A DNA stretch of 35,956 nucleotides from a virus (taxonomy: Duplodnaviria > Caudoviricetes), in IMG/VR virus record IMGVR_UViG_3300012231_000030, positions 1 through 35,956 of that record; one strand, given 5' to 3'. Positions 1 to 35,956 of this stretch are shown piece by piece (the stretch's first letter is position 1; each line of letters begins with the position of its first letter). The notes beneath the pieces were generated by a model. It searched no databases. It was not told the DNA's origin and was given only the letters and a program-made list of their open reading frames with translations. The position numbers were made by a program, and so were the translations under genes.

Positions 1-1539
1 CTTGAATTACCTCCTGGGATTTTTCAAGATAGTACGCAATATGCAATTGGCAAGAAATGGTATAAAGCGAACCAGATTCGCTGGGTCAACAATGTCATGG
101 TGCCGGTCGGTGGTTGGCGTACCCTGTTGGATTTTCTGCCGCTCACAAACAAGCCGGTCAGAAAGCTGTTCTCCTGGCGAGATAATCTTAAAGCACCTTG
201 GTTGGCGGCTGGTTCGGAAGACAAATTGATAGGTGTCAATTATGTCAACGGTGTTTTCACCAAGTTCCCCATCACACCCACTTCCTTGAACTGGAACCCT
301 GGCGGGGTAGTTGGCTGGGGCCGTAGAGGCTGGGGCACTGGGCCGTGGGGCATCGATGGTTCTAGCTCCGGCGTTGTCATGGACAGCACGGCGCTGTGGT
401 CGATGGACAATTTCGGCATGTTTCTGGTGGCTGTTCATTCACAGGATGGCCGCTTGTTTCAGTGGGACCCACGGACACCGGCTGCGCCAGCTATAGCTGT
501 GAGTGGGGCGCCTATCGATAACACCCTGGTGTTGGCGACTGAAGAAGAACACGTCATGGTGATGGGCGGCAGGAACAATCCGCGCCGTGTGAAGTGGTGT
601 TCAAGACGAGAGATTAATACTTGGATAGCTGCAGAAAATAACTCTGCCGGTGGATTTGATCTTAAATCAAATGGGGCAATCGTTGCGGCTTGTAAAGTAC
701 AGTCTGGTATTTTGGTTATAACTGATAGTGATGTTCATTTAGTAGAATATGTTGGTCCACCTAACTATTATGGTCGTCGTAAGATCTCTGATGAAGGTGG
801 TATTATCGGGCTTAACACTGTTGCTGCGATTAGAGGCGATGCCATTTGGGCGGATCATGCTAATCTATTTTCATATTCAGGTGGTGTTGTCACAAAAGTA
901 CCATGTACTTTACATACTGAGCTTTTTTATAATTCTAATCTTAGTTTATCGCATCTTGTGCATATGGGTATCAATGAATTTGCTCAAGAATTGTGGATCT
1001 TTTATCCTAATAGAAATAGCTCAGCGCCTGATCACTATGTAGCAATGTCTTATTCACAAGAACCTTATTGGACACAAGGTCAAATTCCTAGAACTGCTTG
1101 GTGTACGCCAGTCTGGCAATCACGACCCATAGCTTGTAATAATACTACTCTTTATGAACACGAATATGGTTCACTTGCTGATGGTGTTAGCCGTAATAAC
1201 GATATTTATGCTGAGACAGGCGCTCTTGAATTATCTACAGAAGAGGATGGTGATGGTGGTCGAGTTATGTGGGTTGATCGTATTTATCAGGATGCTGGTG
1301 AAGAAGGTCCTGGCTTCTCCGTTGGTGATCCTGCTGCATTCACATTAACTTTTAAATTAAAGCAAGCACCTGGTGCTGTAGAAAGATTAGTTGGACCAAT
1401 TATGCTGACTAATCCTAAAGGATATACGACTGTCAGAATGCGAGCTCGTCAGGCTGTTGTACGTGTTAATCAAAATCGTGATGTTACTTGGAAATTTGGT
1501 AAATTAAGGCTACGTATCAGGCCGGGTGGTACGCGATGA
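1..1539 (+). CDS. Tail hub / packaged-DNA stabilisation protein (P22 gp10-like), 5'-truncated
   Basis: The frame is open from base 1 (LELPPGIFQDSTQY...W...IRW...PVGGW), upstream of the listed ATG at 97. The sequence is beta-rich, ends in ...GKLRLRIRPGGTR, and precedes the needle/gp14/ejection genes. Confidence 0.8.
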   Translation, partial: LELPPGIFQDSTQYAIGKKWYKANQIRWVNNVMVPVGGWRTLLDFLPLTNKPVRKLFSWRDNLKAPWLAAGSEDKLIGVNYVNGVFTKFPITPTSLNWNPGGVVGWGRRGWGTGPWGIDGSSSGVVMDSTALWSMDNFGMFLVAVHSQDGRLFQWDPRTPAAPAIAVSGAPIDNTLVLATEEEHVMVMGGRNNPRRVKWCSRREINTWIAAENNSAGGFDLKSNGAIVAACKVQSGILVITDSDVHLVEYVGPPNYYGRRKISDEGGIIGLNTVAAIRGDAIWADHANLFSYSGGVVTKVPCTLHTELFYNSNLSLSHLVHMGINEFAQELWIFYPNRNSSAPDHYVAMSYSQEPYWTQGQIPRTAWCTPVWQSRPIACNNTTLYEHEYGSLADGVSRNNDIYAETGALELSTEEDGDGGRVMWVDRIYQDAGEEGPGFSVGDPAAFTLTFKLKQAPGAVERLVGPIMLTNPKGYTTVRMRARQAVVRVNQNRDVTWKFGKLRLRIRPGGTR

Positions 1540-2111
1540 GGCTTGTCCTTCCAACTGCCATTGAGAAGTACGACCGTCGCAATGAACAGAATTTCCGCGA
1601 ATGGGTTAGGCGGAATATGGAAACTAAACTCGATAATGAGGGCTTACCTGCTTTCTCCGGTGTACCTTTAATGCTAGTGAATGGAACGAATGCTGCATGG
1701 AGTGCTGCAGCTAGTGTTTTAACTAAGGTGCCTTTTAATACTGTAATAACGAACAGTTCATCTCATGTATTTTCTACTTCAGGTAATACCTTCACAGTAA
1801 CTTTTGGTGGTACATATAGATTCTATAGTCATATGTTCCATAATGGTGGTGGTGCAGTTAAAAAAGTGGATATAGCTGTATGTATATTCAAAAATGGAGT
1901 TGAAGTATTACGTAACACAGTACAAAGAGAACTTGATCAAATATGGAATGCAGAGGGCATATTCATAGCTCCTTTGATTGCTGGTGATGTAATTGATCTT
2001 AGAGTAGGTCATACTGAAACAGTAGCTGTTGTGTTTGATTTAACATATTCTAGAATGATGCTTGAACAGATGACACCTAATCCTAATTATAAAGATAGTT
2101 CTAGAATATGA
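1536..2111 (+). CDS. Tail needle-position protein with C-terminal C1q/TNF-like beta-sandwich
   Basis: ATGA overlap with the gp10-like gene. Short helical N-terminus, then KVPFNTV...FSTSGNTFTVTFGGTYRF...IFKNG...LIAGDVIDLRV, a C1q-like pattern. Confidence 0.6.
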   Translation: MRLVLPTAIEKYDRRNEQNFREWVRRNMETKLDNEGLPAFSGVPLMLVNGTNAAWSAAASVLTKVPFNTVITNSSSHVFSTSGNTFTVTFGGTYRFYSHMFHNGGGAVKKVDIAVCIFKNGVEVLRNTVQRELDQIWNAEGIFIAPLIAGDVIDLRVGHTETVAVVFDLTYSRMMLEQMTPNPNYKDSSRI

Positions 2112-2500
2112 ATATACATTATCAAATAGTGCAAGCTATGACCCCGCGATTTGATCGGTGGCGTAAGCATATTAATCGTATCCTTGATACGTTTGATAAT
2201 TATATGACTACTGATGATGTATATAAAGAATGTATTGAATGCAAGAAATTGCTATTTGAAAATGGTAAAGCATTTGCTATAGTCTCTGTTACTGAGCATT
2301 CAAGAGATACACATTTATTTATACAATTTGCTGGTGGTTCTATAGAAGGGATCGATGAATTGGATCCTATCATATACAAATTTGGCCAAACTATAGGTGC
2401 TACAAAAGCTATATTTATTGGCCGTAAAGGTTTTGCAAAAATAATGGGTAAACGAGGCTGGAAACAGCGTTTTATCTACTTGGAAAAGGAGATACACTAA
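2108..2500 (+). CDS. GNAT-fold-like virion assembly protein (P22 gp14 position)
   Basis: 130 aa with the FAGG...GRKGF...GWK pattern, lying between the needle and ejection genes. Confidence 0.55.
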   Translation: MNIHYQIVQAMTPRFDRWRKHINRILDTFDNYMTTDDVYKECIECKKLLFENGKAFAIVSVTEHSRDTHLFIQFAGGSIEGIDELDPIIYKFGQTIGATKAIFIGRKGFAKIMGKRGWKQRFIYLEKEIH

Positions 2501-3204
2501 TGGGTGGCGCTGACGACAGTAAAACTACAAGTAAGCCCCCGCAGTGGTGGGAAGATGCTGCAAAGAAGGCTTTGGCTACTGGTGAAAAAGTAGCTAGAAA
2601 AGGCTATGTGCCTTATATTGGGCCAGATGTTGCAGCATTTGATCCGCAGATGGTTAATGCTATGCAGCAAGCTAACGATTGGTCAGCTGCTTTTATGACA
2701 CCTGGCCAAGCACCTGTAGATGCATCGGCTAGCATCATGCCAGCTACAGATTACGGTAATGGTCTTAAGGGCTATAGTAGTTTCGGTGGATTTGAGGATT
2801 CTATAGCTGCATTGAGAGAAACTTATCCAGGTTTGGCCAATTACCTTGATTCGTTTTTCATTAATCCAACTACAGGCAGGTTCCCTGGCGGTGGAGCTGG
2901 AGGTTTTGGTGGTGATCCAGTAACTCCTCCTGTAACACCACCCACGTCACCTCCTCCTACACCTCCTCCCAGTGGTGGAGGGGGTGGCGGTGGTGGTGGT
3001 CCTGGCAGTAGTCCGCCTCCTCCTGGACAACGTGTGCCAGGTATGCGTGGCCGTTTACCGAATGGTGGTAGATGGAAAATTGATGCAAAGGGTAGACTTG
3101 TTACTTTTGCTCCAACAGGTAGTGGTCCACAGACACAGGATGGTGGCAAAGGTAATTATCGCTCTAGAGAAGGCTATGCTGGCGGTAATCCAGTCAGATT
3201 ATAG
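2500..3204 (+). CDS. Putative ejection / internal virion protein (gp7-like position), Gly/Pro-rich
   Basis: MGG start and the YVPYIGPDVAAF motif seen in podovirus ejection proteins. TAATG coupling and AAGGAG RBS. Confidence 0.6.
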   Translation: MGGADDSKTTSKPPQWWEDAAKKALATGEKVARKGYVPYIGPDVAAFDPQMVNAMQQANDWSAAFMTPGQAPVDASASIMPATDYGNGLKGYSSFGGFEDSIAALRETYPGLANYLDSFFINPTTGRFPGGGAGGFGGDPVTPPVTPPTSPPPTPPPSGGGGGGGGGPGSSPPPPGQRVPGMRGRLPNGGRWKIDAKGRLVTFAPTGSGPQTQDGGKGNYRSREGYAGGNPVRL

Positions 3205-3213
3205 GAGATTACT

Positions 3214-4098
3214 ATGGGTGGTGCAAATCCTTACGGCGGCGGTATGGCGCTTCCACAGCAAGTGCAGGGAGCTTATACTTCTGCACTAGGGACAGCTAGC
3301 CAACTGCCTGGTGCAGGTGCTGCTGCATTAGGACAAGCTGGTGAATATGGTGCTGGTGCTGCTGACATGTTTACTAATATGGGTAGTACTAGCGTACCTG
3401 ATGTAACAGCTGGCCAGTTGTCTACTACGAATTTATCCCCTTATATGAATCCTTATACCCAGAATGTCATTGATACTTCAATGCGAGATCTGAATACTGA
3501 ATTTGGTATTCAACGACAAGGTATTGATGATGAAGCTGAAAGGCAGAATGCCTTTGGCGGTGATCGTCAACACCTTCAAAGCGGTGTATTAGGGGGTAAA
3601 TTTCTGGATACAAAAGCTAGAACATTAGCTGATTTATGGTCTAAAAACTTTACTAATGCTCAAACTATGGGTCAATTCGATATAGGTAATAAACTTACTG
3701 CAGACACAGGCAATGCTGATCGTAGAGCAGGTATGGCTTCTACTGGCGCACAAGGTCTTGGTCAATTATCTCAGCTGTTTGGAGGAGTTGGATCAGATCT
3801 CCTTAAAACTGGTGTAGATTCTATGGGTAATCTAGCTAATTTGGGTTTTGGTTGGGGAGATTCTTTACAAAAGAATCAATTGGCTATGGGTGCTTTAAAA
3901 ACCCAGCAACAGCAGCAGTTAATCGACGCTATACATGCTCAATATTTAGGTCATACTGGTGCACCTGAAAGCTCGTTGTCTGCTTACCTTGGTGCTATCC
4001 TTAATCCGTCGGGTTATGGTAAACAAACAAGCGATCCAAGTACTATTGCAGGAATTGGTAGCATACTGGGCGGCGTTGGTGCCGTTCTTCCCTGGTAG
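3214..4098 (+). CDS. Putative DNA ejection / pilot protein
   Basis: YMNPYTQNVID and AFGGDR motifs, Gly/Ala/Gln-rich, hydrophobic C-terminus. AGGAG RBS. Confidence 0.7.
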   Translation: MGGANPYGGGMALPQQVQGAYTSALGTASQLPGAGAAALGQAGEYGAGAADMFTNMGSTSVPDVTAGQLSTTNLSPYMNPYTQNVIDTSMRDLNTEFGIQRQGIDDEAERQNAFGGDRQHLQSGVLGGKFLDTKARTLADLWSKNFTNAQTMGQFDIGNKLTADTGNADRRAGMASTGAQGLGQLSQLFGGVGSDLLKTGVDSMGNLANLGFGWGDSLQKNQLAMGALKTQQQQQLIDAIHAQYLGHTGAPESSLSAYLGAILNPSGYGKQTSDPSTIAGIGSILGGVGAVLPW

Positions 4099-4105
4099 GT
4101 GATAT

Positions 4106-5902
4106 ATGGCACAATCAGCAGGATCACTTGACGATAGAATTCGTCGCTATGCGATGGCACACGGTATAAGTCCTGATGTTGCTGCTGCTATGCTCAAGTC
4201 TAAAATGGGTACTGGTATACTTAATCAGCTTGCAAATAGTGTCATAGAACCTGCCGGCGGTGAAATGAGTGCCGGCAATGATATGAGTGTTACATTACGT
4301 CAACCTAATATGAATCCTTCACAGCCAAGCTATGAAAGTGGAGGGAATACTGTTAGTGGCTCTGGTTGGGGTAGTAGTATTCGTGACTGGGGTACTGGTA
4401 TTGGTAATCAATTACGTGATATGGTTAACATAGAACCTGCAGGTGGACCGCAAGAACCTAACCAAGGAACTGCTGGTAGTGGTGGATTTGGTGAATACGG
4501 TGGAGTTCCATTAGGTGTTCGTTTAGCTACATTAGGTGGTATTCTTAGCAATTATGGACATTTCGATCCACGTATGCTATCTCCTTTAGTAGCAGCACGA
4601 GAAGCTGACGCAGCTAGAAAAGAACAAGAAAAGCTTGCTGAACAGGCTGAACGTATTGCATCTAATATAGAAGATACAAATCCGGCAGCTGCTGAGGCTA
4701 TAAGGATGGATCCGTCTTTAGTTAAAGACTGGATGAAAGGTGAAATGGATCTAGAGAAAACTTTACGTGTTAAAGAGGTTGAAAACGAATACGCTATTGA
4801 AGATGATACACGTGATGCTAAGCGTGAGCTAAAACTTAAATACCTTGAACGAGGTTGGTCTGAAGCTGATGCTGAGAAAAAAGCGGCTGCTGACTTAGCT
4901 CTTGAAGGTAAAAAGACTGAAGGTGATTTAGCAGTAGAACAACTTAAAATTGATAATGATCCGAAGAGAATTGCTCAAAAAGAATGGACAGAGACTATAA
5001 AGACCTTTAAAACAGATACAGGTCTTGATAAAGCATCTACATTGGATGTTTATAAAACATATACTGATGATCAAGAACTAACATCTACAGAAGCTAAAGC
5101 CTTGGCTAGTTCTAAAACAGAAGAAGAATTCTGGAATAGGCATAATACAATTGTTGATAATCGCACTAAGAAAAAAGAAGTGGCTGCTATGTCTGGTTCT
5201 AAAGTAGCTGCAGATCTAGTCGGTGTAAAGCTAAAAGAAGAGCAATTCCTTGCAAATAGTGCAGAAATACTAGCTGCTGCTGAGGCAGGTTTGCCTTTGC
5301 CAGAGCCTATTCTTAAATGGGCCAAAGGATCTAAGGGTGAAGCTGAAGCTGCTGCTGTTGAAAGTGCTGCAGATAGCAAAATGACAAATCAGCAAAAATC
5401 AGCTAAGAATGTTATTGCTGCTGTTGATAGAGCATTGGAAGGCATTGGTCGTCAAGAACGTGGTGAGTCAGCTACTGGTTTGGGCATAACTAGCATACTT
5501 GGTCAATTGCCAATAGCTACTGAAGCTGGTAATATATACGATGATTTCCAAATCATTAGAGCTAATCTTGGTTTCGATAAACTGCAAGAAATGAGAGACC
5601 AGTCACCGACAGGTGGTGCTCTTGGACCTGTGTCTGATTATGAAAATAGGCTGTTGCAATCTGTTCAGGAAGTACTAAATCAAGGTCGTGACGCTGCAAC
5701 TATGAAACCACGCTTGTTGCGTATAAGGAATACATACGCCAATATTGTTAACGATTTCTCTACTTCGTCCAAGTCTAATCCTGGACAAAGTGTGATGAAG
5801 GAAAACATTGATCTACTATTGGCTGATCCTTCACCTGCAGCTCGTGCTGAATTTGATGAAGTATATGGTGAAGGGACTGCTAAGGCTGTACTGGGTCAAT
5901 AA
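4106..5902 (+). CDS. Putative ejection / internal virion protein
   Basis: 598 aa, largely helical, with the C-terminal ANLGFDKLQEMRDQSPTGGALGPVSDYENRLL motif typical of phage ejection proteins. Confidence 0.65.
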   Translation: MAQSAGSLDDRIRRYAMAHGISPDVAAAMLKSKMGTGILNQLANSVIEPAGGEMSAGNDMSVTLRQPNMNPSQPSYESGGNTVSGSGWGSSIRDWGTGIGNQLRDMVNIEPAGGPQEPNQGTAGSGGFGEYGGVPLGVRLATLGGILSNYGHFDPRMLSPLVAAREADAARKEQEKLAEQAERIASNIEDTNPAAAEAIRMDPSLVKDWMKGEMDLEKTLRVKEVENEYAIEDDTRDAKRELKLKYLERGWSEADAEKKAAADLALEGKKTEGDLAVEQLKIDNDPKRIAQKEWTETIKTFKTDTGLDKASTLDVYKTYTDDQELTSTEAKALASSKTEEEFWNRHNTIVDNRTKKKEVAAMSGSKVAADLVGVKLKEEQFLANSAEILAAAEAGLPLPEPILKWAKGSKGEAEAAAVESAADSKMTNQQKSAKNVIAAVDRALEGIGRQERGESATGLGITSILGQLPIATEAGNIYDDFQIIRANLGFDKLQEMRDQSPTGGALGPVSDYENRLLQSVQEVLNQGRDAATMKPRLLRIRNTYANIVNDFSTSSKSNPGQSVMKENIDLLLADPSPAARAEFDEVYGEGTAKAVLGQ

Positions 5903-7159
5903 ATGCCAAAAGATCAAGGCACTATAAGCAATAGAACAGAGACTAGTTTACGTGACTCTGTTTCACATTGGCTTGCTGATGTTTGGTTTGGCAATACTAA
6001 GGAAGGTGTAGCTAAAGCTCGTAGGCTTGTTAATGTAGCTGAAAACTCACCACTTGGTTTACCTTTATGGGCTAACGATGTAACTAATGCTCTTAAGAAA
6101 GGTGACTATGTAGATGCAGCTGAACTTGCTGCTCTTGGCTTATTGCCCGGTAAAACACCAGCTCTTCACATTAGCCCTAAGAAATTTGAAAAATTTGATA
6201 TAGAAATAGCTAAGCAAGCTAAAGGTACTGGATCTCAAAATCAAGGTACCGGTCATTATTTTATGGAACCAGATAATCCTTCTCAAAGTATGTATAATGA
6301 TGTGTTTTCACACAGTAGAATCTTTGATAAAAATTTTACTGAATGGATTGATGAAGGTGATGTCTATCGTGATTTATTAGCTTTTTCAAATAAAAATTTT
6401 GCTGTACGTAATCCAACAGATGCAGCAGATAGGGGTATGGGTTATTTACTTAAAACTAGTAATGAAGAACCACCTAAAGTTTTAAAAGATTATATTAATT
6501 TACGTTATAAGACTAAATTAGTTAAACCAAATAGGTATGATGTTGCACTTGATGTAGGTGATCCAAATGAATTACCGCAGTATTTTGAACCTTTATCTGC
6601 ACAACCAAATAAATATCGTAATTTAGTAGGAGATTTAGCTTCAACTGCTTATAGGCCAGAACAAGCTGTAATAACGACTAAAGATTTTGAAATGCCTGAG
6701 TATGATATGAATTTAATGAAATTTATGCCAGGTGATACAAAATTTATGACTTCACTTGAATGGCCTACTGGTGCTAATATAGCGAATGTTGGTAAAAGTA
6801 AAGATGAGTCTATGGCTAATGCTTTTAAACAATTAGATGATATACTGACTTTAAATCAAGAAAGGCCTATTGATCTTTATAGCATGTATTATAGAGAGCA
6901 ATTACCTGACATATATAAGGATTTAGGTATGTCTGCTCATAGATATTTTGATCCAGAATCTGGTGGTATAGATCCAAATACAGGTGATATTTTTTCGGCT
7001 GGAAATTATAATAATTTAGTAGTTATGAATGATGATATAATTGAAATATTAAAGCGTACACAATTGGGTGCTGCACCAGTTGGCTTAGGTGCAATGTTAG
7101 CCATGGATGAAGAGCCTAAGCAAAAGCCTAAGAAAAAGGACAAAAAAGATGGCAAATAG
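5903..7159 (+). CDS. Virion-associated protein with ART-PolyVal-like ADP-ribosyltransferase-fold domain
   Basis: LHISPKKFEKFD...GTGSQNQGTGHYF...RYDVALD...GMSAHRYFD...NLVVMNDDIIEILKR resembles the recalled HGSPxxFxxF...GxGxQAYGxGLYF...GIxGIxYxD...NYVVFDD pattern. Confidence 0.55.
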   Translation: MPKDQGTISNRTETSLRDSVSHWLADVWFGNTKEGVAKARRLVNVAENSPLGLPLWANDVTNALKKGDYVDAAELAALGLLPGKTPALHISPKKFEKFDIEIAKQAKGTGSQNQGTGHYFMEPDNPSQSMYNDVFSHSRIFDKNFTEWIDEGDVYRDLLAFSNKNFAVRNPTDAADRGMGYLLKTSNEEPPKVLKDYINLRYKTKLVKPNRYDVALDVGDPNELPQYFEPLSAQPNKYRNLVGDLASTAYRPEQAVITTKDFEMPEYDMNLMKFMPGDTKFMTSLEWPTGANIANVGKSKDESMANAFKQLDDILTLNQERPIDLYSMYYREQLPDIYKDLGMSAHRYFDPESGGIDPNTGDIFSAGNYNNLVVMNDDIIEILKRTQLGAAPVGLGAMLAMDEEPKQKPKKKDKKDGK

Positions 7160-8555
7160 GTTCAAAACTAATCAAGTACCTATTACTGAAGAAACTGTTA
7201 AAAAGAATAGATTTAACAGAGGAGGTGAAAATATACCTCCTTATATGGAACGTGTGCCTATTTCAGCCAGAGAACCTAAGGAAGTAACGCGTGAACAACG
7301 TGTTATGAAGGAATTCAATGCTGCTTCATATCCTAGACAGGCTATGCAAGCTGCAGATGATATGGCTAGGCTATTTTCTACTGGTGCTACGTATAATTCA
7401 CTAGATGCTATGGGTGGGCCAGAAACTAGGTTCGCTACTGATGAAGCTAGAGCCAGGGCTGGTGTACCGGGTACTGTAATGGAAGTAGGTGGTATGGTTG
7501 CTTCACCTATAACTAGGGCCGTTGGTGCTGGAGCTAGGGCCTTAGTTCCTGGAGCAGGAGCAATAGCTACTACAGCTAGAGGAGCTGGTGAAGGCGCTAC
7601 TATAGGTGGTATAGGCGCTTTACTGAGTGGTCGTCCAGAGGACGTTTTCTCCGATATGGGTGTGGGAGCTGCATTGCCTCCTGCTTTAATGGCTGCAGGT
7701 AAAGGAGTTTCTGTATTTTCAAAATATCTAGCTTCAATATTGGCCGGTAAACAACCTGAGTTTTATAAAAAAGCTTATCAAGCTGGGCGAGAGGGCGGAG
7801 CAGTAAATAGAGCCTTTAAAGAAGGCAATTCTGCGGGTGCAGATGACGTTATGTCACCTGAATTAGTTGGACGTTTTGCGTCTAAGAAACAAGGTTGGAA
7901 TGCATCAGCTGAATTTGATCCAATCGGTAATCAACTTACAGATTTCATATTTGATAAGCGTACTGCGGCTAGTATCTATGACCTAACTAAAAAAGAACTG
8001 AAGGATCTGTCTCAAATTAATGATTTAGTTCTTAAAGCTGGTAAAAGAGCTCCTGATATTAGTAATTTAAATGCTCTTCGTACTAAGTTAGGAGCGTATA
8101 ATTCAAGTAAAAAATCTAAAGACTCTACAATCGGTAGACTTGCTACACAGCTGCAGCGTACAATAGAAGAGCAAATTACTAAGCAAAATAAGGTTTATGG
8201 TCGGGATCTAGCTACCTATGGTAGGGGTAAAACTGCATTTGAAGCAGGTAAAAAGCTATCTAAGACTTTGCCTAATGCAAGTTCAATTGGAAATATGGCT
8301 CTTAATGTTGCAGGTATAGGTGCAAGTGCATTAGGCGGAGCTATGTTCAATCCAGCTCTATATGCTGCAATACCTGCTTTAGCCATTGCCGGATCTCCTA
8401 AAGGTGCTGGTAAAGTAGCTAATTTCGTAGGTAAGACTTTGGGTATAGGCGATTTGTTAGCTGGTGGTAAAACTGATGCAGCTATACCCATGGCTATTTA
8501 TAATAACTTAAGCGATGAAGATAAAAAGAAGCTTAGGGACTTAGGCAAGCGGTAA
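7149..8555 (+). CDS. Putative ejection protein (last gene of the virion operon)
   Basis: Likely start MANRFK at 7149, after AAGGA. Gly/Ala-rich hydrophobic segments; position matches P22 gp16-like genes. Confidence 0.6.
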   Translation: MANRFKTNQVPITEETVKKNRFNRGGENIPPYMERVPISAREPKEVTREQRVMKEFNAASYPRQAMQAADDMARLFSTGATYNSLDAMGGPETRFATDEARARAGVPGTVMEVGGMVASPITRAVGAGARALVPGAGAIATTARGAGEGATIGGIGALLSGRPEDVFSDMGVGAALPPALMAAGKGVSVFSKYLASILAGKQPEFYKKAYQAGREGGAVNRAFKEGNSAGADDVMSPELVGRFASKKQGWNASAEFDPIGNQLTDFIFDKRTAASIYDLTKKELKDLSQINDLVLKAGKRAPDISNLNALRTKLGAYNSSKKSKDSTIGRLATQLQRTIEEQITKQNKVYGRDLATYGRGKTAFEAGKKLSKTLPNASSIGNMALNVAGIGASALGGAMFNPALYAAIPALAIAGSPKGAGKVANFVGKTLGIGDLLAGGKTDAAIPMAIYNNLSDEDKKKLRDLGKR

Positions 8556-8700
8556 TTTTATTCTTTATTACTGTACAACTCCTAATAGGCTCTGGTGGTG
8601 GCGCTGGTACGCGACCGAGTTGAAATCCCCAATATAGCAACATAAATAATAATAACGTAGATAAGATCTTAATTCGGTTTTTGACTACTAGGTTCAGCAT
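8533..8700 (-). CDS. Small membrane protein (hypothetical)
   Basis: The ATG at 8700 gives MLNLVVKNRIKILSTLLLFMLLYWGFQLG..., one hydrophobic helix. Its 3' end overlaps the convergent + gene by 23 nt. Confidence 0.4.
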   Translation of the reverse strand: MLNLVVKNRIKILSTLLLFMLLYWGFQLGRVPAPPPEPIRSCTVIKNKITACLSP

Positions 8701-9130
8701 GAAAATGAGTAGCTTTTTTAAGAAGGTAACGATAGCAATGTTCCAACGATTTACCATCATGCAGCATCTTCTGTATTTCTGCCGTTGTAGCTTCTCTGTT
8801 ATAAATAATTGCATTGCAGTAAGGTTCATCAGATAAATCTACCTTATAACGTTCTCTAGCATATTTACTCACTGACAACAGCATTTGTAATCTTTCATCG
8901 TACTCTTGTATACACATAGCTACATACTTAGTATCTATTTTATTTTCACTAAATTCATCTAGCATAGGTCTAAACTTATATTCAAAAGCATCCAATATAC
9001 GTGTAGCTTTATCACTCAATATATCAATATTATATTGATCCTTTAGCTCTTTTTGAAGGCGCTTAAAGCACTCTTTCAATTCAGCTGGTACGTCTTCACC
9101 TTCCCGCTGAATGATTAAGATTATGGGCAT
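8669..9130 (-). CDS. Hypothetical protein
   Basis: 153-aa ORF with GGGAG RBS in the leftward operon; no recognisable motif. Confidence 0.6.
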   Translation of the reverse strand: MPIILIIQREGEDVPAELKECFKRLQKELKDQYNIDILSDKATRILDAFEYKFRPMLDEFSENKIDTKYVAMCIQEYDERLQMLLSVSKYARERYKVDLSDEPYCNAIIYNREATTAEIQKMLHDGKSLEHCYRYLLKKATHFHAEPSSQKPN

Positions 9131-9257
9131 TTAGCTGCTCCCTTAGTTCTGAAAGCTCAGCTTCCTGAGCAAGAGTCTTGGACCAGTTTTCTCTAACAGT
9201 TTGTTCTAAACGTGTAATACGTTCAGTAAGCTTTTCCAACTGATCCAAGTATTGCAT
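9096..9257 (-). CDS. Small coiled-coil protein (53 aa, absent from the ORF track)
   Basis: TAATG coupling to the 9257-9526 stop. Translates as MQYLDQLEKLTERITRLEQTVRENWSKTLAQEAELSELREQLNAHNLNHSAGR. Confidence 0.6.
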   Translation of the reverse strand: MQYLDQLEKLTERITRLEQTVRENWSKTLAQEAELSELREQLNAHNLNHSAGR

Positions 9258-9526
9258 TAGAGTTTCTCCAAGAAATCTTTGGTTTCTTTTAGATATTCAA
9301 TCATACCATGTATACTTTTATATTTATTATTTAATTCTACTAGTTTTTCAAATCTATTGGGTTCAGCTTCTTCTATATCCACTCTGCCATTGAGCAGATT
9401 TTTTTCTTTCAAGTACTCATCACCAAGTATTACCTCGACTTGTGACAGGGGTGCTATAGCCTGGTCTATTAGACCAATAACACTATGTAACTTGGCTTTA
9501 TTCTCTGGTAACATTGGATCCTCCAT
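9257..9526 (-). CDS. Hypothetical helical protein
   Basis: 89-aa ORF; the start may be the second Met, which follows GGAGG. Confidence 0.55.
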   Translation of the reverse strand: MEDPMLPENKAKLHSVIGLIDQAIAPLSQVEVILGDEYLKEKNLLNGRVDIEEAEPNRFEKLVELNNKYKSIHGMIEYLKETKDFLEKL

Positions 9527-9546
9527 TGGGTCTGAAAAACCTAGTC

Positions 9547-9626
9547 GTAGTCGGTAAAGACGTAGAAGTAAAGAGTCTAAGTGCTTGATATTGTTAGATA
9601 ATTTTTAACCTCTTTACCGCTACTAC
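9547..9626. promoter_or_regulatory. IHF-consensus site flanked by iteron-like repeats (locus A)
   Basis: 9578-9590 reads TATCAAGCACTTA on the - strand, matching WATCAANNNNTTR. GTAG-N2-3-GTAAAGA occurs at 9547-9560 and 9562-9574, and inverted at 9611-9623. Confidence 0.6.
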
Positions 9627-9662
9627 AGGCATATGTCTGTAGTTGAGTGTAAACTAGCAACT

Positions 9663-9950
9663 TTAACTGTCATTTTTTATAGCATAAGGATTAAAACTGG
9701 TTTTAAATCTCTTTTTAGCCCTCCATTTTCTAGTGCGTTCACGCCAACTCTCAGCTGTTTCTTTAGGATGTTCTTTACGCCATATTTTCATATAGTTATT
9801 CCTTCTAGTTTTATGATGGTCATTCCAATCCTTATCGGATTCTTTTTTCTTTTCTCTATAGCATATATAACATATATTAAGTTTATCTTGTAATGAAGGT
9901 GGTAATCCTTCACCTTGGTGTCGCCTACCACATTTAGGACATTCTCTCAT
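9663..9950 (-). CDS. Small Zn-finger, basic protein
   Basis: CPKC...CYIC followed by a Lys/Arg-rich helix. GGAG RBS. Confidence 0.6.
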   Translation of the reverse strand: MRECPKCGRRHQGEGLPPSLQDKLNICYICYREKKKESDKDWNDHHKTRRNNYMKIWRKEHPKETAESWRERTRKWRAKKRFKTSFNPYAIKNDS

Positions 9951-10030
9951 TTATATCTCCACAAAGTATAGAGACTTATACAAATAGCACACAAAGACAA
10001 TATAGTAGTTAGTATCTGAATATCAGTCAC
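9947..10030 (-). CDS. 27-aa single-helix membrane peptide (absent from the ORF track)
   Basis: GTGA and ATGA overlaps with both neighbours, GGGAGG RBS. Translates as MTDIQILTTILSLCAICISLYTLWRYK. Confidence 0.5.
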   Translation of the reverse strand: MTDIQILTTILSLCAICISLYTLWRYK

Positions 10031-10119
10031 TTACCCCCTCCCTGACAATTAGAGCATTTTTTAATCACTGTTAAATGGGGTAACGTAATATACAAGTATC
10101 CACAATTCAAGCATTCCAT
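10027..10119 (-). CDS. 30-aa Zn-ribbon peptide
   Basis: The ATG lies just after the helicase stop. MECLNCG...KKCSNC carries two CxxC motifs. Confidence 0.5.
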   Translation of the reverse strand: MECLNCGYLYITLPHLTVIKKCSNCQGGGK

Positions 10120-10123
10120 TACG

Positions 10124-11668
10124 CTATATACTCTCTTTCGTGAGGAGCCTAGCAATGATCTCCTCATCTGATATTTCAGGTATTGGTTGTTCTTGTTCGT
10201 GGTCTTCGTACTTATAGTTACTTTCGACGAGAATGGCATCTTCCTTACCCCTTATCGGCAATATGCCGTTTATGTAGTCTACAAAGCCTTTCTTATCAGT
10301 AATTATGCTAGCTACTTCAGCTTTCCACTCTAAAGCAGCTAGTATACCAACTTCTACCGTCCCAGGCGCATACATATCTATAATATTGGTTTTCTTCGTC
10401 TGGCCCAATCTCCAATTCCGCCTTAAGGCTTGCAACCTTTTCTCCAGACTGTGACTGTTCGAGTAGAATATACTCGACAAGGCTTCGTTCAAAGTTAACC
10501 CATGCGCGGCGCTTGCCTGACTCAGCAATAAACCTTGGCAATTGCCCTTTTTCCATGACTGTATTTTCTCCTGCCTAACTATTGGAGTATCATTTGTACT
10601 AAGTCCCACAATTCTTTTACCAAGATAATTAAGAATATCCAGGGAACTATTACGATATACAGACCATACAATACATTGGTGGTTAAGGTCTTCCATGGTG
10701 TCTTTAAGGGTTTCAAGACGATCATTCTTGATCGATGCATATTGATTTTCCCCAAGCTTGAGTTGACCAACCGCAATCTGATGCAATTTAACAGACAGAG
10801 CAAGAGCATTAACAGCATCTATGTTATGACCTTCTATCCAAGTCATTGCAAATGCTTTCATTTCTTCGTAATGTTTAATCTGTTCTTTAGTTAAAGGTAC
10901 AGCTATCCTTCTACTGATTTGCTCTGGCATATCAGCACAATCTGTAAGTTTCAAGAAACTAGAGAACTTTCTCAAGCGTCTATACAAATCGTTCAGATCT
11001 CTATAACCTACAACTTCTTCAAAGGATCTATTGCCGAATTTTTTGTAACGCAATTCACAATATCTAGTTTTCATACCATAGAAGGTCTTAAAGCCCAATA
11101 ATCCCTTCTGTAGAAACTCAGTCTGTGAAAATACATCCAAAGGACTTTCTGTAATAGGTGTACCCGTCATAATACGTTTAAAAACAGCATCATCAGCTAA
11201 AGCAGTAGATACTTCAGTTCTGTCTGATTTTCTAGCTTTCATAGCTGTAGATTCATCATATATCCAGCCTATTTTCTTTCTATACTTTTTAACATAGTTA
11301 TAGCACATTTGAAACTTGTGCGATTTTAATGCATCATGATTAGCAACTATATAAAGTAACCTATTTTTGTCTTTAGTTTTCTTTCTTAAATCATCTTTCA
11401 ATGATGCACTAAAGGTATTATTCCAACCCCATGTATTATATTTTACTGTGCTATGTTTAGGTATTTCTTCTAAGATCCATGTACCATAAATCAAGGTCTT
11501 AGGACATACAATAATAACAGCATCAACATCAAAATTCGTATACCAGTATTCACTGGTTTCAATAGCCATATAAGACTTACCTGTACCTGCTTCACAAAAG
11601 AAAGCCCAGATAGCTTCTTTGATAGACTCGTCAAGTACTTCTTTTTGTTTAGCGTATGGAATGCTCAT
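10124..11668 (-). CDS. SNF2-like superfamily 2 DNA helicase
   Basis: Walker A EAGTGKS, motif II YDEST, motif III TGTP, motif VI QALRRNWRLGQ. Start MSIPY via ATGA overlap with AAGGA RBS. Confidence 0.9.
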   Translation of the reverse strand: MSIPYAKQKEVLDESIKEAIWAFFCEAGTGKSYMAIETSEYWYTNFDVDAVIIVCPKTLIYGTWILEEIPKHSTVKYNTWGWNNTFSASLKDDLRKKTKDKNRLLYIVANHDALKSHKFQMCYNYVKKYRKKIGWIYDESTAMKARKSDRTEVSTALADDAVFKRIMTGTPITESPLDVFSQTEFLQKGLLGFKTFYGMKTRYCELRYKKFGNRSFEEVVGYRDLNDLYRRLRKFSSFLKLTDCADMPEQISRRIAVPLTKEQIKHYEEMKAFAMTWIEGHNIDAVNALALSVKLHQIAVGQLKLGENQYASIKNDRLETLKDTMEDLNHQCIVWSVYRNSSLDILNYLGKRIVGLSTNDTPIVRQEKIQSWKKGNCQGLLLSQASAAHGLTLNEALSSIFYSNSHSLEKRLQALRRNWRLGQTKKTNIIDMYAPGTVEVGILAALEWKAEVASIITDKKGFVDYINGILPIRGKEDAILVESNYKYEDHEQEQPIPEISDEEIIARLLTKESI

Positions 11669-12033
11669 ACGAAATCCTTTGGGGGCATTGGTATTGGAAA
11701 CCCGATAGGTCGCCACAAATGTAGCACTTTTGGATGACAATCAATATAATCTGCTTGAGCAGGATGCAATTGCATTACAGTTTCATAAGGATAAAAGAAT
11801 AGTTCTTTCATAAACTGCATTTCATCCCAAGTAGGTAATCTAGGTTCTTTATGTACTTGTACACTAACATGATCCCAACCCATTCCAGTTGTAGCTATTA
11901 CACCATATGCAGTTTTAAATACAGGTATATAAAAACAACCAGCTTCACTTTCTTTGTAAGTTTCCCAATTAAGTTTATTTTCCCACTCTTTATCTCTATA
12001 TCTATTAACTTCAGCTTTAACTAAATCTTTCAT
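11665..12033 (-). CDS. Conserved phage protein (DUF7694-like)
   Basis: GWDHVSV...RLPTWDEM...VMQLHP...HPKVLHLWRP signature. Start at the Met after GGAG. Confidence 0.7.
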   Translation of the reverse strand: MKDLVKAEVNRYRDKEWENKLNWETYKESEAGCFYIPVFKTAYGVIATTGMGWDHVSVQVHKEPRLPTWDEMQFMKELFFYPYETVMQLHPAQADYIDCHPKVLHLWRPIGFPIPMPPKDFV

Positions 12034-12043
12034 TATCATCTCC

Positions 12044-12078
12044 AAAAAGTGGCCGGAGAGCTATTATACTCCCCGGCC
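12044..12078 (-). terminator. Intrinsic terminator after the Gp34-like gene
   Basis: On the - strand, a GGCCGGGGAG/CUCUCCGGCC stem (one G-U) is followed by ACUUUUU. Confidence 0.75.
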
Positions 12079-12086
12079 CAGTATGC

Positions 12087-12890
12087 CTAGAACGGAGCTT
12101 CTTCGTGATTGATAGAAGTTCCAGCCTCTTGCTCAGATTCAATCAAGGCCCTACGCAATACACCTTTAGCCGCGATTACAGCGTATGCTTTAGCTGCTGC
12201 GTAGACATCTGCAGACACCATTTTCATTCGCTCGAGCTTAGGAGACGACCAGACATACTGATCCTTTTGTTCTTTGATAGTATTTATTTTCCAAGTAAAC
12301 AAGAACCTTGGAGCTTTACGATCCGTATTTGGAATCATTGTAGTACTGATAGTAGAGTTCATCCTTCGAGACGCTTTAAGTGCAGTGCTTTTAAACGGTG
12401 CTATACACTGTACCCAAGCACCCATATCTGGCAACTTAGCCAGCATATAATGATACGCTGTCTCAACCAATTGATGTCCATTTGGTAGGACTAGCATTTC
12501 TTTTTCATCTACTATCTTAGGTCTTGCAGTCTTTAGAATCTCTGCATCAGGATCATGCGATGCAACTAATCCACCTCCAGCATTACGTGGAGTCCACTCA
12601 GTAACAAGACGCTCATAATAACAAGGCACAATAAGTAACCCAGCATCTCTTCCATCATAGACTTTTTCAAGGTTAGAAAGGTATAGCATACCTGCCTTAG
12701 CCTCTGGTATGTACTTAGCATGGTCTGGATTCACTTGTGGGCTATTCGTTTGTAGAACGTACATATAAGGAATTGCAATATCTTGCAATCCCATCTTACC
12801 ACCCAACTGCTCGTCTTTAACTAAATCATCTATAGACATTGGCATTTCAGCCAATGCCCCTGGTTGTTCAAGCATTATTTCATTCGGCAT
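12087..12890 (-). CDS. Conserved replication-module protein (Gp34-like, putative ssDNA-binding)
   Basis: DIAIPYMYVLQTNSPQV...EWTPRNAGGG motif and acidic/aromatic C-terminus EEAPF, as in SSB tails. Confidence 0.6.
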   Translation of the reverse strand: MPNEIMLEQPGALAEMPMSIDDLVKDEQLGGKMGLQDIAIPYMYVLQTNSPQVNPDHAKYIPEAKAGMLYLSNLEKVYDGRDAGLLIVPCYYERLVTEWTPRNAGGGLVASHDPDAEILKTARPKIVDEKEMLVLPNGHQLVETAYHYMLAKLPDMGAWVQCIAPFKSTALKASRRMNSTISTTMIPNTDRKAPRFLFTWKINTIKEQKDQYVWSSPKLERMKMVSADVYAAAKAYAVIAAKGVLRRALIESEQEAGTSINHEEAPF

Positions 12891-12899
12891 GTATTTCTC

Positions 12900-13499
12900 C
12901 TATGACACTTTCAACTTTGTTTCTCTACCCACGTATACATTAAATAGTTCACGAGGAAAGTCTTGGCCTGTGGTAATCATTTCCTTGATCCAGGCCCTAA
13001 GAGTCGAGTGATGCACTTCTTCACGGTTATCTGGATTAAGTCCCAACTGCTTAGCAATATCAACAAGGGCCTGAAGACGTGTTTGATCAAATCCTTTTGG
13101 ATATGGTACTGTAATCGATCCTTTAATGATGTCCCCATGTTCATTTTCCTCTAGCCAGCTTAAAGCTTCGGGTGTGGTTATTTTACCAGAGAAATAGGGT
13201 ACAACTGTTACTCTAACACCGCTGCGTAATCTGAATTCGTCAATACCTAATTCATCCATTAAATCTGGAATTTCATGTTCAGAAACTTTTTCAAGCTCTA
13301 GTTTCTTTTTAACTAGCTCTTGTTCTAATTCAGATAGTTCCATTTGAATTTGTAGCTGTTGTCTACAAAGGCTAGACAGTCTCTTTATTTTTTCTTCTGG
13401 TGGTACAGCCTTAAGTTCTTCATCAGTAAGAACCTTGCTAAGATCAAGGTCATCATCAAGCAAATCACTGATAGTCGTAGCTTTTTCAGTGGGTAACAT
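12900..13499 (-). CDS. Conserved replication-module protein (Gp33-like)
   Basis: Coiled coil then IPDLMDELG...WLEENEHGDIIK...VHHSTLRAWIKE, a family usually adjacent to the Gp34-like gene. Start at 13499 after GGAGG. Confidence 0.65.
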   Translation of the reverse strand: MLPTEKATTISDLLDDDLDLSKVLTDEELKAVPPEEKIKRLSSLCRQQLQIQMELSELEQELVKKKLELEKVSEHEIPDLMDELGIDEFRLRSGVRVTVVPYFSGKITTPEALSWLEENEHGDIIKGSITVPYPKGFDQTRLQALVDIAKQLGLNPDNREEVHHSTLRAWIKEMITTGQDFPRELFNVYVGRETKLKVS

Positions 13500-13731
13500 C
13501 AGAATCACCCTCCACGTTAGGTTTAACACTTCCTGGTAATTCATCAGTTGCATAGTCGTCTGCAGTCTGTTTTGCTACAGCGGCTACTAGATGACAAAAA
13601 CAAGAAGGACAATAACCTTCTACTTCTATTGCCTGTGTCATACCATTGATTGAAGCTTTAATTACTTCCATTATTCTTTCGAACTGATCTTCAGGTATCT
13701 TGTCAAAATGAATAGCCATTGGTTTTTCCAT
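13486..13731 (-). CDS. Hypothetical protein with a CPSCFC motif
   Basis: First ORF downstream of the promoter at 13772-13810. Confidence 0.55.
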   Translation of the reverse strand: MEKPMAIHFDKIPEDQFERIMEVIKASINGMTQAIEVEGYCPSCFCHLVAAVAKQTADDYATDELPGSVKPNVEGDSDVTH

Positions 13732-13771
13732 GAGTTAGAGTTATCAGAGACTGACACAACATACAAAGATT

Positions 13772-13810
13772 ATTATACTGCATCTCTAAGTCTCTTGTAA
13801 ACTGCCAATT
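13772..13810 (-). promoter_or_regulatory. Sigma70-type promoter with AATTGGCAG box (copy 1)
   Basis: AATTGGCAG-TTTACA-N18-TATAAT on the - strand. Confidence 0.8.
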
Positions 13811-13817
13811 GGACATC

Positions 13818-14420
13818 TCAGGTAGACCCAATTTGCAACTCAGGGCGCCTATATTTTTTAAACGCTCTAAAATGTACAATATCTAAATATTTTTCAATGC
13901 CATCTATCTCATCTATACGAAGGAATGGTTCAAGCAAATCTACTTCTATCCTTATTTTCTCACCACTAGCAGTGAAACCACCATGTGTACCTAGATCTTT
14001 GGTTAATTCTCTTATCAATTTAAATTCATAAAGATCAAATCCAGCTTTATTATATACTACATATATCAATTGCCAAGGATGCAATTCATGTGACATTCTA
14101 AGCATAGTAGTTACTTGATATTTTGGAGCATATACATACTTGCTTCTACGTACTTTACATTCTTGAAATACTGTCATAGCTTTATATAGCATAAATATAT
14201 CAGGCAAAGACGTACCTATATTTTCTATACGTCCTGTAAATATACCAGCATGACCTAACCATCTACGCCATAGTTCCTGTGCATCATATTCATTCATAGG
14301 AACACCATGTTCATTTTCATCTGTTACTTCGTATTTTTCCGCCAATAACTTATCATAAGCTTCGCCTAGTACATTTAAAGATTGCTGATATTCAACTATA
14401 GTTTTATCTTGGTCTGTCAT
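13818..14420 (-). CDS. PD-(D/E)xK nuclease (Holliday-junction resolvase / VRR-NUC-like)
   Basis: RIEN..G..LPD......FQECK motif, downstream of the DNA polymerase. Confidence 0.65.
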   Translation of the reverse strand: MTDQDKTIVEYQQSLNVLGEAYDKLLAEKYEVTDENEHGVPMNEYDAQELWRRWLGHAGIFTGRIENIGTSLPDIFMLYKAMTVFQECKVRRSKYVYAPKYQVTTMLRMSHELHPWQLIYVVYNKAGFDLYEFKLIRELTKDLGTHGGFTASGEKIRIEVDLLEPFLRIDEIDGIEKYLDIVHFRAFKKYRRPELQIGST

Positions 14421-14586
14421 CCTTTAATCCCAATTTTGCTTCTAACAAAGCCACACGTTTACCTATTAAACTAGCTTGATGTCTATGGTAACGCTGGACA
14501 TGTTCATCAGTTGCCTCATCTATCCTTTGAAGATGCCAATTTTGACAATTATTAAGGATAGTATACTTTTCAGCTGTCTTTTTCAT
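14404..14586 (-). CDS. Hypothetical protein
   Basis: 60-aa ORF overlapping both neighbours in the operon. Confidence 0.5.
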   Translation of the reverse strand: MKKTAEKYTILNNCQNWHLQRIDEATDEHVQRYHRHQASLIGKRVALLEAKLGLKDDRPR

Positions 14587-14752
14587 CTTTATCTAACTCC
14601 TTTCGAGCAGCTTGAATTATATGAATCACGTTCTCATATTGGCGGAAAGCACTTTTAGGCCATTGACCTTGTGTATAAATAAAGTCTATTGACATCTTAG
14701 CACCTTCAAGAGCTTGTCGTATGATTTCTTTATTCATTGTCAACCTCCCCAC
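14570..14752 (-). CDS. Hypothetical protein
   Basis: Short ORF right after polA; the likely start is MNKEII after GGGAGG. Confidence 0.5.
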   Translation of the reverse strand: MGRLTMNKEIIRQALEGAKMSIDFIYTQGQWPKSAFRQYENVIHIIQAARKELDKDEKDS

Positions 14753-16683
14753 GAACTCATTAATTTATATTTCATAAGATGTGGCACTTTAAAGGAAATA
14801 GCATTCTCAGTAACTTCTTTAATCAGCTTAGCTTCATGTTCACTATTAACTGATGCACCAATTTCATCATACAAAGTAATTAATAAATCAATCTTTTCTT
14901 TCCATAGAATAATTAAGGCTTTCTTCATCTGTTCGGCAGCTGATCCTTGTACTACAGAATTCATAGCTTTATGCAAATGAGCCCGGCGAATAGATCCATA
15001 TGCTTTCATTGCAGTTTCTTTGCCCTTGATTGGAAACTTACCCCTTTGAAAATGAGTAGGTTCCCACATATTAAATCTTCTACGTCTACCCAATATAGTT
15101 TTAACAAAGCCTCTTTGATCAGCTACTTCCATGCAATACTCAAGAAGTTCTTTCATAAATGGAAAGCCTCTGTCATATGATGCTAATATACCATCTGCTT
15201 GTGATAATGAAAGCTTTAACTTAACAGCTGTTTTCTTTCTACCCATACCGTAGGCTCTAGCTAAGTTGATTGTCTTAGCTTGATCTCTTTCAATAGGATC
15301 ATTTCTAACTCTATTAACCATATCCATAACCATATCATGAAAATCTGTAGCAGGATTATCAATATACAATTGCCTAGCTTCAGCAGCTCCTGTAAGCTTT
15401 AACAAAAAGGCATAATGTAAACTGATCCTTGGTTCCTGCTGGCTTAAGTCTCCTTTGAACCATTGTCCACCATTTCTTGCAATAAATAATGATCTAACAA
15501 GAGGCCCGAGTATTTTGTGTCTTGTAGGTATTTGACTGAGATTAGGATTACTACAAGCGACCCTACCACTACGAGTACCAGCAACATCGTCGCCAGACAT
15601 AAAGCTAGTACCGCGCGTCTGATACCATTGAGGGTGGACTCGACCCTTGTAAGATCCGTTGAGTACAACTGATTCAATGAAGTCTCTCCTTATTTTTTCT
15701 TGTTGTCTATATTCACCTATTCGAATTAATTCTTCTACTCCACTCTCTAATAAAAACAAATTAGTAACTGAATCATTATCCTTTTCTGTTTTAGGTGGAT
15801 CTAAACCTACTTCTCTTACTAATTCACCTAATTGCAACGGAGAGAAAGGATTCAAATTCGGTGCCCAATTTCGTATAGCTGCTAGTTTCAATTGACAATC
15901 ATCTATTAGCCTAGCATTCTCGGCTTCAGCTTTAGCAAGGTCAACATCAATCCCTTTAATTCGCATGTCAAAAAGGACTGGAGTTAATTCACACTCTAAC
16001 TCAAATACTTCACGTAACTCTTCTTCTTCAATCATAGGTTTTTGCAATTGAAATACTTCATAAGTAAGCATTGCGTCATCTTTTGCATATTCACCTACTA
16101 TATTAACAGGTAATCTCCAAAGCTTAGACCAATCAGGTTTACCATTACGTAATGCATAGCCAGCACTAAGTAATAATCCTTCAATAACTTCACGTGTCTT
16201 AGGCTTTAATCCATAATCTTTAGACAATGATGCTAAGGAATAAGACTGTTTCTCTTCGTCTATAAGGGATTCAACTACTTGTATGTCTACACACCAAGCT
16301 TTAACTTCTATACCTAATGACCATAAAGCTTCTAAATCATACTTGGCATTGGCAAATATAACAGTAACCATAGGATTGGATAGTATTATCTTTAGCCAGG
16401 CTTTAACTTGTGACCAATTGTTTATATTACCTTCCTTATGTCTTAAAGGAAAATACATACTACATCCAGGATAGTATACGGATATACCCACTACTTTAGC
16501 TTGTTCATAGACAAAGCCAGGGCCTATATCACTTAACCTAGGATCATGTGTTTCTGTATCCAATGCTAACTCAACTATTTTTGATGGATCTGGTAAGTCT
16601 AAAGCTCTTTCACTATAAGTTCGTGGGTCTCTCCCTTGTACATTACTTTCTTGCAAGCTGTGTTCTGTAGCATCATATAGCAT
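14740..16683 (-). CDS. polA: Family A DNA polymerase with 3'-5' exonuclease
   Basis: ExoI DTET, ExoII NAKYD, ExoIII YAKDD; TRSGR...NPNLSQIP; motif A DLSQQEPR; motif B RDQAKTINLARAYG; QGSAAE; motif C YDEI. Confidence 0.95.
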   Translation of the reverse strand: MLYDATEHSLQESNVQGRDPRTYSERALDLPDPSKIVELALDTETHDPRLSDIGPGFVYEQAKVVGISVYYPGCSMYFPLRHKEGNINNWSQVKAWLKIILSNPMVTVIFANAKYDLEALWSLGIEVKAWCVDIQVVESLIDEEKQSYSLASLSKDYGLKPKTREVIEGLLLSAGYALRNGKPDWSKLWRLPVNIVGEYAKDDAMLTYEVFQLQKPMIEEEELREVFELECELTPVLFDMRIKGIDVDLAKAEAENARLIDDCQLKLAAIRNWAPNLNPFSPLQLGELVREVGLDPPKTEKDNDSVTNLFLLESGVEELIRIGEYRQQEKIRRDFIESVVLNGSYKGRVHPQWYQTRGTSFMSGDDVAGTRSGRVACSNPNLSQIPTRHKILGPLVRSLFIARNGGQWFKGDLSQQEPRISLHYAFLLKLTGAAEARQLYIDNPATDFHDMVMDMVNRVRNDPIERDQAKTINLARAYGMGRKKTAVKLKLSLSQADGILASYDRGFPFMKELLEYCMEVADQRGFVKTILGRRRRFNMWEPTHFQRGKFPIKGKETAMKAYGSIRRAHLHKAMNSVVQGSAAEQMKKALIILWKEKIDLLITLYDEIGASVNSEHEAKLIKEVTENAISFKVPHLMKYKLMSSWGG

Positions 16684-16985
16684 TTTTCACAAGGCTCCTC
16701 TGTGATATACGCAGTGTATATCTTTTCTACGTCATGACACCTTGCTATTGCGTTCATTTCAGCATGAATCGCTTTACAACTTAGATTTGCATCTAAATAA
16801 GCTGGACATGGATACAAAGGATCACAATGCGGTTTACCCCTTGGTTGCCCATTATATCCAGTTGCTATTATATTACCATATGTATCTACTAAAACACAAC
16901 CAACAGATTTTTTAAGGCATGTACCCCTAGCTGCTAAACACAGGGCTATTGCTATCATCGTTTGATCGAGTCCTATTCTCACCAC
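16599..16985 (-). CDS. dCMP deaminase family protein
   Basis: VGCVLVD...IIATGYNG, HAE and PCEKC Zn-binding motifs. Confidence 0.9.
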   Translation of the reverse strand: MVRIGLDQTMIAIALCLAARGTCLKKSVGCVLVDTYGNIIATGYNGQPRGKPHCDPLYPCPAYLDANLSCKAIHAEMNAIARCHDVEKIYTAYITEEPCEKCYMMLQNTACKKVMYKGETHELIVKEL

Positions 16986-17808
16986 TAGCCTCCATCAATG
17001 CTTTCTTAGCTATGTCTTGAACTATTTGTTTATCTGAACCAGTACCAACCATTTTAGCTATTTCTAGCATAGTTAATTTAATAGATGGCCATTTCCATAT
17101 ATGCCAAGGCTCATATCTATAACGTTGAAACGGCATAGTTTCTAGGTCCAGTTTATCCCATTGATCTTCATAGATATGACGTGATCCTGCATTAAGGAAA
17201 CAATAACCAAGTTCTACAGGATGCTCTAAACCCGATGCTATCTCTGCTGTTATGCAGGCAAAAGTAAGCATGTCATACGGTAGACCCATACCTGCGTCAG
17301 AACTACGCATGTTCACGACAGTGAATATGTTGTCATTTCGTATAAGAAACTGCATACTTATAGTACAAGATATATCTCTTGCCGGCAATGGGTTTCTTCT
17401 CCACAAAGTCATAACAGCTTGACGAGTATTCCTATCCTTATTAAGGATGTCTCTAACATACTGTTGCTGATGCTTAAAGTGTGGACCATAAGCACCGGCT
17501 AATATCTTACCATCATCACTATATGGAGCCTGGATCCTAGCTACTTCAGGCGACCAGTTAAGTCTATTGGATCCTTCCAATACCCACATAGATTCTGCAG
17601 CCATATATATCCATGAAGTATTAGGCTTAACAGTAACTATAGGATACTGCATATCATATGCCATTGAATGATTCAATATTTCAAATGACACACGACCTTT
17701 AGCACCAGTAGACTGTTGAGGCTCTACTGCTTGACCCGATCGTTTAATTTCTTCAATAGCTATAAGCCAACTATCATCAGCTGTTGCATGAATCAGTTTC
17801 AACTTCAT
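16927..17808 (-). CDS. Thymidylate-synthase-superfamily enzyme with dCMP-type specificity residue (putative dCMP methylase/hydroxymethylase)
   Basis: YSDDG...GAYG, DRNTRQAV, catalytic Cys in DISCT, RSSDAGMGLPYD (Asp where E. coli ThyA has Asn177), SRHIY. Confidence 0.85.
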   Translation of the reverse strand: MKLKLIHATADDSWLIAIEEIKRSGQAVEPQQSTGAKGRVSFEILNHSMAYDMQYPIVTVKPNTSWIYMAAESMWVLEGSNRLNWSPEVARIQAPYSDDGKILAGAYGPHFKHQQQYVRDILNKDRNTRQAVMTLWRRNPLPARDISCTISMQFLIRNDNIFTVVNMRSSDAGMGLPYDMLTFACITAEIASGLEHPVELGYCFLNAGSRHIYEDQWDKLDLETMPFQRYRYEPWHIWKWPSIKLTMLEIAKMVGTGSDKQIVQDIAKKALMEASGENRTRSNDDSNSPVFSS

Positions 17809-18064
17809 CTCCTTCAAATGAAAAACTCTCAACAACACGCTGAGAGTATCCGCTAATATCTATCCAATGATCTGGCTCATTTGGATCACCAGTACAAACA
17901 CGAGCTATTTTACCTAAGATCATATCAAGACCCTCTTTTTGAGAGTTTGTCATTTTATTATAAGCTGAGCCCTCTCTTACTATTTCTTTAAGAGTTTGTG
18001 CAACCGCAGCATACTCTATAAATCTACCATGTGTCTTTTGACGATCAGGAATAGTAGTCATCAA
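17777..18064 (-). CDS. DUF6378-like small helical protein
   Basis: RQKTHGRF...MILGKIAR...GDP...DHWIDISGY signature; this family is often found beside nucleotide pyrophosphatases. Confidence 0.75.
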   Translation of the reverse strand: MMTTIPDRQKTHGRFIEYAAVAQTLKEIVREGSAYNKMTNSQKEGLDMILGKIARVCTGDPNEPDHWIDISGYSQRVVESFSFEGDEVETDSCNS

Positions 18065-18483
18065 TCTACTCCTACTATTGTGTATACACCATCCAGTCCT
18101 TGATTCATATTCATCAAATCACTAAGAATAGGAGGTTCCCATCCTTCAGGCTTGACAACATCAAAGGTAGAGCCGCGCTCGCTTTCGTCCGGTGATTGAG
18201 CTCTAATTTTATTCATGTTAGCTTCATGTACACGCTTCCAAGCTTCTTCGAAATTAAAACCATGCAAGTAAGCTGTGCCCATAGCAACATAGACTATGTC
18301 AACTAAAGCATCCATTTGTTTTTCAAGATTACCTTCTTGCCAAGCACGAAGATATTCTTTGATTTCTTCGTCAAGAAAACCACTTCTGAACCAGAACAAA
18401 TCATCAGGTAGATCGCGTGGTCTACCCTCGTATGTCAATTCAAACTTCTGATGAAAGTCTATTATATCCTTATACATTGTCAT
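18061..18483 (-). CDS. MazG / PRA-PH-like all-alpha nucleoside triphosphate pyrophosphohydrolase
   Basis: DFHQKF...EEIKEY...DALVDIVYVAMG...VHEANMNK...VVKPEGWEPP. GAGGAGG RBS. Confidence 0.85.
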   Translation of the reverse strand: MTMYKDIIDFHQKFELTYEGRPRDLPDDLFWFRSGFLDEEIKEYLRAWQEGNLEKQMDALVDIVYVAMGTAYLHGFNFEEAWKRVHEANMNKIRAQSPDESERGSTFDVVKPEGWEPPILSDLMNMNQGLDGVYTIVGVD

Positions 18484-18493
18484 TAGTTTCCTC

Positions 18494-18612
18494 CTCTACT
18501 CCGGTGGGGGCACAGGCGACGTGTACTTTGTCTTTGGGGGTGTTGAACTGAACTACGTCTCGAGAAATAGGTCCAGTCTCACCTTAATTCCTATGCCCCC
18601 GCCGCAATAGAG
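18494..18612 (-). ncRNA. Candidate structured intergenic RNA (long irregular hairpin)
   Basis: Arms 18502-18516 and 18590-18604 are near-perfect complements and enclose a second stem. No ORF lies in the gap. Confidence 0.5.
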
Positions 18613-18624
18613 ATTCTAAGTTTA

Positions 18625-18825
18625 TTAAGACTGTTCTCCATCCCACTCAAGATCTTCACGACTTGTCGCTTGCGTATGGCGCTTGCCATCATAGCGAACA
18701 AACACACAGCTATCGTTGAAGCTGGTGATGACGCCGTACTCTAGCCGCCCGCCAGGATAACGATTGCCCGTGTAGACAACTTCACGCCCTATGTCGGCTT
18801 CGGTTGGGTTAAGTACTTTTGCCAT
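18625..18825 (-). CDS. Small SH3-like-fold phage protein
   Basis: DIGREVVY...EYGVITSFNDSCVFVRY...QATSREDL, a beta-barrel pattern. Confidence 0.6.
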   Translation of the reverse strand: MAKVLNPTEADIGREVVYTGNRYPGGRLEYGVITSFNDSCVFVRYDGKRHTQATSREDLEWDGEQS

Positions 18826-18846
18826 CTTTTTCTTTCCTTTCCTTGG

Positions 18847-18892
18847 TAGATCCTAGCCTGGGAAGCAACCAACTTGACCAGACTAGGACCCA
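18847..18892 (-). other. 15-bp RNA stem-loop without U-tract (RNase III-like processing site)
   Basis: UGGGUCCUAGUCUGG/CCAGGCUAGGAUCUA; three G-U pairs are possible only on the - strand. Confidence 0.55.
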
Positions 18893-18922
18893 TTACACAG
18901 ATGTTCTACTGTTTACGCTTAC

Positions 18923-19423
18923 TCAGCTAACCACCTCCTCTTCAGCCGGTGCTTCTTCAAGCTCTGGCATCTCTTCGCCATCGTCTTCGAGAATCTCTTC
19001 AGTCACAATTTTCCTGGTCTTACGAGATCCAGGGTTCTTTGTGGGAGGACGCTTGAACACATTCTCAATCTTCTCACCAGTGATAGGATCGATCAGATGC
19101 TCAACACCACCGCCGGCGCGACCGCGTGCCTTGCCGCCGAGATTATCCTTCGTCTGAACAAGGATATGTTCTGGCAATTTGCCCAACATTTGCCTGTAGT
19201 ATGCCACAAAACCCGGCACAACTTCAGGACCCTTAGCTCTCGGAGAATACGTCTTAATATCTGCCTGAATATGATCGATAATCTGATCTTCAGAGACAGC
19301 AGTCTCGTTCTTACCAAGGTTCCAAACAGCCACAAGAATAGCTCCCGCCTGAGCAGGGACCTGTTCAACGAGCTTCTTGAGATTATCTTGGTTAATCTTC
19401 TCTGCGAATTTATAATAAAACAT
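18923..19423 (-). CDS. Putative winged-helix-like DNA-binding protein with acidic tail
   Basis: Start MFYYKF at 19423 (AAGGA RBS, promoter just upstream). PAQAGAIL...AYYRQML core, a basic linker and a very acidic C-terminus. Confidence 0.55.
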   Translation of the reverse strand: MFYYKFAEKINQDNLKKLVEQVPAQAGAILVAVWNLGKNETAVSEDQIIDHIQADIKTYSPRAKGPEVVPGFVAYYRQMLGKLPEHILVQTKDNLGGKARGRAGGGVEHLIDPITGEKIENVFKRPPTKNPGSRKTRKIVTEEILEDDGEEMPELEEAPAEEEVVS

Positions 19424-19483
19424 AGGATATTTCTTCCTTCTCTTTGGGTTGACTAACGTTGTATTTCCCAACGTTACAGGTAA

Positions 19484-19538
19484 ATTATAGCACGTTTGGT
19501 TTGAAATGTAAACTGCCAATTTCGCATACCTGCTATGC
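19484..19538 (-). promoter_or_regulatory. Sigma70-type promoter with AATTGGCAG box (copy 2) and GCATA-N5-TATGC palindrome
   Basis: AATTGGCAG-TTTACA-N17-TATAAT with extended -10 TG. Palindrome at 19524-19538. Confidence 0.85.
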
Positions 19539-19592
19539 AAAAAAGACATATCTAAAGGACCTTCCAGAGGTTTGAGGAGAGATGCTATTGGT

Positions 19593-19657
19593 GCATGCCA
19601 GGCATGTCTTGTTGGAATTAAAAAGAATTTTACTTCTAGAATTTTTTGGTGTATAAT
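19593..19657 (+). promoter_or_regulatory. Promoter of the primase-helicase gene
   Basis: TTTACT (19629-34)-N17-TATAAT (19652-57), with GCAT-N7-ATGT upstream at 19593-19607. Confidence 0.7.
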
Positions 19658-19706
19658 ATTTCCTTCACATCACAGTAACACAACAAAAACATAACAGGGT
19701 AACCTC

Positions 19707-22121
19707 ATGGGAACCAGTGAAGCAACCAATGAAGCCATTATAGAAAGTGTATTAAAAGCTGTTAAAGCGGAACAACATGGTGAAAATAGATATAGAGGCT
19801 TATGTCCTGCACATGATGATCATAATCCTAGTTTAGATATTTATATTAATGCTGATGGGTATTTAGGGTTTCATTGTCTATCATCTAAGAAGTGTACACA
19901 TATTGCAATAATTAAAGCTATAAAAGAAAAATTTAATATTGCTTTGCCTGAGTCTAAAAGAACGATTAAATCATCAGGTGGCGGTAGATTAATTAAAACT
20001 AGAGTATTATATCCAGCGCATGAATCTACATTGCCTTTTACGTTTAGAAAAAATGATGATATACTTTATGAATATACTACAGCTACTGGTGAAGTAGCAT
20101 TTATTGTACAGCGATATATGGATAAGGGAGAAAAGCAAACACCAGGTTGGTTCTCTATTGAACAAACATCTGATGAAGGCCAAGTAGTTGTACAGTGGAT
20201 GTGTAAGAATCCACCTAAAGATGGCAGGCCTATATACAATTTACATATGCTCGAGCATTATGCTAAGAAATCAATCCTTATAGTTGAAGGCGAAAAAACT
20301 GCTGAAGCAGCAATGAAAATACTTCAACTAAAAGATTTTATAGTGACTACATGGTCAGGTGGTGGTAAGAATATTAAAGCTTCAGACTGGCGTGTATTAA
20401 AGGATAGACAAACAGATATTTATCTTTGGCCTGATCATGATGCCGAGGGTAAGAAAGCTATGCAAGAAGTTGCTAATTATATATCTGTTGGTAGAGAAGA
20501 CCATAGATTACATATGCTTGATTATTCTGAATTAATGGATGAAAGTAGGGTTGACAAAGCCTGGGACCTAGCTGATGGTTACGGTAATCAAACATGTGAT
20601 TATTCGTTCGAAGATCTATGGGACACATTCAAGCCTTATTATTCTAGCGAAGCATTTACTAGTGATAACATAGAAGATGCATTAGCTAAGAGAGATAAGC
20701 ATTTACGTAAAGTATATATGGGTGGTAATTTATTCGTAATAAATCTTAATATACCTGATTTAGAATCGCCTTTTGGTTTTAGGTTCTATAGAGAAAAACA
20801 TACTTTAATGGCAATAGACACAGAAAAAATTAGTATAGAAATAGGTGAACGTGTTAAATCTATATCAGTTGTTGAACAATGGTGGGAAACAAGAGGTGAA
20901 CATTCAGATGTATTTTTAGATGGTATTAAGTTTGATCCTACTACAGATAAAAAAGAATTGTTAAATAAAACAGGTAGAAAGTATTTGAATACCTTTACAG
21001 GTTTTCCTGCGTTTAAAGCTAAGCCAACTGATAGATTAATAAAGGTATGGATTGATCATTTATCTAAAATGATAGATAATGTTAAAGCTGTTGATTGGAT
21101 AATAGATTATTTTGCCGATATATTCCAGAATCCAGCTCGTAAGCCAGGTACTGCAATAGTATTTATGGGTAATCAAGGTGTTGGTAAATCTGCTGTGTAT
21201 GAAGTACTTAAGGTATTACTTGGTACTAATCTAGCTCGAATAATTAATAAAGATATAATGAAGAATAATACTGCTTTAGTTAATTCATTGTTTGTATATC
21301 AGGATGAATGGTCTGTTAATCCTTATAAAGAAAGACTTTATTACGAAGCATTAAAGAATGCTATAACAAATTATAGGTTAAAAGTTGAAGAGAAATACAT
21401 GCCTGCATGGGAGTCTGGATCCTTTTGTAGATTTGCATTTACATCGAATAGTAATAAGCCTGCTGATATGCCAATGGATGATCGTAGGTTTACAATTATT
21501 AAATGCAATAACTATTGGCTAAGGAATAAAGAACACTTTAATGAATTATTTGAAGCATTAAAGGATGAATCTGCTTTAGCTGGTATGCTCGAGTTTTTTC
21601 GTAATAGAAAGATAACAAGTGATCTGATTACTAGCTATAATACAATAGAAAAAGAAGCTTTGTATGAATTTGATAGTCCAATATTACGTGAGATAGCAAC
21701 ATGGGCAGACGAGAGCACATTACCTTCATGGTTCCGTGAAACATTAGGACAACCAGCTACTGGATTTGGTGATACAGATGTATTAATACCGAGTCCTATA
21801 ATGCGTGAATATATGGAGAATAAATATAAAAGAGCTTATGATAAAGCAGAAACAGATAGATTAGCTAGATTATTGGTTCTTACTCCTAATAATAAAACAG
21901 TAGAGATATATAAAGGATTCAACACTGAAAAATTAGTACGGAGATGTTTTATATTGCCTACATTGGCTTTGCTTAGACTAGCAATAGAAAAAGAAATAGG
22001 TCGACCATATAATTGGTCAACTCCTGGTAAAATAATAGAAGATAATGTAGCTGATATAATAGAATTCAAGAAACCAAAAGATAATAAAGAAAATAAAGAT
22101 GAAGATCCATCAGTTATTTGA
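19707..22121 (+). CDS. Primase-helicase (Zn-finger + TOPRIM + DUF5906/SF3-like ATPase)
   Basis: CPAHDDHNPSL...FHC....C zinc domain; IVEGEKTA and WPDHDAEG TOPRIM motifs; GNQGVGKS Walker A; YQDE; TSN; DDRRF. Confidence 0.9.
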   Translation: MGTSEATNEAIIESVLKAVKAEQHGENRYRGLCPAHDDHNPSLDIYINADGYLGFHCLSSKKCTHIAIIKAIKEKFNIALPESKRTIKSSGGGRLIKTRVLYPAHESTLPFTFRKNDDILYEYTTATGEVAFIVQRYMDKGEKQTPGWFSIEQTSDEGQVVVQWMCKNPPKDGRPIYNLHMLEHYAKKSILIVEGEKTAEAAMKILQLKDFIVTTWSGGGKNIKASDWRVLKDRQTDIYLWPDHDAEGKKAMQEVANYISVGREDHRLHMLDYSELMDESRVDKAWDLADGYGNQTCDYSFEDLWDTFKPYYSSEAFTSDNIEDALAKRDKHLRKVYMGGNLFVINLNIPDLESPFGFRFYREKHTLMAIDTEKISIEIGERVKSISVVEQWWETRGEHSDVFLDGIKFDPTTDKKELLNKTGRKYLNTFTGFPAFKAKPTDRLIKVWIDHLSKMIDNVKAVDWIIDYFADIFQNPARKPGTAIVFMGNQGVGKSAVYEVLKVLLGTNLARIINKDIMKNNTALVNSLFVYQDEWSVNPYKERLYYEALKNAITNYRLKVEEKYMPAWESGSFCRFAFTSNSNKPADMPMDDRRFTIIKCNNYWLRNKEHFNELFEALKDESALAGMLEFFRNRKITSDLITSYNTIEKEALYEFDSPILREIATWADESTLPSWFRETLGQPATGFGDTDVLIPSPIMREYMENKYKRAYDKAETDRLARLLVLTPNNKTVEIYKGFNTEKLVRRCFILPTLALLRLAIEKEIGRPYNWSTPGKIIEDNVADIIEFKKPKDNKENKDEDPSVI

Positions 22122-22160
22122 ACCCCAGCCTGAAAGGCGCTTCATCCCTTCAGGCCAACT

Positions 22161-22198
22161 GGGTAGGAGATTCGGAACCCCGGTCTCCTACCCTTTTT
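22161..22198 (+). terminator. Intrinsic terminator after the primase-helicase
   Basis: GGGTAGGAGA/TCTCCTACCC stem followed by TTTTT. Confidence 0.85.
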
Positions 22199-22200
22199 CG

Positions 22201-22350
22201 TTAGCTAAAGATCAAGCGTCTTCTACGCTTTCTAGCCTGCATTGTAGCTACTAAGTCCCGATACTTCTTAGTTTTAACAACATTTTGCATAGCTTTAGAA
22301 AGCTTCTTACGCGTTTTATTAGAATGAATACTACCCTTTTTCATTGACAT
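22201..22350 (-). CDS. 49-aa basic peptide with NUMOD3-like motif (absent from the ORF track)
   Basis: Translates as MSMKKGSIHSNKTRKKLSKAMQNVVKTKKYRDLVATMQARKRRRRLIFS and starts just after the previous stop. Confidence 0.55.
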   Translation of the reverse strand: MSMKKGSIHSNKTRKKLSKAMQNVVKTKKYRDLVATMQARKRRRRLIFS

Positions 22351-22353
22351 TCA

Positions 22354-22671
22354 TTAGTCTATCCTCGCTACATCAAAGGACCCATTCTCTTGTATTACTG
22401 CGACCCAGCTATGATCGTAGAAATACACTAGTTCATCCCTTAGCTTAGCTCGAGCCAAGGGTTTCAAGGGTGGATCACCTGGATATGTTAACTCCATTCC
22501 TTTACCTAAGGTAAAGCCTTTAAATGAATGCCAACCACCTCCATGTCGATAATTAGCATCTATTTGTTTAACAGCTCCCTCAGGATTATCATCATTTAAC
22601 CAATGAGGTATATATCCAAGCATATGACTTTTCATATTTGGATGCAGCAATTCCCAATCAGGTATAGCCAT
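22354..22671 (-). CDS. Conserved hypothetical phage protein
   Basis: LGYIP.WL...QIDANYRHGGGW..F.GF...YPGDPP...WVAVIQ..GSF.VARID. TAATG coupling and GGGAGG RBS. Confidence 0.7.
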   Translation of the reverse strand: MAIPDWELLHPNMKSHMLGYIPHWLNDDNPEGAVKQIDANYRHGGGWHSFKGFTLGKGMELTYPGDPPLKPLARAKLRDELVYFYDHSWVAVIQENGSFDVARID

Positions 22672-23099
22672 TAGATAACCTCCCGTGTTTCAAAGGATGG
22701 ATCCTTTATCCGCACTACTCGTACGATCTTGACAACAAACAATACTCGACCATTGTTATGGTCGGTTATATTCTTCTGAAGCAAGTTCTTGGCATGTGAC
22801 TCTGCTTTCTCAGGTTCACTAAACCAGGTTCTATCACCGCCAAAGGATCGATTGGTTACTCTGGGTCCTATGACACAATATTTAGTAGGTATCTTCTCAA
22901 CTTGCCGTGTTACTGGATCTACGTAAGGTTCATAACCTTGATTTTTTGTAGCCGTAGGTTTTACTAGATTTACTTTACTAATATCTAATTCAATATTCTC
23001 GAACATTTTCTTATTATATTCACTGATAGTTAAATTCCCTAGAAATGCCCACTTACGATCTTTATAAGGGATTGGTTTCTTTTTAAGCTTCTTAATCAT
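22671..23099 (-). CDS. Hypothetical early protein, directly downstream of the hammerhead
   Basis: 142-aa ORF with AAAGGA RBS. Confidence 0.6.
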   Translation of the reverse strand: MIKKLKKKPIPYKDRKWAFLGNLTISEYNKKMFENIELDISKVNLVKPTATKNQGYEPYVDPVTRQVEKIPTKYCVIGPRVTNRSFGGDRTWFSEPEKAESHAKNLLQKNITDHNNGRVLFVVKIVRVVRIKDPSFETREVI

Positions 23100-23112
23100 A
23101 GCTAGTCCTTTC

Positions 23113-23167
23113 GGCTCATCAGTATGGCTTTAGTGCCATAGACAAGGGATTGCTCCCTTGTTTCGCC
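23113..23167 (-). ncRNA. Hammerhead ribozyme, type II topology
   Basis: On the - strand: GGC-GAAAC-AAGGGA gcaa UCCCUU-GUC^-UAUGGC acuaaa GCCAUA-CUGAUGA-GCC. The catalytic core is complete and stems I and III are perfect. Predicted cut between 23141 and 23140. Confidence 0.92.
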
Positions 23168-23171
23168 TGTG

Positions 23172-23372
23172 TTATTTCCAGATAGTATCTTGACATGCTT
23201 GGCACATACCCGAGATCCTATATTCCCGCGCAGATAACTCATTCCTAAACGGAGTTATCGGCTTTTTACAGGTAGGACAAAGGTTCAGTTCTATTGCTTT
23301 GGCTGTACCCGGAAATATCTGCTCCAAAAGGGATTTGATTGCTGGGCTTTTATTTTCCATTGGCTTGGTCAT
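23172..23372 (-). CDS. Small Zn-ribbon phage protein
   Basis: CPTC...FRNELSAREYRISGMCQACQD motif. Confidence 0.7.
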   Translation of the reverse strand: MTKPMENKSPAIKSLLEQIFPGTAKAIELNLCPTCKKPITPFRNELSAREYRISGMCQACQDTIWK

Positions 23373-23539
23373 GGCATTACCTCTACTGGTCCTTTAGTTA
23401 CTAATCTTTCATCATTGACTATTAGTTTATCTATCTTACAGGCACGCAATTTACATGAACCATCTATATTGATCCATATTACTTTCCCATCCTCACGTAT
23501 AAGGATCTCTACTATTTCAGGCTCGGTTATATCAATCAT
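23369..23539 (-). CDS. Hypothetical protein
   Basis: Likely start MIDITEP via ATGA overlap; contains DGKVIWINIDG.C.LR. Confidence 0.6.
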   Translation of the reverse strand: MIDITEPEIVEILIREDGKVIWINIDGSCKLRACKIDKLIVNDERLVTKGPVEVMP

Positions 23540-23832
23540 TTGCCCCACTCCATGCTCGAGTGTGTATTCCAAAGGAAGTCTATTGCTTCCATTAGATTCT
23601 CGGTTTCTATTTCCTCCCTCCCTGTTATACAACCGAAACTAACCTCTAACTTAGCTATTCCAGGATTACATCTTATTTCACTTCTAATTTCTATATGCGA
23701 CATATCGCCGAACAAGAGTCCACTTATTCCTTTGAGAGTTTCTTCATTCAGTTCTTTACCCAAGTCAGGAACTATCTTAGCTGAACTCAGCCAACTCATA
23801 TAATCCATTATCATTGTTTTGTAGTTATTCAT
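23536..23832 (-). CDS. Hypothetical protein
   Basis: Start MNNYK after GGAGGT. Confidence 0.55.
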   Translation of the reverse strand: MNNYKTMIMDYMSWLSSAKIVPDLGKELNEETLKGISGLLFGDMSHIEIRSEIRCNPGIAKLEVSFGCITGREEIETENLMEAIDFLWNTHSSMEWGK

Positions 23833-23834
23833 AG

Positions 23835-24053
23835 TTACCTCCATATAGTTGCCAGCGAATCCATTATTCGAAGAAAGGCTTCTTTATCCATTCCTCCCCG
23901 TAAATATCTAGCCCAAGTTCCCGTAATAAAAGGTAAGGATTCCTTGAACGGATCTGTTCTATCCGCTCGTAGTTCCATGACTTTCTTCTCTATTTCCTCA
24001 TTTATATCTTGATACATATCAGGATATTTATCTTTGCTATAACCACGTGGCAT
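23835..24053 (-). CDS. Hypothetical protein
   Basis: 72-aa ORF with AAGGA RBS. Confidence 0.55.
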   Translation of the reverse strand: MPRGYSKDKYPDMYQDINEEIEKKVMELRADRTDPFKESLPFITGTWARYLRGGMDKEAFLRIMDSLATIWR

Positions 24054-24057
24054 TTGT

Positions 24058-24486
24058 CTATTCCTTTGTTGGATCTGATGGAAACAATGACATTATAGGA
24101 CAACCTATTACTACTACTGCATCGGTTTCTGTCTGTGCTACATTTCCTTCTATTGTTGGGAACAATCCGACTTTGTCTATTACGTAATTACGAGCTTGAG
24201 CCATAGAACCAAATGTCCGTAAGGTTCTAAAGCCTGTTTTAAGGGATTGATATTGCACTACTATCTTCGATCCTGGTCGGCGATTGACTCTTTCTATATG
24301 CAATACTTCATATAATTTCTTACGATACCAACCAAGAGTCTCTTCTCGTTCTTTATAAGATATGTGCCCTCGTCTCCAGCTTTCCCAAACTGTAGACGTA
24401 TTTACAAAGTAATTCGAAAGGAATTGCTTCCGAATTACTGCTAGTTCCTCGTTACTTTTCATCGGGGTCATGATCCACACACTCAT
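24058..24486 (-). CDS. Hypothetical protein
   Basis: 142-aa ORF in the early operon; start uncertain. Confidence 0.55.
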   Translation of the reverse strand: MSVWIMTPMKSNEELAVIRKQFLSNYFVNTSTVWESWRRGHISYKEREETLGWYRKKLYEVLHIERVNRRPGSKIVVQYQSLKTGFRTLRTFGSMAQARNYVIDKVGLFPTIEGNVAQTETDAVVVIGCPIMSLFPSDPTKE

Positions 24487-24538
24487 ACATCCAGTAGTTC
24501 AAGGCGAATAGTATAATCATTATTACAAGGAATCTCAT
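24452..24538 (-). CDS. 28-aa membrane peptide (absent from the ORF track)
   Basis: ATGA overlap with the 24535 stop, AAGGTGA RBS. Translates as MRFLVIMIILFALNYWMYECVDHDPDEK. Confidence 0.45.
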   Translation of the reverse strand: MRFLVIMIILFALNYWMYECVDHDPDEK

Positions 24539-24804
24539 GGTTTCACCTTCATAGGCAATATAGGTAACTCCATGAACTCATATTCTTCTGTAAAGGGAAT
24601 ATGCTCATATGGCCAGTCTAATAACACATCCGGCTCTATTGCTGGTCTGCCCTCGGTCTTGGGCCATTTATAAGGAGATGGACACTTATATACATTGCTC
24701 GAATTATTAAAGAACATTGTCTCTATACTCGATGGACACAATGGTACGGGCACTGATGGTGCTGGATCTGCAACCAACGCTGCTAAAAGGATTAGACTTT
24801 TCAT
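24535..24804 (-). CDS. Pro-rich protein with signal-peptide-like N-terminus
   Basis: MKSLILLAALVA start; ATGA overlap. Confidence 0.55.
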   Translation of the reverse strand: MKSLILLAALVADPAPSVPVPLCPSSIETMFFNNSSNVYKCPSPYKWPKTEGRPAIEPDVLLDWPYEHIPFTEEYEFMELPILPMKVKP

Positions 24805-24983
24805 TCTTTTACTCCCATACTTGTTCTGATTTCATCAACATATTCAGATAGGTTGGCATATCGCCGCATATATTCTCGGACCATTGCCGACTCAGTGTAT
24901 TTACCTTGCTCATGAAGGAATTGAACTACTTCTCGCATGGCCTGGTCCATTTCTTCACTTGTTATCATTAAGGTTATGTTCAT
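24801..24983 (-). CDS. Hypothetical protein
   Basis: 60-aa ORF with ATGA overlaps at both ends. Confidence 0.55.
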   Translation of the reverse strand: MNITLMITSEEMDQAMREVVQFLHEQGKYTESAMVREYMRRYANLSEYVDEIRTSMGVKE

Positions 24984-25243
24984 TGTTCATGCCTCTTTAC
25001 TAATTCATCTTCAGGAGCAAGTATCAAGTCACTAGAATGGCATTTGCATTCTTCTATCCACTTTCCATCCTTGTCTATTTGAGTACAATCTAATCCTGAA
25101 CCATCCGAGAACATACCCTTCCCTGAAGGAGTTCCATTGAAAAAGATATTCCTGGATCCATTGTAGAATCCGCTCCAGGCTATATCTTTACATGACCAAC
25201 GAAGGTTTGGATGATTTTTACATGTCAATATTCTGTGTATCAT
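24980..25243 (-). CDS. Small Cys/His-rich protein
   Basis: LTCKNHPNLRWSCK...ECKC, a possible Zn site. AGGAG RBS. Confidence 0.6.
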   Translation of the reverse strand: MIHRILTCKNHPNLRWSCKDIAWSGFYNGSRNIFFNGTPSGKGMFSDGSGLDCTQIDKDGKWIEECKCHSSDLILAPEDELVKRHEQ

Positions 25244-25452
25244 TTGCTTTCTCCTACTTCCTTTAATAAGGATTTGACTTCAGTCGCTGTCTCGCCTCGC
25301 CAATGACTTAGATTGCTCAAAATATATAGCTTCTGAGTTTCTATGTCATCAATACCTATTGTTAATCCTGCTCTTGCATATGCTTTCGCATATTCATTTG
25401 GACAGTACTTAATAATTAGATTACAGGCTCTGTAAAACTTATCCATTGTCAC
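25240..25452 (-). CDS. Conserved early phage protein
   Basis: YAKAYARA...YILSNLSHWRGETATEVK motif; first gene after promoter copy 3. Confidence 0.65.
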   Translation of the reverse strand: MTMDKFYRACNLIIKYCPNEYAKAYARAGLTIGIDDIETQKLYILSNLSHWRGETATEVKSLLKEVGESK

Positions 25453-25494
25453 ACCTTTTGAAGGATCAGTTGAGATTTTTTTATTATCAATAAT

Positions 25495-25549
25495 ATTATA
25501 TCACCAATGTTGGCCCTTGTAAACTGCCAATTTTACATATGAGGTATGC
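25495..25549 (-). promoter_or_regulatory. Sigma70-type promoter with AATTGGCAG box (copy 3)
   Basis: AATTGGCAG-TTTACA-N17-TATAAT with extended -10 TG. ACATA-N5-TATGC at 25535-25549. Confidence 0.85.
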
Positions 25550-25603
25550 CAATTGGTCATATCTGCTAGGTCCTTGAAGGATATGATGTAGAAGATTTAG
25601 GCA

Positions 25604-25787
25604 TTAACTCATCTGATGCGAACCCACGCTCGTTTCAAAACTATATAGCATTTTTTACTATATATATATATTATATATATTCTTTATATTAATTAGATGA
25701 ATTATATGAGTTAAATTTCAACTAAGCTATTGATATTGTTAGGTTATTTTCAACTTCCCTATTTAACTCACATAACTAGATGAATTA
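25604..25787. promoter_or_regulatory. IHF-consensus site with inverted and direct repeats and a (TA)n tract (locus B, candidate origin)
   Basis: 25723-25735 reads TATCAATAGCTTA on the - strand. A 14/15 inverted repeat lies at 25702-25716 / 25761-25775. There are five AGATGAGTTA-like units and a TA tract at about 25658-25680. Confidence 0.65.
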
Positions 25788-25796
25788 ATACAGGTC

Positions 25797-26032
25797 CTAG
25801 GTCAACGGCGCAACCTGCGTATGACTCAACTCCTTTCATGACGGTGCAACTGTTTTAGGTTCTAGTCTCTGGTCTCTAGGCTCTGTAATTTGGCCATAGT
25901 TCGCATTCGCTTAGGATCTAGGCTCGAGCCTATCCCTCCACAGACCGGTTAGATTCCTTCTCTAGAATCTAGATCTAGAGAGATCTCTGACACCTCTCTA
26001 GTTCTAGTCTCTAGATCTACTTGAGTAGATCT
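25797..26032. repeat. Dense CTAG / TCTAGA / AGATCT palindrome cluster
   Basis: Ten CTAG between 25797 and 26014; TCTAGATCTAGA at 25968-25979; AGATCTAC-ttga-GTAGATCT at 26013-26032. Confidence 0.7.
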
Positions 26033-26337
26033 GCAATACTCATCTTGATATTGTCTACACTACCAATCTCTACCACACCACCATGAATCTTTAGATCTTT
26101 CACATAGTAAGCCCAAGTTGTCATTAACTTATCATCTGCCTGTCTTGTACTCCACAATCCATTCTTCAAGGCATATCTTAGAATATTGTCACCAGTTTGG
26201 CCTTTGAAGTCCTTCTCTTGTTTCATCTTATATAAGGCTTTGATGATGGCAACACAAGTTGGATTTGATACATCTTTATGAAGATGTGTTGACTTCTTAA
26301 GATGATCTAAGTTAAGATCATAAAGTTTCTTAGACAT
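26017..26337 (-). CDS. Putative winged-helix-like protein, possible paralogue of 18923-19423
   Basis: NLDHLKK...PTCVAIIKA...TRQ...WAYYVKDLKIHG. A TATAAT on the - strand lies upstream at 26391-26396. Confidence 0.6.
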   Translation of the reverse strand: MSKKLYDLNLDHLKKSTHLHKDVSNPTCVAIIKALYKMKQEKDFKGQTGDNILRYALKNGLWSTRQADDKLMTTWAYYVKDLKIHGGVVEIGSVDNIKMSIADLLK

Positions 26338-26512
26338 ACTGGTTTCACTTTCTATTTATGAATGATCATCATTAATCATTCAATAAAAGTATTATATAAT
26401 TTGATTGCGACTTTTTGGTGGCCAAATTAAGGCATGATTATTAATTATTTGTAATGTTATGTTCACTCTTTGTTCTAGGAGATTGTGGCAGAAATAAGGC
26501 GAAGATGTCTTA

Positions 26513-26554
26513 GAGCCCGCCATGGCGGTCTCGTGAGCCCGCCACAAGCCCCCA
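26513..26554. repeat. GC-rich phased repeats upstream of terS
   Basis: GAGCCCGCCA at 26513 and 26535, AAGCCCCCA at 26546, and palindrome CCGCCATGGCGG at 26517-26528. Confidence 0.55.
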
Positions 26555-26631
26555 GTACGTAAAGCCAAAATTAAAGCCTCTAGGAAACAATAACCTATAT
26601 ACCATAAAATGAAAGATGAACTTCTCGCTAC

Positions 26632-26660
26632 TTTACACAAAACTCATCATCCGCCATAAT
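26632..26660 (+). promoter_or_regulatory. Candidate promoter of the packaging/head operon
   Basis: TTTACA-N17-CATAAT about 50 nt upstream of terS. Confidence 0.6.
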
Positions 26661-26709
26661 CTTGCCGCAATGTTATGTAATGATCAATAATCTCCATCAG
26701 GTCCTTTAA

Positions 26710-27249
26710 ATGCTAAGAATAGTCGAAAATGACGATGAAATAGCCAGGATGGAAGCCGAAGATCGTGCCCGTAAAAAGCACTTTGCGGCGCATGTTGCTT
26801 ATGGCACTCCTTTAGTTCGAGCTATGCGTTTGTGCAAGTTCGATTTGCCCAGTAAATCAAAAGCTGTAGATCTTCTAGCGGATTCATTTGTTAGAGAACA
26901 AATGGAGCTGCGGTTTGAAGAATTGCGTCAATCCCTTCGAAACTCGCGGGAAGCTGTCGTAGCCCAGCTAGATGAAGCGATTGAAATGGCTACGAATCTC
27001 GAAAATCCAGCAGCGGTTGTTGCCGGGGTAGTTGCGAAGGCGAAAGTGCTGGGGCTACTCAATACTCCGGCCGGAGGCAATATGCCGGCTAAAATTACTG
27101 TTGAATGGGGCGACGAGCAACACGAGACAATCTATGAAAAGACCAATCCTTTACTACATGAAGCTGTAAATATGACTTTAGAGACTATGCCGGGGGAAAA
27201 TACAACTAGCATTAACGGTATAAAAAGTGAAAATTCAAATAAAGTATAG
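26710..27249 (+). CDS. terS: Terminase small subunit
   Basis: Directly precedes and overlaps terL. N-terminal HTH-like region, AAVVAGVVAKAKVLGL helix, ITVEW. Confidence 0.75.
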   Translation: MLRIVENDDEIARMEAEDRARKKHFAAHVAYGTPLVRAMRLCKFDLPSKSKAVDLLADSFVREQMELRFEELRQSLRNSREAVVAQLDEAIEMATNLENPAAVVAGVVAKAKVLGLLNTPAGGNMPAKITVEWGDEQHETIYEKTNPLLHEAVNMTLETMPGENTTSINGIKSENSNKV

Positions 27250-28522
27250 TCCTAGGTCGGCGTTTAAGCCATTCCACGCTTCGCAGAAGAGGTTCTCTAC
27301 CTTAGTCTGTCATCGGCGGGCTGGGAAGACCGTAGCTGCAGTAAATAGGCTAATTCGGCGAGCTTTAACGACTACAAAACCTAATCCCCGAACGGCATAC
27401 GTAGGACCCACATTTAGTCAAGCTAAGGACATAGCTTGGACCTATCTTAGGGAATATACGCATGGAATACCAGGAGTCCGATTATTCGAGTATGATCTCC
27501 GCGTTGACTTGCCGAATGGCGGACGAATTAAACTTTACGGAGCTGAAAATCCCAATCGATTGCGTGGGTTATATTTTGACGATGTCGTCTTTGACGAATA
27601 TGCCGATATTGACCCCGGTGTTTGGCAGGATGTTGTACGACCAACCCTTACAGACAGGGGCGGATCAGCTTGCTTTATGGGAACCCCGAAAGGATTAGAC
27701 CAGTTTTACGATATTTGGATACATGCTCAACAGAATCCAGAGGAGTGGTACTGTCTGGATGAGCGGGCTTTCCGCGTTATGAAAGCCTCAGAAACTGGGC
27801 TAATAGCTCCAGAAGAGCTTGTATCTGCCTTTAAACTAATGGCAGAAGATCGGTATGCTCGGGAATACGAGTGCGACTTCACTGCCTCCTTTGAAGGTGC
27901 ATATTATGCCAAGCAGATTCAGAAGCTCATTGCGTCTGATCGGTTCAAAAAGATTGAAAGGGATCCGGCGGCTGATGTGTATGCTTGTTGGGACCTGGGA
28001 ATGGACGATGCAATGGCAATCTGGACCTTCCAGGTTACACACTCTGAATGGCGCTGGTTGGAGTACTACGAAAATTCTGGATTGGACTTGGATCACTATA
28101 CTACATGGTGTAAGAAAAGACCATACCCAATAGATATGCATTATTTGCCACATGATGCTAAGGTTCGTGAACTTCAGACAGGTAAGGAACGGGTTCGATT
28201 CTTGGAGGATAAAGGCCTACGTTGCTATGTTGTTAAGAAGCATAGTCCTGATGATAGAATTAACGCGGTACGTACTATCCTTCCAAGGAGTTATTTTGAT
28301 ATTGGTACTTTATTCGGACTTGAAAAAGTTCGCATGTATCGAACACAGCACAATAGTAAATATGGTGTTAATGCTAATAAACCCTTACACGATAAAATGT
28401 CGCATGCTGCTGATGCTCTAGGTACGGGTGTTATGGGTATTGATGAGGATTTCAGTACGGTGTATAAAAAAAGTGACTGGAAAAAGCCTATAAATCGGAG
28501 CAGTGAGGGCTCATATGCTTGA
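27227..28522 (+). CDS. terL: Terminase large subunit
   Basis: HRRAGKT Walker A, LRG, VVFDEY Walker B, GTPKG coupling motif, EYEC.F, WDLG and SHAADA nuclease motifs. Confidence 0.95.
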   Translation: MKIQIKYSPRSAFKPFHASQKRFSTLVCHRRAGKTVAAVNRLIRRALTTTKPNPRTAYVGPTFSQAKDIAWTYLREYTHGIPGVRLFEYDLRVDLPNGGRIKLYGAENPNRLRGLYFDDVVFDEYADIDPGVWQDVVRPTLTDRGGSACFMGTPKGLDQFYDIWIHAQQNPEEWYCLDERAFRVMKASETGLIAPEELVSAFKLMAEDRYAREYECDFTASFEGAYYAKQIQKLIASDRFKKIERDPAADVYACWDLGMDDAMAIWTFQVTHSEWRWLEYYENSGLDLDHYTTWCKKRPYPIDMHYLPHDAKVRELQTGKERVRFLEDKGLRCYVVKKHSPDDRINAVRTILPRSYFDIGTLFGLEKVRMYRTQHNSKYGVNANKPLHDKMSHAADALGTGVMGIDEDFSTVYKKSDWKKPINRSSEGSYA

Positions 28523-30650
28523 TAGGGTTAAAAAACCCGATAATCAGCGTTCTGGGGCTATTGGGCCAGAAGCCCTTAAACCATTGTCTAAAGAAGATGT
28601 AGAAAAAGTTGCTGGAGCTTATATAGAAGAATGTGTTGATTTTCGCGATGCAGAGCTGCAGGGCGATAGGATTAAAATAGATAGATATTACAGAGGAAAA
28701 GTTGATCTTCCTAACCCAGAGGGTAGGTCAAAGGTTATTGTAACAGCGGTCCGGGATGGCGTTAGATCAGTAGTCCCTTCATTGGCGCGTATTTTTACTC
28801 AGACTGATATTGTGGGTGAATTTTACTCGAATAATGAAGAAGATCAGCAAATGTGTAAAGATGCTACATCTTATTGTAATGATGTATTTTGGCAGCATGG
28901 GGGTTATCGAGCCCTTATTGAAGCATCTACTGATGCTTTAAAAGCGAAAGTAGGTGTGATTAAAGTAGATTTGGAAAATAAAGTATTTACTTCTCATATT
29001 AGTTATGAAACAAATAAATTAGCTGAACAAGGTATTGAATTAGATGATGTTACAGAAGCTAATGATGAAACGACTATTCAATTAAAGACTTCTAAGCGTA
29101 AAGTTTGGAGTTTTACGCCTGTTCCACCGGAGGAATTTATTATACACCCATCAGCTAAGACTATTGAGAGTTCGTGTGCACATGCTCATGAGCGTGAAGA
29201 AACGATTTCTTCTTTAATAGCTATGGGATTCAAGTATGAAGACCTCAAGGACATACCTTCATCTACGCCAATTAACACTGAAGATGAAGAAAGAAAGCAA
29301 AGTTTCAGGGAAAAAAGAGAAGGTACGTCTCCGGAAATTGATCCAACAGCTAGATATCTCTTGTTTGCCGAAGCATATGTGCGTATCGATGCCGACGGGG
29401 ATGGTATTGCTGAACTTCGTAAAGTATGTCTTGCTGGAGAACACAGAAAACTCTTATCAGATGAACCAGTGAATTGGTCACCATTTGCAGAATTTGTAGC
29501 TGAAATAGCTCCACATGTGTTTTATCCTATTTGTTTAGCTGAAGATCTTGTACAGGATCAAGATGCTCAAACTGCATTACTTCGTAGTATTATCGATAAT
29601 GCAGCATTGACAAACAATCCTCGTACTGAAGTTAATGAACGATTTGTTAATTTAGAAGATGTTAAAAGCGGGCGTATTGGTGCTTTGGTACGTGTTCGTG
29701 AAATGGGTCAAATTAATGAATTAGCAACTCCTTTTGTTGCAGGTCAAACACTCCCTGTGCTAGAATATTTACGCGATGTTGCTGAACGTCGTTCTGGTAT
29801 TACAAAGATTTCACAGGGTACAGATCCAGATGCATTGCAGTCACAGCCAAAGATTGCAGCTGCAGCAGCTGTTGCAGCAGCAGATGCTCGTATAGAAATG
29901 ATGGCTAGGAATATAGCTGAAACAGGCGTTAAGAGTTTGTTTAAATGTATTCTTAGAACTGCTATATACAATATTCGTGATGCTCAAAGCATACAAACAC
30001 CGGAAGGATTCAAGAATGTTGATCCTTCTATATGGCATCAATATATGAGCATAAAATGCAATGTTGGCCTTGGCTCTGGACGTATAGAAGAAAAGAAAAT
30101 GGCTCTTACAGGCCTTATACCTATTCAGCAACAGATCCTTCAAATGTTGGGACCAGGTAATCCTGTATGTAATTGGAATCATATTCGTGAAACACTGAAG
30201 ACTTTGTTGCGTTTGAATGGTATAAGGGATTATCAAACATATTTCCCATATGTACCACCTGAAAAACTTGCAGAAATAGATAAACAAATGCAGGAATCTA
30301 ACGCTGAAAATCAGAAAAAGCAACAAGATGCTCAACAAGCACAAAATGGAGCTATGCTTGAACTTGTTAAAGTAGAGGCTCAGAAATCACAGCTAAAATA
30401 TCAAACAGATATGGCTGATCAAAAGCGTAAATATGAAACAGATATTGCTGAACTTAAGACTAAAATATCTGATATGGCATCTAAGCTTAAGATTGAAGCT
30501 ACTAAGATTATACTACAAGATGATCGTGAACGAGACAAAATGGATATGGATTTTGCGATTGGTGTCACGAAAGTTGGAGTAGATGAAGATAAGGTTAAAG
30601 CTACTGAAGCAAAAGTAGCTGCAACACGACCTGCTGGTGGATTACAATGA
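28515..30650 (+). CDS. Portal protein (P22/SU10-like, with C-terminal coiled-coil barrel)
   Basis: YYRG...GRSKVI...VRDGV...PSLARIF; VPPEEF; DADGDGIAELR; NVGLGSG. Likely start MLDRV at 28515. Confidence 0.92.
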   Translation: MLDRVKKPDNQRSGAIGPEALKPLSKEDVEKVAGAYIEECVDFRDAELQGDRIKIDRYYRGKVDLPNPEGRSKVIVTAVRDGVRSVVPSLARIFTQTDIVGEFYSNNEEDQQMCKDATSYCNDVFWQHGGYRALIEASTDALKAKVGVIKVDLENKVFTSHISYETNKLAEQGIELDDVTEANDETTIQLKTSKRKVWSFTPVPPEEFIIHPSAKTIESSCAHAHEREETISSLIAMGFKYEDLKDIPSSTPINTEDEERKQSFREKREGTSPEIDPTARYLLFAEAYVRIDADGDGIAELRKVCLAGEHRKLLSDEPVNWSPFAEFVAEIAPHVFYPICLAEDLVQDQDAQTALLRSIIDNAALTNNPRTEVNERFVNLEDVKSGRIGALVRVREMGQINELATPFVAGQTLPVLEYLRDVAERRSGITKISQGTDPDALQSQPKIAAAAAVAAADARIEMMARNIAETGVKSLFKCILRTAIYNIRDAQSIQTPEGFKNVDPSIWHQYMSIKCNVGLGSGRIEEKKMALTGLIPIQQQILQMLGPGNPVCNWNHIRETLKTLLRLNGIRDYQTYFPYVPPEKLAEIDKQMQESNAENQKKQQDAQQAQNGAMLELVKVEAQKSQLKYQTDMADQKRKYETDIAELKTKISDMASKLKIEATKIILQDDRERDKMDMDFAIGVTKVGVDEDKVKATEAKVAATRPAGGLQ

Positions 30651-30874
30651 GTCCTGAAGAGTTTAGAAAAAAGAAATTAATTAAGGATATTGTTGATAAT
30701 CCTTATTTTCTGCCTGCTGTGGATGATATTAGAGATGAATTAGCTCTTAAAATGTTACATACTGAAAAAGAAGAAGATAGACAGAAATTATTTTCTGAAG
30801 CACAAGCTCTTAGATCTTTAATAGGACGTTTTACAGCTATTGCAAATGAAGTGAGGATGATAAATGCCGCCTGA
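30647..30874 (+). CDS. Small protein between portal and scaffold
   Basis: 75-aa helical ORF at a conserved syntenic position. Confidence 0.65.
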   Translation: MSPEEFRKKKLIKDIVDNPYFLPAVDDIRDELALKMLHTEKEEDRQKLFSEAQALRSLIGRFTAIANEVRMINAA

Positions 30875-31934
30875 TGATCAAATTGAAAATTTAGACGCTG
30901 TAATGGATGCTATTTTAGTCAAGCCAAAGCAACCTATTGCTGAAAAACCTGTTACTGTTAAAAATGGTCATGATTCGGAATTGCCTAGTGATGAAACCGA
31001 TGAGGAAGCTGATCGTTCTGACACGCCGCCTCGTGTTCAAGCAAAAGAAACGCCTAGACAACCCGAAGATCAAAGTGATCCAGATGAAGAAGCTCCAGAA
31101 AGGAGAGAACCATCTGAGATAGATGATGATGGCGAAGATATTGACGTAGATTCAATTGAACTTGAAGTTACTGTAGATGGTGAAACTAAAAAAGTTCCTA
31201 TTAAGGAGCTTAAAGCTAAGTATTCTTTTTCAGGCGCTACTGATAAGCGACTACAAGAAATTACAGAAGGTAGAACAAAGATTATTGAGCAATCTAATCA
31301 GCTCAATCATGTTTATACTAATATGTCTGCCCGTTTACAAGCTTTGGATACTATTCTTGAACAAGCTCAGCAGCCGGATATAGATCTTAATGAACTACGT
31401 GTAAAAGATCCGACACGTTATCTTTTTGAAAAAGAACGTATTCGTGAAATTCAAGAAAAACGTGATCGTATTACGCGTGAACAAGAAAATATAGCAACTC
31501 GTCAGCAAGAACTTAGTCAAGCAGCTTTGCTTGAGCATTCAAGAAATGAATTTCGTAAGCTTGCTGAAATAGATCCAAATTTTGCTGATCGTAAAATAGC
31601 ACCTTTAGCGATGAAACGTTTATATGATGGCGGTCAACATTATAAATTTTCGCCGCAGGAAGTTGCTGCTGTTGCTGATCATCGTGTTTTGCTAGCTTTG
31701 AGTGATGCAGTTAGTTGGCGGGAACATTTAGCTGAACAAGCCCGTAAGAGAGTTAAGACAGTGGAAGCAATACAAGAACCGCGTCCTCTCCTTAAACCGG
31801 GCGTAAAGAAATCTGATAATTCGCGTAGTACTAGAGAAGCACGAGAAATGAAGGCTCTTCGTAGTAAAGCGCGTGAGACTGGGAAACCAGAAGATGTGGC
31901 AAAACTTCTTATTGTAAGAGGGTCACGTAGGTAA
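30864..31934 (+). CDS. Capsid scaffolding protein
   Basis: Acidic disordered N-terminus, VTVDGETKKVPIKEL, coiled coils and a basic C-terminal helix; precedes the MCP. Confidence 0.85.
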   Translation: MPPDDQIENLDAVMDAILVKPKQPIAEKPVTVKNGHDSELPSDETDEEADRSDTPPRVQAKETPRQPEDQSDPDEEAPERREPSEIDDDGEDIDVDSIELEVTVDGETKKVPIKELKAKYSFSGATDKRLQEITEGRTKIIEQSNQLNHVYTNMSARLQALDTILEQAQQPDIDLNELRVKDPTRYLFEKERIREIQEKRDRITREQENIATRQQELSQAALLEHSRNEFRKLAEIDPNFADRKIAPLAMKRLYDGGQHYKFSPQEVAAVADHRVLLALSDAVSWREHLAEQARKRVKTVEAIQEPRPLLKPGVKKSDNSRSTREAREMKALRSKARETGKPEDVAKLLIVRGSRR

Positions 31935-32061
31935 ATACCATGAGGGTTCTACGGAAGCTAAAACAGGGTATTTACATTTGTCGGTATCGCGACAGCCTGC
32001 GAGCTAGGATACTTGGACATGGTGTTATATTGAAATCAACATCTTATCCTGGAGAAATAAA

Positions 32062-33039
32062 ATGGCTGTCGAAGCTGCGGCATTAGAAACATATGATATG
32101 ACTACCATTCGTGAGGATCTTACGGAGGCTGAAAACTTGATTTCACCGACTGAAACACCTTTCCAGTCTATGATTGCTGGCACGGGTAAAGCTAAGTCTA
32201 CTTTGCATGAATGGCCTTTAACTGAACTCGGAGCCGTTGATGGTTCAAACCGAGTAATTGAAGGTGATGATGCGCCTCCGACGGATAATCCAGTTGTTTC
32301 GTCAAGGCGTCAAAATTATTGTCAGATTTCAGATAAAAAGGTTCGTGTAACAGATACTTCACAAGCTGTTGATGCAGCTGCTAATATCGAAGATATTGCT
32401 AAGCAAATAAGCTATAAGCTAAGAGAATTGAAGCGTGATAAAGAAACTATGTTGCTTAGTAAAGCACTTGCTATTCCTGGTTCATCAGGCGTGGCACGTT
32501 CTGCAGCTGGGCTTTATTGCTTCCTTATTACAAACGCTGATCGTGCTACGGTAGGTACGCCAGGAACTGCTCCAACGCTTTCTGGTACGACTGCTGGTTA
32601 TCCCAATGCTACTGGTACTGCTGGAACGCCTCGTGCGCTTACAGAAGTAATGTTCAATGCAGTTATGCAAGCTTGCTGGACTCAAGGTGGCGAGCCGAAG
32701 TATGCATTGGTAAGTGCTATTAATAAGCGTCTTATCAGCTCTACTTTTACTGGTAATGCGACTAAGTTTAAGGATGCTGATGATCGTAAGATTATTAGTG
32801 CAATTGACATTTATGAATCAGACTTTGGTCAGGTTAAGATTGTTCCTGATCGCTTTACATTAGCTTCAGCTGTGTATATGATTGATCCTGAATATGTTGA
32901 TATTTGTAATCTGTATGGGACTAGGCAGTTGCCGCTTGCTCGTACAGGTCACTCCGAAGCTCGATTGATTCAGTGCGAATATACACTGGAAGTTGGCAAC
33001 GAAAAAGCTCACGGAATTGTTGCAGATACGTTGGGCTAG
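32062..33039 (+). CDS. Major capsid protein (SU10/DUF5309-like)
   Basis: REDL...ISPTETPF...HEW..EL...NYCQIS...ELKRDKE...YESDFG...DRF...EYTLEVGNEKAHG. Confidence 0.93.
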   Translation: MAVEAAALETYDMTTIREDLTEAENLISPTETPFQSMIAGTGKAKSTLHEWPLTELGAVDGSNRVIEGDDAPPTDNPVVSSRRQNYCQISDKKVRVTDTSQAVDAAANIEDIAKQISYKLRELKRDKETMLLSKALAIPGSSGVARSAAGLYCFLITNADRATVGTPGTAPTLSGTTAGYPNATGTAGTPRALTEVMFNAVMQACWTQGGEPKYALVSAINKRLISSTFTGNATKFKDADDRKIISAIDIYESDFGQVKIVPDRFTLASAVYMIDPEYVDICNLYGTRQLPLARTGHSEARLIQCEYTLEVGNEKAHGIVADTLG

Positions 33040-33058
33040 ACACCTCCCGCGTAAAACT

Positions 33059-33092
33059 GGGGGTAGTCTGGTTGTGGATTACCCCCTTTTTT
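33059..33092 (+). terminator. Intrinsic terminator after the MCP
   Basis: GGGGGTAGTC/GATTACCCCC stem (one G-U) followed by TTTTTT. Confidence 0.85.
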
Positions 33093-33109
33093 GAAACTAG
33101 GAGCCTAAA

Positions 33110-33397
33110 ATGAAAATTAAGTTTGTTAAGCCGGGTTATTATAATTGTAATTATCCAATGGATTCAGTTGTTGAAGTTGATGAAAATTTTGGTAAATATG
33201 CGATTGGTGTAGGTGATGCAATTACTGCTAAGGCTGAAGATAAAATCACAGATCCAATTCCTTACGTTATGACACCTAAGACAACGGGTGCTGAAGATGC
33301 GTTAACGGTTATTGCTAATGCTCTTAAAGGTATAGCTACAAATGCTCCAGCTCCTGCTCCCGTAAAACATTCTGCCTCAGGAGCTCTTAAACCGTAA
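33110..33397 (+). CDS. Small head-associated protein (hypothetical)
   Basis: AGGAG RBS; MKIKF...VVEVDE..G..AI..G.A pattern common in post-capsid genes. Confidence 0.55.
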   Translation: MKIKFVKPGYYNCNYPMDSVVEVDENFGKYAIGVGDAITAKAEDKITDPIPYVMTPKTTGAEDALTVIANALKGIATNAPAPAPVKHSASGALKP

Positions 33398-33720
33398 TGG
33401 AAAAAACTAAACGAGATACAATGACTGAAATCGACTCGATTATATCCTTTGATCGAGCTGAAAATAAAATGTATATCAAGCGATTCGAAGATGTAGAATC
33501 GGTGCTTGAAGAAAATGCTTATGCTCGTAATCATCAAGGTAATAATGGTTACGGTAAATCACGAATTTGGCGAAAGATAGGTTCAATTCCTTGTATAGTA
33601 GTCGAAAAGATACTGCGTGAACATGGTGTTAATATATTGGATGGTACGCCAGAATCAGATAAATACGTTAAGAAATTTCTTAAGCAAAATCCGAAGTTTA
33701 TGACTGTCAACAAGCTGTAG
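33397..33720 (+). CDS. Conserved head-module protein
   Basis: EDVESVLEEN...WRKIGSIP pattern; TAATG coupling. Confidence 0.6.
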   Translation: MEKTKRDTMTEIDSIISFDRAENKMYIKRFEDVESVLEENAYARNHQGNNGYGKSRIWRKIGSIPCIVVEKILREHGVNILDGTPESDKYVKKFLKQNPKFMTVNKL

Positions 33721-33723
33721 GAG

Positions 33724-33921
33724 ATGGCTATGGTTGAGAAAGTAACTACAATACCTGGATTTAATCCTTCGGGTAATCCAACTGTTAATGAAATTAAAGA
33801 AATGACAGAAGAACTTATCAATTATATTCAAGATAATGTACCTGAAGGACGCCGTCGTTCACTTGCTTTAACTAATTATGAACAAGCAGCCATGTGGGCT
33901 GTTAAAGCTTGTTTTCCATAG
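33724..33921 (+). CDS. Acb2/Tad1-like helical-hairpin protein (candidate signalling-nucleotide sponge)
   Basis: FNPSG...VNEIK....ELI...GRRRSLALTNYEQAAMWAVKA. Confidence 0.55.
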   Translation: MAMVEKVTTIPGFNPSGNPTVNEIKEMTEELINYIQDNVPEGRRRSLALTNYEQAAMWAVKACFP

Positions 33922-33930
33922 GAGTAATCA

Positions 33931-34113
33931 ATGCCAAAATATGCTAAAGGTGCGAGTGGAATGACATATGAAACAGGATCTAAAGGTTCTTTAGGTAAAG
34001 ATATGGCTAGAAATTTGTTAGGTATAGGTGCTACTAAAGCTCCAGTAGCTAGTGTTCCTAAAGTCATGTCTCAAAATAAAGGTAATAAACTTTTTACGAA
34101 AAAAGTACGATAG
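33931..34113 (+). CDS. Small basic protein
   Basis: AGGAG RBS; 60 aa, Lys-rich. Confidence 0.55.
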   Translation: MPKYAKGASGMTYETGSKGSLGKDMARNLLGIGATKAPVASVPKVMSQNKGNKLFTKKVR

Positions 34114-34122
34114 GAACAACCG

Positions 34123-34338
34123 ATGACAAAAATTGTTATGAATAAGTTAACCCAACTTGCAAATGGTGAGAATCATCCAGAAGGAACTATTGTGGATGAA
34201 CTTGATGAGAATAGAGCCACATATCTTATTGCTTCTGGCTCAGTATTAGAAGCTCCTCCAGAAGAGCCTCCTCCTGAAGGACGTGTTGCTTTATCTATTA
34301 AAGATAAAGAAAAAGAGAAAATGAAAATAAAGAAGTAG
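34123..34338 (+). CDS. Small hypothetical virion-module protein
   Basis: AGGA RBS; G.IVDELDE.RATYLIASGSV pattern. Confidence 0.55.
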   Translation: MTKIVMNKLTQLANGENHPEGTIVDELDENRATYLIASGSVLEAPPEEPPPEGRVALSIKDKEKEKMKIKK

Positions 34339-34349
34339 GAGATACGACA

Positions 34350-35192
34350 ATGCCAGCAGGTGGTGGATCAGGTGAAGGCGGCTTAGCGGCTCGTGGTTAT
34401 GGCGGTGTCGCGCAACCTGGAGGAAATTACGGTGGGACGAATGTCGTCGGTACAGGTGGCGGCTTTCTAGGTGATAGAAGTGCCCTCAATGCAGCAGTAC
34501 AGAATACTCAATATTACAAGAACGAAATGCCTGTTCGCAGTACGTTGCCCAAACCTGTGCCCAAACCTGTGCCTATACCTAAGCCGATGCCTGTTGTTAA
34601 AATTGTTAAAGATCCTAAAACTGGTAAGATTGTACAAATTGATGCAAATACAGGTCAAGTAATTGGAAATTATACTGGTTCGTATAATTATTATGGTATG
34701 GATGACTATGCTACTCCTGGTTTTTTTAGCCCAGGTAAAATACAGGATCGTATTCCTGGAGACTATAGCGATTATGATGGACCTGTACCTGGTGGATCAG
34801 ACCAATGGGGTCGTGATTGGGGTGGTATAGGCGGAGGTATGGGGTCTGATCCTGGCTCTCCAACTGGATGGAGTGGGAGCGGTAAAGATCAGAGTCAGGT
34901 TCCAGGTGCTAAAGATCCAAGCCGACTTAGCAGCAGCAGCATGATGATGGCGCCTGCTGGTGCTGAGCAACCAATGGTAAGTCCTGGTCCAGTGGGACCG
35001 GGAGGTCAGCCTATGGGCAACAGACCTACGCCCTTTCAAGTAGGCTCACCAAATCTTGCTTTGATACATGATCAATGGAGACGTCGTGCCGCAATGAATG
35101 AGCATCCGCAAGCTAAACGACTTGGCTATGGACGTATGGGTGAAGCACAACGTATTCTTCAAGGTTTACGTCAAGGAAGAAGGCAAGCGTAA
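34350..35192 (+). CDS. Gly/Pro-rich low-complexity protein
   Basis: AGGAG RBS; PKPV repeats encoded by tandem TGCCCAAACCTG near 34547-34570. Confidence 0.6.
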   Translation: MPAGGGSGEGGLAARGYGGVAQPGGNYGGTNVVGTGGGFLGDRSALNAAVQNTQYYKNEMPVRSTLPKPVPKPVPIPKPMPVVKIVKDPKTGKIVQIDANTGQVIGNYTGSYNYYGMDDYATPGFFSPGKIQDRIPGDYSDYDGPVPGGSDQWGRDWGGIGGGMGSDPGSPTGWSGSGKDQSQVPGAKDPSRLSSSSMMMAPAGAEQPMVSPGPVGPGGQPMGNRPTPFQVGSPNLALIHDQWRRRAAMNEHPQAKRLGYGRMGEAQRILQGLRQGRRQA

Positions 35193-35834
35193 ATGTCATT
35201 TCCTCAGACATATTCGGGTTGGATAACCTATATTAGAGACTGGTTAGCTGCTGATGAATATTCAGATGCTCAAATAGCTTCATTTCTTGATTTAGCACAA
35301 TTACGTCTAAATCGAGAATTAGAATCTTATCATATGGAAGCGGACATTCAGATTACTATAGCAGATATAAATCCTGTGAATATTTCTGTTGTTGTAGCTG
35401 ATTTTAATAAAATACGTTTAGTAAGTTTACCTGATTATGGTCCACTAGATGTACTTGCTATTAATGAAATTAAAAAACTTCTAGCAACGGATGCCTCAGG
35501 TCGTCATAATCCTTATATAAAAGGTTATGCAATTGATGCAGGAAAATTGTATACCTATCCAGCAGTAGCAATAGGCACAATGGTTGATTTTTTGTACTAT
35601 AAAAAGATTCCATATATGGTAAATGGAAGTATGCCTGTTAATTCTAATGTATTTTCAATACACCATCAAGATGCTTTATTGTATGCATCACTTTTAGCCG
35701 GTGCTCCTTACATGAGAGAAAATGCAGATGTACCTCTATGGGAAAATCAGTATGTTCTTGCTTTAATGGCTGGTAGTGAAATGAATAAACATATCAAAAT
35801 GGGTTCAACACCTTTAGTACGTAGGATAGCTTAA
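35193..35834 (+). CDS. Head-tail adaptor protein
   Basis: TYS.....IRDWL...FLDLAQLRLNREL...YYKKIP...DALLYASL..GAPYM...W pattern. Confidence 0.8.
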   Translation: MSFPQTYSGWITYIRDWLAADEYSDAQIASFLDLAQLRLNRELESYHMEADIQITIADINPVNISVVVADFNKIRLVSLPDYGPLDVLAINEIKKLLATDASGRHNPYIKGYAIDAGKLYTYPAVAIGTMVDFLYYKKIPYMVNGSMPVNSNVFSIHHQDALLYASLLAGAPYMRENADVPLWENQYVLALMAGSEMNKHIKMGSTPLVRRIA

Positions 35835-35956
35835 TGCCTGTAACCCCTGGCTATTATCGAGACATGGCTGTGGTGGGCAATTCGTTCATGCGACAGTATC
35901 AATGTAAAGCTGGTGGAGTAGCTGTCGATCTGACAGGGCACACGGTCAAATGGCGC
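35834..35956 (+). CDS. Tail/baseplate-type protein, 3'-truncated
   Basis: TAATG coupling; MPVTPG...VGNSF...AVDLTGHTVKW has a BppU-like DLTG motif and stays open to the window end. Confidence 0.5.
   Translation, partial: MPVTPGYYRDMAVVGNSFMRQYQCKAGGVAVDLTGHTVKWR

Follow-up and report, generated by a model that had tools for sequence, protein, structure and literature searches.

A pyrimidine cassette carried by a podophage contig of 35,956 nucleotides, here called the window, may serve to replace cytosine in the phage DNA as a restriction defence, through a C5-modified dCTP, most likely 5-hydroxymethyl, incorporated by the phage PolA. This is the best available reading of the locus, and the chances that it is right are put at about even. 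The cassette type is already known, and the finding as first written is unsurprising. What is new is that, beside the thymidylate synthase (TS) homologue, a P-loop kinase and DUF6378 are mutually exclusive, together with two complete DUF6378-bearing genomes in which no kinase-family match was obtained. This exchange offers a testable clue to the function of a very large phage family that lacks annotation. It also bears on how a modified nucleotide enters DNA without a recognisable phage kinase.

Cassette layout

The five genes overlap in series, as a previous sequence-only reading had described, by 1, 32, 59 and 85 bases with the starts as called, and Pfam matches agree with the identities it proposed (Table 1). 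The TS start was taken from homologues (ATG at 17808; the longest ORF begins with GTG at 17838). The PolA shares 55–63% identity with its clade relatives. The window is an incomplete contig, the missing part of which corresponds to tail genes in a complete syntenic relative, G001. The locus shows the arrangement of the MetaGPA modified-cytosine cassette, namely an Asp177 TS less than 3 kb from a deaminase of PF00383, accompanied by PRA-PH and PolA.

Table 1. Genes and specificity codon of the cassette in the window
Feature	Positions	Strand	Evidence
MazG-like PRA-PH	18061-18483	minus	PF01503, E 8e-14; phrog_671
DUF6378-like gene	17777-18061	minus	PF19905, E 1.8e-5
TS homologue	16927-17808	minus	PF00303, E 5e-17; MilA best PDB sequence and fold match
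Asp179 codon (ThyA Asn177 position)	17272-17274	minus	TS reading and alignment
dCMP deaminase family	16599-16985	minus	PF00383, E 9e-20; PDB matches
PolA (family A) with 3'-5' exonuclease domain	14740-16683	minus	PF00476, E 3e-44; PF01612, E 6e-9

The thymidylate synthase homologue

The window enzyme retains the TS fold with the catalytic Cys, Glu and Tyr and the phosphate-binding Arg/Ser, while the canonical ThyA set of Asn177, Leu143 and His147 is changed to Asp, Asp and Thr. It was aligned with 92 of its 101 homologue matches, nine short or distant ones being omitted. The alignment confirmed the GAC codon placing Asp where ThyA has Asn177, as well as the E. coli motif quoted for comparison. 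Asp at this position is a published dCMP determinant and is invariant in the 93 sequences, by which the proposed dCMP specificity is well supported as a prediction from sequence. The Ser before the catalytic Cys, also remarked upon earlier, is indeed present in the window, but SC versus PC was rejected as a diagnostic, as the residue varies among the homologues and PC is commonest (Pro 80, Ala 8, Ser 4, Thr 1).

The position three residues before the catalytic Cys (Asp145; Leu143 in ThyA) is likewise Asp in 93 of 93. Asp or Glu here was adopted as the mark of hydroxymethylases following PMC6400193 and PMC13326640; in T4, D145N yields no product, and the Asp has been termed a hydroxymethylase signature (PMC6400193). 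It is common to T4 gp42, SPO1 gp29, PaMx11 gp51 and MilA; Xp12 has Asn and ThyA has Leu. Two phages of a sister subclade (L124 and L125) carry Asn at this position with the same flanking genes. The mark of RB69-type dCMP hydroxylases making 5hodCMP, Asn at ThyA Asp169, is absent, the residue being Asp throughout the alignment, and so is the Asn at 177 of the SPO1/PaMx11 dUMP hydroxymethylases. The position of T4 Ser94, two before the catalytic Tyr, is Gly in the window instead of the Ser/Thr of gp42-type enzymes, and for this reason the TS is not filed as a gp42 member, only as predicted to work like one; SPO1 and PaMx11 hydroxymethylases also lack Ser there, and the Xp12 methylase has it. At ThyA-168 the window enzyme and the Xp12 methylase have Ser, and T4, SPO1, PaMx11 and MilA have Asn.

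When the enzyme was placed in a phylogeny, as the earlier reading had proposed, the hydroxymethylases and the window TS family parted from Xp12 and T4 ThyA with an SH-aLRT of 99 in a tree of 62 rows, obtained by a quick LG+G4 search and with long landmark branches. The structure model (pLDDT 93.7) gave MilA chains as all of its top seven fold matches. The window TS is thus predicted, from residues and modelled fold, to be a dCMP hydroxymethylase. The subfamily is widespread, with 417 confirmed stretches in IMG/VR; among cultured phages it occurs in AXL3 and two pelagiphages, and the literature found identifies no product for it.

Neighbouring enzymes

The MazG-like protein belongs to the all-alpha DR2231-like type (PDB matches 3nl9 and DR2231, E about 1e-6) and is predicted from its sequence to be a dCTPase and/or dUTPase; at one family locus, L123, no MazG was seen adjoining the cassette. 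The deaminase keeps its HAE and PCxxC motifs, has extra Cys/His residues, and is 36% identical to AXL3 gp27, 27% to T4 cd and 27% to the Xp12 deaminase. A deaminase beside a dCMP-modifying enzyme had been called contradictory, a concern that T4, with both gp42 and cd, and AXL3, with the TS family, a related deaminase and ThyX, dispel.

Inside the cassette of some family loci there is a glycosyltransferase-like gene (an Atlas lead, with PF13524 on 12% of one cluster), which BLAST did not match to T4 beta-glucosyltransferase. No DHFR was found in the window (by Pfam), in the relatives G001, G006 and G007 or in AXL3; Xp12 has one. ThyX is absent from the same three relatives and present in AXL3 and G008.

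Exchange of the kinase for DUF6378

None of the 55 ORFs of the window matched a kinase in Pfam or PHROG, and a profile built from 40 family kinases, which matched its positive control (G010), found nothing in the window. The complete relatives G001 and G007 also gave no kinase by this profile or by phrog_761, searches which an unrelated kinase fold would escape. A weak profile match in G006 lies within an 815-aa frame and is probably a primase P-loop. The lack of a phage kinase beside the cassette, as first noticed, therefore holds for the window and for both complete relatives at the level of profile and PHROG. Its use as a pointer to a thymidylate route does not, because Xp12, with 100% 5mC, gives no kinase-profile match either, and modified DNA stays possible without a recognisable kinase.

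Beside the TS, 54 of 66 clusters have the kinase and the other 12 have DUF6378, which occupies the slot held by the P-loop kinase in most relatives; about two independent swaps account for the exchange. The clade of the window lacks both the kinase and a SAM methyltransferase, and is itself nested among kinase-bearing relatives. The assignment of the window protein to DUF6378 comes from a match of 25.4 bits, under the Pfam cut-off of 27.1, and from the ESM Atlas, which places it at 0.94 to DUF6378 clusters. The family is large (19,775 representatives at E<=0.001), and 75 aligned members share invariant Gly, Lys, Arg, two Asp and Tyr. When it was considered as a possible MazG-fold enzyme, it had no match among PDB sequences, a probability of 0.4 against the neighbouring MazG profile, and no known partner domain in its 33 longer members. 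The PHROG label 'phosphofructokinase' is not trusted, and a literature search returned phage-isolation papers. The idea that the C-terminal tail of the MazG-like protein is what remains of the beginning of the kinase is unsupported, since close relatives lack the tail.

Two functional proposals can be made for this exchange, both doubtful: DUF6378 may replace the lost kinase, as a new small enzyme taking modified dCMP to the triphosphate, or the pathway may be rerouted, with the clade making 5hmU or thymine via hydroxymethyl- or methyl-dCMP, a series for which no demonstration with an Asp145-type enzyme was found in the literature.

Restriction-site counts

Palindromic sites were counted in 11 sequences, including the comparison phages phiM5, tf and VPv64, the DNA of which is assumed to be canonical (no TS is annotated in phiM5 or tf; VPv64 is unannotated). 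In the window the palindrome with the strongest depletion is the EcoRV site (1 against an expected 11.6), and the same holds for G001 (0 against 9.7) and for 34 kb of T4. Of the 6-base palindromes that contain C, two are cut to completion when the DNA carries 5hmC, and this site is one of them. In the family member ct3Et533 each of the five lowest palindromes is a site that 5hmC leaves open to full cutting. The EcoRV site lies outside the five lowest in all three comparison phages, and in AXL3 and L124 as well. EcoRV also cuts 5hmdU DNA. In G001 the next four lowest 6-mers are sites blocked by 5hmC, and the HaeIII 4-mer, equally blocked, is reduced in the window (47 versus 60.8) and in G001 (141 versus 188), while A/T-only 6-mers are undepleted (0.89 and 1.10). 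Several sites are near-absent in the comparison phages and not so in the window. As evidence on resistance to C5-sensitive cleavage the counts are indirect and mixed, and the EcoRV depletion, recognised post hoc, is weak support for 5hmC.

Proposed pathway

The analysis shows which genes are present, the residues they encode, where the TS falls in the tree, its fold and the swap of genes; each of the following reactions, and the DNA base, is inferred. The TS homologue would transfer a hydroxymethyl group from CH2-THF onto dCMP, with Asp179 selecting cytosine and Asp145 activating water; a DHFR would be unneeded, since THF is released in hydroxymethylation. The MazG-like enzyme would break down dCTP and/or dUTP, and so take away the competitor and supply dCMP, and the deaminase would convert part of the dCMP to dUMP for the host thymidylate synthase, as T4 cd does. 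The modified dCMP may then be phosphorylated by a host kinase or by an unrecognised phage protein, for which DUF6378 is a positional candidate.

This 5hmC reading is favoured by the invariant Asp at the Asn177 position, the hydroxymethylase Asp145, the grouping with hydroxymethylases, the MilA-like fold and the complete relatives without DHFR, and further by the restriction resistance and separate ThyX of AXL3 and the glycosyltransferase-like gene of some loci. Against it count the missing kinase match, Ser at ThyA-168, Gly at T4 Ser94, the Asn of L124 and L125, the L123 locus, the mixed site depletion and, in the accessible part of a preprint, the 5mdCMP made by five of seven deaminase-linked TS enzymes tested (bioRxiv 2024.12.05.627091). 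Of the two outcomes offered for a modified-base route, modified C in the DNA thus emerges as the best reading and 5hmU is rated low. A literature search gave no match for methoxymethyl cytosine in phage DNA linked to TS.

Alternative explanations

The alternative that survives best, though unlikely, is an Xp12-like scheme, in which the TS would methylate dCMP, 5mC would replace C, and a methyl-selective deaminase would turn part of the 5mdCTP/5mdCMP into thymine nucleotide. Such a route would need no second thymidylate synthase. It draws on the Ser168 and specificity-Asp motif shared with the Xp12 enzyme, the Xp12-type Asn of L124 and L125, the relatives without ThyX and the equal lack of a kinase-profile match in Xp12; moreover, in the accessible text of the preprint, selectivity for 5mC was found in 34 of the 56 deaminases of such contexts that were active, and the trait is polyphyletic (bioRxiv 2024.12.05.627091). 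The same text yielded no sequence signature for these 5mC-selective deaminases, or mSCD, which are defined by a preference for 5mdCTP/5hmdCTP over dCTP and dCMP (10.1101/2024.12.05.627091). However, Asp145, tree position and fold indicate a hydroxymethylase, the residue at the Leu143 position being acidic in the window and Asn in Xp12; there is no DHFR beside the TS, which like the deaminase is only 27% identical to its Xp12 counterpart, and the ThyX kept by AXL3 and G008 would be redundant.

Improbable, by comparison, is a purely reversed thymidylate route, in which modified dCMP would be kept from the DNA after loss of the kinase and deaminated to dTMP, leaving the virion DNA canonical. It requires a methyl product, contrary to Asp145 and the missing DHFR; Xp12 fully replaces C without a kinase detectable by profile, and the near-absent sites of the comparison phages are not seen in the window. 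The nested clade without kinase and SAM methyltransferase and the lack of ThyX in G001, G006 and G007 would suit it, and the depletion of some 5hmC-blocked sites in G001 is counted in its favour. The series dCMP to 5-methyl-dCMP to dTMP, suggested earlier, is improbable as the sole route here. Methylation followed by deamination is itself published: the portion of the preprint available proposes it for Xp12-type phages, with triphosphates as substrates and dTTP as the outcome, in addition to complete replacement by 5mC (bioRxiv 2024.12.05.627091).

Equally improbable is 5hmU reached via cytosine, from dCMP through 5hmdCMP to 5hmdUMP, with the host thymidylate kinase acting next and MazG and DUF6378 removing dTTP, a role that is purely putative. 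This scheme unites Asp145, Asp179, the adjacent deaminase and the kinase loss in one series, and seven screened deaminases converted 5hmdC to 5hmdU in vivo according to the accessible preprint text (bioRxiv 2024.12.05.627091). The known 5hmdU phages checked (SPO1, PaMx11) nevertheless use an Asn-type dUMP hydroxymethylase, and in AXL3 the G/C sites are the protected ones and the A/T sites are cut, whereas DNA with 5hmdU withstands only about 8% of enzymes. Lastly, an ordinary ThyA acting on dUMP after the deaminase, as database labels imply, fits the textbook dTMP gene order and is the AXL3 paper's own reading, but is scarcely credible given the invariant Asp at the Asn177 position, Asp145, the lost His after the Cys and the separate ThyX of AXL3.

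Comparison with known systems

In the T4 hmC pathway (gp42, gp56, cd, gp1, td) a hydroxymethylase likewise stands alongside a deaminase and a dNTP pyrophosphatase, and Cys148, Asp145 and Asp179 are all found in the window TS. The two enzymes share 29% identity over 103 aa, with T4 Ser94 and the Asn at 168 missing from the window; no gp1, td, frd or glucosyltransferase was found for the window, which has PolA where T4 has a family B polymerase. The Xanthomonas phage Xp12 resembles the window in its Asp177-type TS, adjoining a deaminase and a PRA-PH domain, and differs in its adjacent DHFR, a deaminase without the extra Cys/His and a TS that falls on the same side of the tree as ThyA.

In the accessible part of the preprint, metavirome contigs with modified cytosine are marked by an Asp177-type TS together with deaminase, PRA-PH and PolA (bioRxiv 2024.12.05.627091). 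The five top co-localised domains of that cassette, as far as the sources were available (MetaGPA, eLife 70021; preprint 10.1101/2024.12.05.627091), are all matched in the window; the preprint text names them as TS, MafB19-deam, PRA-PH, DNA_pol_A and the exonuclease of DNA_pol_A. The window clade departs from this cassette in having DUF6378 and no kinase. The closest cultured relative is the Stenotrophomonas phage AXL3 (gp27-31), a siphovirus with kinase, SAM methyltransferase and ThyX, whose TS is 36% identical with the same active-site Asp residues and is accompanied by the related deaminase and a MazG-like hydrolase. Its DNA resists 35 of 37 restriction enzymes, being cut only at A/T sites (AXL3 paper), and AXL3 is the available cultured member of this widespread TS subfamily.

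Exchange of a kinase for DUF6378

The new part of the finding is the replacement, in the slot adjacent to the thymidylate synthase (TS) homologue, of the P-loop kinase of most relatives (phrog_761) by a DUF6378-like gene. The TS family was sampled as 94 loci (the window, a first set of 6, 79 of the 80 best among 417, and 8 more), giving 70 clusters at 90% TS identity, 66 of them with at least 1 kb upstream. Among these 66, the kinase occurred without DUF6378 in 54 and DUF6378 without the kinase in 12, while none carried both or neither. Since 11 of the 12 DUF6378 clusters lie in a single clade (SH-aLRT 99) and the other, L073, groups elsewhere with the kinase-bearing loci L018 and L045 (SH-aLRT 98), about two independent swaps are indicated, not 12. 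Outside this count, inspection by eye placed a DUF6378-like gene immediately before TS in loci L123-L125. Alignment of DUF6378 members revealed invariant residues of an enzyme-like kind.

Searches of the complete relatives G001 and G007 for phrog_761, ThyX and DHFR gave no match, with positive controls matching. Phage Xp12 has no match to the family kinase profile either; it reportedly induces a 5-methyl-dCMP kinase activity, and if so such kinases can escape recognition. Its DNA contains 100% 5mC (excerpts of PMC7653180). Literature searches returned no paper on the swap, and the supplement of the NEB preprint (10.1101/2024.12.05.627091) might include assays of the window's TS subfamily. The family kinase often runs to about 330 aa and then has a further C-terminal domain; the phage G homologue matches the uracil-DNA glycosylase family PF03167.

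Among clusters with 3 kb of upstream sequence, a SAM methyltransferase was present in 40/50 kinase-bearing and 1/9 kinase-less ones. This enzyme, on which the literature search found no paper, may add a further base modification. The glycosyltransferase-like gene of some loci mostly adjoins a C5 DNA methyltransferase, and several TS from such loci carry Asn at position 168 (ThyA numbering).

Features located in the window and in loci carrying the same TS family
Sequence	Position (strand)	Feature	Observation
Window	1536-2111 (+)	Virion-module protein with C1q-like domain	PF00386, E 8e-6
Window	18923-19549 (-)	Gene without Pfam/PHROG match	Directly upstream of cassette; kept across the window's clade
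Window	33724-33921 (+)	Acb2/Tad1 hairpin domain gene	3' of major capsid gene; PF24729, E 2.5e-14
L007 (T7-like Pelagiphage HTVC200P)	7894-9172	TS of same family plus kinase	No deaminase or MazG nearby
L064 and relatives	6815-7306	NUDIX hydrolase	In the MazG-like gene's usual place
L042	6335-7393	Glycosyltransferase-like gene	Between MazG and kinase
L002	5740-6738	Glycosyltransferase-like gene	Between MazG and kinase
L003 and relatives	6668-7492	SAM-dependent methyltransferase	Conserved
L030 and relatives	5761-6618	SAM-dependent methyltransferase	Conserved
L030	7007-7999	Family kinase	Often ~330 aa, extra C-terminal domain
L093	414-1409	Family kinase	Often ~330 aa, extra C-terminal domain

The phage and its host

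The window comes from a podophage and is an incomplete contig; its structural module is of the LUZ24/SU10 type and its replication module of the Pam3 gp33/gp34 type. By comparison with the syntenic G001 (42,873 bases, CheckV 100%, first 55 bases recurring), the absent portion corresponds to tail genes. A GcrA homologue in G001 suggests an alphaproteobacterial host. The Acb2/Tad1 product of the window is likely a sponge against nucleotide-signalling defence.

Methyl or hydroxymethyl product

Numbered from the ATG at 17808, the window TS has Cys148, Asp145 and Asp179, by coincidence the numbering of T4 gp42. Asp145, Asp179 and the Asp169 equivalent were each unchanged in 93/93 aligned sequences, in which the SC pointed out by the sequence-only reading is a local variant of PC. 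Excerpts of PMC6400193 show that the role of Asp145 in T4 is to activate the attacking water, and term the residue a signature; passages of PMC13326640 rely on the same position and give Asn169 for hydroxylases. The window TS has both Asp145 and Asp169, whereas Xp12 has Asn three residues before the catalytic Cys and an adjoining DHFR. A quick tree of 62 rows (9 from cultured phages, the window and 52 hand-picked locus rows) separated Xp12 and ThyA from the hydroxymethylases and the window family (SH-aLRT 99, with long-branch warnings). The structure model (pLDDT 93.7) matched MilA best. Against hydroxymethylation count Ser168, shared with Xp12, the absence of Ser94, and the Asn three before Cys in the TS of L124 and L125, which have the same flanking genes. 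On balance, a hydroxymethyl product is reasonably favoured over methyl.

Of all 6-base palindromes, the EcoRV site, one of few C-containing sites cut fully on 5hmC DNA, showed the strongest depletion both in the window (1 against 11.6 expected; Poisson P ~1e-4, ~0.007 after 64 tests, by hand and post hoc) and in G001 (0 against 9.7). In the family member ct3Et533 (L129, whole record), the five most depleted palindromes were all fully cut on 5hmC DNA, so such depletion may flag C-modified phages. In comparison phages VPv64, phiM5 and tf the near-absent sites are instead ones blocked by 5hmC, and some blocked sites are depleted in G001 too. A/T-only sites showed no depletion in the window or G001, and the EcoRV-type pattern was not seen in AXL3 or L124. 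This post hoc pattern lends slight support to modified C and is silent on methyl versus hydroxymethyl. CpG is under-represented in the window (0.67), more so than in G001 (0.92), L124 or L110 (0.84). Overall, the DNA probably contains modified C; 5hmC has an even chance, and 5mC is rather unlikely.

Deaminase, MazG-like protein and published counterparts

The MazG-like protein matches DR2231, a dUTPase; dCTPase activity is predicted solely by analogy with T4 gp56. A deaminase lies near TS in 57/65 clusters for which 1 kb of downstream sequence was available. It is 55-63% identical within the clade, and that of the window clade is 42-47% identical to those of L030, L060 and L073 and 36% to that of AXL3. 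A dUMP-producing role is favoured by gene content, since G008 (L060) and AXL3 both encode ThyX as well. Methyl selectivity of deaminases is polyphyletic, so sequence does not settle the role.

Re-examination reproduced the five genes, their overlaps and the Asp codon, and the cassette is real and of an already known kind. The proposal that TS and deaminase act in series is already in print, coupled there with full C replacement: in the accessible part of the NEB preprint, the product of 5/7 assayed TS was 5mdCMP, and a deaminase, B5, turned 5mdCTP into dTTP while showing no activity on monophosphates. In the same part, 104/149 deaminases from cytosine-modified contigs and 17/277 from unmodified ones had a TS within 3 kb, and the leading co-localised domains were TS, MafB19-deam, PRA-PH, and DNA_pol_A with its exonuclease (10.1101/2024.12.05.627091). 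Excerpts of eLife 70021 likewise describe TS/deaminase co-occurrence and Asp177 on modified contigs. The nearest cultured relative of the window TS is that of AXL3 (36% identity), whose DNA resisted 35/37 enzymes (excerpts of PMC7504290).
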